Of a DNA stretch of 64,000 nt, positions 1 to 64,000 are shown one piece after another. Numbering within the stretch: position 1 is the stretch's first letter; each line of letters opens with the position of its first letter. Position numbers and translations under genes: made by a program. Where the stretch lies: sequence record PZ583738.1. One strand, given 5' to 3'. Source of the DNA: a phage. Under the pieces are notes generated by a model. It had not been told where the DNA came from. It was given only the letters and a program-made list of their open reading frames with translations, and ran no database searches.

Positions 1-99
1 GTTTACATATTGGTTGAGTATCTCTGACGAGTTTGTATTGTCATACCCGGTCCCGTCTTCAAGCCGGGCGAATAAGCTTGCATCATAAGAATTACGCAT
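1..99 (-). CDS. 14: probable neck protein gp14, N-terminal fragment (truncated by window edge)
   Basis: Minus-strand ATG at 99 opens a frame that runs off the window edge; location after gene 13 matches T4 order 13-14; assignment by synteny only. Confidence 0.3.
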   Translation of the reverse strand, partial: MRNSYDASLFARLEDGTGYDNTNSSEILNQYVN

Positions 100-727
100 A
101 ATTCCATAATTTCCATTTTTCGGCTGTACTTTTACATCTGTAAATGACCGCAGCCGGAGTTATTGAATAATATTCTGCACATTTTCTTCCGGTACAAAAT
201 TCTAGGTCGCCAGTAATAATTTTACGTGCCGCCGGATTTTTATCATCAGAAAAATCAGGATGTCGGTCCTTAAAATCAATCCACATTCGCGCCGTTGACT
301 CTTTACGACGTTTTAATCCTTCTTCGGACCATTCTCTTTGTTTTGCGGCTTCCGACATTCGTTTTCTTGATTCAGCTGTTCTCTTTTTACCAAAAGCAGG
401 AGAATCTTCTGGACGACTATAACCTTCTGGACCACCTCCCCCTGTTGGATGTAAATTTGCACAATTATCAAAACTTTCTAAAAGTTCACTAACTAGTAAA
501 GCTTCGGCTTCCTTTAATAGAGCAGGTGATTCAAAAGGTTTAGACCAGGTAATATCGACTAAACATTTTCTTCCATATTTTTGTTTAGCTCGTTTAACAA
601 TAGTACCCGACCCAAAATAACTATCCGCTTTAAAATCTTCATATGGCGAATGACGTTTACCGCCATACACCATTACCCCACCAGATGTTTCAAATGTCGA
701 CACATAAAGTCTATAATAAGTAGCCAT
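92..727 (-). CDS. GIY-YIG family homing endonuclease (Seg-like)
   Basis: 211 aa; N-terminal YRLYV..VMVYGGKR and YFGSGT motifs typical of GIY-YIG; basic NUMOD-like stretches (KRTAESRKRMSEA, GLKRRKEST); paralogous to ORF 14387-15064; inserted between genes 13 and 14. Confidence 0.6.
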   Translation of the reverse strand: MATYYRLYVSTFETSGGVMVYGGKRHSPYEDFKADSYFGSGTIVKRAKQKYGRKCLVDITWSKPFESPALLKEAEALLVSELLESFDNCANLHPTGGGGPEGYSRPEDSPAFGKKRTAESRKRMSEAAKQREWSEEGLKRRKESTARMWIDFKDRHPDFSDDKNPAARKIITGDLEFCTGRKCAEYYSITPAAVIYRCKSTAEKWKLWNYA

Positions 728-1665
728 TAGCCCACCAATATAGGAGTCGGTGCATCCAGCAGGTCAAGTTCTTCACGAAGACGTTCTTTTTCCATACGAG
801 CTTCTTCAATTAAACGAACACCATCAACTGTGACGCCACCTGGCATCATCATTCCCTGGTGTTTAGCTAATACGTTGCCATTAACTTCCTTAACGAGCGC
901 CGTGGCATAGTCTTTCACCCAACGGTTGTTGTATGCACCATCTTGAAGTCCAAGGTCCTCACCTGCTCTCATGCCGCTTATTCTGCGCGCCGGGTTATCC
1001 CACTGTGCACCAGCATTCCATGGATTATCACAATCGGCCGAAGCAAAACCATAGCCAGCTGTATTGCCTACCATTGAATCCACACCGTTATATGATTTGG
1101 TATAAACTTCAATTACAATCACATCTCCCTGACGGAAGTTGCCCATAATTTTAAGTTGTTCAGTATCGTCATTATACCAGTAATCTGGCAGCGGAACCAT
1201 CAGGTCTTGCATCATTGAACGGTATTGCATAAGCTGTGTAAAATAACCAAGGTCTGCACCAAAAGCATTTGGTCCAAAGCTGTTACATGAGCTACCCATT
1301 CCACCGTTAATCCCAGCAAGTCCCAGAACAAAATCTGTGAACCACGGATATGTGGCTTGCCCGTCCATCGAAGTTAATGAACCGACGTTAGTACGAATAA
1401 TCTGCGTTACTGCAAAAATATTACGGCCTTTTAAATCGAAAACACCATCGCGGAATTTCTGCTGTGAAACTTCATCATGGCCAATATAAAAAGCCTGATA
1501 ACCTTTGTTATAACCATTATAGTGATATTCGCCATATAATTCTAATGCGCGCTGGATGCAATCATAAACCTGTTCGGTCGTAACTTCGATATTCGTGATT
1601 GGCGCACCAAGACGACGAAGGATTGCATCTTTTAATTGTTTCGGGTTGTATGATTCAGTTGCCAT
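727..1665 (-). CDS. 13: neck protein gp13
   Basis: 312 aa, ATG at 1665 with SD (AGAGGAAAA); size and position after wac match T4 gp13 (about 309 aa). Confidence 0.8.
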
Positions 1666-1683
1666 ATGTTTTCCTCTTTACTG

Positions 1684-1691
1684 TATTTATA
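1684..1691 (-). promoter_or_regulatory. T4-type late promoter (TATAAATA) for gene 13
   Basis: Plus-strand tatttata = TATAAATA on minus strand, about 19 nt upstream of gene 13 ATG. Confidence 0.5.
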
Positions 1692-1693
1692 CG

Positions 1694-1715
1694 AAAAAAG
1701 GGCCGAAGCCCTTTT
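1694..1715 (-). terminator. rho-independent terminator after wac (UUCG tetraloop hairpin + U-run)
   Basis: Minus-strand RNA aaaagggc-uucg-gcccuuuuuucg immediately after wac stop. Confidence 0.6.
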
Positions 1716-1716
1716 A

Positions 1717-3348
1717 TTATGGTGCTGGATTTAATGTCACAAATGTTGACAAAAGAACCCATGCATTATCAACTAGAACATACGGGAGGCCATCGGCCAC
1801 AGGAGCGACAGGAGGCCTTTTGGCGAGCTCTGTTTCTAAGGCTGATACTTTACCTTCTAAAGTAGTTATCTTCGTCTCGGCCGCATCCAGGCGACCAGGA
1901 AGCGGAGTTACTGTACCTTCAAGAGTTGTCACACGAGTAGTTAATGGTGCGATTTTTGCAGTATCGAGTTTAATTGCATCAATCTCGGTTTTAGCATCGA
2001 TAATTTCAGCCCAGGTTCCTTGCTTACGTCCATATAGCTTATTATCCAGTGGTGCATCGTTCAGCTTGGACGCCATCAGCATATCCAAGTTAATTACAAC
2101 CGGAAGAACACCACGTTCAGCCACAGTAGCACCGTTAGGGTTTGTACCATTCATCTGACTAGTTAAAGTCAAAATAGAACCTTTCATACCAGTGTTATTT
2201 GTACCAATTTCAGCTTGTACATCCTGGAGACCTGATGCAGTTTCGTTAGCCAGCGTAGTGGTTGCATTCAACTTATACGTGATAGTGTTTGGCTCTGGAG
2301 ATTGCTCTGTACCGATTCTCTGAGAAAGCCATGCAGTGGTACCACGCAAACCGGAACTTGAATCCTGGCCAACAACAACCTGTAATCCATTGACATCCGC
2401 TCGTAAAGCACTGATTCGACCATTAATTGTCAATGGCTCCAGTGCTGTTCCAATATCAGCTTCAACCTTAGTGAGTCTTGGTTTGATATTCGCAATATCT
2501 GTTTCATTGACCGAAACACGCCCACCAAGATTTTCAACGCGGGTTGTAATTGCAATCCCTGTACCAAAACCAATAGCTTCTTGAATGTTGGCAATATCTT
2601 CGTCAATTTCGACTGCTTTACCATCAAGAGTATTCAGTCTAACAAATACAGCCGGTTTACCTATTGCTAAAGTAGACTCACCTAATTCTTCGCGAATTTT
2701 AATTACTTTTACGTTAAGAGAACCAACATCAGAATCATGGTAATTGTCCTCAAGAGTCTTAATACGAACTCCATGAGCAACAATAGCAGAACTGTTATCG
2801 ATGATGCGGCGTTTCATGCCTTTTGATGGATTGCCGATAACCTGGAGACCATTTATATCTTGGTCAACATACTGACCTAATTCATTTTTAATCCATACGA
2901 GGTCATTACGAACTGTGCGATAATATGAATCGGTTAACGGGTCATAAGCACCAACATCTTCTTTTAACGTTTTAAGACCTTCGGATGTTTCACTTGACAG
3001 CAATTCGGTATTAAATTGACGTTCATCAAGGTCAAGAATATCCGTACGGTTTTTTTCAATTTGTTTAACAACTTCTGTGTTAGTTGTTATATCCAAAGCT
3101 TCCTGAATATTATTGACGTTATCAATAATTTCGTTGATTTTTTCTTTAGATGCATTTGAGTTGTCGTCGAGTGTATCTACGTTTGTTTGAACGCCAACTG
3201 CAGCGGCGTTCAAATTACCATCATAACCATATTTGGTACTGGCCGCAGTCATACAATCGCCGTTTTGTATCCAACGAATTCTCTGTTGACCTTCGTCTGG
3301 AATACCGATGCTATACGGCAGCTCTTTGAGACTGAGTTTATTAATCAT
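1717..3348 (-). CDS. wac: fibritin (whisker antigen control, neck whiskers)
   Basis: 543 aa from ATG 3348 (MINKLSLKELPYSIGIPDEGQQRIRWIQNG resembles T4 wac N-terminus); long coiled-coil body; C-terminal foldon-like motif PYVLVDNAWVLLSTF; track start 3399 is upstream extension. Confidence 0.85.
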   Translation of the reverse strand: MINKLSLKELPYSIGIPDEGQQRIRWIQNGDCMTAASTKYGYDGNLNAAAVGVQTNVDTLDDNSNASKEKINEIIDNVNNIQEALDITTNTEVVKQIEKNRTDILDLDERQFNTELLSSETSEGLKTLKEDVGAYDPLTDSYYRTVRNDLVWIKNELGQYVDQDINGLQVIGNPSKGMKRRIIDNSSAIVAHGVRIKTLEDNYHDSDVGSLNVKVIKIREELGESTLAIGKPAVFVRLNTLDGKAVEIDEDIANIQEAIGFGTGIAITTRVENLGGRVSVNETDIANIKPRLTKVEADIGTALEPLTINGRISALRADVNGLQVVVGQDSSSGLRGTTAWLSQRIGTEQSPEPNTITYKLNATTTLANETASGLQDVQAEIGTNNTGMKGSILTLTSQMNGTNPNGATVAERGVLPVVINLDMLMASKLNDAPLDNKLYGRKQGTWAEIIDAKTEIDAIKLDTAKIAPLTTRVTTLEGTVTPLPGRLDAAETKITTLEGKVSALETELAKRPPVAPVADGLPYVLVDNAWVLLSTFVTLNPAP

Positions 3349-3356
3349 TTTGGTCC

Positions 3357-4907
3357 TTAGTAATGAATTTTGATAATATAGTTTAAAGACATATTCCATG
3401 GGCGAGTTTCATAACCAATAAGACCTTCACGGTTTAATGTACCTAAAGCATCTCTGCCGCCACCGAGTTCAAATCCATCGTTAGTAAAATATGAAGCGTT
3501 ATCCCAGTCTGCATATTTTCTTGTGCCCAGATAACCCTGATAAACTGATGCACCAAATGGAGCTTCGTTGCGTTGGTATTCACCCCAGCCACCCGCGTGT
3601 TTATGATATGACATTTGCTGAGCTTGTACACCACCGACCCATGAACCATCACAACCAACACCCAAACGGTCTTTGCCATAACCATCTTGACCGCGGTTAT
3701 TCAGAATATGTCCACCGGTACCAGCACCGCGAACAAACAAACCGCGCATATCAGGAATACCGACGTTAGTCCAATCGCCACCAAAACGAGTTCCAACAGT
3801 ATTTCGATAGTCAGGGAATTGGTCACCATTAACGGTGCCACCATGACACATAATCCAACCAGGAGGAGCACTATCACCCGCGAACATCATCACTGTTCCG
3901 ACAGGAACGCGTTCGGAAGCATAACGCTGTGTGGAAAGTAATTGGCCACCCATATGGGCCGTATTAGAATCAAAATTGCCGGTGGAAATATAATCTAAAG
4001 AAAGACTTCCATTAATTCGTTGACCGCCGCGAGTGTTGATTACATCGGCGTTCCAAGCCAGCGCCCCGGCACCGTCACCACCAGGAGCAACCCCAGCCTG
4101 AGTAGTTAATCTAACAACACCGCGAATATCGGTTGTAGCACCACGACCATTAAGAGTTGCTCCGGTTACCGCAACACCATCAGCACTGTTATTAATCTCT
4201 GACTGAGTACCAAGACGAATAATCCCCGCGCGGTCTTGTGTTGCTGTACGAGCATTTAAACCAGCCGGAGAAATTGCTACACCGTCACCCAGAGTTCCTG
4301 CTTGCACTTCAGCATTTGTAGCAATTCGTACTAAACCAGAAACAGTTTGTGTGGCAGTTGAATAAGTCGGAAGAGCTGCTGTTGCTTTGCCAATTGCCAG
4401 AGCAACTTTCAACGGAGACATAGCGGTTGTATCATCTGTACCAGCTAAAGCTGCATCCTCGGTACTAATACGAAGAACACCCAAATTATTTTCGGTACCG
4501 ACACGAACAGCAAAAACATCATCAATTGTTGCTTTTAATGAAGACGGAACAATAGCCGCATCGGTTAATGTCCCGGCAATTGCTTCAGCATTGGTTGCAT
4601 AACGGGTAATACCTACATAAGTTTCTGTGGCTTGCGTAGGGATGTCTAAACGAGCTTTTAAGGTCGCTGGAGTAACTGCAGAGTCTGGACTAATACCATC
4701 AATAACTTCTTGTGTGGTGGCTAGTCTGATGAGTCCTGCAGTCGTTTCGGAAGAGGCTGGGATATATCCATCTAACGCAATTTTATTAAGAGACCCTAAA
4801 GCCTCTTGTACGTTGGTAACAGTCGACGGGAAAGCTGTCCCCGTCGGGTCGAACGTTTTATATTCAGATTTATCGCTAATGTGTTTTAGCGTGTTAGTCG
4901 TTGTCAT
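3357..4907 (-). CDS. 12: short tail fiber protein gp12
   Basis: 516 aa; strong resemblance to T4 gp12 (FDPTGTAFP N-terminus, C-terminal MSYHKHAGG..ETRPWNxSLNYIIK receptor-binding region). Confidence 0.9.
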   Translation of the reverse strand: MTTTNTLKHISDKSEYKTFDPTGTAFPSTVTNVQEALGSLNKIALDGYIPASSETTAGLIRLATTQEVIDGISPDSAVTPATLKARLDIPTQATETYVGITRYATNAEAIAGTLTDAAIVPSSLKATIDDVFAVRVGTENNLGVLRISTEDAALAGTDDTTAMSPLKVALAIGKATAALPTYSTATQTVSGLVRIATNAEVQAGTLGDGVAISPAGLNARTATQDRAGIIRLGTQSEINNSADGVAVTGATLNGRGATTDIRGVVRLTTQAGVAPGGDGAGALAWNADVINTRGGQRINGSLSLDYISTGNFDSNTAHMGGQLLSTQRYASERVPVGTVMMFAGDSAPPGWIMCHGGTVNGDQFPDYRNTVGTRFGGDWTNVGIPDMRGLFVRGAGTGGHILNNRGQDGYGKDRLGVGCDGSWVGGVQAQQMSYHKHAGGWGEYQRNEAPFGASVYQGYLGTRKYADWDNASYFTNDGFELGGGRDALGTLNREGLIGYETRPWNMSLNYIIKIHY

Positions 4908-5572
4908 TACGATACTCGCTTATAATGGTAAAGTGAAATTGCGCCATTTGCTGTGCCACCTGATAATGTCTGGGTTGAAGTTCCAAGATATTCCCAGGAA
5001 CCATAACCACCGCGCGGTTGCTGTGTAATAATCTGGCTAAGCGTACAACCATATTGAGCGAAAGGTGCAAAATTATGGTTTTGGTAGTCGTTATATGTAA
5101 TATTTAATATAGACTGGTCCACACTATCAATTGCAGAGCTTGACACAATTAAACTATCAGCAACAGCCGTCAGCAAAGCATCGTTAACCTTGGAAGCAAC
5201 CAATACAGCCGAATCCCCGACAATAACCTCAACCGGAATACCAAAAATGAAAAACAAAACAGTATCACCGACCCCAGCGCCAGAAATAGACCCGGTGAAT
5301 TTAATTTTATCCGACTGACTAATTGCAGCAGGAGAAAGGTTATTTGTATTAGTAATTACACTGCCAACCGGAAGCTCACATCGAAACGCAATATCATCTA
5401 TTGCGCTCTGAACTGTTGGATAAAAAATACCCTCGGTTGTTTGTGTTGCGGATGGGCCGCCGATTGCTCGTTGACCCATGACAGCCGTAATATTTTTTGA
5501 TGTATTTTGAAATTCTAAGTAACTAGCAAGGCGGGAAATTACTCCAGCCTTTTTATTCGTTAATGTTTTCAT
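4907..5572 (-). CDS. 11: baseplate wedge protein gp11 (short tail fiber attachment)
   Basis: 221 aa; NKKAGVISRLA N-terminus and GYGSWEYLG motif resemble T4 gp11 (about 219 aa); position between 10 and 12. Confidence 0.85.
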   Translation of the reverse strand: MKTLTNKKAGVISRLASYLEFQNTSKNITAVMGQRAIGGPSATQTTEGIFYPTVQSAIDDIAFRCELPVGSVITNTNNLSPAAISQSDKIKFTGSISGAGVGDTVLFFIFGIPVEVIVGDSAVLVASKVNDALLTAVADSLIVSSSAIDSVDQSILNITYNDYQNHNFAPFAQYGCTLSQIITQQPRGGYGSWEYLGTSTQTLSGGTANGAISLYHYKRVS

Positions 5573-7383
5573 TAAGCAATCCTTACCCAGCGATGAGCAA
5601 TCAAATATGGAGGCATTGTATAAACCGGTTGAGCTTGAGGGTCTTGCGCCTGATTAATAGTGGCTTTGTCTTCTCTGTATTTGGTATAGGCTGGACCTTG
5701 TGCATCTGGGTCTACCTGACAACCGCCGACAACAATCGGACCATTATCATCAACAACCAAAAATTTCTCATCGGTTTCAAGTTTAGGTACGTTTATATCT
5801 TTAATATGAACTTCAACACTACCACCTGTGCCACCCGCCGTCGCTTGTGGGTTACCACCAGAATCCAGGTCATTATTGTTTGTATGGAAGTTTGAGGCAG
5901 GGTCGTCCGACCAGGCAACAATTACACGTTCTTTCAAACGTTTCCATGAACCAAACCCCATATAAGTAACCGGGTTATTCGGGTTAACCGTATTTTCGTA
6001 AATTGTACCAACCGGATAGAATAATTCAAAGATAGCGCCAACAGAAGATGGAACAACTTCCTGAAGACCGACTGGTTCAACGTTTGGTGCAAACGGATTA
6101 TCAAAATCTGTAATACGTACACGACCGGTTAAGCTCAATGTATTTCCCTGAGAAACATAAAGAGTGTCAGTCTCATCACGGATTTCATCCATGGTCATAG
6201 TTGTGCCGATATCGTTATTGTACCAAATGACCGACAGAATATCACCATCTTCAAATTCACGATAAATGCTAATACCTTCGATGCGGTTGTCATCATCAAA
6301 TTGCAGCAAATAATCCTGGGTTGATTCAGACCAACTGCCACCATTTGCGCTACATTCTGCCGCAGTGGAACCTTGCGCACCTTCGCAATAAAATACTGGA
6401 GTTCCTGCAGTCCCGGCTTGGTGTTGTAAAATACTGTTAATGAATACCTGACATGCATTTGGGTTAATTGGGCTACCCGGAGAGATACCAAGTTCTTCAA
6501 TTGTAAAGGTGTGTTTGGATGTCAAATCTGTAACAATCAAAGAACCATTAATTGTTGTTTCTTTGGTCCTGTCCTGACTACGAACAAGTACATCACGACG
6601 ATTATACGAACTACGCCATTGAGCAATACCATCATTAAATGTTCGGATGATAACAGTATCACCTTCAGCACATGGCATTTTCAGACGGATGCTTTTACCA
6701 TCAAGCGCAACGATTTCACCAGGGTTTGCACCAGGGGAACCAAATTCAGCATTCACCGGGTCGAAAATATCATCTTTACCATAAAACAGGTCGTTACCAC
6801 GATGTTTGACTTCTAAGTTCGATACGCTATACGGAATAGCACCAAACACATTGATAAAGTCAGTTTGTCCTTCGGTAGCAATAAACTGTTGGGATGCAAC
6901 TGTAGCAACGTCGTTATTTGAAATTTTATCGACTTGTTTATTATCGATATATTCCCAACGACCTGGTGAACAATATACAAGTTCAAGGTCAGCTAAGTTG
7001 CGTTTAATTTCTACTGGATTTGGTGAGCCTTTAATCGTATCCCCGACTGCAGGAACAATTGTCACCGGGTTGATTTGCCAGGTAGCAAACACGTCACGCA
7101 AGCGAATTACATAATTGTATTCTTGAGTTGTTCCTTTCGGGAGGACGACTCGAACAGCACCGGCTGATGTATCGATGGTATAGCTTCGACCCATAACAGC
7201 AGACAACTCGGTGCCTTCTTGTGTAGTCCAAGTTTTCCATGCACCAGCCGCATGAGGATTTTCACCGTCACCCAGCTGATAATAAAGGTCGTCAAAGTTA
7301 TTGTTTATTTTTTGACCGCCGAGACGAAGGTAATCACCAGTACCATCATCAACCATATTGCCAATTTTTAAATTCTGTTTCAT
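5572..7383 (-). CDS. 10: baseplate wedge protein gp10
   Basis: 603 aa; N-terminus MKQNLKIGNMVDDGTGDYLR..NFDDLYYQLGDG closely resembles T4 gp10 (about 602 aa). Confidence 0.9.
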   Translation of the reverse strand: MKQNLKIGNMVDDGTGDYLRLGGQKINNNFDDLYYQLGDGENPHAAGAWKTWTTQEGTELSAVMGRSYTIDTSAGAVRVVLPKGTTQEYNYVIRLRDVFATWQINPVTIVPAVGDTIKGSPNPVEIKRNLADLELVYCSPGRWEYIDNKQVDKISNNDVATVASQQFIATEGQTDFINVFGAIPYSVSNLEVKHRGNDLFYGKDDIFDPVNAEFGSPGANPGEIVALDGKSIRLKMPCAEGDTVIIRTFNDGIAQWRSSYNRRDVLVRSQDRTKETTINGSLIVTDLTSKHTFTIEELGISPGSPINPNACQVFINSILQHQAGTAGTPVFYCEGAQGSTAAECSANGGSWSESTQDYLLQFDDDNRIEGISIYREFEDGDILSVIWYNNDIGTTMTMDEIRDETDTLYVSQGNTLSLTGRVRITDFDNPFAPNVEPVGLQEVVPSSVGAIFELFYPVGTIYENTVNPNNPVTYMGFGSWKRLKERVIVAWSDDPASNFHTNNNDLDSGGNPQATAGGTGGSVEVHIKDINVPKLETDEKFLVVDDNGPIVVGGCQVDPDAQGPAYTKYREDKATINQAQDPQAQPVYTMPPYLIAHRWVRIA

Positions 7384-8252
7384 TATACCGGTACTCCGAT
7401 TGTTTGGGCGGAAATTACTTTAATAGCGAGCTTCATGGCAGTGGGTGAGCTTATAGCCGCCTGAATGATATCCTGGTTATCAATTCTAAAATCGATGGCA
7501 TATATCTCATCTTCTTCATTAGTTTGTCCACGTCTGATTACAGCGTATTCTGTGCTATATACCTTGCGGTCCTTAAGGTCGATGTAAAGTAATATTTCTG
7601 ATGCTTTGTATTTAGTTTCGTCTGTTGAAATAGCTGTCAGCATCAATTTGATAGTTTTATAATCTGCGCGGAAAGCAAGTGGAATATCACGAACAACCGA
7701 GCTCATATTGTATGTTTTGTCGAGCAATACAGATTGGTTGCCAAACATACTTTCAATTTTGTAGTCCCAGGTCCCTACGCCGTTAGCATCGTCAATACAC
7801 CACAATGTAATTTTTGTATAAGGCTGAGTAAATTTCATTTTGTTCGTTGCAGCAGTCAGGAATGAATCCGTGCCTTGTAGTTCAACTTCCAGAGGCAACG
7901 AGGTGGATAATGAACCATTGGAGTTAATAAAGATAACACCTTCGCCTGCTTTACCTTTTGCAATTCTTGCAGTGATAACACCTTCGGCAGTATTGACATC
8001 TCGCATAGAACCGAGAGCAACAGTCGAGTTCCATTCGATGATATTTGTGGCTTTTTGATAGTAGCCAGTCGCATGAAGTACCTGGGAGTTTTCTCCATTG
8101 TTCACAGAGTACAGACGCTGGTCGCCGAATGTATTATACAAACTGTCTAAATCCACGTTCAGTTTACGACCGCCTTCATATAGAATATCACCGGTGCTGG
8201 CGTTACCAATCTCGCCGATGTCTACTAATAATTTTGGGGTTTGATTAATCAT
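7383..8252 (-). CDS. 9: baseplate wedge protein gp9 (long tail fiber socket)
   Basis: 289 aa; GEIGNASTGDIL..HATGYYQ matches T4 gp9 (about 288 aa); SD GAGG upstream of ATG 8252. Confidence 0.9.
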   Translation of the reverse strand: MINQTPKLLVDIGEIGNASTGDILYEGGRKLNVDLDSLYNTFGDQRLYSVNNGENSQVLHATGYYQKATNIIEWNSTVALGSMRDVNTAEGVITARIAKGKAGEGVIFINSNGSLSTSLPLEVELQGTDSFLTAATNKMKFTQPYTKITLWCIDDANGVGTWDYKIESMFGNQSVLLDKTYNMSSVVRDIPLAFRADYKTIKLMLTAISTDETKYKASEILLYIDLKDRKVYSTEYAVIRRGQTNEEDEIYAIDFRIDNQDIIQAAISSPTAMKLAIKVISAQTIGVPV

Positions 8253-8279
8253 AGGTAAGCCTCGTTATTGATATAGCTA

Positions 8280-8287
8280 TATTTATA
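8280..8287 (-). promoter_or_regulatory. T4-type late promoter (TATAAATA) for gene 9
   Basis: Plus tatttata = minus TATAAATA, 28 nt upstream of gene 9 ATG. Confidence 0.5.
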
Positions 8288-8290
8288 GAA

Positions 8291-8313
8291 TAAAAAAGGG
8301 ACCCGAAGGTCCC
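8291..8313 (-). terminator. rho-independent terminator after gene 8 (UUCG tetraloop)
   Basis: Minus RNA gggacc-uucg-ggucccuuuuuua directly after gene 8 stop. Confidence 0.6.
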
Positions 8314-8316
8314 TTG

Positions 8317-9321
8317 TTAGAATTCAAAAATAATGTTAACTTCTTCTGTCTGGTCCATTGCACGAATAATCGGTGGGCGGTTTTCCATATAAATCATTTC
8401 CCCGGAATGACGGTCCAAATCAATTGCATCGTAGTATTCTTTGATTGCTTTGATATTTGGGTCATTAGGATGTACTTTAACTTCAAGTGGGTTGGATATA
8501 ATCGACAGCTGGCGGAAGCCTTTGTTCCCTGGAAGACTGAACTCTGGGAAATAAATGGAATCCATAAATGCTTTAAATCTGATTGTATATCCTTTGATTC
8601 TGTATATTAAACCGAAATCATCTTGTTGCCAGCTGATATTGTCTTTGTAACCCCAACGTGATGGGTCTTCTTCAATTTCTTCAGGCCATGGAACAACAAT
8701 ATATTCGTTAGTACAACGGTTGATGGATACATCAGGTGGAATCTCATACAAATATTCCCAGAGATAACCATCGCCCATATCGACTCGTCCTTCTGTATCA
8801 CCAGTCCCAGCTGGAGCTCTCGTCGAGTTATATTCAGCAGTCCATTTACCACCGAGTTTTAAACACTCTTCTTTATTGATAATAGAATAAATGGAGCAAG
8901 TCCCAACATCAGGAACGTCTACACAACGATAAACCATCCAACCTTTACCAACATCAGTTCGGTTATACGGAGCACTGTTAGCTACAACAATTTCCCCTAC
9001 CTGGAAGTTAAGCGGATTGGGATATCTGATATCGCCCCAGTCTTTACGTGGGACAACACAATCAAGCATTGACTTATAAACTTTGACTGCACCCATCATA
9101 TTTGTCCAAGTATCTTCAACACCTTGTGCTGTGTCAACCGGATAAGGAGGGGCGAACCCCGGGTCATTCTCATTCGAAGCCCAGGGTTCAGCACGACCGA
9201 ACGTTACATACATCGTATTCTGGTCGGGCTCATTACCAATCATTTTATAAAAGTTATACATTTTTTCAGTTCGAAATTTCGAGGTAATTATCGAACGATA
9301 AACTACAGATGAATTATTCAT
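8317..9321 (-). CDS. 8: baseplate wedge protein gp8
   Basis: 334 aa; N-terminus MNNSSVVYRSIITSKFRTEKM..FGRAEPWASNEN closely resembles T4 gp8 (334 aa). Confidence 0.9.
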   Translation of the reverse strand: MNNSSVVYRSIITSKFRTEKMYNFYKMIGNEPDQNTMYVTFGRAEPWASNENDPGFAPPYPVDTAQGVEDTWTNMMGAVKVYKSMLDCVVPRKDWGDIRYPNPLNFQVGEIVVANSAPYNRTDVGKGWMVYRCVDVPDVGTCSIYSIINKEECLKLGGKWTAEYNSTRAPAGTGDTEGRVDMGDGYLWEYLYEIPPDVSINRCTNEYIVVPWPEEIEEDPSRWGYKDNISWQQDDFGLIYRIKGYTIRFKAFMDSIYFPEFSLPGNKGFRQLSIISNPLEVKVHPNDPNIKAIKEYYDAIDLDRHSGEMIYMENRPPIIRAMDQTEEVNIIFEF

Positions 9322-12300
9322 TTACCTTTACCTGTGATGGGTCTTTCGGGTCGCGTGGATTACCAATATCATCCTTAAGACGTTGATTAACCAAATTGCG
9401 CCAGTTCGCAAAAGTCACGGCAGACTGGTCAAACAATGGACTGTATTTTTTACGACGTTCAGACGGGAGAGTCCCATGAAAATCTGAAAAATCGTTTTCG
9501 GCATCATAATCTGCCGGTAATGGGAACGGTAAACCTGCGTTAGGAGCAATATTATATACTGCTTCGCCTGTAACAGCATTATGCTCAATGTTTCCATCGG
9601 CTCCAATAACTGCAATACGGTCACACCATTCTGACGGAATACCCGACGACCAACGATAGTTGTTCAGTTTATTGATAATGGTTTCTGTATGTTTTAATGA
9701 CAGACCAGCATTAACAAACATTGTCAATAATGTAATTCCAACAAATCCAAATCCAACCGGATGAACAAATCGCAATACGTCATTACGATAACGAGATGTC
9801 GGGAGACTTGATTTAATGGTCATTACATAGTAAGAACGATTTCGGTTGATATAATCGATGTTGTTGCTAAGCAATTCTTTCCCGCGAACGCCCTGAACAA
9901 TCATGCCTCCAAAGGAAGTCCTTTCGGATTTAATTTCTTGCCCAACAATAAAGCGACCAAGCAAGTTATGAATCGTGATACGCCATCTCAATTTACCCTG
10001 TTTGTAGTCACGCTCCATATAGGTAACGTTACTGCGGCCGGTTGGTGTGTAAATTGTTTGCCCAACAATATCTTCGCTGATATTATCAGATTCGACAATT
10101 ATGTCATACTCGGTTCCGTTCTTGGATTCAATATCGATTTCAACGTCTTCATTATATAACAATTTGAATAAAAACTTATAGGATGCTTCAGTCCCCTTGG
10201 TTGCCCAAAAATCAGACTGTCTTGCTTCAAAGAAACGAACTACTTCGTCACGCTTGGTCTTTGACAAATATATGTTTCTTTTGTACATTTCACTCCAAAG
10301 GTATTCCCATGCATCTTCCTCGCGTGGGTACTGGTTGCGAATCAAGTTCAAAAGGTTGTTATAATATGTGCCAGAACCATCACTGATAAACTGTAAATAA
10401 TATTCACAGAATTTTTCGAAGTTGCTATCCTGGAGCAAATAACTATCCGGAACCATCTTTGTTAAAAGAGGACGCAAGTCCGGGTCTTTCTCTTGTTCAT
10501 CATTATCCGGGGTCCATGGAATATCATGTTCCTGGTTCTGTAATTCTGCAGTGAACATAACTTCTTTCGGTTTCCAGATTAATCTAACTTCATCACGCAT
10601 ACGATAGTCGAATTCAAAATAACCAATAAGCTCACCAGTATTTTTATGTAACATAATACCCGAGGCATATTTTTTAAAGCCATTGAATTCGATGTTAGGA
10701 GAAGTAACTTTCACTTGACCTTTATTCCAGTATTCGTGCACAATACGTTCAGGGGATGAACCACCAAAGGTATCGATAATCTTTTGATACAGCATGTCAT
10801 TATATACAACCAGAGCTCTGTCTGATGTGGTAATCCAACAACGAGTATCATCACGGCGAGACCAGTTAAAGAACGGTTCAGCGTAATATGACATACGTCC
10901 AGGTTTAAACTCTTCCCAACCTGAATCTTTATTCGACCTAAAACTCATCATCAAATAATGCTTGTCATGTATCCATTGTTCATCATACACATATTTGACT
11001 GCTTCGTTAACTTCTTCAGGATACTTAGCAGGGAGTTCGGTATCTGGCTCAACGGAATAACGGAAGTTACTTGAACTGATAAAAAGTTCAATTCCATCAG
11101 TTGACATGCTTGTGTAACCATGTTCAATACGGCGACGTTCATCCTCTGTATTACCAAAAACTCGTGTCCATGTATCGGTATCGGTATTTAATTTATAAAC
11201 GCCCTTTGATAATGAATCGACAACGTTTTCAGGCTTAGTCGGGTCTTGGCGTTCTTCCTTTACTTCACCCGTGATTAATGCAAACACTTCACCGTCAATT
11301 GAATCCATCTTGTAACAAACAGCTTTTGGGTTGCCGCTTATTGTGCTATATCCAGCTTCAAATAATTTTTCACCGAATGTTGGAGAGTTAGGGTCATTAT
11401 CAATTGGAGCATCAGAAGATTTAGCTTTGTATACACGGTCGCGGCCAGCAACGTAAATCATGGAATCGGTCGTAGTAATTGCTTCGGCAATTGTTGAGAT
11501 ATATGCCGGGAGTCTTGCGTATGTGCCAAATATTTCAATATCAAATCCGAGATTGAAATCCGAACCAATTTTTGCAAATGTTATATCCTGAGAACTGAAT
11601 CGAACATCATCAGCAGACCATCTTATGTCACTTGATTTACGACCGTAAAAAATTCGGTCATATCCGAGTACATAAGTTGTCGTATCTGATTGATAATAAA
11701 TTGTGCGCGATACTGGGTTACCGATACGGTCATTAAACAATTTTACATAATACCAGTTCTGCCCTTTATCATTGGAGACTTTGACAGTTGTCTGGAATCG
11801 TTCAAACAAATACAGTACGCCACCAAGTTCAGCAATCATTGTACGATTAACATCATTACACACCGGCTGAATACTACCCTGAATTTCGTGATATTGGTCT
11901 TCTTTTAATACATAGTTTGAAATTGAAGACAAATGAGAATAAGCAGGAGTAAAGCTAAAATCTTCAGACATCAGCGATGCCATAATTGCATCATTATTAA
12001 AGTTGATATAAGCCTGGTTATTGTTTGTGAATTTTTCTTCGATGAATTTATTTGTTAATGTAAACTCACGCATGTGTTCAAATGTGTATGCGTTAGTTGC
12101 AAAGGTTTCAAATTCTTCGGTATAAACCCAATCAGATTGTTCAAAACCCATTGCTGCAACAGCAACACGCATTTTGTAAAATGATACTGGACGAATAAAA
12201 TCTTGTTCGAACCATTCATTGTCTGGAGTATAACCTAAATTCCTCCATAACAGATTTTCTTCTGGAATAGCAACACCATTTTCTTTTGTCGGAGCAATCT

Positions 12301-12412
12301 CAACAAAATAATAAAAGTTGGCGCCAACATTATCCCATTTTATGCTAACCTGGTTAGCAGATAGTTTATCAATCCGTAAGCTGGTTACATAAGGGGCTTT
12401 AACACTCATCAT
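9314..12412 (-). CDS. 7: baseplate wedge initiator gp7
   Basis: 1032 aa from ATG 12412 (MMSVKAPYVTSLRIDKLSANQVSIKWDNVGANFYYFVE resembles T4 gp7 start); SD AGGAAACC upstream; track start 12505 is non-ATG extension. Confidence 0.9.
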   Translation of the reverse strand: MMSVKAPYVTSLRIDKLSANQVSIKWDNVGANFYYFVEIAPTKENGVAIPEENLLWRNLGYTPDNEWFEQDFIRPVSFYKMRVAVAAMGFEQSDWVYTEEFETFATNAYTFEHMREFTLTNKFIEEKFTNNNQAYINFNNDAIMASLMSEDFSFTPAYSHLSSISNYVLKEDQYHEIQGSIQPVCNDVNRTMIAELGGVLYLFERFQTTVKVSNDKGQNWYYVKLFNDRIGNPVSRTIYYQSDTTTYVLGYDRIFYGRKSSDIRWSADDVRFSSQDITFAKIGSDFNLGFDIEIFGTYARLPAYISTIAEAITTTDSMIYVAGRDRVYKAKSSDAPIDNDPNSPTFGEKLFEAGYSTISGNPKAVCYKMDSIDGEVFALITGEVKEERQDPTKPENVVDSLSKGVYKLNTDTDTWTRVFGNTEDERRRIEHGYTSMSTDGIELFISSSNFRYSVEPDTELPAKYPEEVNEAVKYVYDEQWIHDKHYLMMSFRSNKDSGWEEFKPGRMSYYAEPFFNWSRRDDTRCWITTSDRALVVYNDMLYQKIIDTFGGSSPERIVHEYWNKGQVKVTSPNIEFNGFKKYASGIMLHKNTGELIGYFEFDYRMRDEVRLIWKPKEVMFTAELQNQEHDIPWTPDNDEQEKDPDLRPLLTKMVPDSYLLQDSNFEKFCEYYLQFISDGSGTYYNNLLNLIRNQYPREEDAWEYLWSEMYKRNIYLSKTKRDEVVRFFEARQSDFWATKGTEASYKFLFKLLYNEDVEIDIESKNGTEYDIIVESDNISEDIVGQTIYTPTGRSNVTYMERDYKQGKLRWRITIHNLLGRFIVGQEIKSERTSFGGMIVQGVRGKELLSNNIDYINRNRSYYVMTIKSSLPTSRYRNDVLRFVHPVGFGFVGITLLTMFVNAGLSLKHTETIINKLNNYRWSSGIPSEWCDRIAVIGADGNIEHNAVTGEAVYNIAPNAGLPFPLPADYDAENDFSDFHGTLPSERRKKYSPLFDQSAVTFANWRNLVNQRLKDDIGNPRDPKDPSQVKVNE

Positions 12413-12425
12413 GGTTTCCTTAAAA

Positions 12426-12441
12426 AGCCTCCGAAGAGGCT
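12426..12441 (-). promoter_or_regulatory. UUCG-tetraloop stem-loop between genes 6 and 7 (weak terminator / RNA stability element)
   Basis: agccuc-uucg-gaggcu hairpin followed by short U-run just upstream of gene 7 SD. Confidence 0.3.
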
Positions 12442-14387
12442 TATAGTGTAATTGGTTCAAGGTCAATCTTTGTATATTGCGGACGAAGGTCATTCTCAAA
12501 TACAATCAGTGAACCATCTTGCGTGTATATATTATCTTGGTTAGGACTTGCATAAAGTTCGATTGATTGAACTTCAAAGCGGTCGGAGGTCAATCCAATC
12601 GCAGCGATATCCCAAAAAATATAATCAGAGTAATAGTCAATTTCGCCAATTGTGTAATAAACTGTTTGGTCAGCCGGAGCTTCCATTTTATTAAAGTCAT
12701 CTTGCAGGTAAGGCTGGATGTTTACATTTTCAATAACATCACCCGGACGGAATGGACCAATTACCATTTTACCATCACCACGAGAATCTTTATCAGTTGC
12801 AACAATGCGAACGTTATAGGCTTCACCTGTGGTCGGAACAAATTCAAATTCACTTGATTCGACTGAACGGTTGCCATACTGGTTATAGTATTTAATGCCG
12901 GATTCTGGAGTCTTAAAGAAGTTCAGGACTTCACGCACCATCGAAATGGTTGCAGACGAACCAAGAATACTATGGTCGGTATTATCCACATATGTAAGCA
13001 TTTTTGACTTAGCAAAACTTCTGTTAAAGATTTCAACTTCATCGATATAATAACGGTCAATCTGATTAATGATTTGTGCTTGCAACCATTGTTCAGATTC
13101 TTGTAATTTGTTCAGCGCATAAGATACTTTGATATTATGTTTAAGGAACAAATAATCCGGAGAAATAACCGATGGTGTAATTGTTGATACGTTGAACTCG
13201 CTAAGGTAGTTCTGGATGTCCTCACGTTGCACTGCGGTGAGATACAAGCCCGATTTAGGCTTAACTGATATAAACGCATACCCAGGTTTATTTGCGTCTG
13301 TAAACGTCTGTACGGCTTGCACGATTGAGCCAAATCTTTCGGATACGAAGGTATCATAATCCGTCCCGGTGACAGCACGCATCTGTGCTTCACGTTTAAC
13401 AACAGCCAGTTCGCGGATTCGTTCGATATCTTCCGGGTCACCACCACCATCGGCACCGACATAATCAGGGTCGTTGTTGTAGTTTTCGGTAATTTTATCC
13501 ACTGTAATATAAGACAAAGTATCAGCATAACTAAAATCAACAGCGCCGTTTGCATCTGCCCCGGAAGTACGAAGATACTCAATAACAATTGTTGAATCTT
13601 GCACAGGTTTAAGACCGCCAATATAGTTGGCTTCCATAACGCCACCGGCCACAGATTTGGTGGATTCACCTTCACCGAAGAAAAATTCGGTATAGCCATC
13701 GATTGTTTCACGCATATAAAATATGGTGGAAGTCGAACCAGCATGAACCATTGATTTGTTCGTCCAGTCATCCCACTCAACACCATTCACATATAACTTA
13801 ACTTCTTTGCGGTCAATATCCGGGTCGCGGATAAGAATAGGTTGTTTCGGGTCATATAAAAGTTCCGTACGAATAATACGACCCTGTGCCAGAGATACAA
13901 TCGGAAGGTATTGGTTGTTAATATCTTTAACCGCGATAACGTTTTCCGTGGTAACAAAAACATAAGGGTCAGCTGATGTATCACGAGCATAAGCCAGGAA
14001 TTTAGTTCCTCGTGGGATTTCAATATTCGATGGTTGCAGAGCATGAGAACATGTCAACATAACCGAAGTCTTTGCAGCCGAGCGAGAAGATGGAAGATAA
14101 CCATTATCCTGTGCAGCCTGAACAACTGAAGACCTTAAGTTTGCAGTTCCGATAAATGATTCGTAAACCGCCGTGTTAGCAAACTGCTGCATATACAATG
14201 TATTATATGCAAGCATGTCAATCAGGATATTCATTCGCGAACCTACGAAATCATAATCCTTAAATTCATCCTGGCTTGATAACCAGTCGATGATGTTCTT
14301 TTTAATTTCTTCAAACGTAGCTCCCACAAATACTTTTGGGATAGCGTTAACGGTTCTTGTTAATTGGTAATTCGTAGGAGTAGCCAT
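12441..14387 (-). CDS. 6: baseplate wedge protein gp6
   Basis: 648 aa; N-terminus NYQLTRTVNAIP..DYDFVGSRMN..LAYNTLYMQQF and C-terminus LIVFENDLRPQYTKIDLEPI resemble T4 gp6 (about 660 aa). Confidence 0.9.
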   Translation of the reverse strand: MATPTNYQLTRTVNAIPKVFVGATFEEIKKNIIDWLSSQDEFKDYDFVGSRMNILIDMLAYNTLYMQQFANTAVYESFIGTANLRSSVVQAAQDNGYLPSSRSAAKTSVMLTCSHALQPSNIEIPRGTKFLAYARDTSADPYVFVTTENVIAVKDINNQYLPIVSLAQGRIIRTELLYDPKQPILIRDPDIDRKEVKLYVNGVEWDDWTNKSMVHAGSTSTIFYMRETIDGYTEFFFGEGESTKSVAGGVMEANYIGGLKPVQDSTIVIEYLRTSGADANGAVDFSYADTLSYITVDKITENYNNDPDYVGADGGGDPEDIERIRELAVVKREAQMRAVTGTDYDTFVSERFGSIVQAVQTFTDANKPGYAFISVKPKSGLYLTAVQREDIQNYLSEFNVSTITPSVISPDYLFLKHNIKVSYALNKLQESEQWLQAQIINQIDRYYIDEVEIFNRSFAKSKMLTYVDNTDHSILGSSATISMVREVLNFFKTPESGIKYYNQYGNRSVESSEFEFVPTTGEAYNVRIVATDKDSRGDGKMVIGPFRPGDVIENVNIQPYLQDDFNKMEAPADQTVYYTIGEIDYYSDYIFWDIAAIGLTSDRFEVQSIELYASPNQDNIYTQDGSLIVFENDLRPQYTKIDLEPITL

Positions 14388-15064
14388 TATTCTGAATCCT
14401 GTTTAAATTGTTTTATCATTTTGTCATAAGCCGTATTTGGAAATCCGTTTTCAATGGCCAATCGTGTCATTTTTCTCCAACCTGGCTTATCATTTTCTTT
14501 CCATAATTTGAATAAAATATCATATGATTGCCAAATGGGGTGTTTTCTATTATTAAGTTTGCATAGGTCAATAACAGATTGAGGTCTTGGTCTTTTATAT
14601 AAAGGATGCTCTTCTCCTCTAACAAAAACCCTCGGTTTTGGAGGTAGCTTAGGTTTTCTCCTTTTGGCCATAGCTTTTTCAAAATTTTCAATATGTTCTT
14701 TACTTCTAGGTGGCTTTGGCCTACCCTTCATTTTGTCTGATGTTTGCTTTTTTGAAGATTCCTTATGCTTTCTTCCTCGCATACTTCCTTTGCCACCCAA
14801 ATCTATATTATAATATCTATCATCATAAATTATAGATTCGTCTACTAAAAATTCTTCGTAGTCGTAAGCTTCATCTTCAGTATCAAAAAATTTTATTATT
14901 TTTGTCTCAAACGAATCCTTTCCATATTTTTTATAAGCCTTTTTGATAAGCTCCCCTGTGCCGTAATATCCATCAAACATATCGTCAGTAGAATGTTTGC
15001 CTATATACTTTTTACCATTTTCTAGGTTTGTAGTTACATATACAAAATTAAATTCTTTGTTCAT
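14387..15064 (-). CDS. GIY-YIG family homing endonuclease (Seg-like)
   Basis: 225 aa; [21 protein letters not shown] and YYGTG motifs (GIY-YIG); lysine/arginine-rich NUMOD-like C-terminal region; inserted between gene 5.4 and gene 6. Confidence 0.7.
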
Positions 15065-15354
15065 TTTATGAACACCTTCCCTGAAGCTTGTGCGACAGTA
15101 TCACCACATGAAATCGGGTCTGCCATTTGAACAGCTTTCTTACCGGTAACAAATACTTTTGATGTGCGCGGTTGTGTTACTCCACCGTGAGTTTCATATG
15201 GTTTTTTAATTTCGGTATGCTCGGTAATAGGGTCTCCGGCAACTAACACCGGAATTCCCCCGGTGAATACTTTACCTTGAGTTGCATTAATTACAGTCGG
15301 TGGCCATGCTTCGTGGCCTGCTGTAACACATTGATTGAAACTTAATCCAGCCAT
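15061..15354 (-). CDS. 5.4: PAAR-repeat tail spike tip protein gp5.4
   Basis: 97 aa; size, glycine-rich repeat pattern with SCGD motif and position after gene 5/5.1 match T4 gp5.4. Confidence 0.7.
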
Positions 15355-15875
15355 TAATCCCTCGTGTATACGTATGAACGCAGTTTATCTGCCCATCTTG
15401 ACCAGTTACCAACGATAGTTTTTGTGTAAACTTTTGTCATTGTCTTTCTTACTGGAGCAGGAGGTGGGTCGGTCTCATTACCTGCACGGCTATTACTGCC
15501 ACCAGAGCTCCCTGTGTCTCCGCCAGAGCTCTCTTCTTGAAAGTCATAGGTTAGGGTTACCGTGTATGAAAAGACCTTCTGGAGGCTCGCTGGGGCCCTC
15601 CAGAGATACAATTGAGTACTCTTATCGGTAGGAAGGTCTTCCCATGAACCGGCAGTTTTGAATTCATCGTTAAGTCGGTATTTAAGCGCATCATCTGCAA
15701 ATCCGAACACGGATTCATAAACACCATAAAGATGATTACCCTCAACATTAACGCCAGGGGTGGCCTCATATTCAGTTATATTTATTTCGACTAATGTTTC
15801 GTTTGTTTCTAATTGAGCTGTAAACGTAACATCGATTGAGGCTCCTTCCATGGAGTCTCCTAGGTCAGTGCTCAT
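15354..15875 (-). CDS. 5.1: gp5.1-like protein (function unknown)
   Basis: 173 aa from ATG 15875 (first ATG after gene 5 stop; alternative ATG 15911 overlaps gene 5); position equivalent to T4 5.1; no SD seen. Confidence 0.45.
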
Positions 15876-15885
15876 TGGAAGTATA

Positions 15886-17628
15886 TTAGCCAATGTCAAT
15901 CCTCGAACCATCAATAGTATATTGACCAGATGCAATAGAACTCATTGTTGACATTGTTTCGGACCAATTGCCAGCCACGGTCATATCAACGTTTCCATTA
16001 ACGGACCATTTGACATTACCATTTACCGTATAATCATGGTTACCTTCGACAAGAGTTTTTGCGTCACCTTTAACAGTTATTTCAGCATTACCTTCGACCA
16101 GAATACTTACATTACCTTTGACGATAATTGTACCGTCACCTTCGATAGTTTTGGTTTCATTCCCACGAATATGAATGCTTTCGCTTCCATCGGTCTGGCG
16201 ACGAACATTAGCCATATTATAATAGGTTTCATCACCGCCAACGTTGACTTTATTATTTCCGCCCACGTAAGTGCTAGAATCACCCTGGGTCATATAATAA
16301 CCGTCAGCTACTGTCTTCGAAGTCTTACGACCATCTGGTGCAACTTCCTCGTAGGAACCGGTCGGGTGAATCAGTCGATAACGTTCTTGTCCAGGGGTGT
16401 TATCGAATTCCTGAATATGACCGCCTTCAGTTTGCATTGTCTGCACGTAAGGATATTCGCCCTTGTAACTTGATTCTGGCTCTTTAAACAGAATCCTTGT
16501 ATCTTCTGGGGTCCACGGGTCAGCTGGGTCAGAATTTGCAGGGGCTGCAAAGGTTTGAATCATCCTATATGAACGCCCTTTAAATGACCTTTCTTTAGGA
16601 GCCATAATACCGTATGATTCCATATTACCGGTAAGGATAATCATTGATACCCTTGATGCACGCCCTTTAGTTTGGTTAAACCATACTGAATTACGAGCTT
16701 CCTCAAATGCCTTTTTATAATCACCTACTAACATTGCGCTAAGCATTCCACGGAATTTAGCCAATCCGCCTAATCCCATTTGGAAAGCCATGTTTTCAAG
16801 AGCCATTTGTCTCGAACGGTTTTCTTTATTGTAAACTGGACCCACGACACTATGCCGGCCTATATCGTTTTGTACTTTTTTAAGGTCTTCTTGGAATAAT
16901 TTAGAGGCCTCGTCCATTGATATTGCGCCAGGGTTACCTTTAACTTCACGGCCTATTTGATTAGATAATATTTTGTTTATCTGATTCATATCTCTAATAG
17001 GTTGTGGTGCAATTAAGTGTCCTATACCTATAGTAGGATAACCTTCGGTGTCCCAATATACTTTCAAACGAAGACCTTCATCACGGTGAAGCATATTTTC
17101 AATTGTGAAATTAGGATTATCATCTGGCTTAACTTGACTCAAATCAAGGCCATCGGGGTTAATACCAAGGTCAAGGTTTGCATCCTGAATTACGTTCGAA
17201 GTTGCATCGTAACCGACCTCACCGCCTCGGTTGAGCGCAGCAGCATCATTACCTACATAAAGTGGATATTGTCCTGTGGGGTCAGAGAAGCCTTCGTTGG
17301 GATTTGCTTTTTGTCTTGAGGCTGAACCATACGTACCAATAACAAGCCCGTTGAGTTTCCACTTGTCTAAAAAGTGACCATATACCTGAGTCCCTGGCAC
17401 CATACCGGTCATTGCAGTTTGAATACCAGAAACTGATGCAGATGATGTTGGCATCAGTACAGACATCCATGGCAGGTCTTCAGTTCTGATACCTTTTACA
17501 GGCCCTTGTGATTTCTCATATGGATGCATACCCCATACACGGACACGGACTCGGCCTTGTTGAAGTGGGTCCATTCGGTCTTCGACAACACCGACGAACC
17601 AACTTACATTATCTGACATATTAATCAT
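15886..17628 (-). CDS. 5: baseplate hub / tail-associated lysozyme gp5
   Basis: 580 aa; N-terminus NVSWFVGVVEDRMDPLQQGRVRVRVWGMHP resembles T4 gp5 OB-fold start; central lysozyme-like region; C-terminal beta-helix repeats (VxGxxxxxV). Confidence 0.9.
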   Translation of the reverse strand: MINMSDNVSWFVGVVEDRMDPLQQGRVRVRVWGMHPYEKSQGPVKGIRTEDLPWMSVLMPTSSASVSGIQTAMTGMVPGTQVYGHFLDKWKLNGLVIGTYGSASRQKANPNEGFSDPTGQYPLYVGNDAAALNRGGEVGYDATSNVIQDANLDLGINPDGLDLSQVKPDDNPNFTIENMLHRDEGLRLKVYWDTEGYPTIGIGHLIAPQPIRDMNQINKILSNQIGREVKGNPGAISMDEASKLFQEDLKKVQNDIGRHSVVGPVYNKENRSRQMALENMAFQMGLGGLAKFRGMLSAMLVGDYKKAFEEARNSVWFNQTKGRASRVSMIILTGNMESYGIMAPKERSFKGRSYRMIQTFAAPANSDPADPWTPEDTRILFKEPESSYKGEYPYVQTMQTEGGHIQEFDNTPGQERYRLIHPTGSYEEVAPDGRKTSKTVADGYYMTQGDSSTYVGGNNKVNVGGDETYYNMANVRRQTDGSESIHIRGNETKTIEGDGTIIVKGNVSILVEGNAEITVKGDAKTLVEGNHDYTVNGNVKWSVNGNVDMTVAGNWSETMSTMSSIASGQYTIDGSRIDIG

Positions 17629-18227
17629 AATGACTTCTCCATCTCACGGATTAATGCCGAAATAAATGATTCGATATCATTAGGGTCGATTATCTTTATT
17701 TCTCGTTTATATTCATTTTTACGAATAGCATCTTCATAGATATCTACTGCAGCTAATGGACCTTCATATTGTGGGTACAATTTATTCTTATCACCTTTAT
17801 CATACCAGGTGTACGGATTATCAGGATAAGAAACAAGATTCCAGAATTTTTCACCATCTTCATTTACATGATAAAGAACCTGATTACCACCTATATTCGA
17901 ATAGCGTTGAATTGATGCCTGATACGATGATTCTTGTGAACATATCCAACCATAATACGGGTCATAGATATCATTAAGCATAAGGAGAACCCAATAGAGT
18001 TGAGTATTACCATAGAGCTGATATGCAAGTTCTTCAGGTCTTGGAGCTCCAGCGATGTAATATGTTTTCGGTGTATAATTAACCGCAACCTTATCAAAAT
18101 AGGCACGATAGTTTCTGAAGATGTCAGTCATCGGGATGCTTAAGACGTCTTCTTTCGTTAATGATGCCGAGTTTTTTCTGATTGTTTTAGCATCATAATC
18201 AATTGGGTTAAAAAATGAAAAAAGCAT
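17625..18227 (-). CDS. 53: baseplate wedge protein gp53
   Basis: 200 aa from ATG 18227 with SD GGAGG; MLFSFFNPIDYDAKT..MTDIFRNY resembles T4 gp53 (about 196 aa); track start 18257 is upstream extension. Confidence 0.85.
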   Translation of the reverse strand: MLFSFFNPIDYDAKTIRKNSASLTKEDVLSIPMTDIFRNYRAYFDKVAVNYTPKTYYIAGAPRPEELAYQLYGNTQLYWVLLMLNDIYDPYYGWICSQESSYQASIQRYSNIGGNQVLYHVNEDGEKFWNLVSYPDNPYTWYDKGDKNKLYPQYEGPLAAVDIYEDAIRKNEYKREIKIIDPNDIESFISALIREMEKSL

Positions 18228-18239
18228 AAAGCCTCCATT

Positions 18240-18247
18240 TATAAATA
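18240..18247 (+). promoter_or_regulatory. T4-type late promoter (TATAAATA) for gene 4
   Basis: Exact TATAAATA 29 nt upstream of gene 4 ATG in the 53/4 divergent intergenic region. Confidence 0.45.
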
Positions 18248-18275
18248 AGTATATCAATATTTATTAGGAGGCTAT

Positions 18276-18728
18276 ATGGCATACTCCGGGAAGTGGCAGC
18301 CAAAAAACGTTGCCAAGTACAAAGGAGACTGGAAGAAAATCACATACAGGTCAAATTGGGAAAAATTTGTATTTAATTGGTTAGATAATCATCCAGATGT
18401 GATACAATGGGGCTCTGAGACCGTAATTATTCCATATTTCAGTAATGCGGATGGTAAAAAACGCAGATATTACATGGATATGTGGGTGAAATTCTCAAAT
18501 GGACAACAGTTTTTCTTTGAGGTCAAACCCAAAAAGGAAACAAGGCCGCCAGCAAAACCAGTCAATACGACCGCTGCAAGTAAGAAGAGGTTTATGAACG
18601 AAATGTACACTTGGGCCGTTAACAAGGATAAGTGGAAAGCAGCGCAGGCCGTAGCCGATAAAATGGGCATCCAGTTTAGATTGATTACTGAAGATGCGCT
18701 TAGAAAAATGGGATATAAGGGTTTATAA
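18276..18728 (+). CDS. 4: head completion protein gp4
   Basis: 150 aa; MAYSGKWQPKNVAKYKGD..RSNWEKF resembles T4 gp4 (150 aa); SD AGGAGG. Confidence 0.85.
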   Translation: MAYSGKWQPKNVAKYKGDWKKITYRSNWEKFVFNWLDNHPDVIQWGSETVIIPYFSNADGKKRRYYMDMWVKFSNGQQFFFEVKPKKETRPPAKPVNTTAASKKRFMNEMYTWAVNKDKWKAAQAVADKMGIQFRLITEDALRKMGYKGL

Positions 18729-19456
18729 TGTACGATTGTTCAGATTTTAACATCACAAATGGCGAGATAGTGGGACAAGGCGATTTTAATAAATCAAAAA
18801 CTTTGATATTTGTAAAGTGCTTTATATGTGAAGAAACATGCAAATACAAAGCAACTGTTTTAAAGCATAAGTTAAAAACAAAAAGTTGGTGTTCTAATTG
18901 TAATTTAAAACGTTCTTATGGTGAAAGCAAATTAATATCTGAATTAGATGCAATCACAAGAATAAATTCCGTGAATCCATTGTATAGTTTTGATAAATGG
19001 GATACCACATATTCAACTTTTACAAAATCAAAAGCCTATATAAAGTGTTCTACATGTTCAACCAGTTGGATTACAAATCTAAACAACTTTACAACAAAAA
19101 ACAAAGGATGTCCAAACTGTTGTCACAAAGGATTTAACGCAAAGAAACCTGCTATTGTTTATGTTAATAAAATAGAATATCCGGGCGGAACTGCTTTAAA
19201 GTATGGTATAACTTCCAATCATGATTTTAGATTGTGGCAGCAAAATCATTTTTCCAAATGCATTAGTTCCAAATTATATTATCGAGAATTTGAACTGGGT
19301 GCACAAGCCAAAATGTTAGAATCCGCAATATCTGTATTATATATAAAAGACAGAGGTTATTTGAATAAAGATATTATGGTCGATGGCTATACAGAAACCT
19401 TACCATACTATTTAAAAAATGATTTGATTAATTTTATAGAAGGATGGAAAGGATGA
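18728..19456 (+). CDS. cysteine-rich putative nuclease (zinc-finger N-terminus, GIY-YIG-like C-terminus); possible homing endonuclease
   Basis: 242 aa; four CxxC pairs ([21 protein letters not shown]) then AIVYVNKI..(11)..KYGITS..R..E arrangement reminiscent of GIY-YIG; sits between genes 4 and 2. Confidence 0.35.
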
Positions 19457-20280
19457 GTATTTTTACATTTATCAATGAATCTGCAGATAAACCAGGTCCG
19501 AAACCCAGTAAATCAGAACAACAATGGGTTGAAATAGGGGTTGAATTTTATACAGCAAAAGAAAAGGGAATGACCTCGAAGAAGTTTGCTGAAGAGAAAG
19601 GAATCAACTATTCGACCTTTACCAAAAGCATGTCAAGATATCATTCGAGAATTCAGACTGCTTATAAAGTATCCAAGCTCAAAAAGAAACCTGCCGGTAA
19701 ACTTACGAAGGCTGAACGTCAGCTGATAATGGTGAATAGCTTTAGAAAGAGCATAAGAGATAAGATTGCTAACGAAGGCGCTGCAAGCAACACCAAATCT
19801 GCCAGATGGTTCGCTGAGACAATTAAGAAATCGGTTCGGGGCCACGTAACGGCTAAACCTCAACCGGGTAAGATTTATGCTTATATCTATGATGCAAAGC
19901 ATAAGGATACTCTTCCGTACTGGGACAAATATCCGTTAATCATTTATCTTGGGCTAGGTAAGCACAATTTGATGTATGGTTTGAACTTGCACTATATTCC
20001 ACCGAAGGCACGTCAAGAGTTCCTTGAGGAACTTCTTAAGCAATATGCCAATACTCCTACGATTACGAACAAGACTCATCTGAAGATTGATTGGTCAAAA
20101 GTGAAGGGATTTAAAGGGGCTGACCAGATGATTAAAGCATATATACCTGGCAATATAAAAGGTACTATCACTGAAATCAAGCCCAGCGACTGGGCAAATG
20201 TGGTATTACTCCCCCTTCAGCAGTTTTTTTCAAAAGGCAAAAGATTTTCTTCACAGAAAGTATGGAGAAATTCACTTTGA
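19453..20280 (+). CDS. 2: DNA end protector protein gp2
   Basis: 275 aa from ATG 19453 (ATGA overlap with upstream stop); size and position match T4 gp2 (about 274 aa). Confidence 0.75.
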
Positions 20281-28696: not shown

Positions 28697-29140
28697 ATGA
28701 AAACTTCAAAACTGGTTAAGTACGTTAAACTGGCATTAAACAACTCTTCTGAAGCTGAAGCACAATCCGCAGCACGTATGTTCTTCAAACGTCTGACAGC
28801 TGAAGGTATTTCATTTAACCCGGCAGTATTTGGTATCACTCGTGGCGAAGCTGCTAAACTGGCAACTCTGGCAGGTAAAATTTTTAAAGGTCTGAATGAT
28901 GAGCAGGTTAAACCAGAAGTTAAACCTACTCCTAAAGCTGAACCAAAAGCTGAACGTAAGGCACCTAAACGCTCCGGTATGAGCAACAAAGATTTGTGCT
29001 ATGATATGTTCAAAACTGTTAATATGTCTAATGGTGCTGCTCGCAGAGCTGTTATTGATATGATTGTGCGTGAGTTTGGATTCAACAAAGCATCAGTTCA
29101 GTCTTATGCTTCCAACTTCCGCAAAGAATTTGAAATTTAA
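28697..29140 (+). CDS. hypothetical protein, paralog B of a shared C-terminal-domain pair
   Basis: 147 aa; lysine/proline-rich linker then C-terminal domain (NKDLCYDMF..AARRAVIDMIV..VQSYASNFRK) homologous to ORF 27819-28244. Confidence 0.55.
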   Translation: MKTSKLVKYVKLALNNSSEAEAQSAARMFFKRLTAEGISFNPAVFGITRGEAAKLATLAGKIFKGLNDEQVKPEVKPTPKAEPKAERKAPKRSGMSNKDLCYDMFKTVNMSNGAARRAVIDMIVREFGFNKASVQSYASNFRKEFEI

Positions 29141-29146
29141 TTCAAA

Positions 29147-29180
29147 GGGGGTATACAAGCCCCCTGCTTTAAGGCATAAT
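29147..29180 (+). promoter_or_regulatory. GC hairpin overlapping an early promoter
   Basis: GGGGG-TATACAAG-CCCCC hairpin; -35 GTATAC inside loop, -10 CATAAT 18 nt later. Confidence 0.4.
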
Positions 29181-29246
29181 GATTCCATACTGAGTTACAC
29201 AATAAAACATTGGATAATAAAATATTAACCAACTGAAGGAAATACC

Positions 29247-29840
29247 ATGAATACTTTAAAGAAACTTGTTGAATTCATCCGCTCCAAACTGGGTACTGCA
29301 ATGGCACAAAACCTGTCTATTGAAGACCAATATACTAAAGCTGCTTCTACCCTGATTGACAAGATTACTGAGCTCCAGACTGCCCATGTTAAGTCTGTTA
29401 ATGAAGAAAAACGCATCCGCGAGTTAGCGAATGAAAAAGACCAGCTCGCTTCTTCTAAAGAACGCGAAATTCGTAAACTGATTGCTGATGGTGCTGATGT
29501 CCAGGTCCATGCTAAACTGGGTCTCCTGTATCGTCGCACTGCTAAACAACTTCGTAAGAAGGCAGATGATTATGTTGAAATGCGTAATGAAATTAAATTG
29601 AAAGTTAAAGAGCTGGATGACTCTCGTCAGGAACTAGCTGTTAAACTGGAATACATCCGCGAAACCCGTAAGGTGTCTGCACTGGGTATTGCAACCGCAG
29701 ATGATGTTGTTGAAATCGCTGCATTGACTAAGATTGATATTGAAGACACCCTGATGCGTGTTGAAACCTTCAAAGGCCCACAGGTTGGTGTGGATACCAC
29801 GTCCGCTGACATTGAAGAATACATCAATTCACTTAAGTAA
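29247..29840 (+). CDS. coiled-coil protein of unknown function
   Basis: 197 aa; heptad-rich, highly charged; ATG with SD AAGGAA. Confidence 0.5.
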
Positions 29841-29883
29841 GATAAAAGGGGGCTTTGCCCCCTAATTGGGAGAGGAGAATATT

Positions 29884-30438
29884 ATGAGCTTATATACTGA
29901 CCTTATATCAAATGTAGACTGGTTTAGTGGTAGTGGTCTTGCCACTGAAACTAACACGGTTCTTTACAGAATTCGCCAAGACCTGGGTTATTCCAATGAT
30001 TTCTTAAGAAGAACGACAAGTCGCGGCGATACTACCAAATTGCCTTTTATTTTTGCTTTAGCTGAAGACCTTTCTTTTGCAGATGCCTTGGAAATTATTG
30101 ATGTAAATCTGGGTATTCAACGAGTGGAATTCGGTGGACTACGTTATTCAGTATATGCGTTAAATGACCCAGATGATTATAGGCAACTTATTAATGCGGA
30201 CGATGGTGACCATTTGGTGTGTTATTTGATGTTGGAAAATGGTGACCACTTTGGAATGGTTGACCGCCGACCAACTTATACTGATATTAAAAATTATGAT
30301 AAAGATGAGCTTCTTGATTTGGCGGCTGAGTACACATTAGAGAGTCGTAAACGGAAACGTAAGCTTAATCGTTTTATTGCTGAATGTCGTGAATATGCTA
30401 AAGGGGTTCAAAATGCGAACGCTATATCTGCCAAGTAA
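29884..30438 (+). CDS. hypothetical protein
   Basis: 184 aa from ATG 29884 with SD GAGAGGAG; C-terminus NRFIAECREYAKG shares junction motif with three other genes. Confidence 0.5.
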   Translation: MSLYTDLISNVDWFSGSGLATETNTVLYRIRQDLGYSNDFLRRTTSRGDTTKLPFIFALAEDLSFADALEIIDVNLGIQRVEFGGLRYSVYALNDPDDYRQLINADDGDHLVCYLMLENGDHFGMVDRRPTYTDIKNYDKDELLDLAAEYTLESRKRKRKLNRFIAECREYAKGVQNANAISAK

Positions 30439-30772
30439 ACCAGAAAAATTTGTGTACGCAGACAAGATTGATAAAGACCTTATGCCTCCATTTGGAGCTT
30501 TGTCCATGTGCATCGTTGGGGTTATAATGATGGTGCTTTGTGGGGATATGAATATCATTAGTGTTGGAGTCGCCTGGTCACTAATAATTGCAGCACCTTT
30601 TATTACAGTCCTGAGCATGATATTGATAAACGTGTGGCATCAAAATCATATGAATAAAGGATATCGTGGGCGAGTTAAAGAGTGGGAACAAAAATGTGTT
30701 TCCCTGCAAGAAGAGCACAAAATTAAATGTGCCGAAGAATTTATTAAGGAGGTTCGTAATGGAACGGCCTAG
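30413..30772 (+). CDS. small membrane protein
   Basis: 119 aa from ATG 30413; two hydrophobic helices; C-terminus EEFIKEVRNG. Confidence 0.45.
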   Translation: MRTLYLPSKPEKFVYADKIDKDLMPPFGALSMCIVGVIMMVLCGDMNIISVGVAWSLIIAAPFITVLSMILINVWHQNHMNKGYRGRVKEWEQKCVSLQEEHKIKCAEEFIKEVRNGTA

Positions 30773-31112
30773 TCTTGCATCACATGTTTATCAATTGGCT
30801 GAATATGATATTGGTGCCAGTTTATTATTAGGGATTGTCACCGCCATGCTTGGCGGTTTGGTTGGTCTGGTAATGACCACGGTTATGGCTGCAATCGAGG
30901 GAGTCATGCCTATTGATATGGGCTTCTTTATGATAATTGCTCCGGCTGTTGTGGCTTATTTTATCCCTGTTGTGTATGATATCTGTCACACAAACGCCTT
31001 GAATGCTCCTAGTCGGAAGAGATATGCTTCAGCAATGGCTGAGTATAATAAGTTCCTAGACAAAACAAAACGTAATGACCTTGAAACCTTTATTAAGGAA
31101 TGTAAATCATGA
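30759..31112 (+). CDS. small membrane protein
   Basis: 117 aa from ATG 30759 with SD AAGGAGG; multiple hydrophobic segments; C-terminus ETFIKECKS. Confidence 0.45.
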   Translation: MERPSLASHVYQLAEYDIGASLLLGIVTAMLGGLVGLVMTTVMAAIEGVMPIDMGFFMIIAPAVVAYFIPVVYDICHTNALNAPSRKRYASAMAEYNKFLDKTKRNDLETFIKECKS

Positions 31113-31399
31113 ATAAAATTGAAATTGCTATCCCCAAGTATTATGATGAAAAATCTGCAGAAAAAGCTATCTATTCTCTTCTAAATAAGACCTCTGAAAT
31201 TGAAAAACACTGCGAAGAAATCGCAGATGAATACGGTATCCAATTCGGTACCGGTGATTATGGTTCAGGCCGTACATATTATCCTGTCGGTTATGAATGC
31301 TCCAAGTGGTTTAAAGATGAAATTGAAAACAACGGCGGCGAAGTTGAAAACGGTGTCGTTACAGTTGGTGCTTGGGTCTCCTCTTCGGCAATGTGCTAA
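31109..31399 (+). CDS. WVSSSxxC-terminus family protein 1
   Basis: 96 aa; ends AWVSSSAMC; first of four tandem paralogs. Confidence 0.55.
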   Translation: MNKIEIAIPKYYDEKSAEKAIYSLLNKTSEIEKHCEEIADEYGIQFGTGDYGSGRTYYPVGYECSKWFKDEIENNGGEVENGVVTVGAWVSSSAMC

Positions 31400-31408
31400 G
31401 GAAACTCT

Positions 31409-31690
31409 ATGATGAATGATTACCGTAAAAATAAAGAACTGGCTAACGCAGTAAATGACATCCATAAAGCTATTCGTCGTGCCGAGGAAATTGCAAACAA
31501 ATATGAGACTCATTTTAATATATACCCTGCTCGCGGTATGGGCGGTGACTATTATTCTCCTGGCGCCCTGAAAGCCGACCTTGCTCATTGGGAAGAACAT
31601 GGCCATCCTGAATGGGCTATTGTTAATACTCATGACTATACAACTGACCTGGAAAAAGGCGGTTGGGTGTCCTCCTCTTCTGAATGTTAA
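31409..31690 (+). CDS. WVSSSxxC-terminus family protein 2
   Basis: 93 aa; ends GWVSSSSEC; shares EEIAxxY..F..G..YYxPG region with protein 1. Confidence 0.55.
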   Translation: MMNDYRKNKELANAVNDIHKAIRRAEEIANKYETHFNIYPARGMGGDYYSPGALKADLAHWEEHGHPEWAIVNTHDYTTDLEKGGWVSSSSEC

Positions 31691-31698
31691 GGAATGTT

Positions 31699-31896
31699 AT
31701 GTCTCGTGAATTAGATTGTGCAATCCGTACTGCTGCGGCAGCTATTGAAAACGTTATCCAGATTTGCAAAGAAGAACGCGAAGAAGCTGATATCTATATC
31801 GATGGTGTTCGTGACCTAGAACGACATATCACGCTTTATAATGGTTGTATTACAATTAGTGGTACCTCTTGGGTGTCCTCCTCTTACGAATGCTAA
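31699..31896 (+). CDS. WVSSSxxC-terminus family protein 3
   Basis: 65 aa from ATG 31699 (SD TAAGGAA as in paralogs); ends SWVSSSYEC. Confidence 0.5.
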   Translation: MSRELDCAIRTAAAAIENVIQICKEEREEADIYIDGVRDLERHITLYNGCITISGTSWVSSSYEC

Positions 31897-31905
31897 GGAA
31901 TAAAA

Positions 31906-32130
31906 ATGTCTGATATTAATGAATTAGAAAAAGCAGCACTTGAACTGGCTGCATTGTATAAGAAAGTAAAAGATATGGCTAACGCTCAAGATTTCGGTAT
32001 TGAGCTTGACGAATATGATGGTGAGGTTCGTCTCGAAGACTGGTTGTACAGCTCTTGCTATGGCGAAGACGCTGGTCGCACCTTTGTTGCTCAACCTGAC
32101 GGTAAAATCTGGCACCCGAGTAGCTGCTAA
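31906..32130 (+). CDS. WVSSSxxC-terminus family protein 4 (divergent)
   Basis: 74 aa; ends KIWHPSSC; same junction architecture. Confidence 0.45.
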   Translation: MSDINELEKAALELAALYKKVKDMANAQDFGIELDEYDGEVRLEDWLYSSCYGEDAGRTFVAQPDGKIWHPSSC

Positions 32131-32175
32131 AATTATCACAAGGATGTGATAGGAGGACTTATGTGCAGAAATTTA

Positions 32176-32205
32176 GTGTACAAGCCTAAAGAAACGTAGT
32201 ATCAT
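32176..32205 (+). promoter_or_regulatory. early promoter (PeSL-like cassette)
   Basis: -35 GTGTAC, 18-nt spacer, -10 TATCAT; palindrome ATCACA..TGTGAT just upstream. Confidence 0.45.
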
Positions 32206-32233
32206 TATCTCGTCAACTAATGAGGAAAATATT

Positions 32234-32401
32234 ATGTATAATGTTCTTATTGTTTTTGTCACTCACCCGCAAGGTGGAGTAAGACAGAATACTTCTCAAG
32301 TGGTTCAATTTTCTTCACTAGAGGCCGCCAATCTTGCTGCCTCACGAATTGAAGCGAAAAAATCGGCACTTGGAAAATATGAAGTAACTCGTCTTTACTA
32401 A
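32234..32401 (+). CDS. hypothetical small protein
   Basis: 55 aa; ATG preceded by AATGAGGAAAATATT, a leader also found before ORFs 32415 and 34087. Confidence 0.35.
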   Translation: MYNVLIVFVTHPQGGVRQNTSQVVQFSSLEAANLAASRIEAKKSALGKYEVTRLY

Positions 32402-32414
32402 TGAGGAAAATATT

Positions 32415-33380
32415 ATGATGTTAGTTATTGGTTCTCGTGCATTACATAACGCTGGTCTGATTGAAAGTCAGAAAATTGAAAACTCTGATTGGGACTTTAT
32501 CGCTGACCAAGGCTCCTGGAACCACTTTAAAGCACGTATGTTCGGTGCTCATGTTCCTGTGGATAACCCTAACGTCCAAGCTTTTAAATGTATGTACAAT
32601 GGCAAAGAAACCTATTTTGAAGCTTATATTGTCCGTGCCCTGACCAACGTACGAGAAATTACTGGTGAGCTTCAAGACGAAGATTTCACCTCAAGTTATC
32701 GTCTCCTGAAATATGCTGAAAATCATATTAAAAAAGATCGTCTTACAGGTTTTTACTGGGCAACTCCTGATATTTGTCTGGCAATTAAATTATCTCATCG
32801 TTACCTGAAGAACAATCCATTCTTCCTGAAGACCATGAGTCATATTAATTACCTTCGCAATAAGGGTATTGTTCTTAATGATGAACTGCAGAAAATCATG
32901 CTGCAGCGTCAGGCAGAGACACTGTCATACAGTCACCCTAAACTAGACGTGGGCAAGAAAACTTTCTTTAATGATACAATCTATACCCTTGACCATGACT
33001 CCATCCACGAGGCCGTGGCGCTTGCTGATAAGCCTGCATATAAGTTCTATATGAAGGATGATTCAGAAGTCATGACCTCGCGTGAAAAATTTGAAGCACT
33101 CCCTGATGTTATTAAACTGGCAGGGGTTTATGAAGAAGCATGTGTGCTCGCTCTGGAGCGTTCGCAGGTTCCTAATGAGTTCAATATCTCTCCATCCGTG
33201 AGCTTCCATATTGCGCTGGAAAAAGTCTGCACCTCCATTACGTCTGGATGGTTTCGCACCTTCGCATATGAAAATTACGGCAAAATTATAAGTATGTATA
33301 ATGCTTTAGGTCATGACGATTATATTAAACGTTTTAAGGCTAACCAGCATTTAATTAAACCATTCAAAAAGGATGAATGA
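32415..33380 (+). CDS. hypothetical protein with possible nucleotidyltransferase-like N-terminal motif
   Basis: 321 aa; VIGSRALHNAG..ENSDWDF loosely fits hG[GS]x(n)[DE]h[DE]h; otherwise unrecognised. Confidence 0.5.
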   Translation: MMLVIGSRALHNAGLIESQKIENSDWDFIADQGSWNHFKARMFGAHVPVDNPNVQAFKCMYNGKETYFEAYIVRALTNVREITGELQDEDFTSSYRLLKYAENHIKKDRLTGFYWATPDICLAIKLSHRYLKNNPFFLKTMSHINYLRNKGIVLNDELQKIMLQRQAETLSYSHPKLDVGKKTFFNDTIYTLDHDSIHEAVALADKPAYKFYMKDDSEVMTSREKFEALPDVIKLAGVYEEACVLALERSQVPNEFNISPSVSFHIALEKVCTSITSGWFRTFAYENYGKIISMYNALGHDDYIKRFKANQHLIKPFKKDE

Positions 33381-34027
33381 TGGGAAGACCATTAGAAGAT
33401 TTGACTGGTAAAATTATTAATGGAATCAAATTTGTTTCGGTAGCATATAAAACCGCTGGAGTTTCTACTAAATGGAATTGTATTTGTCATTGTGGTAAAG
33501 AGTTTGTCACAGCCGCCGCTCGTATAAAATCAGGTAAAACCAAATCATGCGGCTGTCAGAAATATCATTATTCATTTATTTCTGACAAACCTACGTATTC
33601 ATCGTATGCTGCCATGATTGAAAGGTGTACAAATCCTAACCATCATCGTTGGAAGCAGTATGGTGGCGCTGGTGTACAAATATGTGATAGGTGGCTACCA
33701 AAGGGAAAAACTGGTTATTTGAATTTTGTTGAAGATATGGGTATTCGTCCAGCAGGTACAAGCATTAATCGGATAAATTCATGTAAGCTATACAGTAAAG
33801 AAACTTGCGAATGGGCTTCATCATCAATACAGTCATTTGACCAGGATACCCGAAAAGATTCACCTGGTCCAATTACAGGTGTCAAGTTTAGAAAAGACAG
33901 AGGTAAATGGATATCATATATTACTGTTAATCATAAAGAAATCCAACTTTACTATGGTGATTCTCGCGACGAAGCAATAGAAAGACGACGCACCGCTGAA
34001 TTGAAATATTATAATAGACAAAAATAA
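33377..34027 (+). CDS. AP2-domain endonuclease-like protein (homing endonuclease-associated family)
   Basis: 216 aa; YSSYAAMIERCTNPNHHRWKQYGGAGVQICDRW and MGIRPAGTSINRINS..CEWAS pattern, then C-terminal AP2-like segment ITGVKFRKDRGKWISYI..LYYGDSRDEAIERR. Confidence 0.45.
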   Translation: MMGRPLEDLTGKIINGIKFVSVAYKTAGVSTKWNCICHCGKEFVTAAARIKSGKTKSCGCQKYHYSFISDKPTYSSYAAMIERCTNPNHHRWKQYGGAGVQICDRWLPKGKTGYLNFVEDMGIRPAGTSINRINSCKLYSKETCEWASSSIQSFDQDTRKDSPGPITGVKFRKDRGKWISYITVNHKEIQLYYGDSRDEAIERRRTAELKYYNRQK

Positions 34028-34029
34028 TT

Positions 34030-34067
34030 GTGTACATCCAAGTGGGACTATGACACAATGGTCCCAC
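34030..34067 (+). promoter_or_regulatory. early promoter with stem-loop (PeSL-like cassette)
   Basis: -35 GTGTAC; inverted repeat GTGGGAC..GTCCCAC flanking the -10 region. Confidence 0.5.
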
Positions 34068-34086
34068 AATCAATGAGGAAAATATT

Positions 34087-34773
34087 ATGAACGGTCCGAA
34101 AACTTTTAATTCTAAAGCTCGTGCAGTAGGCGGATTTGCAGGTCATATTTCTAATGATGATATTAAAAACGAGCCTATGTTCTTTAACTGTGATTTGAAT
34201 TTTGCTGCACAAAATGGCGGTCCTATTACTCGTAGCTTTATTACTAATCTCCCTGATGAGTGGAAAGCCGTTGAATGTGTATTCGATTCTCGGGTTCATA
34301 TGTTGATGCCTGGTTGGTATCCTGCTATCCCAGGTTATCACCATGATGATGTGCCACGCCCGGATATTCCGGTTGGTCAACACTTTATTACTGCAGGGCA
34401 ACCTGATTATGATAATCCTCGTTACCATTCTGAACATATTCTTGGTCTTGTTAACGCTGATGTGTGTCCTACTTATTTTGCAACCGGAACTGCGCAATTT
34501 AGTCAGATTCCTGAAGGCGAACTTATCTATCGCCAGTGGCATAAAGAAGTTCTGGAAAAAATTGAGTCCAATGAATTAACCAAGTGGGATGCTCCTGACC
34601 GCACGTTGCTCCAGTTTGATTGGCAGACATGGCATACAGGTTCTCGCGCAGTAAGTAATGGTTGGCGCTGGTTTGGTCGTGTGTCTCGTAATACCGACCG
34701 TGTTAAAAAGATTACAAATGAAATCCGTGTTAATGCTCAAGTATATCTGGAATTCCCTATGGAGGGATGGTAA
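34087..34773 (+). CDS. hypothetical protein
   Basis: 228 aa; SD GAGGAAAA; no motif recognised. Confidence 0.55.
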   Translation: MNGPKTFNSKARAVGGFAGHISNDDIKNEPMFFNCDLNFAAQNGGPITRSFITNLPDEWKAVECVFDSRVHMLMPGWYPAIPGYHHDDVPRPDIPVGQHFITAGQPDYDNPRYHSEHILGLVNADVCPTYFATGTAQFSQIPEGELIYRQWHKEVLEKIESNELTKWDAPDRTLLQFDWQTWHTGSRAVSNGWRWFGRVSRNTDRVKKITNEIRVNAQVYLEFPMEGW

Positions 34774-35357
34774 TGCTGTATGAACCCGGTTGTATGGGTG
34801 TTGATGTAAACTTCATCCGCCGGGCAGAAAATGCAGGTATAATTGTATCAAGAGACGAATTTATGATTACCAAAAAATATTGGGCGAACCTTGATGATGG
34901 TGATGAAGGAATCAAGGTGGAAAATGTTGATTGGTCGCGATGCAATCGTCATGTGAAAGAGCTTTTAATTAAGGAATATAAAATGGGATACATCATTAAT
35001 GGGCATCAACCAGAACCACTCAAAGAACAGACACCCGACCCATTAATTTCTTATAGCAAGAAATATGGATTTCGTACCTGGAGTGATGAATTTGATAAAT
35101 TAATTTGTTCCAGGTTTTATGCCTGGGCTGGAATCTTATTTTTACCATTCCTGTGGTTTTTCCTGACAGGTAAAAATGAAGCACCTGTAGCTGTAATGGG
35201 CGCGTGCTTTTCTACTGCTCTTGCTGGACTTATTGCATCATTTTTATGGACTATGGTTATTGAAGTACCTTTTCGTATTTCTAAAGTTAAAAAGGTGTAC
35301 GACGATATCACTAAGAAAAATACATTGAACTCTTTTATTGAGGAATGCCGTAAATGA
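34773..35357 (+). CDS. hypothetical protein with C-terminal membrane segment
   Basis: 194 aa from ATG 34773 (TAATG overlap, SD GGAGGG); hydrophobic stretch near C-terminus; ends NSFIEECRK. Confidence 0.5.
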   Translation: MLYEPGCMGVDVNFIRRAENAGIIVSRDEFMITKKYWANLDDGDEGIKVENVDWSRCNRHVKELLIKEYKMGYIINGHQPEPLKEQTPDPLISYSKKYGFRTWSDEFDKLICSRFYAWAGILFLPFLWFFLTGKNEAPVAVMGACFSTALAGLIASFLWTMVIEVPFRISKVKKVYDDITKKNTLNSFIEECRK

Positions 35358-35590
35358 GTATTGCGATTTATATTAAATCTGAGTCATGTGATTCTTATCT
35401 GTATTCCTATGATACAGGCACATCAGAAGAGAAAATCAAAGAAGATTTAGAAAGTGATTTGGATATGTTCCGACCGATTTCTGAATACAGAATTCAAACT
35501 TCTGATAGTGAAAGCCCTTCATTGGAAAATAGACTTGAATTTTTAATGAGTGATATTTTTAACCAATCATGGAAACGTGACGATGAGTAA
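35354..35590 (+). CDS. hypothetical acidic small protein
   Basis: 78 aa; ATGA overlap with upstream gene. Confidence 0.45.
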   Translation: MSIAIYIKSESCDSYLYSYDTGTSEEKIKEDLESDLDMFRPISEYRIQTSDSESPSLENRLEFLMSDIFNQSWKRDDE

Positions 35591-36041
35591 GAAAAACAAG
35601 GTGAAAGAATTATCGGCTGGCATTATTTTCATGACTGAAGATAAAGAGTTATTCATGGGTCGTGTGACCGGTTCTCGTAAACCAGGTATGCCAGCACACA
35701 AATGGGACATCCCTAAGGGTCATGTGGAAGCTGGTGAATCCCCAATTGAAGCGGCTATTCGTGAAACCGAAGAAGAAACTGGGTTTACCCAATACGACCC
35801 GGCATTCTTAAAAGACCTCGGTGAGTTCCGTTATTCAGATAACAAAAACCTTCACCTGTTTTTGTATACGGTTCCTGTCGAGCATGAGCAATTCAGACAC
35901 AGTAAATGCTCTGCCTATCATACCTTCCCGGATGGCAGTTCGGTCCCAGAGTTTGATGCATTTGCTCTGATTAAACCGAGCCAATGGCAGTACGTGATGG
36001 GCAAATCGATGTACAAGGTAATGACTCAAATTTTCGGATAA
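35583..36041 (+). CDS. nudE: Nudix hydrolase (NudE-like)
   Basis: 152 aa from ATG 35583; Nudix box GHVEAGESPIEAAIRETEEETGF; directly upstream of lysozyme e as in T4 (e.1). Confidence 0.8.
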   Translation: MSKKNKVKELSAGIIFMTEDKELFMGRVTGSRKPGMPAHKWDIPKGHVEAGESPIEAAIRETEEETGFTQYDPAFLKDLGEFRYSDNKNLHLFLYTVPVEHEQFRHSKCSAYHTFPDGSSVPEFDAFALIKPSQWQYVMGKSMYKVMTQIFG

Positions 36042-36067
36042 TAAATACTCCTATATAAGGGGGTATT

Positions 36068-36562
36068 ATGAATATATTCGAAATGTTACGCATAGATGAA
36101 GGTTGTAAGTTGGATTTGTATAAAGATACTGAAGGCTATTGGACCATTGGTATCGGGCAACTGATAACTAAGAACCCATCAAAAGATGTTGCTCGTGCTG
36201 AGCTCGACAAGCTCATGGGTCGCGTCTGCAATGGTCGCATAACCCAACACGAAGCTGAAACATTGTTTAATCGTTCGGTCGAAAAAGCTAAAGCTGGAAT
36301 CTTGAGACATCCTGTCTTAAAACCTGTTTATGATGTACTGGATGAAGTTCGTCGCTGTGCACTCATTAATATGGTATTCCAGATGGGTGTTGCTGGGGTA
36401 GCTGGTTTTCCTAAGGGTATGCGACTTCTGAAGGCTAAATCATGGGAAGCTGCTGCTAAGGAACTAGCTGACTCAAGATGGTATAAAGTCCAGACTCCGA
36501 ATAGGGCAAAACGAGTTATCGAAACTTTCCGTACTGGAACTTTTGACGCATACAAAAGGTAA
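36068..36562 (+). CDS. e: endolysin (T4 lysozyme, muramidase)
   Basis: 164 aa; [57 protein letters not shown] closely matches T4 lysozyme incl. catalytic E11/D20/T26 positions. Confidence 0.95.
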
Positions 36563-36565
36563 AAT

Positions 36566-36835
36566 ATGAAAACGTATCAAGAATTTTTGGCTGAATCTGT
36601 ATTAAATGAATCAGATGAAAGCCGCATGGCATTTTTAGCTAAGAAAGAAGGCTTTGAGTTTACTTCTATTAAAAAAGTTAATGGAACTTCATTTAAAGTT
36701 GGTGATTGGACCTTTGGTAACAAAGGAAGTGGCCAGTGGCAAATTGTAGATAAATCTGGTAAAGAAGTGGATTATTTGTTTAATCAGAAATTGGGTGATA
36801 TCGCTAAACTTATGGGTCAATACTCTAAGAAATGA
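36566..36835 (+). CDS. internal-protein-like small protein (CTS N-terminus)
   Basis: 89 aa; N-terminus MKTYQEFLAES; adjacent to e as ipIII/ipII are in T4. Confidence 0.6.
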   Translation: MKTYQEFLAESVLNESDESRMAFLAKKEGFEFTSIKKVNGTSFKVGDWTFGNKGSGQWQIVDKSGKEVDYLFNQKLGDIAKLMGQYSKK

Positions 36836-36872
36836 TGTACATCTCCAAATGATAGGGTTATAATGACCCTAT
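36835..36872 (+). promoter_or_regulatory. early promoter with stem-loop (PeSL-like cassette)
   Basis: -35 ATGTAC, 18-nt spacer, -10 TATAAT, inverted repeat ATAGGGT..ACCCTAT around the -10. Confidence 0.5.
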
Positions 36873-36890
36873 CAACTACGGAGAACAAAC

Positions 36891-37307
36891 ATGACACGTA
36901 TTAACTTAACCCTGGTATCTGAACTTGCTGACCAACACCTTATGGCTGAATATCGTGAGCTTCCTCGCGTGTTTGGTGCGGTTCGCAAACATGTACAAAA
37001 TGGTAAAAAGGTTTCTGACTTTAAAATCCCATCATCTTTTCTTTTAGGGACTGGTCATGTCACCTTCTTTTATGATAAACTTTTGTTCCTTAAAAACCGC
37101 CATCAAGAACTTATTGCGGAATGTTTAAAGCGAGGGTTTAACATAAAAGATATTTCTACCCAAGATTTAAATGATATTCCTGATGAATGGAAGAATGATT
37201 ATCAACCATCAATCTGGTCAATTGAAATCAGTCAAGCCAGACTGAATGAGAAAATTTCTCAAAAGCCTACCTGGTACAAATACTATGGGAAAGCAGTGTA
37301 CGCTTAA
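36891..37307 (+). CDS. denV: endonuclease V (pyrimidine dimer DNA glycosylase)
   Basis: 138 aa; [44 protein letters not shown] nearly identical to T4 endonuclease V. Confidence 0.95.
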
Positions 37308-37355
37308 CTAAAAAGGTTGTATACTGATTTTATCAACCAAACAATAGAATATAAA

Positions 37356-37655
37356 ATGTTAACTTATAAAGAATTTATCACAGAAGCTAAAGCTCCTAAA
37401 GCATTTCAAATCGGAGTCCAAGGTAATTTAGACCAACAATATGTTGATGCTATTGTAGCAAGCCTCGGTAAACAGGGCGTGCAAGTGGATTCGGTTGATT
37501 TTACTAAAGGCAATACTTTTAATATTGTTACATCTAAAGGTTCTTTAGCTAAAGTTAAAAAGGCCTTTGGCGTAGCACAAGCATATGAAATTGACCATTC
37601 TGAATTAGAAAATAAAGGTCGCCAGAACACAATTAAAGGTTCTGGTTCTTTCTAA
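37356..37655 (+). CDS. internal-protein-like small protein (CTS-like N-terminus)
   Basis: 99 aa from ATG 37356; N-terminus MLTYKEFITEA; early promoter (-35 GTGTAC 37296, -10 TATACT) upstream. Confidence 0.55.
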   Translation: MLTYKEFITEAKAPKAFQIGVQGNLDQQYVDAIVASLGKQGVQVDSVDFTKGNTFNIVTSKGSLAKVKKAFGVAQAYEIDHSELENKGRQNTIKGSGSF

Positions 37656-37818
37656 TAAAGGCAAGCCGACCCTCTCCTCATGAACGTCGCGTCCTCTGAG
37701 TGATGGACCTTTCCCTACCTGTAATAAGGTCGAGCCCAAGTGCGGTAAAGGGTTTACATACGGATACATGGGCGAATTATGTGCCAAGGAATGGCCCCAC
37801 CACTTAAAAGAGACAATT

Positions 37819-38364
37819 ATGAAAACGTTTTTAACCGGTAGTTATCTATCCCTGATGAATGCTTTTGCAAACCATTCTGATGCTAGAGTAGAACACATTT
37901 GTAATAGTGGGTTTTATGTACCCGATTCACAAACCTTGTTTAAAGAATGCTGCACCTTAAAACTTGATGGTGGGCGCCAATCTGGTAAAACTAAAGCAGT
38001 ATCCATTTTTGCTACGGAATGGTTAGCTGATGGCGGCTCTATTGTTATTTTGTCTAATAACACGGCATATGCTAATGTTTCGGCTACTGCAATCCGAAAG
38101 GAATATTTTAATAACCATACAGAAAGTATTAAGCACCGTTTGTACACTGATTCTGTTCGTAGTTTTATTGGTAACACTGCATGCAAATTCCGTGGATTAT
38201 CACTTTCACGGGTTCTGTATATAATTGATGAGCCTGTTAAAACACCTGATATGGATAAGATTTATGATGCCCACATAAAGGTTGTGCATTATTGCTGTCG
38301 TGCATCATGTGAAGAAACCAATCAAACCACACGTCCTCTGTTCTTTGTGATAGGAATGCAATGA
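37819..38364 (+). CDS. small P-loop NTPase-like protein
   Basis: 181 aa from ATG 37819; Walker A-like DGGRQSGKTKA and Walker B-like LYIIDEP. Confidence 0.5.
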   Translation: MKTFLTGSYLSLMNAFANHSDARVEHICNSGFYVPDSQTLFKECCTLKLDGGRQSGKTKAVSIFATEWLADGGSIVILSNNTAYANVSATAIRKEYFNNHTESIKHRLYTDSVRSFIGNTACKFRGLSLSRVLYIIDEPVKTPDMDKIYDAHIKVVHYCCRASCEETNQTTRPLFFVIGMQ

Positions 38365-38660
38365 TGACCCATGAAGAGCTTTTTGACCAAATCTATTTTA
38401 TTCCAAAGGTTAGGTCAGAAGATTTCGTAAAGAATTTTGAAATCTTTAATAAAGCAAATTTCTTTGAGTATGTGTTTTTGTCTGGGCCTTTTATTGGGTC
38501 CAGATTTCGTTGCACTGCTCCGAGTATTCGCTTGATGAAGTTGGTTCCTTACTTTACTCTGGAATTTATTTCTGGACCGTGTAAGGGTATTATCACTCGT
38601 AGCCTCCTGACCTATGACCAGGATGTGCGATTAATTAGTGACTGGAAAAAATATGTCTAA
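38361..38660 (+). CDS. hypothetical protein
   Basis: 99 aa; ATGA overlap with upstream gene. Confidence 0.5.
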   Translation: MMTHEELFDQIYFIPKVRSEDFVKNFEIFNKANFFEYVFLSGPFIGSRFRCTAPSIRLMKLVPYFTLEFISGPCKGIITRSLLTYDQDVRLISDWKKYV

Positions 38661-38867
38661 ATTGACAATTGAAGGCTCTGATGAAGCTCTGAAAAGATTT
38701 GTTGAATGGTTTAATGGGCCAGGTGAACAAGACTTTCTGGAAGTTTGGGATGGTGGGCAATGGAACGGTAAAGAAATTGTTTATCCGACTACCTATATCT
38801 CCGTACAAGGTTGTCCTGATGGCCTTCGTTTGGTAGAATATGATATCGCAACTGGCGAGGAAGTGAA

Positions 38868-38871
<4 letters not shown>
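38653..38871 (+). CDS. hypothetical small protein
   Basis: 72 aa from ATG 38653. Confidence 0.45.
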
Positions 38872-39450
<579 letters not shown>

Positions 39451-39451
<1 letters not shown>

Positions 39452-39486
39452 TGTACAAGCAGGTTGAAATGAGTTATGATTATCCC
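39451..39486 (+). promoter_or_regulatory. early promoter (PeSL-like cassette)
   Basis: -35 GTGTAC, 18-nt spacer, -10 TATGAT, then TATCCCATCAAAC leader. Confidence 0.5.
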
Positions 39487-39507
39487 ATCAAACAAAAGGA
39501 GATAATC

Positions 39508-39966
39508 ATGACTACTATCGATTCAAGTGTTTACATTCGCCGCAATAAACTTCGTCGCATTTTTGAAACGGAGTTCCTCAAAATTAATAATGCTATCAAC
39601 AAGGCTTGTAAAGAAGCAGGCCTTGAGGCATTCTTCATTAAGTACAGTCCACACCTGTTGGACCGTGCAATCCAACGTGAAATTGATGAACAATATGTTT
39701 TTGACTTGTTTGGAAAAATCACACCACATGTAAAAGAAATCGTTGAATTCCTGGAGATGAAACCACTCCCGGAAGTTGAAGCACAAATTGACCCGAATGT
39801 GAACTACCGTCCACTTCGTCTGGAAATCACAGACAAGAACCTATGGTTAGGAATGACAGTTAACCCAGCTCTTCCTGGGAAGTCTCCGACCATGTGTTGT
39901 CGTATGGCGTTTGTTAACTCTAATCGTCTGGAAGGAAAAATTAGCACAAAAGTGATTTATATCTAA
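39508..39966 (+). CDS. regB: RegB-like site-specific endoribonuclease
   Basis: 152 aa from ATG 39508 with SD AAGGAG; VYIRRNKLRRIFETEF and HLLDRAIQREIDEQYVF match my recollection of T4 RegB (153 aa); position between denV and tk. Confidence 0.55.
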   Translation: MTTIDSSVYIRRNKLRRIFETEFLKINNAINKACKEAGLEAFFIKYSPHLLDRAIQREIDEQYVFDLFGKITPHVKEIVEFLEMKPLPEVEAQIDPNVNYRPLRLEITDKNLWLGMTVNPALPGKSPTMCCRMAFVNSNRLEGKISTKVIYI

Positions 39967-39976
39967 TGAGGAATTC

Positions 39977-40519
39977 ATGAAAAAAGTAATCGCCACCTTA
40001 CTATTGACAGTTAGTATGTCTGCCCATAGCGTAGAGCCTACTTTCAGTAATGAACAAATGGGGAACCTCCAATATGCTTATGCGTTTGGAGAACAGTTCC
40101 AGAAAAATGGTAAGTACAAAGAAAATCCGCACCAACATAATGGTTTGGGATATATCATGGCTGGTTTAGCCTGGCAGGAAAGTTCTGCTGGGATTAATAC
40201 TGGATTAAATAAAGATAAGCATCATGCATATGGTATATTCCAAAATTATCTTCCAACCGTGCGCGAACGCGTGAAACAGGTTGGGTGGACAATGACAGAT
40301 AAAGAAATAATCAAGATGATAAGCAAGAGAGAGAACAGCGCACGCTGGGCTTATATTGAGCTTTCATACTGGTTGAATATTCATAAGGGGGATATAAGGA
40401 AAACACTATCATCATATAACGCAGGGTGGAATGTGAAAGCTGGTAATACGTATGCTTCACAGGTCCTAGAAAAAGCTAACTACTTAAAATCACGAGGCCT
40501 ATTAAAAACGGTGGATTAA
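39977..40519 (+). CDS. secreted lytic-transglycosylase-like (SLT domain) protein
   Basis: 180 aa; signal peptide MKKVIATLLLTVSMSAHS; SLT-like motifs GLAWQESS, AYGIFQ, SYNAGW. Confidence 0.5.
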   Translation: MKKVIATLLLTVSMSAHSVEPTFSNEQMGNLQYAYAFGEQFQKNGKYKENPHQHNGLGYIMAGLAWQESSAGINTGLNKDKHHAYGIFQNYLPTVRERVKQVGWTMTDKEIIKMISKRENSARWAYIELSYWLNIHKGDIRKTLSSYNAGWNVKAGNTYASQVLEKANYLKSRGLLKTVD

Positions 40520-40521
40520 AA

Positions 40522-40881
40522 ATGGTAAGAGTTATCACTTTAGCCATAGGGTTAGTATTCAGCATGGGAGGAATAGCTTCAGTACAGAGCGATGACAACA
40601 ACAGCATCATAGAATATGCAACGAGGACGGCTAAAGATTATTGCGCAGCAAGCAATGTGGATTGTGTAATCCAGTTCAGTGCCAAGCTCACCGCAGCCTA
40701 TAAAGATGGCCAAAATGATGTTGAACATACGCTTTTGAAAAAGAATGTATTATCCAACAAATATGAAAAGAAATTATTTGAAATGGATTGCATTCTATCA
40801 AGTGCAAAATATAAGGCGGCCTGCACCAGTATGGTTGACAGGTTAGTGGATTCATATAATAGAGGATTGAACTCTAAATGA
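40522..40881 (+). CDS. secreted/periplasmic protein of unknown function
   Basis: 119 aa; N-terminal signal-like hydrophobic segment; four cysteines. Confidence 0.45.
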   Translation: MVRVITLAIGLVFSMGGIASVQSDDNNSIIEYATRTAKDYCAASNVDCVIQFSAKLTAAYKDGQNDVEHTLLKKNVLSNKYEKKLFEMDCILSSAKYKAACTSMVDRLVDSYNRGLNSK

Positions 40882-41351
40882 TTACCCAGTATATTAAGGG
40901 CGATATCGTCGCCCTCTTTCTTAGTGGTAAAAACATTGCACATGGTTGCAATTGCTTCCATACAATGGGTTCAGGCGTAGCTGGTCAGTTGGCGAAGGCT
41001 TATCCAAGGATTTTAGAAATAGACAAAACCTCAACCGACTATGGTTACAGAGGAAAACTCGGTGATATGTCTATTGTTTTCAAATATTCCCGAGGTCCGT
41101 CAACTTGCTTTAATCTTTACACCCAATATGAACCAGGACCAAATCTTGATTATCATGCTTTAGTAAATTGTATGGTAGAATTAAATCGAGTCCTGAGTGA
41201 AGGAACACTATTCCGACCAGTGGTTTATATCCCACGGATTGGATGTGGTATTGCAGGTGGAGATTGGGAAAAGGTCTCTATGTTAATTGATATTTTTACC
41301 CCTGACATTGATTTGATAGTGGTGGATTATGAGCCAAGCCCGAATTCTTAA
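40878..41351 (+). CDS. macrodomain (ADP-ribose-binding/processing) protein
   Basis: 157 aa; GDIVALFLSGKNIAHGCNCFHTMGSGVAGQL fits macro-domain N-terminal signature; second glycine-rich motif IGCGIAGGDWE. Confidence 0.55.
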   Translation: MITQYIKGDIVALFLSGKNIAHGCNCFHTMGSGVAGQLAKAYPRILEIDKTSTDYGYRGKLGDMSIVFKYSRGPSTCFNLYTQYEPGPNLDYHALVNCMVELNRVLSEGTLFRPVVYIPRIGCGIAGGDWEKVSMLIDIFTPDIDLIVVDYEPSPNS

Positions 41352-41535
41352 AACGGCCAAATGTGAAAAATGTGAATGGCCAGTAATCGCAGCTTTGTGC
41401 AACGATGAAATGGAATGTGAATTTGATTACTGGTGGTACTGTTCTAATAAAGGATGTTCTAATCATAAGGGTGAAGGTTTTCATTCTGGTTATTGCGAAC
41501 ATCCTAAATTTGTGCGATATGGGGAACCGAAATGA
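41329..41535 (+). CDS. cysteine-rich small protein (putative zinc-binding)
   Basis: 68 aa with 8 Cys (CEKCEWP, CNDEMEC, YCSNKGC, YCEH). Confidence 0.4.
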   Translation: MSQARILKTAKCEKCEWPVIAALCNDEMECEFDYWWYCSNKGCSNHKGEGFHSGYCEHPKFVRYGEPK

Positions 41536-41717
41536 GTTTAAGCATTAGTCAGAAAAGTAGATTATTTGAGCTTATCCATGAGCTTTTGGATGAGCATACG
41601 GAAGCAAATGCTTTTTATGATGAATATGGCCCGATAGATGCCGACCATCAGGAAGAATTTGCCAATCGATTTGATGCGAAAGAAAACGAATTAATAGCTT
41701 ATGTGAATACGCTTTAA
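41532..41717 (+). CDS. hypothetical small acidic protein
   Basis: 61 aa; C-terminus ENELIAYVNTL similar to ORF 43819-44001. Confidence 0.4.
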   Translation: MSLSISQKSRLFELIHELLDEHTEANAFYDEYGPIDADHQEEFANRFDAKENELIAYVNTL

Positions 41718-41726
41718 GAAGGTGAT

Positions 41727-42299
41727 ATGGCGAGTTTAATTTATCATTACGCAGCAATGAATGCAGGCAAAACAGCTTCATTGCTGACTGCAGCTTATTC
41801 CTATAAAGAGCGTGGAATGAGTGTGCTTTTGCTAAAACCTGTTATTGATAATCGGGACTCGGAAGGCGAAATTAAATCACGCATCGGTATTAGCCAGGAA
41901 GCAAACCTGGTAACGGCCGACATGAACCTGTTTGAATTCTATAAATGGGCCGAGTCTCAAAAGGATATCCATTGTGTCCTGGTCGATGAAGCTCAATTTT
42001 TGTTACCAGAGCAAATTGACCAGTTAGCTCAAGTGGTTGATAATTACAATATCCCCGTTATGTGTTACGGGCTAAGAACAGATTTTCGGGGTCAATTATT
42101 TCCCGGTTCGGCCAGACTTCTGGCTATTTCGGATAAACTGGTTGAATTAAAGGGCGTCTGTCATTGCGGCCGGAAAGCAACCATGACCGCTCGAGTAATC
42201 GACGGTGCTGCTGTAAAGGACGGCGAGCAAGTATTGGTCGGTGGGAATGAATCGTACGTATCTTTGTGCAGAAAACATTGGCTCGAATTAACAAGCTGA
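41727..42299 (+). CDS. tk: thymidine kinase
   Basis: 190 aa; P-loop AMNAGKTASLL, VLVDEAQF, zinc ribbon CHCGRKA..C; size matches T4 tk (about 193 aa). Confidence 0.9.
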   Translation: MASLIYHYAAMNAGKTASLLTAAYSYKERGMSVLLLKPVIDNRDSEGEIKSRIGISQEANLVTADMNLFEFYKWAESQKDIHCVLVDEAQFLLPEQIDQLAQVVDNYNIPVMCYGLRTDFRGQLFPGSARLLAISDKLVELKGVCHCGRKATMTARVIDGAAVKDGEQVLVGGNESYVSLCRKHWLELTS

Positions 42300-42306
42300 G
42301 GTTCGC

Positions 42307-42582
42307 ATGGTATACAAGGTTTGGACGTATATCTCTATTTTGATATTCCTGGTTTTGGTTTTTGTTCCTATGCAACAGGACCAGGAAAGGTATGAGCGCG
42401 AAGTCGAAATCGTTGCAAGTACCTATCACTCGTTCAACAAAGAGTGCCCGAATAAAAACGGAATAAGCCTGCAACAAGCGTACTATTTGTCAACGATTAC
42501 CAGCCCAAAACAACGGGTCTGGGTCGAACGTAATTTTGCAAGTTTATTTTCAGAGTACTGCTTTAATTTTAAAAGATTATAA
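42307..42582 (+). CDS. small membrane protein (rI.1 position)
   Basis: 91 aa; N-terminal transmembrane helix. Confidence 0.45.
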   Translation: MVYKVWTYISILIFLVLVFVPMQQDQERYEREVEIVASTYHSFNKECPNKNGISLQQAYYLSTITSPKQRVWVERNFASLFSEYCFNFKRL

Positions 42583-42654
42583 ATACAGTTACTAACTAGT
42601 ATTCCGCTATGTTAAGGCTGCAAAGCGTAATCATGACCAACAATAGGAGTCCTT

Positions 42655-42948
42655 ATGGACCTTATTCGAGGACTTTCATTAAGTCTAATAATCCTGGGCT
42701 GTTTAGGCCCAAATCTGTCCTCTGCAACAGAGGGGAAGTTTACCCAATATGCAGATAGTGCGATGAAGATTTATTCGCAATTCAAAGAACCAAGCGTGCA
42801 CCAATCCGAACAGTTCTGGGCGTTTATCAAGACTGAATGGAACAACAAAAGCCAATGCGAAACTGAAATTACCTGCAAAAGCGATGGTAAAGCTGCGGCG
42901 AGAGAGTACGCTAAATTAATGAAGGTAAAATTGGAAGATGAAATTTGA
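42655..42948 (+). CDS. rI: lysis inhibition regulator RI (antiholin)
   Basis: 97 aa; signal-anchor N-terminus; SVHQSEQFWAFIKTEWNNKSQC and AKLMKVKLE resemble T4 RI (97 aa). Confidence 0.7.
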   Translation: MDLIRGLSLSLIILGCLGPNLSSATEGKFTQYADSAMKIYSQFKEPSVHQSEQFWAFIKTEWNNKSQCETEITCKSDGKAAAREYAKLMKVKLEDEI

Positions 42949-43321
42949 TGATTTCGTAACGGGTCGTGGGTCTGAGGTGGATTCATATATTGGGTGGTTG
43001 TTAGTCTCTTTGGCTTATTTTAAGTCCGCCCATCTTGAAACCAAAAGTTACGCCCGCCATAAAGCTTATGATTTCTACTTCACAGAAATCCAAGGTCCAC
43101 TCGACCAGTTCAGTGAGCAATGGTTAGGTTACAGCGGGAAACAATACAAAGCTGCATTACCGTCCGCCTCGGACTTGCCGAAAGATACAATTTTGTTTTT
43201 AGATGAAATGATTAAAAGCTCGGAAAGAGTCTATAAAGTTGTACCCAAGGCTATTCAATCGACTCTGGACGATATCGTTGGAGTTTTCTTTCAGACTAAG
43301 TATCTGTTAACACTAGAGTAA
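42938..43321 (+). CDS. hypothetical protein (rI.-1 position)
   Basis: 127 aa; followed by strong terminator. Confidence 0.5.
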   Translation: MKFDDFVTGRGSEVDSYIGWLLVSLAYFKSAHLETKSYARHKAYDFYFTEIQGPLDQFSEQWLGYSGKQYKAALPSASDLPKDTILFLDEMIKSSERVYKVVPKAIQSTLDDIVGVFFQTKYLLTLE

Positions 43322-43327
43322 TTCAAA

Positions 43328-43354
43328 AGGTCTGCCTTCGGGTGGACCTTTTTT
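43328..43354 (+). terminator. rho-independent terminator
   Basis: AGGTC..GACCT hairpin followed by TTTTTT. Confidence 0.7.
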
Positions 43355-43363
43355 CATTTAGAG

Positions 43364-43393
43364 GTTTACAACACCATAAAAAGGGTGTACTAT
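43364..43393 (+). promoter_or_regulatory. early promoter (consensus -35 GTTTAC)
   Basis: -35 GTTTAC, 18-nt spacer, -10 TACTAT; followed by TATCCCATCAACTACTGAGG leader. Confidence 0.5.
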
Positions 43394-43421
43394 TATCCCA
43401 TCAACTACTGAGGAGAACACA

Positions 43422-43625
43422 ATGAGAATTAAAAATATCAAGATTGATGCAGTTAATACTGGTGATGAGGTTGTTATCTATCTTAATGATTATGCAATCT
43501 TTATGGACAGTGCCACTGATGAAGAAGTGGTTGAACTCTTACAGAAAGCTCCATTTGAACTGTGTGAAGAAGATGCTACCCATCTTTCATCAGCAATTTT
43601 CTCATTATCATATGTGGTGGAATAA
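43422..43625 (+). CDS. hypothetical small protein
   Basis: 67 aa; SD GAGGAG. Confidence 0.45.
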   Translation: MRIKNIKIDAVNTGDEVVIYLNDYAIFMDSATDEEVVELLQKAPFELCEEDATHLSSAIFSLSYVVE

Positions 43626-43819
43626 TGATTACTTTAGAACAAGCAAAGAGAATCTCTGCATTAGTTGCAGCAATTCGTGAAGCAGATGATGAAATGGCAG
43701 CTTATGCTTGGGCAGCCCCATCTGTATCTGGCGGTAAAGAATTAGAAGCAAAAGTTGGCAATGCTCTGGAAGCATTGGATATGTTCCTTGACGAAATTAT
43801 TGATTACAGGACTGCATAA
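43625..43819 (+). CDS. hypothetical small protein
   Basis: 64 aa; TAATG overlap. Confidence 0.45.
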   Translation: MITLEQAKRISALVAAIREADDEMAAYAWAAPSVSGGKELEAKVGNALEALDMFLDEIIDYRTA

Positions 43820-44001
43820 TGTTAACTACTGAACAGATTGAGAAAATTATCAAACTCGCTTGGCACATTGAAAATGCATCCAATGACCTGGCTGTTGAAT
43901 ATTGTGAAGGTTATTCATATTCTGGAATAGAACAGTGTAAGCGTGATTTGAATAGTTCTAAAGAAGAATTAATTGCTTATCTGAATGGGTTGAAAGAATA
44001 A
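43819..44001 (+). CDS. hypothetical small protein
   Basis: 60 aa; C-terminus KEELIAYLNGL similar to ORF 41532-41717. Confidence 0.45.
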   Translation: MLTTEQIEKIIKLAWHIENASNDLAVEYCEGYSYSGIEQCKRDLNSSKEELIAYLNGLKE

Positions 44002-44258
44002 TGGCTGTTGGATTTGCAAAAGATGGTGCTGAACAGTTAGAGATGGAAGCGGTTGTACAGGCCGCTATCACCCATGCGAGAGCACAGGTTGCAGTTGAAA
44101 GGGAGTCTGCTGAATTCTGTTTTGACTGCGACGAAAAAATTCCTGAAGCGCGGAGACAAGCGATTAAAGGTGTGATATATTGTGTTGGTTGTCAATCAAT
44201 GCATGATGAAATTTTTAAACGTGAACCAAGAAATTGTTGGCACAGGAGCATGAGATGA
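44001..44258 (+). CDS. TraR/DksA-type C4 zinc-finger protein
   Basis: 85 aa; CFDCDEKIPEARRQAIKGVIYCVGCQ four-cysteine motif. Confidence 0.55.
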   Translation: MAVGFAKDGAEQLEMEAVVQAAITHARAQVAVERESAEFCFDCDEKIPEARRQAIKGVIYCVGCQSMHDEIFKREPRNCWHRSMR

Positions 44259-44349
44259 TTTATTACTTAGAACCCTGGGCTTGGTCAACAATGATTATAG
44301 GTCCTATTTTAATCGGTTTATTCTTTTCGTGGTTAGTGAGGAAAATGTA

Positions 44350-44565
44350 ATGTTATATGATCCAAGCGGCAATTCTGAAAATGGTGTGATTGTTCTGGAG
44401 CCTGAGCATCCAGTTGGTGACGTATACCGCCCAGTTGAAGTATGCGAATGTAATTTTGTTAAAGGTAATACCGGTGGGATTTCCATTGAGCAAGATGATG
44501 ATGTTATTTACCTGGATGCAAGCCAAGTAGAAGCACTTTATAGTATTTTAAAACATAACCGTTGA
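44350..44565 (+). CDS. hypothetical small protein
   Basis: 71 aa from ATG 44350. Confidence 0.4.
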   Translation: MLYDPSGNSENGVIVLEPEHPVGDVYRPVEVCECNFVKGNTGGISIEQDDDVIYLDASQVEALYSILKHNR

Positions 44566-44575
44566 GGAACAGAAA

Positions 44576-45136
44576 ATGATTATTGAAACAACTGAATTGT
44601 TTGGCGAACTGACCGCTGAAGTAGTTAATAATGCAATTGAGCTTTGTCAAGAAGACGATAAAATCGTACTGACTATCCAAGATATTAAACCACTTTATGA
44701 TTTAAAGGTTTTGGATAAAGACGAATATCTTAGTGGTAGTTTTAGTGGTGTATTTGATATTAACGATGATGTATGTGCTCGCATTTATAAGCACGATGGT
44801 GGGTTTAATATTGAAACAGATGAAAAATGTCTGAGCATTAGCGATTCTGATAAATTCTTTGATTGTATTTTCAAACTGTTCCAGGAAGAATGTAAGCCAG
44901 AAGTTGAATGGAAAGTCCCAGGTCAAGATGCAGTGATTCGCTCTAGTGAAACCTTTGACGGTGACGAAGAGGAATTGAATTATAATACTGAACTGACTGT
45001 TGTTCAGCATGATGGTCGTGACCAACTATGTATTACCCAAGTACACGATGGTTTTAATGAAGTGGTATTTACTAAGGACGAGCTAAAAGTTTTAGTCTCT
45101 TATCTGAACTCTGTTATCCCAACTATGAACTCTTAA
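44576..45136 (+). CDS. hypothetical acidic protein
   Basis: 186 aa; SD GAGGAA. Confidence 0.5.
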   Translation: MIIETTELFGELTAEVVNNAIELCQEDDKIVLTIQDIKPLYDLKVLDKDEYLSGSFSGVFDINDDVCARIYKHDGGFNIETDEKCLSISDSDKFFDCIFKLFQEECKPEVEWKVPGQDAVIRSSETFDGDEEELNYNTELTVVQHDGRDQLCITQVHDGFNEVVFTKDELKVLVSYLNSVIPTMNS

Positions 45137-45146
45137 GGAAAATATT

Positions 45147-45599
45147 ATGATTATCAATGCAAACTCTTGGCACGTTAAATTACACGACCGTTTTTATGAC
45201 CGTCATTCTCGACCACACTCTTTGTGTGCTTACTTCTGGAAAATGGTTTGGGCTTGTTTTGTTTGTGCTATTGCTGCAGGTAGTATTGGTTTTGGATTAA
45301 CTGTTGCTGGCGCTGGTGTATTAGAGCATTTCTTTGTATTAAGTACTCCTGTTGGTTTGGGTTTGGGTTTTATTTTAGGACTAGCTACGCTGGCTCTTAT
45401 TCTGGCAGTCGCATTTGGTTTGATGTATGGTCTAATGAATCTATGGACCTGGTATGATTTACGTAAAGAAGAAAAGGAATGGCAACGCATTAAAGCTGAG
45501 CGTGAAGGCCGAGAAACTAAAGAAAACGTTTTCATTCAATATATCAAAGCTCGTAAATCTAAGATGTGTCCTATAATCCATTTTGAGGCGAAGAAATGA
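45147..45599 (+). CDS. membrane protein
   Basis: 150 aa; two glycine/alanine-rich transmembrane helices. Confidence 0.5.
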   Translation: MIINANSWHVKLHDRFYDRHSRPHSLCAYFWKMVWACFVCAIAAGSIGFGLTVAGAGVLEHFFVLSTPVGLGLGFILGLATLALILAVAFGLMYGLMNLWTWYDLRKEEKEWQRIKAEREGRETKENVFIQYIKARKSKMCPIIHFEAKK

Positions 45600-46606
45600 G
45601 AACAGTTATGAAAGGCTACTTCGGTAGCCACCTTTATGGAACAAGTACTCCAGAATCTGATGTCGATTTTAAAGAAATCTTTGTTCCGCATCCTCGTGAT
45701 ATTCTACTTGGGACGGCGATGAACCATACCAACCTGAACACGAATAACACGGCTACCAAAAATACAAAAGATGATGTTGACCATGAGCTTTACAGTCTGA
45801 AATATTTCTTTAAACTAGCGGCTGAAGGCGAAACCGTTGCTCTGGACATGATTCACACCCCGGCTGACCTGGTAGTCAAATCCGATTTGCCAGATGTATG
45901 GAAGTTTATCCAGGATAACCGTTCACGGTTTTATACAACTAACATGAAAGCCTATTTAGGGTATGTCCGTAAGCAAGCTTCCAAATATGGTGTTAAAGGT
46001 TCTCGATTGGCTGCACTGCGTGGTGTACTGGCAATCGTTAACCAGATTCCTGAACAGTGGGTCGACTATCAAGAAGGAATCCCTGATAGACTTCGTCGTA
46101 CTAAGGTAGAAGATATCAAACACAGACTCCCTGAAAACGAGTTCTGTGAATGGGTATTCCATAACCATGAGAAAACAGGTCCACAAACGTTCTATACTGT
46201 TCTCGGACGTAAGTACCAAACCACCTTGTCTTTAATCGAGCTCAAGCAATCTCTGAATAAACTCGACGCCGAATATGGTGAACGTGCTCGTAAAGCAGAA
46301 GCTAACGAAGGTATTGATTGGAAAGCACTGAGCCATGCTTATCGTGCAGGGTATCAATTGATGGAAATCTACCAAACAGGTGACTTGGTATTCCCATTGC
46401 GTGAAGCCTCTATCATTAAGCTGATTAAAGCTGGTGAATTACCATTTAAAGAAGTTCAAGAACTTCTTGAAGATACTGTCGATTTAGTTGAAGTTCTGGC
46501 CATCCAGGCTGCTAAGAATGGTATGCCTGATAAGGTAGACATGAAGTTCTGGGACAAGTTTGTTGAAGAGGTATACCTTGACAACCACAATTCCTATTAT
46601 CGTTAA
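45596..46606 (+). CDS. polymerase-beta-superfamily nucleotidyltransferase-like protein
   Basis: 336 aa; N-terminal YFGSHLYGTSTPESDVDF matches the hG[GS]x(9-13)DhD nucleotidyltransferase signature. Confidence 0.55.
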   Translation: MRTVMKGYFGSHLYGTSTPESDVDFKEIFVPHPRDILLGTAMNHTNLNTNNTATKNTKDDVDHELYSLKYFFKLAAEGETVALDMIHTPADLVVKSDLPDVWKFIQDNRSRFYTTNMKAYLGYVRKQASKYGVKGSRLAALRGVLAIVNQIPEQWVDYQEGIPDRLRRTKVEDIKHRLPENEFCEWVFHNHEKTGPQTFYTVLGRKYQTTLSLIELKQSLNKLDAEYGERARKAEANEGIDWKALSHAYRAGYQLMEIYQTGDLVFPLREASIIKLIKAGELPFKEVQELLEDTVDLVEVLAIQAAKNGMPDKVDMKFWDKFVEEVYLDNHNSYYR

Positions 46607-46613
46607 TGAAGAA

Positions 46614-46802
46614 ATGAAGGTCTTCTTATCATACGGAAGACCTCATAAAGGTCGGCGATGGTATCTCGAAGCAGTCTGTCGGGAAACTGGTCGTCGAGTC
46701 AATATCAAGTACACATGCAAACCAACACCCAAGCAAACTCGCAGGTTTGCTAATTGGGCTATCAATAATATCAGATTCCATAATTTTTGGAGTGCAATCT
46801 AA
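46614..46802 (+). CDS. hypothetical basic small protein
   Basis: 62 aa from ATG 46614. Confidence 0.4.
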   Translation: MKVFLSYGRPHKGRRWYLEAVCRETGRRVNIKYTCKPTPKQTRRFANWAINNIRFHNFWSAI

Positions 46803-46826
46803 GGACCCCTCGGGGTCCTTTTTTAT
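46803..46826 (+). terminator. rho-independent terminator
   Basis: GGACCCC-TC-GGGGTCC hairpin followed by TTTTTT. Confidence 0.75.
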
Positions 46827-46886
46827 TTTAAAGGTGTACAAACTTGTCTCTGTTGATGCATAATGAATTTTTACTAAGGAGCCATT

Positions 46887-47063
46887 ATGAATCATATGAG
46901 ACCTCGCGTATCCAAACAAACGCGCGAAGAAGCGATTGAACATTTTAAACGCCATCATGGAAGTCAATCATGTGAGGTGATTGTTGGTATCGACATAGAA
47001 AAGATGAAGGAAACTGCCAAGCACTACCAGGGCAGGATTGATATTAAAAATTATATAAAGTAG
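46887..47063 (+). CDS. hypothetical small protein
   Basis: 58 aa; SD TAAGGAG; not in ORF track (<60 aa). Confidence 0.35.
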   Translation: MNHMRPRVSKQTREEAIEHFKRHHGSQSCEVIVGIDIEKMKETAKHYQGRIDIKNYIK

Positions 47064-47122
47064 TGTACATCAGTATGGGGATAGACGTATAATGTTCCCA
47101 TACTGAGTTACCAAATAAACAA
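47063..47122 (+). repeat. PeSL direct repeat copy 1 (early promoter + stem-loop + leader)
   Basis: About 55 nt nearly identical to 47653-47712 (one-base indel); -35 GTGTAC, -10 TATAAT. Confidence 0.7.
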
Positions 47123-47134
47123 ACGGAGAATAAA

Positions 47135-47341
47135 ATGTTAGAATTAATCAAAGCTGCTGGTGAAAAAGGTCTGATGGTTAACACTCGTGACCCTGAACAA
47201 CGTCAAGCATTTGGTGAGTTAAAAGCCAAAGGTCTGGTTAAAGCATCCCTTGGTATTGGTAATGCTTTGCGTGTGACTTTGACCCCTGCAGGTAAAGCAA
47301 TGTTCTTCCCTAAACCATTACCAAAACGTCGTCGCAAGTGA
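47135..47341 (+). CDS. hypothetical basic small protein
   Basis: 68 aa; C-terminal KRRRK. Confidence 0.5.
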   Translation: MLELIKAAGEKGLMVNTRDPEQRQAFGELKAKGLVKASLGIGNALRVTLTPAGKAMFFPKPLPKRRRK

Positions 47342-47347
47342 GGAATT

Positions 47348-47650
47348 ATGAAGAAGTATGAACTTGACATGATTGATGCATGTCTGAAATCTGCTGACCA
47401 TTTTAAGTTGAAAATGCACAAGTTAAGAGGAATGGTCAAAACTCCAGAAGAGAAGAAGCGATATGCTCTGAAGGAGAAATGTAAAGCTCTTATCATGATG
47501 GATAAGCTGCAAATGGTCGCCGCAGAAGCTCACAGGACACGTAAAGCTGAGGCCCTTGGTGTTTATATGGCAGAGCAGCTCCATCGCGCCCAGCAAGCCG
47601 TTAAGAGCGTCTGGTTCAGCGGTGAAAATACTGAAAGAACTTTTAATTAA
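47348..47650 (+). CDS. hypothetical protein
   Basis: 100 aa; SD GAGGAA. Confidence 0.5.
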   Translation: MKKYELDMIDACLKSADHFKLKMHKLRGMVKTPEEKKRYALKEKCKALIMMDKLQMVAAEAHRTRKAEALGVYMAEQLHRAQQAVKSVWFSGENTERTFN

Positions 47651-47652
47651 AT

Positions 47653-47712
47653 GTGTACATAGTATGGGGATAGACGTATAATGTTCCCATACTGAGTTAC
47701 CAAATACTGGAG
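47653..47712 (+). repeat. PeSL direct repeat copy 2
   Basis: Near-identical to 47063-47122. Confidence 0.7.
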
Positions 47713-47718
47713 AATAAA

Positions 47719-48243
47719 ATGGAAGCCAAATCAATCTTTAATCTGATTAATTACAATAATGGTAATTTTAAATCAGAAGCACAAAGTAAGTTCTTTAATG
47801 ATGTTGCTTGTGCAGGCGAGATTACAGTATCAGGTGGTCAGACTTATAAAAACGCCTGGAACTGGATTGTGACTGTTGATTCAGTTGGTATTGTTGATGT
47901 GTATAAAAACACCAACAAAAACCGCTCTTTATTCTGGTCAAGAGAGACTAATGCAGAATATCAAGCGGCAAGAGCAAAGAAAAATATGCCTACTGAATCT
48001 GATGTACAAAACATCAAATCAGATATCCAATATTATGATGGTCTGATTGCTGAACAACAAGCAGTGCTTGATAAGTTCAATGAAATCAAGGCGTGTAAAG
48101 AGATTCCTGAATTCATGAGGGAATCAGTTAATGAACAATACAATCTCACTTCAGAGCGTATTGAAACCTATACCAAACAAAGAGCAGAGCGCCAGGTACT
48201 CCTTCAGAAGTTTGAAGAGCGTTTAAAGACGGTTCTCGCATAA
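47719..48243 (+). CDS. hypothetical protein
   Basis: 174 aa; SD GGAGAA. Confidence 0.55.
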   Translation: MEAKSIFNLINYNNGNFKSEAQSKFFNDVACAGEITVSGGQTYKNAWNWIVTVDSVGIVDVYKNTNKNRSLFWSRETNAEYQAARAKKNMPTESDVQNIKSDIQYYDGLIAEQQAVLDKFNEIKACKEIPEFMRESVNEQYNLTSERIETYTKQRAERQVLLQKFEERLKTVLA

Positions 48244-48269
48244 ACGCTTTATACCAAGGATGGTATAAT
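48242..48269 (+). promoter_or_regulatory. middle-promoter-like element (MotA-box-like + -10)
   Basis: AAACGCTTTA then 14 nt then TATAAT; same spacing as element upstream of gene 55. Confidence 0.3.
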
Positions 48270-48306
48270 GGTTCTGACCTTTGATTAATCTATTGAGGAA
48301 ATTATT

Positions 48307-49158
48307 ATGTCGCAAGCAATTAATGAAATTCGTTCTGAAGTTAAAAACGCTGTTAAATTCACAGGACGTATTCCAAGCACTAAAGATGTGGTTTTAAATG
48401 TTCTGTATATGATGTGGAATAAGTTCAATGTTTGTACTAATTCTGCTGAATTCACTAAAATCTTTGAAAAGACCAAAGGTCTTCTTACATTAGAAGACCG
48501 AGTCATGAAAACTCTTCATCGTTCGGGTATGTTGTCTCGCGCTAATGCCAAAATTATTCTTAAAAAATATAACAAAGGTTACGACCTTTATGGTCGTGCG
48601 ATTAGCACCATGACGTTTGATGAAGTGGTTAAAGACCTTTGGAAGAACCAACGTCGTTTACTGGCTCTTGGTGCGCGTCTTGCGAGTGGTCAAGATAAAC
48701 AAATGACCTTTAAAACCAATAATTCTTTAGATTATAAGGTATTCAATGTTATTAAAGGCCAAAATGAAGGCGAATACAGTATTTCTTCTTTTAGTGGATG
48801 TCAATATGAAAACTGGAAATTCCATCTTCGTTTAGCATTGTCTGAACTGGAATGTCATGGTGTTCTTACCTTTTATGATGTTCAAACTGGAGGCGTCCAG
48901 CGTATTAAATTATGCCAAATTAAAGACCGAGTTGAAGTCGAGAGTCCTTCAGAACAAGCTCCTAAAATGGAACCTGTTCCAGTGCGAAGCAATGAAAAAT
49001 ATTCAGAGCAAATTGAGCTTTTCACTAAACAGATTGAAGAACTTAACATCACCATCCAGCAACAAGATGATGAAATTTTCCGCCTGACAGGATTGAACAG
49101 TGCAGCGAAAGCTGAACGTCAGAAACTGATGAACGTTATTAAATTGCTTAAGGATTAA
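48307..49158 (+). CDS. hypothetical protein with C-terminal coiled coil
   Basis: 283 aa; no enzymatic motif recognised. Confidence 0.55.
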   Translation: MSQAINEIRSEVKNAVKFTGRIPSTKDVVLNVLYMMWNKFNVCTNSAEFTKIFEKTKGLLTLEDRVMKTLHRSGMLSRANAKIILKKYNKGYDLYGRAISTMTFDEVVKDLWKNQRRLLALGARLASGQDKQMTFKTNNSLDYKVFNVIKGQNEGEYSISSFSGCQYENWKFHLRLALSELECHGVLTFYDVQTGGVQRIKLCQIKDRVEVESPSEQAPKMEPVPVRSNEKYSEQIELFTKQIEELNITIQQQDDEIFRLTGLNSAAKAERQKLMNVIKLLKD

Positions 49159-49242
49159 TAATGGAATGGCTTGCTGTTCTTGGTTATGTAATCATTGCCA
49201 TAGGTATTCTGTGGCTGATATTCTCAAATATTGTAGGTTAAT

Positions 49243-49458
49243 ATGGAAATAGTAGGTTTTATTCTCCTTTACTTTGTGCTAGGATTCATAACGACCATTA
49301 TCATTCATAAATCGGGTGATTGGAATCCAATCGAAATTGAATCAAGCTATGACGCAGTATTCATTACACTAGTATGGCCTCTACTTTGGTTTGTTTGGGC
49401 AATTATGATGGTGTTTTGGCCTATTGCTAAATTCTATGAAAAATTATTTGGACTATGA
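49243..49458 (+). CDS. small membrane protein
   Basis: 71 aa; two hydrophobic helices. Confidence 0.45.
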   Translation: MEIVGFILLYFVLGFITTIIIHKSGDWNPIEIESSYDAVFITLVWPLLWFVWAIMMVFWPIAKFYEKLFGL

Positions 49459-49459
49459 T

Positions 49460-50332
49460 ATGAAAATTAAAACTCGCGCTGAATATATTAGTATTAGTGG
49501 TTATGAACCACATGACGGTCGTGTGACTCGTCTTATCGCAATGAATTCTTTGGTTAACTTTGGCAAAATCAAATCAGGTTCTGCTACCCAGGGGTATGGT
49601 CAACGTATTGTAAGAATTAACTCTCTGAATGATTACTGCCGTCGCCCAGCGTTTTTGTTTGGTGCCACGGTTCGTAAGAGTATCAAGGAAATTCTGGCCG
49701 GCGGATTTCGTATTCGCAAAGCTCCGGTTAACATCAAGAACTATAATTTCAATTCCAGTAACTTGATTATCAATATCAAGAATGATGGTGTGCAGATTAA
49801 GTTCAAGCCAACCACCAAGGGCGATGTTGCTCTTTGCGATACCTTTAAAGAGGTTATGGGTATTGCACTGTTTTATATGCGTCATGCCGTTGAAGCATAC
49901 ACGTTTGAAGAAGATACAAATTATATCCATCAAACAGAAAAATTCCTTAAAACTATAACCATTGATATTAAATTAACTAAAGAATATCTTTTGTCTTATG
50001 CTCCTTATCAGGAGAAAAAGGAACCAGAAATGGAACGTATCCCTACCGCATCATATGGTCAGTTTAAATCTTATGACCAGGCTAAAATTTCGCCACTGGA
50101 CGTTAAAAACATGTACAAATGGAAAGTCCAACCATCCAGCTCTATTGAAATCTTTAACCCACCAATGAAGCCTATTGAGAAACATCATGCTGATGCTATC
50201 CAGGAATCAGTAAACCGCTTAAATGGTCTGATTGAAGATGAGAAAAAGGGTATCCAGGATGTTCTGAATCGCATCAAGAACATGGAAACGCAACGCAATA
50301 AATTGCAAGCTGCAATCAAAGCATTAAAATAA
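49460..50332 (+). CDS. hypothetical protein with C-terminal coiled coil
   Basis: 290 aa from ATG 49460 (alternative ATG 49436). Confidence 0.5.
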   Translation: MKIKTRAEYISISGYEPHDGRVTRLIAMNSLVNFGKIKSGSATQGYGQRIVRINSLNDYCRRPAFLFGATVRKSIKEILAGGFRIRKAPVNIKNYNFNSSNLIINIKNDGVQIKFKPTTKGDVALCDTFKEVMGIALFYMRHAVEAYTFEEDTNYIHQTEKFLKTITIDIKLTKEYLLSYAPYQEKKEPEMERIPTASYGQFKSYDQAKISPLDVKNMYKWKVQPSSSIEIFNPPMKPIEKHHADAIQESVNRLNGLIEDEKKGIQDVLNRIKNMETQRNKLQAAIKALK

Positions 50333-50333
50333 T

Positions 50334-50363
50334 GTTTACTTCCAAGGATGGAGGGAGTATAAT
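50334..50363 (+). promoter_or_regulatory. early promoter
   Basis: -35 GTTTAC, 18-nt spacer, -10 TATAAT. Confidence 0.5.
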
Positions 50364-50390
50364 GAATTCCTACTTTATGAGGAGAACACT

Positions 50391-51380
50391 ATGACGCGTA
50401 ACGAATATATTCAGGCCTTTAGCACCACTATCGATTCAAAAGTAAAACCATTAATAGGCGAATCGGCTATCCTTTCAATTATCAATTTCTGGTTAAATCA
50501 GATTGACTCGACGATTGTTGCATCTGGTCGCTTCAAGAAAGACATTGCGACTATTGCGAGTCGTGCCGGTAACGATGATATCAAGAAAACTTTTAAAGGT
50601 TCCCGAGTCCTGGCATACCTGGTTAATAAAGACCTTCTTAACAAGTTTGGTGTTGAATCCAGACGTGGTAAAGGTACAATTGGATATCATTGGTTTGGCG
50701 ATGTTGAAAAATACTATCTTGATAAACAAGGCTATACTGCTTCTGAATTCGCAAATTGTTGGGCTCGTGAATTCAGAGATAACAAAATGTCTATCATCAA
50801 ATCAGCGACAAAATTGATGGGTGGCGATTATCGCACTATCTCCCAGCTGGCTGAGCACATGATAAATGTTAAAGAGTCTGGTGAAAACCAGGTAATTATT
50901 ACAGTTAAGTATGGATTCTTTACGCCAGTGGCTACTCCAGAAAATGTCAAAAAGTATTTTGATGCTGCGAGCACGCTTACTTCACAGATGCAGTGCGCCC
51001 TTAACTATATGCACACTGTTGAAAAAATTAAAGTAGACCCTATCACCAGTACTCATGGTTGGAAAGGTTGGAAAATTGTGGTGACATTGCGTGAAGTTAA
51101 ATGCGCAAAACAACCAACTGATGCAGAAATTTATAAAAAGAAAAGTGAGGAAATTATGAATGCACCACAAGAAACCACCCTTGAAGACCTGATTGATAAT
51201 CTGAATAATGAGCCAGTGGAACAAAAAGCGCCTGAAATTGTTGCTCTGGAAATGGCGTATAATAAAGCTCTTGCTGTTAATAAAAAGGCAACTGAAGACT
51301 ATACCAAAGCCAAGCGACTTTGGGAAGAATCAACTAATCGTCTGGATAAACTGGAACAGGCTCTGGAGCTGCTGAAATGA
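50391..51380 (+). CDS. hypothetical protein with C-terminal coiled coil
   Basis: 329 aa; SD GAGGAG. Confidence 0.55.
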   Translation: MTRNEYIQAFSTTIDSKVKPLIGESAILSIINFWLNQIDSTIVASGRFKKDIATIASRAGNDDIKKTFKGSRVLAYLVNKDLLNKFGVESRRGKGTIGYHWFGDVEKYYLDKQGYTASEFANCWAREFRDNKMSIIKSATKLMGGDYRTISQLAEHMINVKESGENQVIITVKYGFFTPVATPENVKKYFDAASTLTSQMQCALNYMHTVEKIKVDPITSTHGWKGWKIVVTLREVKCAKQPTDAEIYKKKSEEIMNAPQETTLEDLIDNLNNEPVEQKAPEIVALEMAYNKALAVNKKATEDYTKAKRLWEESTNRLDKLEQALELLK

Positions 51381-51715
51381 AACAACGTTTAGCTGAAGAT
51401 ATTGCAGAAACTGCATTTCCAGAATGGACCCCCGACGCGGGGCTTAATAAAGGTCTTTTAAAATTTATTGAAAACGCCGAAGGCGAAGACCTTGTGCAAT
51501 TGGGGAAGATTCATGGGTTTGATGATTATAGTCATGTTCCTGATTGGGATACGGTAATGGCTATAGTTCGTCGCCGTGAACGTGCTTCTAAACGTGTTCC
51601 TAACTGTCCAGAATGTGGAACTGAACAGGTCCAGTTGGTCCATTGGCAGACTAGTAATCTTCGTTATAAATGCAGACATTGTAAACATAAATTTGAGCGA
51701 GAAGAAAATGATTAA
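51377..51715 (+). CDS. zinc-ribbon protein
   Basis: 112 aa; C-terminal CPECG..(17)..CRHCKHKF. Confidence 0.5.
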   Translation: MKQRLAEDIAETAFPEWTPDAGLNKGLLKFIENAEGEDLVQLGKIHGFDDYSHVPDWDTVMAIVRRRERASKRVPNCPECGTEQVQLVHWQTSNLRYKCRHCKHKFEREEND

Positions 51716-51887
51716 TTTAGATGAATTAAAAAGGCTTAAAGAAAAGTGTGCTCTTGGTATCGATGACTTTGCAAAACAAATTTGTGAAGTCCAGCCCATG
51801 CCAGATAATTTAGTGTCAGACATCCTGGAAGCACTTGATGGTAAATCACTTGTAATCAGTCCGCGAGACGAAAATGGCAAAGCGTAA
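51708..51887 (+). CDS. hypothetical small protein
   Basis: 59 aa from ATG 51708. Confidence 0.35.
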
Positions 51888-52119
51888 AGAATATGTTGAG
51901 ACCGCCGAAAGAGTGGTCCGTGAATTAACTCTGGCCTATTATAAAGAACACGGTAAATTTCCGGATAGTTATTCGGTATTGAAATCCGCTTTAACTCGTT
52001 CGTATAATAATATCCTTACTGAAGTGCATGATATCAGAAATGCACACCTTAAAGAAACCGGGACAGAGCTAGACCGCTCTGAAGTATTCAAACAAGTATT
52101 AGGAATTCAAGATGTTTAA
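51874..52119 (+). CDS. hypothetical small protein
   Basis: 81 aa. Confidence 0.45.
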
Positions 52120-52375
52120 AGTATATGGTTACGATTCAAACATTCATCGTTGCGTTTTCTGTGACAATGCAAAACGTTTACTTGACGTTAAAAAACAACC
52201 TTACGAGTTCATCAATGTTATGCCGGAAAAAGGTGTATTTGATGATGAGAAGATTGCTCAACTCCTGGCTGCGCTTGGTCGCGAATCTCAAATTGGTTTG
52301 ACCATGCCACAGGTATTTGCCCCAGACGGAAGTCATATTGGTGGCTTCGACCAACTGCGAGCATATTTCAAATGA
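52112..52375 (+). CDS. nrdC: thioredoxin/glutaredoxin NrdC
   Basis: 87 aa; [43 protein letters not shown] nearly identical to T4 NrdC; CVFC active site. Confidence 0.95.
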
Positions 52376-52539
52376 TTGAATTAATGTTGGGTGTTTTGTA
52401 TCTTATCATCGGTATTGGCTATGCTAAGACCCTAGCTAAATTAGATGATTTCGGTGCAGGTGATTTTTGTTGGTGGCTGACGTCTATGATTTGTTGGCCT
52501 TTATTTCTGGTCGGTGCTTCATTCTGGAACTTTAAATGA
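52372..52539 (+). CDS. small membrane protein
   Basis: 55 aa; ATGA overlap with nrdC stop; not in ORF track. Confidence 0.3.
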   Translation: MIELMLGVLYLIIGIGYAKTLAKLDDFGAGDFCWWLTSMICWPLFLVGASFWNFK

Positions 52540-52561
52540 TTGACGAATTTATGGTGGAATT

Positions 52562-52870
52562 ATGAGTGAATTAGACGGACAAACAATTTATCTGGGTGAC
52601 GGTAAAGAAGACGACCTGGAACATAAACTCTATGAATACATGGTAGCCCTGGCGAAAGAAGAAGGTATTGACTTTGCTGTGGCTAACCCGTATGGTGAGA
52701 ACACTGTTGTAATTGGTGGCACTGCTTATGAAGTCCAATGGCAATACGTTGGCCTTGAATCTGAAATATATGAAGAAGATAAGCATGGTGATTGGCATCC
52801 GGTTGGTCCTTGGTACTGGGACGACGGCGAGCCTGATTTTGAAGTAAGTTGTTATTGGTGTGACCGTTAA
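52562..52870 (+). CDS. hypothetical acidic protein
   Basis: 102 aa; SD GGTGGA. Confidence 0.5.
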   Translation: MSELDGQTIYLGDGKEDDLEHKLYEYMVALAKEEGIDFAVANPYGENTVVIGGTAYEVQWQYVGLESEIYEEDKHGDWHPVGPWYWDDGEPDFEVSCYWCDR

Positions 52871-53540
52871 GCCTACTAAAACCTTAGACGAAATTAAAGA
52901 ACTTCTTAAAAGCAAATTGCCAATAAGGCAATTTGCTGAAAACTATTTCTCTTTAATAGAGTCTTCCGGACCTTTAATAAAAGGTAAAACCGAGTCTCAC
53001 CATATATTACCTAAATCGTTATTTCCTGAATTTAAAACGTCTAAATGGAATCTTGTAAATCTAAGTATAGAAAGCCATATTATGGCCCACTATTGGTTGG
53101 CCAAATCAGGAAACTATAAAATGGGATATGCTTTATCTAGAATGGGTGTACAGATAGATAAAATACCAGGACAATTAGACCTTAAAATTCTAAAAGAAAT
53201 AAACCACTTAAAGCATGAAGCTAAAGCCAGTCTTGATAGGAGTAAATACACCATTGAGCTTTTTGGCGCATTTGATTTAAGTTCAGGTGAATTGGTAGAA
53301 ACCTTTGATTATTTACCAGATGCAGCTAAATTTCTTTCAATTTATAAAGCAGGCAGTGCTATTAAAAGATGCCTTCTTAATGAGAGAAATCATACATTTG
53401 GATATGCTTGGAAATATATTACTTATGATGAATTTGGTAATCCGGTTACTAATATAGCTAATTTGATTGCCGCTGATTTAGAAAGGACCAGAGCTAGAAG
53501 AAAAGCTGCTTCTGATGCTAGGAAAAAGAATAATGAATAA
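52860..53540 (+). CDS. HNH family homing endonuclease (Mob-like)
   Basis: 226 aa; TESHHILPKSLFPEF..NLVNLSIESHIMAHYW is an HNH motif; apparent GTG start. Confidence 0.65.
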   Translation: MTVKPTKTLDEIKELLKSKLPIRQFAENYFSLIESSGPLIKGKTESHHILPKSLFPEFKTSKWNLVNLSIESHIMAHYWLAKSGNYKMGYALSRMGVQIDKIPGQLDLKILKEINHLKHEAKASLDRSKYTIELFGAFDLSSGELVETFDYLPDAAKFLSIYKAGSAIKRCLLNERNHTFGYAWKYITYDEFGNPVTNIANLIAADLERTRARRKAASDARKKNNE

Positions 53541-53656
53541 ACCTTGGTTTGTATGTAGATTTGAAACTGTCGAGCCAGAGGAACCTGTTTACAACGATTC
53601 CGAAATAGATTATAATGAACCTTCAAACAATGATTTAATTGATATGGAGTTTGGAT

Positions 53657-53830
53657 ATGAGTACCAAAATTGAAGTTGGCCGTCATAAAGGCCGTCTGAT
53701 TGAGCATTCGCTTTACGAATTGTCGGATTCTCGTAAGTTACCCGATGAAGAATCTGCTTTAATTTTTGCTGCAGCTGACTACATTCATTGGCTTGAAGCT
53801 CAACTCCGCTTTTCTGATGAGGCCTTTTAA
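53657..53830 (+). CDS. hypothetical small protein
   Basis: 57 aa from ATG 53657 with SD GGAG. Confidence 0.35.
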   Translation: MSTKIEVGRHKGRLIEHSLYELSDSRKLPDEESALIFAAADYIHWLEAQLRFSDEAF

Positions 53831-54102
53831 TGTTTTTAGAAATTGTTAATATTCATGCTGCTGCTCAATCAGGTTTTATGAAAGAGCTTCAAGACGCAGG
53901 ATTTAAAAATGGCGATGTTATCCAGGCGTTAAGACAACGTTTTGACCCTGATGTTGAATGTAATGTTTGGGACGTTGTTGAAACAGATGAATACCTTTTT
54001 GATACCATAGAAATTGAAGGGTCATGGGCCTGTATCACTGAGTATATGATAATTGATAATGGTAACGTTGACTGCCATTATCCTTGTTTTAGGATTGTTT
54101 AA
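53830..54102 (+). CDS. hypothetical small protein
   Basis: 90 aa. Confidence 0.45.
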   Translation: MFLEIVNIHAAAQSGFMKELQDAGFKNGDVIQALRQRFDPDVECNVWDVVETDEYLFDTIEIEGSWACITEYMIIDNGNVDCHYPCFRIV

Positions 54103-54278
54103 TGAAAACTGCATTAGTCTATACCGAAAAGTTAAACGGTGGCAAGGTCTGGAAACTCCTTATCAAAGGAAGTCCTACTGACCAGTTTATGGCCACCTGT
54201 GTGGGATTGTATACTCGTCCTACCAAAAAGATGATTCGTCAATTTAAACGGTTACACCGTTCGTTCTATGGGGTCTGA
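54102..54278 (+). CDS. hypothetical small basic protein
   Basis: 58 aa; TAATG overlap; not in ORF track. Confidence 0.3.
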   Translation: MKTALVYTEKLNGGKVWKLLIKGSPTDQFMATCVGLYTRPTKKMIRQFKRLHRSFYGV

Positions 54279-54377
54279 TATGGATGCTCTTATTACGGTA
54301 TTTTGGGCCGGAGTTGCTTTATTCGGATTGTTGTTAGTGCTAAGTTGCACTGCTAAACTATTAGGATATTAATAAAT

Positions 54378-54402
54378 ACCCTTATCTAATAATGGTAAGG
54401 GT
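54378..54402 (+). promoter_or_regulatory. stem-loop sequestering the gene 49 ribosome-binding site
   Basis: Inverted repeat ACCCTTA..TAAGGGT; 3' arm overlaps the SD just before ATG 54408. Confidence 0.4.
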
Positions 54403-54407
54403 TTATT

Positions 54408-54881
54408 ATGTTGTTGACTGGCAAATTATACAAAGAAGAAAAACAAAAACTTTATGATGCACAAGCTGGTAAGTGTCCAATTTGCCACCGTTATTTGGAC
54501 TCTGATGTTCAGGCTAACCATCTTGACCATGACCACGAATTGAACGGACCAAAAGCCGGTAAGGTTCGCGGGTTACTATGCAATCTGTGCAATGGAACAG
54601 AAGGACAAATGAAGCATAAGTTCAGCCGTTCGGGTCTAAAAAGTCGCGATGTTGACTACCTGGAATGGTTAGAGAGTTTGCTTGTCTATCTGAAATCTGA
54701 TTATACCGAAAACAATATCCACCCTAATTTTGTAACAGACAAAGCCAAAGAGTTTGGTCGTCTGGGGAAAGAAGAAATGATTCGGGAAATGCTTTTGAAT
54801 GGTATGACTTATAATGAATCTGACACCAAAACACAATTAATGGCTTCATTTAAGAAGCAGCTTAGAAAGAGTTTAAAATGA
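54408..54881 (+). CDS. 49: endonuclease VII (Holliday junction resolvase)
   Basis: 157 aa; MLLTGKLYKEEKQKLYDAQAGKCPICHR..LDHDHELNGPKAGKVRGLLCNLCN nearly identical to T4 gp49. Confidence 0.95.
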   Translation: MLLTGKLYKEEKQKLYDAQAGKCPICHRYLDSDVQANHLDHDHELNGPKAGKVRGLLCNLCNGTEGQMKHKFSRSGLKSRDVDYLEWLESLLVYLKSDYTENNIHPNFVTDKAKEFGRLGKEEMIREMLLNGMTYNESDTKTQLMASFKKQLRKSLK

Positions 54882-56695
54882 CAATTGAAAACGAAATTGA
54901 AGGATTGATTCATAAAACCAATAAAGACCTTTTAAACGAGAATGCTAATAAAGATTCTCGTGTTTTTCCAACTCAACGTGACCTTATGGCTGGTATTGTA
55001 TCTAAACACATTGCCAAAAATATGGTCGCGTCTTTTATTATGAAAGCACATGAAAGCGGAATTATTCATTTCCATGATATTGATTATTCCCCTGCTCTTC
55101 CATTTACTAATTGTTGTTTAGTAGATTTAAAAGGAATGCTTGAGAACGGGTTTAAGCTCGGTAATGCACAGATTGAAACTCCTAAATCAATCAGTGTTGC
55201 TACTGCAATTATGGCACAAATTACTGCACAGGTTGCTTCCCATCAATATGGCGGAACGACTTTTGCGAATGTAGATAAAGTACTTTCTCCTTATGTTAAA
55301 CGTACCTATGCGAAACATATTGAGGACGCGGAAAAATGGCAAATCACTGATGCGTTGAATTATGCCCAATCTAAAACAGAAAAAGACGTATACGATGCAT
55401 TCCAAGCTTATGAATATGAAGTAAATACTCTCTTTAGCTCAAATGGTCAGACTCCTTTTGTGACAATTACATTTGGTACCGGAACTGACTGGACCGAACG
55501 AATGATTCAGAAAGCAATTCTGAAAAATCGTATTAAAGGTCTTGGTCGTGATGGGATAACTCCTATTTTCCCTAAACTTGTTATGTTCGTTGAAGAAGGT
55601 GTTAATCTTTATAAAGACGACCCGAACTATGATATTAAGCAGCTTGCTTTAGAGTGTGCAAGCAAAAGAATGTATCCTGATATCATTTCAGCTAAGAATA
55701 ACAAAGCTATCACTGGTTCATCTATTCCTGTTTCTCCAATGGGTTGCCGTAGTTTCTTGGGCGTATGGAAAGATTCGACTGGTAATGAAATTCTTGATGG
55801 ACGTAATAATCTTGGTGTTGTAACACTTAATCTTCCTCGTATTGCGTTAGATTCTTATATTGGAACACAGTTCAATGAACAGAAATTTACTGAATTGTTC
55901 AATGAGCGAATGGATTTATGTTTTGAAGCTTTGATGTGTAGAATTAGTTCCTTAAAAGGAGTTAAAGCGACTGTTGCTCCTATTCTTTACCAAGAAGGTG
56001 CATTTGGGGTTCGTCTTAAACCTGATGACGATATAATTGAGTTATTTAAAAACGGTAGAAGTTCAGTGTCCCTAGGATACATTGGTATTCACGAATTGAA
56101 TATTCTTGTCGGTCGTGATATTGGACAGGAAATTTTGACTAAAATGAATGCTCGTCTTAAGCAGTGGACCGAAAGAACCGGATTTGCTTTTAGCTTGTAT
56201 TCTACTCCTGCTGAAAACCTGTGTTATCGCTTCTGTAAACTCGATGCCGAAAAATATGGAAGTGTAAAAGATGTTACCGATAAAGGCTGGTACACTAATA
56301 GTTTCCACGTTTCAGTAGAAGAAAATATTACTCCGTTTGAAAAGATTTCTCGCGAAGCCCCATATCATTTCATTGCAACAGGTGGTCACATTTCTTATGT
56401 TGAACTTCCTGATATGAAAAATAACCTAAAAGGTCTTGAGGCTGCATGGGATTATGCTGCACAACATTTAGATTATTTTGGTGTTAATATGCCAGTAGAT
56501 AAATGTTTTACGTGTGGAAGTACTCATGAAATGACTCCTACTGAAAACGGATTTGTTTGTTCCATTTGTGGAGAAACTGACCCTAAAAAGATGAACACAA
56601 TAAGAAGAACATGCGGCTATTTGGGGAATCCGAACGAACGTGGATTTAATCTCGGCAAAAATAAAGAAATCATGCATAGGGTTAAACATCAATGA
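54878..56695 (+). CDS. nrdD: anaerobic ribonucleoside-triphosphate reductase
   Basis: 605 aa; glycyl-radical motif RTCGYLGNP near C-terminus, zinc ribbon CFTCGS..CSICG; same length as T4 NrdD. Confidence 0.95.
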   Translation: MTIENEIEGLIHKTNKDLLNENANKDSRVFPTQRDLMAGIVSKHIAKNMVASFIMKAHESGIIHFHDIDYSPALPFTNCCLVDLKGMLENGFKLGNAQIETPKSISVATAIMAQITAQVASHQYGGTTFANVDKVLSPYVKRTYAKHIEDAEKWQITDALNYAQSKTEKDVYDAFQAYEYEVNTLFSSNGQTPFVTITFGTGTDWTERMIQKAILKNRIKGLGRDGITPIFPKLVMFVEEGVNLYKDDPNYDIKQLALECASKRMYPDIISAKNNKAITGSSIPVSPMGCRSFLGVWKDSTGNEILDGRNNLGVVTLNLPRIALDSYIGTQFNEQKFTELFNERMDLCFEALMCRISSLKGVKATVAPILYQEGAFGVRLKPDDDIIELFKNGRSSVSLGYIGIHELNILVGRDIGQEILTKMNARLKQWTERTGFAFSLYSTPAENLCYRFCKLDAEKYGSVKDVTDKGWYTNSFHVSVEENITPFEKISREAPYHFIATGGHISYVELPDMKNNLKGLEAAWDYAAQHLDYFGVNMPVDKCFTCGSTHEMTPTENGFVCSICGETDPKKMNTIRRTCGYLGNPNERGFNLGKNKEIMHRVKHQ

Positions 56696-57162
56696 ATTAT
56701 GATAGAATTTATCCTTGCGATTTTGTGAATGGCCCTGGTTGTAGGGTCGTTCTTTTCGTTACAGGTTGTTTGCATAAATGCGAAGGGTGTTATAATAAAT
56801 CAACATGGAATGCTAGAAATGGTGTTCCATTCACTGGTGAAACACTAAAACAATTAATTGAATGTTTGAATAATGATTATATAGAAGGATTAACTATAAC
56901 TGGAGGAGACCCTCTCTATCCTGATAACCGAGATGTTATTCACTCTGTGGTTCAAACTATTAAAAATCTTTATCCCAATAAAAGCATTTGGATGTGGACA
57001 GGATATAAGTTTGAAGATATTAAACAACTAGAAATGCTTAAATATGTTGATGTTATTATTGATGGGAAGTATGAGAAAAATCTTCCGACCAAAAAGTTGT
57101 GGCGAGGATCAGATAATCAGCGACTTTGGTCAAATACCGATGGGGTGTGGAAACATGATTAA
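56692..57162 (+). CDS. nrdG: anaerobic ribonucleotide reductase activating protein (radical SAM)
   Basis: 156 aa; cysteine cluster CDFVNGPGCRVVLFVTGCLHKCEGCYN; ATGA overlap with nrdD. Confidence 0.9.
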   Translation: MNYDRIYPCDFVNGPGCRVVLFVTGCLHKCEGCYNKSTWNARNGVPFTGETLKQLIECLNNDYIEGLTITGGDPLYPDNRDVIHSVVQTIKNLYPNKSIWMWTGYKFEDIKQLEMLKYVDVIIDGKYEKNLPTKKLWRGSDNQRLWSNTDGVWKHD

Positions 57163-57276
57163 ATTGAATTATATTATGGATACTATAAATGATATGGTTT
57201 TTCATTTTGGTCCAGAATTTTATTCGCAGTATAGTTTAGTGCTTATCAATGCTTGGTTAATCAATTAAGGGTAAAT

Positions 57277-57492
57277 ATGGATAAATTTAGAAATGCTGTT
57301 TCTGATATCCTGGCCAATATTACATTTGTCCTGTTTGTTGTGTGCCTTTTAATCCTGGTCATCCCATTTGGATTGCTGTTTGTGATGATTGGTGCCCTGA
57401 GTACTGAAAAGGGCCTTGAAGGGTCTGAGTTCGACAAACGAATCCAGGCTGTCCATAGTGTTATTGCTAAAATGATGAAGGTGAAAGAATGA
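57277..57492 (+). CDS. small membrane protein
   Basis: 71 aa from ATG 57277; one transmembrane helix. Confidence 0.4.
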   Translation: MDKFRNAVSDILANITFVLFVVCLLILVIPFGLLFVMIGALSTEKGLEGSEFDKRIQAVHSVIAKMMKVKE

Positions 57493-57788
57493 AACGTTTT
57501 GAAGAATATGTAGCTACTAATTGGACCGCATGGGACAAGTTCGGTGATGAATGGTACTTCCATGACTGCGACCTGAACCCGGAATTCTTTGTCGGTAAGG
57601 AAGAAGACCTTAAAGACATCTATGCTCTATCAGAGATTCATGGAATCAAACCGACGGTTTATTTCTCTTTCGATGACACGGGTTTCCTTATTCAGGTTTA
57701 TGTTCCATACAAAACCGTTGATGATGAAGAAGTTATTAAAACCTGGAACTACCAAGGAGTGATTTCCTGTGGGCCAAAACTCGACTAA
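57489..57788 (+). CDS. hypothetical protein
   Basis: 99 aa. Confidence 0.5.
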   Translation: MKRFEEYVATNWTAWDKFGDEWYFHDCDLNPEFFVGKEEDLKDIYALSEIHGIKPTVYFSFDDTGFLIQVYVPYKTVDDEEVIKTWNYQGVISCGPKLD

Positions 57789-58086
57789 GATTGAAATCTA
57801 TGGTATCCCCGAAGAAGTCGGTCGATGCCCTGGTTGTATGCACGTCAGGAGCCTTCTGGGCTCCTTAAACCTTCCCTATACATTCTATTCAGTCCTTAAC
57901 AAACAAGGCTCTGAAATCGCTTATGACAGGCCTTTAATCGTGTCTCTTGCTAAGCGTGCTGGATATCCTACCCTTAACATTCGTTACCCGGTGATTTTTG
58001 TCAATGATGAAAAAATGACCAATATTCCTGCCTTTAAAACAAAACTGATATCCCTGGGGTATGACCAGGACTTAATTGAAGATTAA
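57769..58086 (+). CDS. glutaredoxin-like protein (NrdH-like)
   Basis: 105 aa; KIEIYGIPEEVGRCPGCMH has thioredoxin-fold CPGC active site; apparent GTG start with SD AAGGAG. Confidence 0.6.
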   Translation: MGQNSTKIEIYGIPEEVGRCPGCMHVRSLLGSLNLPYTFYSVLNKQGSEIAYDRPLIVSLAKRAGYPTLNIRYPVIFVNDEKMTNIPAFKTKLISLGYDQDLIED

Positions 58087-58092
58087 AAAGGG

Positions 58093-58128
58093 GTGTACAA
58101 GCTCCTTTGAATGATGTATCATTATCCC
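58093..58128 (+). promoter_or_regulatory. early promoter with stem-loop (PeSL-like cassette)
   Basis: -35 GTGTAC, 18-nt spacer, -10 TATCAT inside palindrome AATGAT-GT-ATCATT; leader TATCCCATCAACCACTGA. Confidence 0.5.
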
Positions 58129-58153
58129 ATCAACCACTGATGAGGAAAACATA

Positions 58154-58336
58154 ATGACTATTAACGGTAAAGAAATTAAAGTTAACCAGTATTATTCGGT
58201 AAATGGCCATGTGGTCCAAGTAACTCAATTATCAAGTCTGGATGTATGGTATCGCATTTTGGGTTGGCCTGATGCACCCTTGATGGTATGTGACCGTGGT
58301 GTATTTTGTTCAGTAGCTAAGGAAATTAAATTATGA
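58154..58336 (+). CDS. hypothetical small protein
   Basis: 60 aa; SD GAGGAAAA. Confidence 0.45.
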   Translation: MTINGKEIKVNQYYSVNGHVVQVTQLSSLDVWYRILGWPDAPLMVCDRGVFCSVAKEIKL

Positions 58337-58587
58337 GCCTGAAATTACATTCAATGAAAAATGTCGCCACCCTTAATCTTGATGATGAGCGCCTGATTTT
58401 TATCACCGTCACTGATAAGAATATTGAAATTGCAAATGGTCCTAAGACTTATTGTTGCCCAGTGAAGAATTGGAAACATGTAACCTTTTTGACCCTGGGT
58501 GACCGTCTGAAAGACCTTAAGTTGGATTTGGATGTCAAAGATATCCAGTACATTAAAAATCTTATTGGATACAAACTGCTGAGGTAA
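58333..58587 (+). CDS. hypothetical small protein
   Basis: 84 aa; ATGA overlap. Confidence 0.45.
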   Translation: MSLKLHSMKNVATLNLDDERLIFITVTDKNIEIANGPKTYCCPVKNWKHVTFLTLGDRLKDLKLDLDVKDIQYIKNLIGYKLLR

Positions 58588-58589
58588 CT

Positions 58590-58883
58590 ATGGGTAAAAC
58601 TATTCGTCGCAAAGAATTGTCTGTAAAAGATTTTTATTATTCAGGACGCCGTCAGGCACCTGATGGTGTAAGTCAGGAACAAGTTGAAGAAAATATCTTC
58701 CGTTCAGACAAATGGAAGCGTATGCGTGGTGTTGATTCTGAAGTTAAGAATGAAATGAATCGCCAGCTTCGTAAAGAAGTTCGTCAGTTGAAAAAAGATG
58801 TATACGTTGAGGATGATTTGGATTATAATACTTCTCATCTTGTTGCAAAACGTAAATCAAACGAGTGCTATCGTTACAGCTGA
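58590..58883 (+). CDS. hypothetical basic protein
   Basis: 97 aa; SD GAGG. Confidence 0.5.
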   Translation: MGKTIRRKELSVKDFYYSGRRQAPDGVSQEQVEENIFRSDKWKRMRGVDSEVKNEMNRQLRKEVRQLKKDVYVEDDLDYNTSHLVAKRKSNECYRYS

Positions 58884-58890
58884 GGAAAAC

Positions 58891-59022
58891 ATGAATATCA
58901 AACGAATGCTTTTTAAACAAGGATTATACGCTTTAAATTCTGCTCCAAAAGGCGATACAACTAAGTGGTCAGTAAATGACTGGATTAAATTTATTGATGA
59001 AAACGGTAACTGGAAAATTTAA
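58891..59022 (+). CDS. hypothetical very small protein
   Basis: 43 aa from ATG 58891 with SD GAGGAAAA. Confidence 0.3.
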   Translation: MNIKRMLFKQGLYALNSAPKGDTTKWSVNDWIKFIDENGNWKI

Positions 59023-59220
59023 ATGAATCCTGAATCTAAATTATCACAGCGAATTGCTGAATCTCGTCGTCAGTTCTTTGAAAATATGATAGCTCAAGGT
59101 ATTGATGATGAAGTTTTTCTGAACTGGTTTTGGAATCACAAATATTCAAGTTGCTCGGGGGCTTTGTTAATTTCCGCCGCAATGATGTACGAAGGCTGGA
59201 AAGGTGCTAAAGCGCAGTAA
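59023..59220 (+). CDS. hypothetical small protein
   Basis: 65 aa; TAAATG junction. Confidence 0.45.
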   Translation: MNPESKLSQRIAESRRQFFENMIAQGIDDEVFLNWFWNHKYSSCSGALLISAAMMYEGWKGAKAQ

Positions 59221-59292
59221 AAACCAACGGGGCCATGGTATAATGACCCCAGGATAATAAAATTTTAATTTAATGAGACTGAGGAATATATC

Positions 59293-59619
59293 ATGACTGC
59301 ATCTATCACTAACATCATCGCTAATTTCGCATTTGCTAAAGTTAACACTCTGATGAAATCTGGTTTTGTTACCCCTGAGATTCTGGACCAGTGGGAAGGC
59401 GATGTACAGAAACTGATTATTGCAGAAGGTCAGACAATGGGTAAAGCGCGTATTCGTGAAAGCCTTGTCCAGTATATCCTGAACGAATTTGATGTAGTAG
59501 CGTTTGGTCTGCCGCTTCTGCGCGAAAACAAAGAAGTTTCTGATAAAGCTATCAAGCGTATGAAGTCCCAGCGCAAGAAAGGTTTTGTTGACCTGAAAAT
59601 TGTTAAGGGTGCGAAATGA
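59293..59619 (+). CDS. hypothetical protein
   Basis: 108 aa; SD GAGGAA; TATAAT preceded by GGGG..CCCC inverted repeat upstream. Confidence 0.5.
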   Translation: MTASITNIIANFAFAKVNTLMKSGFVTPEILDQWEGDVQKLIIAEGQTMGKARIRESLVQYILNEFDVVAFGLPLLRENKEVSDKAIKRMKSQRKKGFVDLKIVKGAK

Positions 59620-59864
59620 ATAATTTACCAGAAGGTGTATCAGCCATAATCGTCCTTAAAGCTTTATCTGGTTTCCAACGTACATCTATGATGGTTAATA
59701 GTGAAACTATTATAAAAGAGGCTAAGAGGCTACGTGGAAGTCATTATGATTTCAGGATACTTCCTATAAGCTCTAAGACCACTTATATGAAAATGCCTGA
59801 CCCTAAAATAGCTTGGGCGGAAGGCATGACATTAGACGAATTCCTGGACTACTTAAATGATTAA
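59616..59864 (+). CDS. hypothetical small protein
   Basis: 82 aa; ATGA overlap. Confidence 0.45.
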   Translation: MNNLPEGVSAIIVLKALSGFQRTSMMVNSETIIKEAKRLRGSHYDFRILPISSKTTYMKMPDPKIAWAEGMTLDEFLDYLND

Positions 59865-59897
59865 AATAAAACTCTCTAATTACGATAAAAACTGGAA

Positions 59898-60122
59898 ATG
59901 ATTACTATGAAAGAAGAACTCCTGAATGATGTACGTCTGGCGGGTTATGCAGTTCAATTTAATGATGTTGGTGTTCTCCAGATTGAAGGTGACCACTTTA
60001 TTATTGAATATGAATTCCATCAGTATTGGTTGTATGCCAAAGATGAAGTAGGTGGGATTGATTATGTTGACCAGTTTGATAAGCTTGACGATGTTTTAGA
60101 AGCTGCTCAGATGGTGTACTGA
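59898..60122 (+). CDS. hypothetical small acidic protein
   Basis: 74 aa. Confidence 0.45.
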   Translation: MITMKEELLNDVRLAGYAVQFNDVGVLQIEGDHFIIEYEFHQYWLYAKDEVGGIDYVDQFDKLDDVLEAAQMVY

Positions 60123-60388
60123 TGCACATCAATCATACAATGATATCCGTCCAGGACCTGGGAACGTTTTGGGTGGATGAATTTATGAAAATAACATTCT
60201 TCCCGCACGCAGAAGGGTATGGCTCTTGGGAGTCCCATATCGGTATGCTGAATGAAGGGCAATACCGCAACGAACATGACCGCCTGATGGAATTCATTAG
60301 CGATGCCGAGGTTATTCCTTATATTGACATTCATGAATTTAAGGCAATTATGGAGAAGGTCTTTCAGGCTTACTGTTTACTTCGCTAA
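60122..60388 (+). CDS. hypothetical small protein
   Basis: 88 aa; ATGA-type overlap. Confidence 0.45.
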   Translation: MHINHTMISVQDLGTFWVDEFMKITFFPHAEGYGSWESHIGMLNEGQYRNEHDRLMEFISDAEVIPYIDIHEFKAIMEKVFQAYCLLR

Positions 60389-60413
60389 TGCTTTGTATTA
60401 AGGATGATATAAT
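60389..60413 (+). promoter_or_regulatory. middle promoter (MotA box TGCTTTG + -10 TATAAT) upstream of gene 55
   Basis: AATGCTTTG then 14 nt then TATAAT, 24 nt before gene 55 ATG. Confidence 0.4.
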
Positions 60414-60436
60414 ATTCATATACTAAGCGAGGCGAT

Positions 60437-60994
60437 ATGAACGAAATTAAATTAACCAAGAATAACTATGTAAATAATAAAGAGCTTCTGAAAGCTATTT
60501 CGGAGTGGAAACAGAAGCTGAATGCGAACACCGACCCGAATAAAATTATTCGCCAGAACGATGTTATTGGTCTGGCAATTATGCTTATAGCCGAAGGTCT
60601 TAGCAAACGTTTCAACTTCTCCGGATATACCCAATCCTGGAAGCAAGAAATGATTGCAGACGGAATTGAGGCCGCAATAAAAGGTCTTCATAACTTCGAC
60701 GAAACAAAATACGATAATCCACATGCTTACATAACAATGGCTTGCTTCAATGCTTTCGTTCAGCGTATCAAAAAAGAACGTAAAGAAATGGCAAAGAAAT
60801 ATAGCTACTTCGTTCATAACGTGTATGATTCACGTGACGACGATATGGTGGCTCTGGCTGATGAAACATTTATCCAGGACATCTATGACAAAATGACACA
60901 GTACGAATCCTCTTTAGTTAAAGCGCCAGGGTCTGATAAGAGCGCCAAAGATAAAGAAGGTGATTTGGATTTTTTATATGGAACATCAATTTGA
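60437..60994 (+). CDS. 55: late transcription sigma factor gp55
   Basis: 185 aa; [75 protein letters not shown] nearly identical to T4 gp55. Confidence 0.95.
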
Positions 60995-61211
60995 TATTAC
61001 CGATTTTTTAGATAAAATCGAGGAAGACTTTACTGCGCTCCCATATTTCATTAAACTTTATCTGCGAGACATAAAAGGTCTTCCAATTGATATCGACCCT
61101 TTAAACGTCCGGAATTTGGAATTTACTTCGCCGGATAATAACGTTGATTACCGTTATCATGTGGATAATGCTAATCTATATTTTACAATTGAGTTAACTC
61201 CCAAGGATTAA
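60978..61211 (+). CDS. hypothetical small protein
   Basis: 77 aa from ATG 60978; overlaps end of gene 55 by 17 nt. Confidence 0.4.
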
Positions 61212-61212
61212 T

Positions 61213-61524
61213 ATGCAAGCTCCAGATATTTCTCAACTGACCGATAAGCAGATTGAAGAAGCACAGGAACGTCTCGAAGAAGCGAACGCGCTCGAAGCAA
61301 CCAGTCAAGCAGCAAAGATTCTGAAAAAGAATGCTCGTGAAATTGCACGACTGAATAAGCATGCTCAAGGGGCGGTGCTGGAAAACAATTTTGAAGCATA
61401 CAAATATGCTTTAGTTAAACTGCGTGGAATTTACCGCCAACCAGTTACGGAAGACCTGATTAAGTTGATGTGGGAAACTACTCGCAAACAAATTTGGGAA
61501 ATCGTAAATGGCATTAGTAAATAA
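61213..61524 (+). CDS. hypothetical coiled-coil protein
   Basis: 103 aa. Confidence 0.5.
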   Translation: MQAPDISQLTDKQIEEAQERLEEANALEATSQAAKILKKNAREIARLNKHAQGAVLENNFEAYKYALVKLRGIYRQPVTEDLIKLMWETTRKQIWEIVNGISK

Positions 61525-61708
61525 ACCTTTTAAACGGCTTCTTGTTGGAGCCGCTTTCAGACTTCGCTCATACGGTAATATCTGTATCAAGCAGACCGAA
61601 ACCGAATATAAAATGGTTGGGCAGTATTCTGATGGTATTTTTCAGATTGAGCCCGTGGCCAAGGTTTGGGTGGATTCACATCAACTTAAGAAGTGGTGGC
61701 AGCGATGA
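61508..61708 (+). CDS. hypothetical small protein
   Basis: 66 aa. Confidence 0.45.
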   Translation: MALVNKPFKRLLVGAAFRLRSYGNICIKQTETEYKMVGQYSDGIFQIEPVAKVWVDSHQLKKWWQR

Positions 61709-61789
61709 ATATCGGTTGCTTTGAAGACGAACACCCGGATTTTTAAACTTATGAATGACGAATACGAAAAAGTTTAAGAGGCTATATGA

Positions 61790-61963
61790 ATGACGAATTC
61801 GACGGATTTTGATAAGATTAAATCTGACAAAAATGAGATGATACTTCAATTTGAAGCCGCTCGTATTAAAGCAGAAAATGAAGGTACTATTACCCATAAG
61901 AAAATCAAGTTCAAGTCTAATCGCGAACCTCTGTATGGTGTATTAATTGGAAAGGAAGCCTAG
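61790..61963 (+). CDS. hypothetical small protein
   Basis: 57 aa; stop codon lies in loop of following terminator. Confidence 0.35.
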   Translation: MTNSTDFDKIKSDKNEMILQFEAARIKAENEGTITHKKIKFKSNREPLYGVLIGKEA

Positions 61964-61978
61964 TGCTTCCTTTTTTGC
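61954..61978 (+). terminator. rho-independent terminator
   Basis: GGAAGC-CTAGT-GCTTCC hairpin followed by TTTTTT. Confidence 0.7.
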
Positions 61979-62020
61979 TTTATATTCGGGATGATAAAAT
62001 GAACCAACTGAGGAGAGTAT

Positions 62021-62164
62021 ATGGAATTATTTTTAGGATATGTCGTGTTATTCATGGCATTCTACACATTCACACGAGCTTGTTGGATAGGATTCTTTTC
62101 TACTCCTGACGGGTTCATTTCAATAATTTTATTTTGCATTGCGATAATGGCGCTTGGCTTATGA
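62021..62164 (+). CDS. small membrane peptide
   Basis: 47 aa; SD GAGGAG; two hydrophobic segments; ATGA overlap with gene 47. Confidence 0.3.
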   Translation: MELFLGYVVLFMAFYTFTRACWIGFFSTPDGFISIILFCIAIMALGL

Positions 62165-63180
62165 AAATTTTAAATTTAGGTGATTGGCACTTAGGTGTCA
62201 AAGCTGACGACCCATGGGCTCAAAACATTCAACGTGATGGTATTTTACAGGCGATTGCATATTCTAAGGCGAATGGAATTAAAGTCTGGATTCAATATGG
62301 TGATATCTTTGACGTCCGTAAGGCCGTAACGCATAAGACGATGGAATTCAGTCGCGAGATTATGGAACTCCTTCGTGAAGCAGGAATTACTATGCACACG
62401 ATAGTCGGGAACCATGACATGAATCTGAAGAATAAGATTCATCCTAATGCTATCACCGAACTCCTGAATAAGTATGACCATGTTAAAATCTACGACAAGC
62501 CAACGACTGTTGATTTTGACGGCTGTCAGATTGATATGATTCCATGGATGTGTGACGAGAACGCGACTGACATTCATCAACACATCAAAACTTCTGGTGC
62601 TGAATATTGCATTGGTCACTGGGAATTGTCCGGGTTTTATTTCTATAAAGGATTGAAATCCCACGGGCTTGAGCCTGATTTCCTTAAGAAGTACAAGCAA
62701 GTTTGGTCTGGACACTTCCATACCATTTCAGAAGCTGCAAACGTTAAGTACATAGGGACACCATGGACATTAACAGCAGGTGATGAGAATGACCCTCGTG
62801 GGTTTTGGGAATTTGACACCGAAACCGAAGAGATGAAATTTATTCCGAATGAAACCACCTGGCATCGGAAGATTTTCTATCCAAACGAAACTATTAACTA
62901 CGACGACTTTAAAGACTTATCAGTCCGTGTTATTGTAGAAAAAGTCGATAAAGACCTGACCAAGTTTGAATCTGAATTAGAAAAGCGCGTGCATGATTTG
63001 CGTGTGGTCAATAAGGTTGACAATAGTGTTGATACGACTGACTCCGAAGAAGAGTTAGACATAAAACGCTTAACTGATATGATGGCAGAATATATCGATG
63101 CATTACCTGATGCCAATGAGAAAGAATCAAAAGCTCTCAAAGCATTGGCCAACAAATTATATCTTGAGGTGCAACCGTGA
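62161..63180 (+). CDS. 47: recombination endonuclease subunit gp47 (Mre11-like)
   Basis: 339 aa from ATG 62161; MKILNLGDWHLG phosphoesterase motif I, GNHDM motif; length equals T4 gp47. Confidence 0.9.
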   Translation: MKILNLGDWHLGVKADDPWAQNIQRDGILQAIAYSKANGIKVWIQYGDIFDVRKAVTHKTMEFSREIMELLREAGITMHTIVGNHDMNLKNKIHPNAITELLNKYDHVKIYDKPTTVDFDGCQIDMIPWMCDENATDIHQHIKTSGAEYCIGHWELSGFYFYKGLKSHGLEPDFLKKYKQVWSGHFHTISEAANVKYIGTPWTLTAGDENDPRGFWEFDTETEEMKFIPNETTWHRKIFYPNETINYDDFKDLSVRVIVEKVDKDLTKFESELEKRVHDLRVVNKVDNSVDTTDSEEELDIKRLTDMMAEYIDALPDANEKESKALKALANKLYLEVQP

Positions 63181-63440
63181 GACTTTACGATTTTAATGAA
63201 GCGGGGCTTGAGCATATCCGCGAATGTGATGTGGTTGACGACGATAATCAACCGAATACTATTAAGTATTGGTTTGAAGCTATCACCGACCGGGAAACCG
63301 GTCAACTTATCAAAGTCTATGTAGTCACCGATTGGGCCGTAGAATTTAGCTTTAATGTAATGGAAGATGATACTCCAGAGACATTAATTCATATGGCTGA
63401 ATCATGCATCAAGGATGCTTATTATGATGAAGACTTTTGA
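63177..63440 (+). CDS. hypothetical small acidic protein (46.1 position)
   Basis: 87 aa; apparent GTG start overlapping gene 47 stop. Confidence 0.4.
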   Translation: MRLYDFNEAGLEHIRECDVVDDDNQPNTIKYWFEAITDRETGQLIKVYVVTDWAVEFSFNVMEDDTPETLIHMAESCIKDAYYDEDF

Positions 63441-63633
63441 ATTTAATCTTGATGATGAATTTGTAGCAAATATTGATTATACCGAAGAAAATTCTAGATA
63501 TGTCGGAATAATTTATATCACATCAAAAACGGCGCAGGGAGTGGTTTGCATGGCTGAATTTGATGAATGCTTTTTAGATTATGATGATATGATAGAATGG
63601 TCTAAAAGATACATTAAAAGGAATCTTTTGTGA
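63415..63633 (+). CDS. hypothetical small protein (46.2 position)
   Basis: 72 aa. Confidence 0.4.
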   Translation: MLIMMKTFEFNLDDEFVANIDYTEENSRYVGIIYITSKTAQGVVCMAEFDECFLDYDDMIEWSKRYIKRNLL

Positions 63634-64000
63634 AGACTTTTAAGCTTAAGAAAGTTATCTATAAAAATATTATGTCGGTTGGTGCTCAACCGATTACTGT
63701 TGAACTGGATAAAGTCCAGAAAACTCTGGTCACCGGCAAGAATGGCGCGGGTAAATCTACGTTCCTTGAAGCGGTTACCTTTGCTATGTTCGGTAAGCCT
63801 TTCCGTGATGTAAAGAAAGGCCAGTTGATTAACTCGAGCAACAAAAAAGATATGCTCGTTGAATTGTGGATGGAATATGATGGAAAAGAATACTATATCA
63901 AACGCGGGCAAAAACCCAATGTTTTTGAAATCTCTTGTGGCGGTAAACGTCTTGATGAATCTGCCAGCAGTAAAGACTTCCAAGCGGAATTTGAACAGCT
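63630..64000 (+). CDS. 46: recombination endonuclease subunit gp46 (Rad50-like ATPase), N-terminal part, truncated by window end
   Basis: Walker A LVTGKNGAGKSTFLEA; KTFKLKKVIYKNIMSVG..ELWMEYDGKEYYIKRGQKPNVFEI closely matches T4 gp46 N-terminus; apparent GTG start; frame open to window end. Confidence 0.85.
   Translation, partial: MKTFKLKKVIYKNIMSVGAQPITVELDKVQKTLVTGKNGAGKSTFLEAVTFAMFGKPFRDVKKGQLINSSNKKDMLVELWMEYDGKEYYIKRGQKPNVFEISCGGKRLDESASSKDFQAEFEQ

Follow-up and report, generated by a model that had tools for sequence, protein, structure and literature searches.

Two near-identical predicted promoter cassettes in the nrdC region of a Gaprivervirus phage probably belong to a dispersed PeSL-type family and owe their likeness to exchange

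Early promoters of phage T4 combine a GTTTAC-type -35 box and a TATAAT -10 box with an A-rich upstream element. To our knowledge, neither a hairpin over the -10 box nor a long shared leader is part of how these promoters are defined. Early promoters accompanied by a stem-loop, named 'promoter-early stem-loop' elements (PeSLs), were first described in the coliphages RB49 and phi1, where the stem-loops mostly lie between the -35 and -10 boxes or overlap the -10 box (Arbiol et al., 2010; PMC2839356). Promoter and terminator activities of these elements were demonstrated with lacZ fusions, recombination between neighbouring PeSLs yielded encapsidated mini-circles, and PeSL-like sequences were also mentioned in JS98 (Arbiol et al., 2010; PMC2839356). 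The class was extended to T4/PST and KVP40/nt-1, with a consensus specific to each lineage and with 'degraded' copies (Comeau, 2014; PMC4122927).

We analyzed a window of 64,000 nucleotides from a T4-like phage that belongs to Gaprivervirus, the genus of SP18, VR7, VR20, VR25, VR26, MN01, DK-13 and others. A literature search found no published description of PeSL-type elements in the SP18/VR7 group. The locus examined here is the nrdC hyperplastic region, with genes in the order nrdC.11, 58-aa ORF, ORF102c-like gene (gene A), nrdC.9, nrdC.8 and nrdC.6 (Table 1). Its nearest match over 3 kb is MN01, with 96.2% identity. Pfam families were matched at this locus by nrdC.9 and nrdC.11 only, and none was found for the 58-aa ORF, gene A or nrdC.8. 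Two near-identical direct repeats, P2 on the left and P3 on the right, bracket gene A and nrdC.9. These repeats probably belong to a family of composite regulatory cassettes with PeSL architecture, which is dispersed in the genome and found across the genus, their near-identity being due to exchange.

Table 1. Coordinates of the features discussed, counted from the first nucleotide of the window (z, folding z-score).
Feature	Position	Strand	Description
GTGTACA-type promoter	22986..23043	+	hairpin encloses -10 box (GTGTAGG / CCTACAC); z = -2.62
GTGTACA-type promoter	23912..23969	+	hairpin encloses -10 box (GATGGGATAA / TTATCCCATC); z = -2.36
Family copy	27737..27794	+	shares GCATAATGATTCCATACTGAGTTAC 3' half, form-2-like
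Family copy	28256..28313	+	own hairpin over -10 box (GGTGGGATAAT / ATTATCCCATAC), shared CCATACTGAGTTACCAAATAAA leader; z = -3.07
Family copy	28625..28682	+	no hairpin; shared leader CATAATGATTCCATACTGAGTTACCAAATAAACAAACGG
Family copy	29151..29208	+	G5/C5 stem at -35 box
GTGTACA-type promoter	34030..34087	+	hairpin encloses -10 region (GTGGGAC / GTCCCAC); z = -2.39
ATGTACA-type promoter	36835..36892	+	hairpin encloses TATAAT (GATAGGGT / ACCCTATC); z = -5.45
nrdC.11	45596..46606		RlaP-type nucleotidyltransferase; Pfam match RlaP
Intrinsic-terminator-like hairpin and T-run	46801..46830	+	8-bp stem, 5 G-C pairs; closes the nrdC.11 transcription unit
P1, predicted promoter of 58-aa ORF	46834..46886	+	TGTACA-18-CATAAT, GTGTACA type, no hairpin (z = 0.11)
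58-aa ORF	46887..47063	+	phi1p025-like; stop codon overlaps first base of left repeat
P2, left repeat	47063..47137	+	-35 TGTACA 47064-47069, 18-nt spacer, -10 TATAAT 47088-47093, 5' leader, GGAG, ATG of ORF102c-like gene
P2 hairpin	47070..47106	+	arms 47070-47083 and 47093-47106, 14 bp including 2 G-U pairs
Gene A	47135..47341	+	68 aa, homologue of RB69 ORF102c and VR7 gp098
nrdC.9 homologue	47348..47650	+	100 aa; DUF7203 (PF23833, E = 1.1e-18)
P3, right repeat	47653..47721	+	-35 TGTACA 47654-47659, 17-nt spacer, -10 TATAAT 47677-47682, leader, GGAG, ATG of nrdC.8
P3 hairpin	47660..47694	+	13 bp, 9-nt loop containing most of -10 box
nrdC.8 homologue	47719..48243	+	gene predicted to be served by P3

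The left repeat, 47063-47117 (55 nt), reads GTGTACATCAGTATGGGGATAGACGTATAATGTTCCCATACTGAGTTACCAAATA and recurs without C47071 at 47653-47706 (54 nt). This extra C is the sole difference, 54 of the 55 positions match, and the longest identical run covers 46 nt (47072-47117, equal to 47661-47706). When up to 3 mismatches are allowed, a 33-nt core occurs at exactly two sites in the 64-kb window and was absent from all 100 dinucleotide-preserving shuffles (0/100), i.e., no match is expected by chance. Past the repeats there is a short indel, AACAAAC on the left versus CT on the right, followed by the common ribosome-binding block GGAGAATAAAATG (47125-47137 and 47709-47721), where the downstream gene has its Shine-Dalgarno sequence and its start codon. 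Counted from the -35 box through the start codon, the repeated unit measures 75 nt in P2 and 69 nt in P3. The first-pass annotation had described near-identical 55-nt direct repeats that bracket two ORFs and had read them as promoter cassettes in the same orientation. This description holds: the ORFs of 68 and 100 aa lie where it had placed them, and the two motifs, TGTACA-18-TATAAT and TGTACA-17-TATAAT, each agree with the consensus at 10 of 12 positions. In a consensus scan of 4 kb, P2 and P3 were the two best sigma-70-type matches and are predicted promoters.

An A/T-rich tract precedes the -35 box in both cassettes (GATATTAAAAATTATATAAAGTA in the left copy, GAACTTTTAATTAAAT in the right copy), and an inverted repeat with the arms AGTATGGG/CCCATACT brackets the -10 box in both. 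The hairpin of P2 has a 10-bp Watson-Crick core and a 9-nt loop that contains most of the -10 box. The predicted RNA fold reaches -22.5 kcal/mol (z = -4.86), and none of 200 shuffles was equally stable; the value for the P3 hairpin is -19.6 kcal/mol (z = -3.19). No U-run was found 3' of the P2 and P3 hairpins and the terminator scan makes no call there, so the hairpin is not a classical intrinsic terminator. An Rfam scan of 46600-47900 gave nothing above threshold and no curated covariance-model match at the hairpin; the sole match in that interval was Atu_C8 over the terminator, which scored 19.7 bits (E = 0.63) where the gathering threshold is 50. The terminator-like site after nrdC.11 (46801) is the only such site nearby and is kept in all aligned relatives.

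For the phage of the window, we infer promoter activity and its timing, the start sites and the role of the hairpin as an attenuator from this layout. Host RNA polymerase would start at about 47100 on P2 and about 47689 on P3. Both positions lie within the 3' arm of the stem, so that the mRNA made from each promoter itself would be free of the hairpin. RNAs coming from upstream would carry the whole hairpin, which is expected to attenuate or insulate read-through, as published for PeSLs. P2 would drive gene A and nrdC.9 as one unit, and P3 would drive nrdC.8.

Looser searches brought the number of GTGTACA-type elements in the window to at least 14; every one is on the + strand, intergenic and directly 5' of an ORF. 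They cluster at 22.9-23.9, 27.7-29.2 and 46.8-47.7 kb. Four copies carry the CCATACTGAGTTAC leader (27737, 28256, 28625 and 29151), and the other GTGTACA-type promoters lie at 22986, 23912, 32176, 34030, 36835, 39451, 46834 and 58093. All family members have their -35 box, -10 box and leader in common. A strong hairpin enclosing the -10 box, with z of about -2.4 or lower, was found in 7 of the 14 elements, with stem sequences that are unrelated to each other. Compared with random 58-mers, the 14 elements have a mean folding z of -1.74 versus -0.17 (Mann-Whitney p = 0.008). That a hairpin is kept at a fixed place with differing sequences points to a structural role and argues against a common protein operator. 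In the relatives there are 5-10 close copies per Gaprivervirus genome, and the subfamily is nearly confined to the genus.

At the level of sequence, the cassettes match the known PeSL class in six features. They contain a sigma-70-like early promoter, as judged by the consensus match, and a stable stem-loop within or adjoining the promoter (14-bp stem in P2, 13-bp stem in P3). Both copies have an A/T-rich upstream tract and, at the 3' end, a Shine-Dalgarno sequence with a start codon. The elements are repeated, intergenic and clustered in a hyperplastic region (14 elements in the window; nrdC region), and the association with indels or replacements was found for the left copy, not for the fixed module between the copies. 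As in RB49 and phi1, there are many copies per genome, they are concentrated in hyperplastic regions, and they stand beside indels or replacements that distinguish close relatives. Their sequence is unrelated to that of the RB49/phi1 elements: the -35 box is (G)TGTACA here and TTGACA there, and the stem AGTATGGG/CCCATACT takes the place of a G-run/C-run. Furthermore, P2 and P3 bracket a fixed ancestral module and not a strain-specific ORFan.

The T4/PST elements are closer in sequence, their consensus TTTACW-N17-TAYWAT resembling TGTACA-N17/18-TATAAT. With both T4/PST and KVP40/nt-1, the window shares the pattern of a consensus of the lineage's own in one common architecture, and of 'degraded' copies that lack the stem or a box beside intact ones. 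Whereas the stem-loops of PST are described as lying just 5' of the promoter, the stems in the window enclose the -10 box, as in RB49/phi1. Likeness to T4 early promoters themselves is seen in the location in the nrdC early region, the A/T-rich upstream element, the GT(G/T)TACA -35 box and the consensus -10 box.

Repeats at the same locus were also found in two other genera. RB69 (Mosigvirus) has direct promoter-core repeats, ATGTTATTATAGACCTATC, before ORF102c, nrdC.10 and nrdC.8, and in JS10 (Dhakavirus) a 43-nt exact repeat flanks a small unannotated ORF. The core sequences of RB69 and JS10 differ from the Gaprivervirus core, and copies are more alike within a genome or genus than copies at the same position across genera. 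The presence of repeats with their own core at this locus fits homogenisation within each lineage.

The two cassettes behave differently among the relatives. P3 was kept at its position in 12 of 12 genomes examined and in one metagenome contig, and it is 100% identical in 6 of 9 relatives, the flanking genes of which differ by 1-6%. P2 occurs in two forms. Form 1, which is P3-like with a strong hairpin and TATAAT, is present in the window, MN01, SP18, VR26 and PSD2001. Form 2 reads GTGTACAACCAGATGGTCATGAGGCATAATGATTCCATACTGAG, with CATAAT as its -10 box and a weak hairpin (z = -0.67), and is carried by DK-13, VR7, TH44, pEC-M719, TH41, VR20 and the metagenome contig OBRI01000039. Its identity to the right copy is 78-80% in the six that were scored (DK-13, VR7, TH44, pEC-M719, TH41 and VR20). 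In P479, P2 is a chimera that follows form 2 as far as the -10 box and form 1 beyond it, the switch point lying in the -10 box. Left-versus-right identity within single genomes spans 78% to 98%, and copies at the same position differ by few substitutions, each of which can be accommodated by G-U pairing. Judged from these sequences, the near-identity of the left and right copies is one allelic state of P2 and no footprint of a junction. It probably arose when copies of the family recombined with one another, by homologous exchange or gene conversion, and not through insertion of the module. Either P2 allele may be the older one, the outgroups RB69 and JS10 carrying unrelated promoter sequences at P2.

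Just upstream of the left repeat the DNA is variable, and the gap between nrdC.11 and gene A exists in at least five states among the relatives. The gap is 113-114 nt in VR20, TH41, P479 and PSD2001, where the terminator is followed by the promoter, and 302 nt in TH44. The window, MN01, SP18 and VR26 have 526-531 nt with the 58-aa ORF, VR7 has 666 nt with gp100 and gp099, and DK-13 and pEC-M719 have 1082 nt with a reverse-strand gene for a Sf6-type tail-needle-knob domain. In relatives with the 'empty site', the terminator-like hairpin directly precedes the left promoter. Among Gapriverviruses in the database, the 58-aa ORF was found in SP18, MN01 and VR26 only. Outside the genus, its nearest homologues come from 45-48 kb phages of Salmonella and E. 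coli (71% aa identity) and from the Krischvirus phages phi1 and RB49 (52% aa). Since the nearest homologues belong to unrelated phages, the ORF is an import.

In the alignment, the indel that contains the 58-aa ORF is bounded by ATTTTAAAG-GTGTACA (P1) and ATATAAAGTAGTGTACA (P2), and the empty site reads ATTTTAAAAAGTAGTGTACA. Because these boundaries match segments of P1 and P2, the junctions lie within the repeated upstream and -35 segment, ATTTTAAAG(TA)GTGTACA. Megablast homology to many relatives begins at position 47050 or 47063 of the window, i.e., at the left repeat. At a second locus, homology breaks recur in more than 10 relatives, some near 27690, next to the copy at 27737, and others at 29211-29223, next to the copy at 29151. 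The association between family copies and breakpoints was thus seen at two loci. PSD2001 has form 1 without the 58-aa ORF, and its empty site is identical to that of form-2 genomes. We had considered that the P3-like left allele and the 58-aa ORF always go together, but dropped this since PSD2001 has the allele without the ORF. The state of PSD2001 means that either the ORF was inserted into a form-1 background, or form 1 arrived together with the ORF, which was lost afterwards.

The second of these possibilities can be extended to an alternative origin of the left repeat. P2 may have come as the 3' end of a cassette consisting of the P1 core, the 58-aa ORF and a P3-like promoter, which displaced a form-2 core; PSD2001 would then have lost the ORF by recombination between P1 and P2. 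As part of the same scenario, the crossovers would have taken place in the common -35 segment and in the common CCATACTGAGTTACC leader. The P3-like allele accompanies the ORF in all four of its carriers and the ORF is missing from the form-2 genomes, the homologues in unrelated phages indicate import, and the boundaries of the indel are repeats of the -35 segment, all of which would be expected from such an arrival. The allele of PSD2001 at an empty site, however, demands an additional deletion step. Furthermore, the left copy of VR26 resembles the P3 of other genomes, and there is no known donor in which the ORF stands beside P3. We therefore regard arrival together with the ORF, including the placement of its crossovers, as rather unlikely, though worth keeping in mind.

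Functional constraint on the promoter family could by itself keep the copies alike, with no recombination involved. The complete identity of P3 in most of the relatives compared, against the divergence of the flanking genes, agrees with strong constraint, and so do the -35 box, -10 box and leader common to the whole family. However, the 46-nt identity also covers spacer and loop positions that are wholly different in other active-looking members. In addition, P2 has two alternative alleles, and the chimera changes over cleanly within the -10 box; this pattern is a signature of exchange, not of convergence. Constraint as the only cause is thus improbable.

Exchange between family copies might itself be driven by the structure. 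The hairpin-bearing allele could be a quasi-selfish element that overwrites resident promoters, and the P2 series of form 2, chimera and form 1 would capture one moment of its structure-promoted spread. For example, a cruciform or hairpin over the -10 box would stimulate breaks, or template switching in the recombination-dependent replication of T4-type phages. If true, such spread would explain why copies within the genus are more alike than same-position copies between genera. We consider this idea a long shot.

It is highly unlikely that the inverted repeat is an operator, at which a dimeric phage or host regulator would occlude the -10 box and thereby co-regulate the two downstream genes. 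Symmetric arms flank the -10 box in both copies, as such a site would require, but the hairpins that other family promoters have at the same place possess unrelated arms. The half-site spacing, about 25 bp from centre to centre, is also atypical for helix-turn-helix dimers. Reading the inverted repeat as a protein operator was rejected on the ground that the stems differ in sequence among promoters.

The enclosed module, i.e., the ORF102c-like gene with nrdC.9, was found at 95% identity or more in 34 phage records, and the Gaprivervirus nrdC.8 is present in exactly 34 records. In every genome for which coordinates or sequence were inspected, the module stands immediately 5' of nrdC.8. The gene order in RB69 is nrdC.11, ORF102c, nrdC.10, nrdC.9, nrdC.8, with which the position of the module in the window agrees. 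In JS10 the order is nrdC.11, a small ORF, nrdC.10, an unnamed 113-aa gene and nrdC.8. A metagenome scan with the start of gene A gave one contig, which has the form-2 allele and contains the module. On this comparative evidence, the two genes are an ancestral, fixed resident and not a recent insertion. The first-pass annotation had seen in the repeats the footprint of a recent cassette-mediated insertion of the two-gene module and had proposed to check related phages for its presence or absence. That check went against the claim: the module is present in all 34 records with nrdC.8, in an RB69-like gene order, and this includes at least seven genomes in which it lies behind a divergent left promoter.

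Insertion of 47135-47650 as a cassette, for instance by integration of a promoter-bearing mini-circle with the repeats as duplicated junctions, would account for the direct repeats at both sides of the module, and the mini-circle model of PeSLs predicts exactly such a topology after integration (PMC2839356), but it is hardly tenable with a module that is present in 34 of 34 Gaprivervirus records with nrdC.8, keeps the gene order of RB69, has a divergent left promoter before it in no fewer than seven genomes (identity to the right copy 78-80% in the six scored), and is followed by a right copy that is conserved across genomes like the flanking genes, so that near-identity is no sign of recency.

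The same annotation had proposed that the repeats are a substrate for deletion by homologous recombination. The class is documented as a recombination substrate (PMC2839356, PMC4122927). The 34 database records include no deletion variant without the module, and the predicted P2xP3 deletion junction had 0 matches in IMG/VR, a negative that counts for little since IMG/VR contains only one normal locus. By analogy with the class, it is plausible that the P2/P3 pair can serve as a deletion substrate, although none of the sequenced genomes bears this out.

The repeats are expected break points in assemblies, and one metagenome contig ends inside the left copy. In therapeutic T4-like phages, they would offer predictable junctions for engineering or tracking accessory genes. 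The general understanding of PeSL-type elements is unchanged by the cassettes of the window. With them, Gaprivervirus, the SP18 and VR7 group, would join the T4-type lineages that have such elements, and P2, with two alleles and a chimera that switches in the -10 box, provides a clear case from nature of exchange within one of them.

The left promoter repeat of P479 (P2, which precedes the RB69-ORF102c-like gene A; L013:1440-1500) is a chimera of the two alleles found at this position. From the -35 box to the -10 box it is form 2, the divergent allele with CATAAT and a weak hairpin (ACCAGATGGTCATGAGGCATAAT), while downstream of the -10 box it is form 1, the allele with TATAAT and a strong hairpin (GTTCCCATACTG). 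The crossover falls within the promoter element. A form-2 left promoter is also where the fetched stretch of the 32.9-kb metagenome contig OBRI01000039.1 starts (L016:1-40), and if this is the end of the contig, the dispersed repeat is probably where the assembly broke off.

A second cassette-swapping locus of the window spans 27678-27790 and 29151-29223. More than 10 relatives show homology breaks here, at about 27690, within a terminator immediately 5' of a member of the dispersed GTGTACA-type cassette family, and at 29211-29223, immediately 3' of another member. At 34025-34090, promoter-like sites on the plus and minus strands have the palindromic hexamer TGTACA (34031-34036) in common, and could be a divergent promoter pair on one -35 box.

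Upstream of gene A, the upstream and -35 segment of P2 contains the final two codons and stop of a 58-aa ORF (window 46887-47063). Besides the window, SP18, MN01 and VR26 are the only Gapriverviruses with this ORF; homologues occur in Salmonella and E. coli phages of 45-48 kb (PSH-1, Akira; 71% aa) and in Krischvirus phi1 and RB49 (52% aa). In DK-13 and pEC-M719, the gap between nrdC.11 and gene A holds a gene for a 248-aa protein, in which an Sf6-type tail-needle-knob domain (PF16532, E = 2.6e-32) is accompanied by a weak match to collagen repeats. Such cargo is unusual in a T4-like phage. The product of nrdC.11 itself (window 45596-46606) matches Pfam RlaP, the RNA-repair-pathway DNA polymerase beta family nucleotidyltransferases (E = 1.3e-12). 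An 80-aa ORF of the window overlaps the nrdC.11 3' end, and VR7 gp100 has a similar overlap.

Coding features from the 3' end of nrdC.11 to gene A
Feature	Genome	Location	Strand	Remark
248-aa gene in gap	DK-13	L001:2208-2954	-	PF16532 match
248-aa gene in gap	pEC-M719	L007:2826-3572	reverse	PF16532 match
80-aa ORF	window	46560-46802		overlaps 3' end of nrdC.11

The RB69 promoters of ORF102c, nrdC.10 and nrdC.8 (L010:2380-4110) have ATGTTATTATAGACCTATC in common, and in that of nrdC.8 the stem AGGTCTAT/ATAGACCT lies over the -10 box. In JS10, an exact 43-nt direct repeat (L014:~700-1090; GTGTACATCTGCTTTAAACATGTTATTATAGACCTATCA) brackets a small unannotated ORF (MYAIKNYKYGSY...) in the nrdC.11/nrdC.10 interval; its architecture is like that of the Gaprivervirus cassettes, whereas the core sequence is different. 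Within one genome or genus, the promoter cores look homogenised.

Follow-up and report, generated by a model that had tools for sequence, protein, structure and literature searches.

A tandem array of NrdC.6-, NrdC.5- and NrdC.4-type genes in a T4-like coliphage, with a probable role in immune evasion

Three large neighbouring genes of a T4-like coliphage are probably paralogous as whole genes, in a conserved array of the order 6-5-4(-3), and not unrelated heads joined to a shared module; based on our analysis they probably form a modest arsenal for immune evasion rather than adaptors of a new type. The genes lie within the window, the whole 64,000-nucleotide stretch of record PZ583738.1 that was analysed, whose source is Gaprivervirus-like; they sit inside the early cluster running from nrdC.11 to nrdC. 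We refer to the products as p283, p290 and p329 after their lengths in amino acids, which the initial annotation had given correctly. It had also described the genes as consecutive, which is true of the trio as a set of adjacent genes but overlooks two small hydrophobic ORFs that split the first from the second (Table 1). The stop codon of the 71-aa membrane ORF (TGA, 49456-58) is followed 1 nt later by the p290 ATG; both small ORFs are mere neighbours outside the NrdC.3/4/5/6 family.

Table 1. Coordinates of the array and adjoining features in the window
Feature	Position	Strand	Basis
p174, NrdC.8 homologue, upstream neighbour with helical C-terminus	47719..48243	+	67% identity to T4 NrdC.8
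Promoter-like CGCTTTA-N12-TATAAT upstream of p283	48245..48269	+	Sequence read
p283, NrdC.6 homologue, 283 aa	48307..49158	+	ORF, homology, AF2 model
p283 C-terminal helix, residues 233-282	49003..49152	+	AF2 model, heptad table
Two small hydrophobic ORFs, 26 aa (49161-49241) and 71 aa (49243-49458)	49161..49458	+	Sequence, ORF list
p290, NrdC.5-type, 290 aa from ATG	49460..50332	+	DUF7235 match, synteny
p290 C-terminal heptad segment, residues 244-289	50189..50326	+	Heptad score
Early-promoter-like GTTTAC-N17-TATAAT upstream of p329	50335..50363	+	Consensus match only
p329, NrdC.4 homologue, 329 aa	50391..51380	+	Homology, AF2 model
p329 C-terminal helix, residues 281-328	51231..51374	+	AF2 model, heptad table

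Far from being unannotated, as had been thought, the three genes are homologues of T4 nrdC.6, nrdC.5 and nrdC.4 with established Pfam and PHROG families. The outer two match their T4 counterparts in order and architecture, each at 49% identity by blastp. p283 shows full-length homology to the NrdC.6 family (phrog_2257, E 1.6e-119), all 104 of its homologues carry PF26899, and the best BFVD match of its model is JS10 nrdC.6 (E 1e-33). p329 is likewise homologous to T4 NrdC.4 over its full length (E 5e-113) and to phrog_1435 (E 5e-141), with PF26897 on 61/61 homologues. T4 NrdC.4, NrdC.6 and NrdC.3 (PF26897, PF26899; phrog_1435, phrog_2257) are uncharacterised T-even early ORFs.

The middle gene has diverged further. 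p290 matches Pfam DUF7235 with 387.6 bits (cut-off 30) across residues 1-290, and T4 NrdC.5 scores 420.6 bits against the same profile, which places the two in one family; direct comparison gives 28% identity (E 8e-27 by blastp, 2.7e-23 by phmmer). Homologues of p290 begin MKIKTR or MNIKTR, supporting the ATG start of the 290-aa ORF. The two proteins share DUF7235, the slot between NrdC.6 and NrdC.4 and a tail of the type ...QRxKLxxAIxALK, and differ in that p290 has an N-terminus 50 residues shorter as well as the low identity. On sequence and synteny grounds, T4 NrdC.5 and p290 are positional orthologues and fellow members of DUF7235. Neighbouring genes are 49-69% identical to their T4 counterparts, which points to accelerated divergence of p290. 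The 6-5-4(-3) order is kept in 15 loci, and Mosigvirus has the order 6-5-3. One NrdC.5-type gene per locus occupies the position between NrdC.6 and NrdC.4 in 15/15 loci and in the window, and NrdC.3 is absent from the window phage.

Many GenBank and UniProt records name these products thioredoxins. Sequence and model together refute that identity, to which we assign practically no probability: there is no thioredoxin or glutaredoxin Pfam match, all three sequences lack a CxxC motif, the AF2-predicted fold is unrelated, and the genuine thioredoxin, NrdC, is an 87-aa ORF at 52112-52375. Our result thus corrects a widespread mis-annotation.

The common architecture consists of a 200-255-residue helical and alpha/beta head, a disordered linker (Pro/charged, about 20 residues), and an amphipathic helix of about 48 residues whose seven heptads end at the protein C-terminus. 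In the AF2 models the globular head is predicted with confidence. In that of p329 (mean pLDDT 82.6) it spans residues 1-257 and the linker 259-279, and in that of p283 (mean pLDDT 80) a helical and alpha/beta head at 1-205 is followed by a linker at 208-228. In both, the chain then continues as a single long free helix, which in p283 comprises 233-262 and 265-282 with a kink at 263-264.

The C-terminal heptad segments proposed for the trio are real in all three proteins, with about 47-50 residues and seven unbroken heptads ending ...L-K(-D). Judged against a threshold of at least four uninterrupted heptads with hydrophobic a/d positions in a predicted helix, each has seven, the helix being seen in the AF2 models of p283 and p329 and the core of p329 being weak. 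The a and d positions read IIIINRI and FLQLALL in p283 (236-281), AVIIIRI and ILEVMLL in p290, and IYNYWLL and LAAASLL in p329 (283-328). On a home-made 28-residue heptad score, for which GCN4 gives 9.95, tropomyosin 10.85, T4 lysozyme 4.95 and myoglobin 4.9, p290 scores 9.4, p283 8.05 and p329 6.95. Among 83 ORFs in the window p290 ranks 1st and p283 4th, and the observed score was reached by 0/200 shuffles of p290, 0/200 of p283 and 17/200 of p329, whose weaker score reflects Ala, Asn, Ser, Tyr and Trp at core positions. Like the GCN4 zipper, tropomyosin and the Smc arm, p290 and p283 have unbroken heptads with Ile, Leu or Val at a/d. The likeness extends to the long isolated helix of the AF2 models and to weak matches with coiled-coil profiles, which for the p290 tail are Sec3_CC and Laminin_II (Pfam) and the Smc coiled coil. 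The departures from canonical coiled coils are the small or polar/aromatic core of p329 and an Arg or Asn at some a positions.

The tails are also the slowly evolving part of each protein. In divergent pairs from each family, tail identity is 64-74% vs 41-52% for the head (64% vs 42% among divergent NrdC.6 homologues), and the p329 tail is almost invariant even in P0061, a homologue with an overall identity of 35%. p283 retains the conserved tail that the T4 reference NrdC.6 has lost by a frameshift. Conservation in the tail falls from a,d through e,g to b,c,f, with b, c and f still conserved at least as much as the head average. In a register-shift test the assigned a/d register was positive in 3/3 families without being uniquely maximal, so this test is not decisive. 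On these results each protein carries a conserved C-terminal heptad helix, with a putative capacity to oligomerise.

This conservation pattern also fits a different reading of the same family, in which the C-terminal helix does not self-associate but docks onto a conserved partner (a host protein, the groove of a repeat-solenoid sensor or another phage protein), making the tail the business end and the head a modulator. Conservation in each family peaks in the tail, whose outward b, c and f positions at least match the head average; a/d are not singled out by the register test, the p329 core is poor in canonical residues, and the sensor of Dsr1, a defence protein discussed below, is a TPR solenoid (PMC12803255). 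We nevertheless consider a docking helix unlikely, given the canonical Ile/Leu/Val cores of p290 and p283 over seven heptads, with scores near those of GCN4 and tropomyosin. The tails moreover differ among the paralogues, which gives no reason to expect one partner for all.

The initial annotation placed dissimilar N-terminal domains on a shared module. Pairwise BLASTP among p283, p290, p329 and p174 indeed gave nothing significant, but profile and fold comparisons do not bear out the dissimilarity. First, shallow alignments gave hhalign P of only 0.007-0.05; with NrdC.3, T4-type NrdC.5 and Mosigvirus members added, the NrdC.4/NrdC.5 link turned significant and the NrdC.6 link did not. The heads of NrdC.4 and NrdC.5/p290 align by hhalign with 88.7% probability (E 2.6e-6), and the full-length proteins with 92-92.5% (E 4.9e-7) over about 231-232 colinear columns running through head and tail. 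NrdC.3 and NrdC.4 heads are closer still (hhalign 98%, E 1.6e-13; phmmer E 4e-9).

NrdC.6 is the most distant member, with a weak profile-profile link between NrdC.6/p283 and the rest (P about 0.02), and the NrdC.4 head HMM matches p283 colinearly in a 197-ORF database (hmmsearch, E 2.8e-4). Helices and strands follow the same order in the AF2 models of p329 and p283, and both models match the same BFVD proteins of T4-like phages, mostly with probability 1.0 (A0A7G3KGN9, A0A0A0PZG4, A0A345AUV5, E5E4A2, A0A023W506, A0A1V0DXL6). The AF2 models and these common Foldseek neighbours would thus be the basis for including NrdC.6 in the family.

The proposal that the three proteins form a family therefore stands, while the picture of different heads on a shared module gives way, since the heads are homologous by hhalign and, for p283 and p329, probably so by their models. 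Homologous heads argue for whole-gene duplication and divergence within the conserved tandem array. Acquisition of one oligomerisation module by each of three unrelated N-terminal domains, making adaptors that join different partners, would account for the silence of BLASTP, for the partly discordant head and tail types (NrdC.4-like heads with NrdC.5-type tails in NrdC.3 and P0219), and for phrog_26858, which matches p290 in the tail and p329 in the body. We regard this origin as very unlikely in view of the profile and fold homology of the heads and the colinearity of NrdC.4 and NrdC.5 from head to tail.

The term adaptor-like likewise finds no support. Experiment has shown a single activity in the family, counter-defence. 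Srikant, Guegler & Laub found that T4 NrdC.5 overcomes Dsr1, a SIR2 (sirtuin) NADase defence; supplying nrdC.5 in trans is sufficient for a deletion clone to plate again on MG1655 with dsr1 (eLife 2022, PMC9391042). Within the literature searched on nrdC.3-.11 and anti-Dsr1 activity this is the only functional result, no mechanism for T4 NrdC.5 was found, and nrdC.5 is the only gene of its block with a phenotype. In T4 the nrdC.1-6 block can be removed and is not required on laboratory hosts (PMC9825161). The activity of nrdC.5 and the deletability of the block together make counter-defence the most likely function. Natural disruptions of single members, including the T4 NrdC.6 tail frameshift, a split NrdC.5-type gene in SP18 and a split NrdC.4 in L015, fit dispensable arms-race genes.

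Non-immune roles in host takeover or metabolism, as scaffolds of a nucleotide-synthesis complex or as regulators of the host nucleoid or transcription, are suggested by the nrdC cluster as the setting of the genes, with thioredoxin NrdC and the nucleotidyltransferase NrdC.11 (RlaP family) nearby. Helices form a bundle in the N-terminal part, and function has been demonstrated for one family member only. Such roles appear quite unlikely to us: the 'nrdC.x' names denote map position only, Pfam, NCBIfam and the PDB yield no enzyme, DNA-binding or metabolic family match, the genes can be dispensed with on laboratory hosts, and the family has no known phenotype besides counter-defence.

We therefore favour, at roughly even odds, a model in which the proteins are diverged NrdC.3/4/5/6 paralogues of one architecture, with a head that binds host immune proteins and a coiled-coil tail that provides multivalency. 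The proteins would be made before replication. The fast-evolving head would bind a host immune protein, which for the NrdC.5 type would be Dsr1, the bearer of the TPR sensor domain, and binding would block activation of that protein. The slowly evolving tail would form a coiled coil, yielding a multivalent inhibitor. The two other paralogues, of the NrdC.6 and NrdC.4 types, would be directed at different defence proteins or different variants. At 28% identity to T4 NrdC.5, p290 itself may have no action on Dsr1.

A functional analogy is offered by DSAD1, an SPbeta-phage inhibitor of DSR2, itself a defence-associated sirtuin NADase (PMC10973363, PMC10981675). The likeness is limited to a phage protein blocking a sirtuin NADase; DSAD1 differs from the trio in size and architecture and targets DSR2, not Dsr1. 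A Foldseek search of the p329 model against the PDB, which should cover any DSR2-DSAD1 complexes deposited there, returned nothing at E <0.01, and PDB searches with p283 and p290, by sequence only, found no relative.

The fold has no solved relative by the p329 model, whose best PDB match was a designed protein (E 0.011, TM <0.2). Sequence and profile searches of the PDB returned only coiled-coil or designed-repeat noise, and NCBIfam nothing above cut-off. With the NrdC.4 profile, viral contigs yielded only 13 loci, all T-even-like, and HMMER run exhaustively over 1.84 billion representatives gave only 8 matches, indicating a family narrow in sequence space. Fold relatives at 12-19% identity occur in T4-like phages of Klebsiella, Acinetobacter, Pectobacterium, Serratia, Erwinia and Yersinia. 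Tentatively, and with less confidence than the model above, NrdC.3/4/5/6 may be one Straboviridae-wide family of immune-sensor inhibitors, each head directed against a different defence protein and the tail again serving multivalency; if so, NrdC.4 and NrdC.6 would be undiscovered anti-defence proteins. Within the head, the alpha/beta sub-domain bears a weak resemblance to the phage tail-terminator/tail-completion fold (lambda gpU, PDB E about 0.1), and BFVD tail terminator/completion entries match with probabilities up to 0.96. More speculatively, this sub-domain could therefore serve as a decoy, made early, for sensors that recognise virion proteins.

The locus is known and explainable rather than a new kind of system; it is the members themselves that are new. 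If NrdC.3, NrdC.4, NrdC.5 and NrdC.6 share their architecture, which suggests a variable head for specificity and a conserved coiled-coil tail for valency, then NrdC.4 and NrdC.6 become candidate anti-defence proteins. Both are carried by hundreds of coliphages of the therapeutic type (581-742 phage records), and the array bears on the ways in which phages vary their inhibitors of sirtuin or TPR-sensor defences.

Immediately upstream of the trio, p174 was considered as a fourth family member and rejected, with hhalign probabilities <1% against all four families. The 'nucleotide reductase' label given to nrdC.8 in the DRT1 paper we judge to be a slip from the gene name, not evidence. Two promoter-like sequences also lie in this region. 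The one upstream of p329 is a candidate of the early type, by consensus match, and the one upstream of p283 is a candidate that resembles a T4 middle (MotA-box) promoter.

An ORF check returned three genes with the lengths claimed in the initial annotation (283, 290 and 329 aa; hereafter p283, p290 and p329), and BLASTP comparison of window proteins with T4 proteins matched them to NrdC.6, NrdC.5 and NrdC.4. Escherichia phages TH41 and UPEC01 share 96% identity with the 3.7-kb region, for which 581 T4-like phage records give matches; by the annotation of SP18 (Gaprivervirus) and T4, the region lies in the nrdC.11-to-nrdC cluster, here on the + strand. The fourth large gene of T4, nrdC.3, is not present in this phage, and both p290 and T4 NrdC.5 are full-length members of Pfam DUF7235. 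The three proteins add to a T-even family that is already known and in part characterised. A 71-aa membrane ORF stops 1 nt ahead of the p290 ATG at 49460, and p290 homologues begin with MKIKTR or MNIKTR; this ORF is predicted to be translationally coupled to p290. T4 differs in that its membrane protein NrdC.7 is placed between NrdC.8 and NrdC.6.

Coordinates and scores of features in the nrdC region and in compared phage loci
Feature	Position	T4 homologue (BLASTP identity; E)	Heptads (residues; a; d)	Heptad score	Remarks
NrdC.11	45596-46606				336 aa
46-nt repeat, copy 1	47072-47117				AGTATGGGGATAGACGTATAATGTTCCCATACTGAGTTACCAAATA; perfect direct repeat
ORF	47135-47341				downstream of copy 1
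46-nt repeat, copy 2	47661-47706				AGTATGGGGATAGACGTATAATGTTCCCATACTGAGTTACCAAATA
p174	47719-48243 (+)	NrdC.8 (67%; 2.4e-89)		6.7	downstream of copy 2
CGCTTTA-N12-TATAAT					upstream of p283; consensus match only
p283	48307-49158 (+)	NrdC.6 (49%; 2.7e-51)	236-281; IIIINRI; FLQLALL	8.05	
Two small hydrophobic ORFs	49161-49458				26 aa (MEWLAVLGYVIIAIGILWLIFSNIVG) and 71 aa; between NrdC.6 and NrdC.5-type genes
p290	49460-50332 (+)	NrdC.5 (28%; 8e-27)	244-289; AVIIIRI; ILEVMLL	9.4	
GTTTAC-N17-TATAAT	50335-50363				upstream of p329; consensus match only
p329	50391-51380 (+)	NrdC.4 (49%; 5e-113)	283-328; IYNYWLL; LAAASLL	6.95	
NrdC	52112-52375				87 aa; real thioredoxin
p112		NrdC.2 (64%; 8.4e-51)			
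T4 reference NrdC.6	L002 (NC_000866) 52066-52893				275 aa; diverges after '...FNKQIEEL', without conserved tail
SP18 NrdC.5-type gene	L001 4649-5553				split into two CDS
NrdC.4, locus L015	5971-7003				split
NrdC.4, locus L013	5941-6912				tail deleted

Homologues of NrdC.4, NrdC.5 and NrdC.6 are named 'thioredoxin' in many GenBank and UniProt entries. Sequence and model refute this identity for the proteins of 48307-51380, which have no thioredoxin fold and no CxxC motif, and the label apparently originated in the nrdC locus tag. By similar reasoning from the name, one paper took nrdC.8 for a nucleotide reductase.

The C-terminal tails of p283, p290 and p329 each hold seven unbroken heptads, stopping 1-2 residues short of the C-terminus at "L-K". 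We scored coiled coils with a simple 28-residue heptad score calibrated on the controls GCN4 (9.95), tropomyosin (10.85), T4 lysozyme (4.95) and myoglobin (4.9). Among 83 window ORFs p290 ranked first and p283 fourth, and the real score was reached by 0 of 200 shuffles for each of these two proteins and by 17 of 200 for p329. In profile searches the tails weakly matched Sec3_CC, Laminin_II and the Smc arm, consistent with coiled-coil composition. Heptad tables, calibrated scores, shuffles, AlphaFold2 helices and profile matches together bear out the claimed C-terminal heptads, strongly for p290 and p283 and moderately for p329.

The N-terminal heads had been called dissimilar, and pairwise BLASTP among the three proteins indeed found no similarity; initial profile comparisons on shallow alignments were suggestive of kinship. 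Hhalign with enlarged families (NrdC.4/NrdC.5) contradicts the description, model comparison (p283/p329) speaks against it as well, and the heads are probably not unrelated. By sequence, T4 NrdC.3 is a bridge between head families: with NrdC.3 as query, phmmer matched NrdC.4 proteins (E 4e-9), and a NrdC.4 head HMM searched against a 197-ORF database found NrdC.3 (3.7e-15), p283 (2.8e-4, colinear, residues 25-116) and T4 NrdC.5 (0.007). Head-only hhalign of the enlarged families gave 98% (E 1.6e-13) for NrdC.3 versus NrdC.4 and 88.7% (E 2.6e-6) for NrdC.4 versus NrdC.5/p290; the latter pair reached 91.8-92.5% at full length, over ~231 colinear columns extending into the tail. NrdC.6 matched the other families weakly by sequence profile (P ~0.02), and the predicted structures support its membership.

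AlphaFold2 models of p329 and p283, built from 60- and 63-sequence alignments, have confident heads (pLDDT mostly >90), disordered linkers (259-279 and 208-228) and long C-terminal helices (281-328 in p329; 233-262 and 265-282 in p283). Both models show the same order of elements: an N-terminal bundle of 5-6 helices, a small beta element, two helices, a beta hairpin, a long helix, a second beta hairpin, the linker and the terminal helix. In the hhalign alignment equivalent elements coincide; for instance, p329 H61-84 pairs with p283 H62-87, and p329 H183-206 and its hairpin pair with p283 H170-183 and its hairpin. The two models also retrieve the same BFVD proteins nearly full length, mostly at probability 1.0 and 11-18% identity, from T4-like phages of Enterobacter, Pectobacterium, Acinetobacter, Serratia and Yersinia, including two Acj61 proteins with consecutive accessions. 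Foldseek with the p329 model found no solved relative in the PDB with E <0.01, and PDB sequence searches found no meaningful relative. The alpha/beta sub-domain of the p329 model (~residues 89-233) gave low-ranking, recurrent Foldseek matches to the tail-terminator/tail-completion fold, including lambda gpU (3fzb/3fz2; E 0.1-0.3) and BFVD 'tail terminator' or 'tail completion protein' entries (probability up to 0.96, target-normalised TM 0.33-0.48); a BFVD search with the p283 model showed none. NrdC.3, NrdC.4, NrdC.5 and NrdC.6 may form one superfamily with a common head fold and a C-terminal heptad helix, which may be new, being unstated in the literature searched.

All 15 loci examined keep the genes in tandem as NrdC.6, NrdC.5-type and NrdC.4, to which Tequatrovirus adds NrdC.3. 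In Mosigvirus the array is 6-5-3. The NrdC.4 family is tiny in sequence space, with only 8 matches at E <=1e-3 among 1.84 billion representatives, including NrdC.3 (P0217) and the homologue P0219. P0219 joins a NrdC.4-like head (36.8 bits) to a NrdC.5-type tail (30.1 bits), and NrdC.3 likewise combines a NrdC.4-like head with a NrdC.5-like tail (E 3.4e-5 and 72% in tail hhalign), so that heads and tails do not share an entirely common history. Of the proposed shared C-terminal module on different heads, this incongruence alone has some support; against the proposal stands the probable relatedness of the heads. The adaptor-like family built on that proposal is a rival reading. The initial annotation was largely right in its observations (ORFs and heptads) and partly right in interpretation.

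Between divergent pairs within each family, tails are 64-74% identical versus 41-52% for heads. Tail conservation follows heptad position (a,d > e,g > b,c,f), with a register-shift control that did not uniquely single out a/d. Self-association of the tails competes here with a rival in which the tail docks on a conserved partner instead. Divergence from T4 is far greater in p290 (28% identity) than in its neighbours (49-69%).

Individual members are broken sporadically across phages. NrdC.6 of other T-even phages (295 aa) keeps the conserved tail that the T4 reference protein lacks, apparently through a frameshift in the reference strain. The split or truncated members in SP18, L015 and L013 suggest frequent loss of these accessory genes. 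Shigella phage Sf25 NrdC.6 (P0198, 378 aa) carries an internal duplication of ~80 residues (alignment columns 197-279), spanning head end, linker and tail start.

Just one functional result on the family was found in the literature searched, that for T4 nrdC.5 versus Dsr1 (PMC9391042). Neither ECOR17 nor dsr1-carrying MG1655 allowed plating of an evolved T4 deletion clone; plating was regained on ECOR17 by dsr1 deletion and in the dsr1-carrying MG1655 by expression of T4 nrdC.5 (PMC9391042). T4 nrdC.1-6 is a block removable on laboratory hosts (PMC9825161), and the TPR sensor domain of Dsr1 is reported to be common to Avs7 and to recognise phage major capsid proteins (2026 preprint, PMC12803255). 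From the nrdC.5/dsr1 rescue, the dispensability of nrdC.1-6, the Dsr1 sensor and common DUF7235 membership, we infer that the NrdC.6/5/4 array encodes counter-defence proteins; a non-immune role in host takeover is a rival. For counter-defence, the variable heads would act by binding immune proteins of the host ahead of the appearance of late virion proteins, and conserved coiled-coil tails would supply oligomerisation and valency. If the four proteins do form one superfamily, NrdC.4 and NrdC.6 become candidate anti-defence proteins that can be tested.

The CGCTTTA-N12-TATAAT element upstream of p283 we take to be MotA-box-like. Each copy of the 46-nt repeat, upstream of ORF 47135-47341 and of NrdC.8, contains a TATAAT -10 element flanked by an 8-bp inverted repeat (AGTATGGG/CCCATACT), with TGTACA ahead. 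By consensus match only, the copies look like PeSL (promoter-early stem-loop) cassettes, proposed mediators of gene shuffling in T4-type phages (PMC2839356, PMC4122927). Adjoining the array, NrdC.11 is an early accessory enzyme, a RlaP-type nucleotidyltransferase of the DNA-polymerase-beta family (Pfam PF10127, E 1.3e-12; phrog_388).

Follow-up and report, generated by a model that had tools for sequence, protein, structure and literature searches.

In Escherichia coli, initiation at GUG and UUG codons with a Shine-Dalgarno (SD) sequence is established, as is re-initiation at overlapping stop and start codons, and GTG accounts for approximately 14% of the starts. In phage T4, gene 46 and nrdH are annotated with GTG starts in the RefSeq entry NC_000866. 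The T4 mobA gene is predicted to have a GUG start (Edgell, Gibb and Belfort 2010, PMC2988022). According to the same paper, in half of the free-standing endonuclease genes of T4 an initiation region cannot be recognised and the gene overlaps with the ORF ahead of it, an arrangement suggestive of translational coupling (PMC2988022).

The window, that is, the whole stretch of 64,000 nucleotides analysed here, is from a Gaprivervirus-type T4-like phage and is approximately 96% identical to Escherichia phage DK-13. Its GTG-started genes fall in the block that corresponds to nrdC–49–nrdD–nrdG–nrdH–55–47–46 of T4.

Overall features of the GTG-started genes

A preliminary description of the window had assigned non-ATG starts to three genes: an HNH endonuclease, nrdH (with the SD sequence AAGGAG) and gene 46. 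The ORF check bore out the coordinates and frames of these three GTG codons (52860, 57769 and 63630, respectively), and the SD sequence of nrdH was also confirmed (Table 1). The observation is real, but the count was incomplete: gene 46.2, with a GTG at 63177, had been overlooked. The number of GTG-started genes in the stretch is therefore four. When base rates were taken locally, GTG was the start codon of 4 of 34 CDS in the stretch as annotated in DK-13, and of 4 of 45 CDS in the matching T4 region. This share is unremarkable beside that of E. coli.

Table 1. Positions of the GTG-started genes, their neighbours and their initiation signals in the window
Feature	Position	Strand	Remarks
Gene 49.3 homologue	52562..52870	+	Last codons hold the endonuclease GTG in another frame
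ORF of the Mob-type HNH homing endonuclease (226 aa)	52860..53540	+	GTG 52860-52862; PHROG 655; annotated GTG in DK-13 and VR7
Gene 49.1, re-created 3' of the endonuclease	53533..53673	+	PHROG 2382; new ATG
ORF ahead of nrdH (PHROG 2749)	57489..57788	+	Overlaps the nrdH start by 20 nt
nrdH SD sequence, AAGGAG	57754..57759	+	9-nt spacer to GTG; inside the upstream ORF
nrdH, 105 aa; probable glutaredoxin/thioredoxin-fold protein with CPGC	57769..58086	+	GTG 57769-57771
Gene 46.2, GTG start	63177..63440	+	Overlaps the stop codon of gene 47 (GTGA); GAGGT 6 nt upstream
Gene 46.1 (DUF5487)	63427..63633	+	SD sequence of gene 46 lies in its 3' end; GTGA overlap with gene 46
Gene 46 SD sequence, AAGGA	63618..63622	+	7 nt upstream of GTG
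Gene 46, 5' part (Rad50/SbcC-like ATPase)	63630..64000	+	GTG 63630-63632; ORF runs past the window end

In-frame stop codons lie two to four codons 5' of all four GTGs, and each GTG is the sole canonical start ahead of the conserved N-terminus. It had been claimed that no in-frame ATG would preserve the conserved N-termini. This is correct: ATG first occurs in frame at codon 75 in the endonuclease, codon 24 in nrdH and codon 15 in gene 46. In gene 46.2, it first occurs at codon 62.

The comparison with relatives supports the interpretation in the preliminary description, and the GTG starts of the endonuclease, nrdH, 46.2 and 46 appear to be genuine on this basis. GTG starts in such genes are already known, being annotated alike in T4 and in close relatives. 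The Gaprivervirus phages DK-13 (MT611523) and vB_EcoM_VR7 (NC_014792; VR7 hereafter) share both the endonuclease and its site, the GTG being annotated as its start, and the DK-13 annotation also gives GTG for nrdH, 46.2 and 46. These two phages show approximately 4% nucleotide divergence from the window, including a 5-nt cluster in codons 21–23 of the endonuclease. A literature search for N-terminal or ribosome-profiling data on T4 gp46 or NrdH found none, nor did it yield protein-level or ribosome-footprint evidence for any of the four starts.

nrdH

An in-frame stop codon is located two codons 5' of the nrdH GTG, and the first in-frame ATG comes straight after the CPGC motif (residues 20–23). 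The product is 70% identical to T4 NrdH and has two more residues at the N-terminus. It matched PHROG 22 ("thioredoxin domain") with E=5.7e-11, and its score against Pfam PF00462 was 21.6 bits, the cut-off being 22.9 bits. No solved structural relative of NrdH was found by sequence. The gene upstream differs between the two phages: it is the PHROG 2749 ORF in the window and 55.8 in T4.

Most close relatives start nrdH with GTG or TTG, whereas distant relatives use ATG, which is five codons further in. TTG was observed in three loci. GTG was retained in five sequence groups, even though the second codon differs among them (G, D, K or E). The start position is GTG, TTG or ATG in approximately 44 of the 46 loci.

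Genes 46.2, 46.1 and 46

Positions 1–85 of the PHROG 2192 profile match residues 1–86 of the gene 46.2 product. The start of 46.2 is GTG in DK-13 and ATG in phage SP18 at the same codon; this difference from SP18 is a single transition, silent in gene 47. Gene 46.1 starts with ATG in the window and with GTG in T4. It is bracketed by an 11-nt direct repeat, TGAAGACTTTT, at 63428–63438 and 63631–63641.

In gene 46, an in-frame stop codon is found four codons 5' of the GTG. This GTG had been described as sitting where the T4 protein begins; it aligns exactly with the GTG annotated for T4, and the observation is thus already contained in the T4 annotation. The 40 nt 5' of the GTG are identical in T4 and the window, including the AAGGA sequence and the GTGA overlap with 46.1, and gp46 of the window is 78% identical to T4 gp46 over 123 aa. 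The homologous first codon is a start in all 24 close loci (14 ATG, nine GTG and one TTG), in which stop codons occur 1–18 codons 5' of it and the sequences ahead of it show no relationship. In SP18, the very codon that is GTG in the window is ATG.

Residues 2–86 of Rad50 (1F2T) align to residues 5–92 of gp46, and the Pfam matches to SMC_N and AAA_23 begin at residues 6–8 (AAA_23, E=1.7e-13 from residue 8). An ABC-ATPase lobe containing Walker A is present from the first residues of gp46. Initiation at the ATG of codon 15 would truncate this domain, because the Rad50 and Pfam alignments begin at residues 5–8.

The gene 46 start is GTG in seven of seven loci that have the 3' end of 46.1, versus three non-ATG starts in the 17 others (Fisher p=3.5e-4, for loci that are not phylogenetically independent). 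The GTG of gene 46 would travel with this 3' end, relatives without 46.1 having ATG except in the three loci mentioned. A constraint from the overlaps was also considered as the cause of GTG in 46 and 46.2, and was rejected: a G-to-A change is silent in the upstream genes (TTG to TTA and CCG to CCA), and SP18 has CCATGA.

Endonuclease ORF and its insertion site

The endonuclease matched PHROG 655 ("homing endonuclease") with E=3.5e-28 over residues 2–120, the alignment starting at residue 2, and PHROG 12434 ("HNH endonuclease") with E=4.2e-14. No Pfam family was matched at E<=0.01. The motif HHILPKS...NLVNLS...H..AH is present, with 46 residues ahead of the HH pair (residues 47 and 48) compared with 43–50 in homologues. 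In frame, the upstream stop codon ends at 52847, four codons 5' of the GTG, and the first ATG is past the HH...N...H motif. The tblastn matches include MobD-like, MobC-site and MobE-annotated genes. Identity to other Mob-type proteins is 29–57% over parts of the length, and the nuclease function is predicted. The copies in the window, DK-13 and VR7 are the only three and are near-identical, and the assignment of the start is based on one comparison and the family alignment. Two near-cognate codons, ATT at codon 12 and TTG at codon 20, might conceivably act as minor starts.

In several respects the endonuclease resembles the Mob genes of T4: it is a promoter-less cassette in the orientation of its neighbours, its initiation region is weak or lacking, and it overlaps with the upstream ORF, which suggests coupling. 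No late promoter (TATAAATA) feeding it was found on the + strand between 50000 and 64000. The insertion site is different from those of T4 Mob genes; it is 49.3|49.1, where the endonuclease replaces 49.2. Among close relatives, the endonuclease is present or absent at this fixed site, and three alleles of the 49.3–49.1 interval were found. The interval contains the endonuclease in the window, DK-13 and VR7, contains 49.2 in SP18, UPEC01 and T4, and is empty in RZ and dhaeg.

In the endonuclease-free phages RZ and dhaeg, GTGACCGTTAAGCC is followed by 49.1, and the same GTG heads 49.1; RZ-type 49.1 DNA carries GTGACCGTTAAGCCATGGTATACCGCTCGATGG. The GTG and the first five codons of the endonuclease are those of 49.1 in these relatives. 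It seems that the endonuclease took over its GTG start from the gene that it displaced, 49.1. Capture of a host gene's start by the homing cassette would account both for its GTG and for the lack of a separate ribosome-binding site. The 49.1 gene of the window has recoded N-terminal codons, MNKPWFVCRF in place of VTVKPWYTARW in RZ. Sharing of the first codons with the downstream gene is likewise observed for T4 mobC and nrdG. It should be mentioned that the GTG-started 49.1 of dhaeg was left unannotated.

Initiation signals

SD sequences are located 6–9 nt upstream of the GTGs of nrdH, 46.2 and 46. The anti-SD duplex energies are -8.0, -6.9 and -5.6 kcal/mol, which rank within the top 0.8%, 1.7% and 7.8%, respectively, of the energies at random positions. 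No SD sequence was found for the endonuclease, for which the anti-SD duplex energy is -0.9 kcal/mol. The SD spacing and the ATGA/GTGA-type overlaps are like those in non-AUG initiation of E. coli, and nothing distinctive was found in the comparison.

All four GTGs are within 20 nt of the stop codon of the upstream gene, so that re-initiation is possible at each of them. Terminating ribosomes could re-initiate at the nearby GTG, the overlap being GTGA in 46 and 46.2. The endonuclease overlaps with gene 49.3 by 11 nt, and the TAA of 49.3 (52868–52870) is 8 nt past the GTG. Since an SD sequence is lacking and the 49.3 stop is overlapped, coupling is the probable route for the endonuclease, and gene 49.3 is its likely partner as judged from this arrangement.

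RNA structures that sequester the starts were considered and rejected: the 91-nt folds at the four GTGs were no more stable than shuffled sequences (z -0.9 to +1.2). Nothing in the RNA structure at these starts therefore points to regulation. In addition, the internal GTG start known for T4 gene 49 is not conserved, codon 53 being GTT in the window.

Alternative interpretations

It is very unlikely that shortened proteins are translated from the first internal ATGs, with the GTGs being incidental in untranslated or overlapping sequence. In-frame ATGs do exist at the codons given above, and that of gene 46 is ahead of Walker A, so that the motif would be left intact in a possible shorter product. 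However, these starts would cost the endonuclease the HH of its HNH motif, NrdH its CPGC redox motif and gp46 the first β-strand region of the Rad50-type ATPase. Furthermore, the sequence 5' of the ATGs is conserved at the protein level and differs from T4 at synonymous sites, and relatives invariably have a start at the homologous first codon in the survey of gene 46 and, apart from Pectobacterium phage PM2, in that of nrdH. In PM2, the PHROG 2749 homologue and nrdH are fused in frame (199 aa), with no separate nrdH start. This fusion raised the possibility that the endonuclease, nrdH or both are extensions of the upstream ORF produced by frameshifting, or relics of a fusion. Both ORFs are indeed +1 relative to the overlapping upstream gene. 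Against this, neither a slippery motif nor a stimulatory structure was seen, the nrdH SD sequence is strong and correctly spaced, and its GTG is conserved across genera, including T4, in which the upstream ORF is absent. The PM2 fusion is known from one genome only, in which a sequencing error of 1 nt could have produced it. A frameshift or fusion origin is accordingly judged to have very little probability.

The endonuclease ORF could also be a decaying, essentially untranslated remnant, its GTG being merely host sequence at the insertion junction. The missing SD sequence and Pfam match would fit such a remnant, as would its length, which is less than the 279–286 aa of homologues, and the occurrence of GTGACC in SP18, in which no gene starts with it. 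However, the ORF is intact and keeps the HH...N...H motif and a C-terminal DNA-binding-like segment. Purifying selection evidently acts on it, as judged from the comparison with DK-13 and VR7 (13.3 synonymous and 4.7 non-synonymous differences; pN/pS 0.09). The fact that the same GTG and five codons head 49.1 in RZ and dhaeg also argues against a remnant, which is considered improbable.

The four GTGs are most probably GUG initiation codons of the ordinary bacterial type, decoded by the initiator tRNA in phage genes that are densely packed and overlap. We infer that these codons initiate translation, that coupling takes place and that GUG lowers expression.

Start-codon identity and mobile cassettes

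The use of GTG rather than ATG here would reflect history. Mob-type genes would enter a host gene a few codons after its start, seize its initiation region and start codon, whether ATG or GTG, and supply the displaced gene with a replacement ATG and recoded N-terminal codons. Three junctions show this pattern: 49.3|49.1 in the window, nrdD|nrdG in T4 and F25, and 46.1|46 in Aplg8. The gene 46 GTG would move with a laterally exchanged 46.1 cassette. The chances seem about even that start-codon identity in this block is fixed by gain and loss of cassettes, in which case the GTG/ATG flips would be footprints of mobile elements and not tuned expression signals. This reading was not found stated in the accessible literature but may well be known to specialists.

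For annotation, automated callers may choose internal ATGs in GTG-started genes, and small GTG-started phage genes get missed, as in the case of 49.1 in dhaeg. The capture and replacement of starts by homing-endonuclease cassettes may be of interest to researchers of phage mobile elements. In the phage itself, the GUG starts probably hold the nuclease subunits and the homing endonuclease at modest levels.

Genomic context

When nucleotides 52000-64000 were compared by megablast, 1167 phage records were matched. The best match was Escherichia phage DK-13 (95.9% identity, 94% coverage); vB_EcoM_RZ, VR20 and SP18 were also among the best matches, all of which belong to the genus Gaprivervirus (Straboviridae, Tevenvirinae). 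The T4 block nrdC, 49.3, (49.2), 49.1, 49, nrdD, nrdG, 55.8, nrdH, 55.x, 55, a-gt.x, 47, 46.2, 46.1, 46 lies on the + strand of the window.

GTG start codons

The preliminary description proposed GTG starts for nrdH, the HNH endonuclease and gene 46, with no ATG that would preserve their N-termini. The three codons are at the positions and in the frames claimed, and a fourth GTG-started gene, 46.2, had been missed. Beginning at the first in-frame ATG removes the HH of the HNH motif from the endonuclease, the CPGC motif from nrdH and 14 conserved residues from gene 46. The proposed AAGGAG Shine-Dalgarno sequence of nrdH was located at 57754-57759, 9 nt upstream of the GTG. The gene 46 GTG was also said to be the T4 start; the T4 reference record has GTG there, and the 40 nt upstream are identical. 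The GTG-start observation is confirmed, and its reading as initiation is supported by comparison with relatives.

Genes with GTG starts in the window
Gene	Location	In-frame stop upstream	First in-frame ATG	Upstream context
HNH endonuclease	GTG 52860	4 codons	codon 75	
nrdH	GTG 57769	2 codons	codon 24	
46.2	63177..63440 (GTG start)			GTGA overlap with gene 47 stop; GAGGT 6 nt upstream
46	GTG 63630	4 codons	codon 15	

GTG is annotated in T4 for gene 46, nrdH, 46.1 and an internal start of gene 49, in DK-13 for the endonuclease, nrdH, 46.2 and 46, and in VR7 for the endonuclease. Locally, GTG-started CDSs number 4/34 in DK-13, 1/35 in SP18 and 4/45 in T4. Since E. coli uses about 14% GTG, this frequency is unremarkable.

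It should be mentioned that window 54564-54566 (gene 49 codon 53), the site of the T4 internal GTG, is GTT. The T4 internal start, annotated for the short form of endonuclease VII, is apparently not conserved in the window phage.

Comparison of nrdH, 46.2 and gene 46

In the nrdH comparison (46 loci), GTG at the V-x-Q position is kept in five sequence groups (the window, JS98, T4, "VEQNSNLKNK" and "VENQSLK" types) with a variable second codon; three further loci offer TTG alone. Distant relatives have an ATG start, their proteins opening with the pattern M-K-[IV]-E-[IV]-Y-G-I-P. For 46.2, the corresponding SP18 codon is ATG, and positions 1-85 of the PHROG 2192 profile align with residues 1-86.

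Gene 46 was compared among 24 close IMG/VR loci with 65% identity or more. At the codon corresponding to 63630, 14 of them have ATG, nine GTG and one TTG; SP18 has ATG exactly there. An in-frame stop precedes this codon by 1-18 codons, and the sequences upstream are unrelated. Several distant T4-superfamily homologues (loci L030, L032-L034, L038-L040) seemingly lack an N-terminal ATG and show an apparent TTG or GTG after a GGAG-type Shine-Dalgarno sequence; non-ATG starts may be recurrent for gene 46.

The GTG of gene 46 is associated with the DUF5487 gene 46.1. Nucleotide identity between T4 and the window is 91% for 46.1 and 71%, 59% and 76% for genes 47, 46.2 and 46, respectively. This island (window 63427-63641; T4 locus L003, 10982-11188) ends just past the gene 46 GTG and is flanked by an 11-nt direct repeat, TGAAGACTTTT, at 63428-63438 and 63631-63641 (expected occurrences in the window, 0.03). 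SP18, VR25 and VR26 lack 46.1, and their gene 46 starts ATG-AAG-ACT-TTT. GTG is present in all seven surveyed loci having the 46.1 3' end and ATG in 14 of the 17 others (Fisher p=3.5e-4, for linked loci that are not independent events). The island, the repeat and the ATG of relatives without 46.1 suggest that 46.1 was laterally exchanged, or else that it was deleted between the two repeat copies. The idea that the overlap forces GTG was rejected for genes 46 and 46.2: a G-to-A change at the gene 46 start would be silent in 46.1 (TTG to TTA), and one at the 46.2 start would be silent in gene 47 (CCG to CCA).

Origin of the endonuclease start

Outside the window, the endonuclease gene was found only in DK-13 and VR7. 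The interval between 49.3 and 49.1 has three alleles: 49.2 (T4, SP18, UPEC01), the endonuclease (window, DK-13, VR7) or neither (RZ, dhaeg). In RZ (L092, 661-711) and dhaeg (L093, ~460-480), 49.1 starts ...GGT GTG ACC GTT AAG CCA TGG TAT..., giving (V)TVKPWY. Its first 14 nt are GTGACCGTTAAGCC, which in the window occupies 52860-52873 and is followed by the endonuclease body. The window 49.1 is re-created downstream of the endonuclease, where it starts at a new ATG at 53533 (53533-53580) and is recoded (MNKPWFVCRF versus VTVKPWYTARW). Therefore, the endonuclease uses the start of the displaced gene. The same start-capture architecture is seen in T4 mobC and the F25 endonuclease, which have 7 and 13 codons in common with nrdG, and in the Aplg8 endonuclease, which takes the gene 46 GTG and VKNFKL, gene 46 being re-created with ATG.

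No Shine-Dalgarno sequence was found upstream of the endonuclease GTG (-0.9 kcal/mol). The GTG is 8 nt ahead of the 49.3 stop codon, the layout that would be expected for translational coupling. This agrees with a review of T4 endonucleases, according to which half of the free-standing genes overlap the ORF ahead of them and show no recognisable initiation region; T4 mobA is likewise predicted to start at GUG (PMC2988022). A second GTG lies 2 bases upstream, followed immediately by TGA (GUGUGA, 52858-52863); this third-frame start-stop is probably incidental.

Initiation and alternative explanations

Standard GUG initiation by fMet-tRNA would operate at the GTG starts, and at nrdH, 46.2 and 46 Shine-Dalgarno pairing would assist it. 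Terminating ribosomes would re-initiate at overlapping stop/start sites, and the endonuclease would likely rely on coupling alone. No unusual RNA structure was found around any of the four starts. GUG gives a lower yield than AUG as a general rule (e.g. PMC5499595) and may do so in these genes.

Translation from internal ATGs conflicts with the comparative evidence and is very improbable. In gene 46, P. furiosus Rad50 residues 2-86 align with product residues 5-92, and Pfam SMC_N and AAA_23 begin at residues 6-8; therefore, a start at ATG-15 would truncate the domain. Frameshift or fusion products, just as improbable, were considered because in Pectobacterium phage PM2 (L068/L095, 283-882) nrdH forms an in-frame fusion with the homologue of its upstream neighbour, a PHROG 2749 ORF of unknown function, and the whole is annotated as a single 199-aa "glutaredoxin" (window counterpart, 57489-58086). 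This is one of the 46 loci, a single genome, and reflects either a functional link of both ORFs or a 1-nt sequencing error; the comparative evidence is again contrary. That the endonuclease is decaying and untranslated is unlikely, though slightly less so, and also conflicts with comparison. The PHROG 655 (homing endonuclease) alignment begins at residue 2, and 46 residues precede the HH motif versus 43-50 in ATG-started homologues. Relative to DK-13/VR7, the ORF carries 13.3 synonymous and 4.7 non-synonymous differences (pN/pS 0.09), so purifying selection acts on the frame.

In dhaeg, the GTG-started 49.1 ORF (VTVKPWYVARWETTEPEEP...) lies unannotated between CDSs 163-471 and 588-761, and it exemplifies missed small GTG genes. 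The T4 and DK-13/VR7 annotations already record these GTG starts, which are ordinary biology; the modest interest is limited to the missed fourth GTG gene and to the link of start-codon identity to cassette history.
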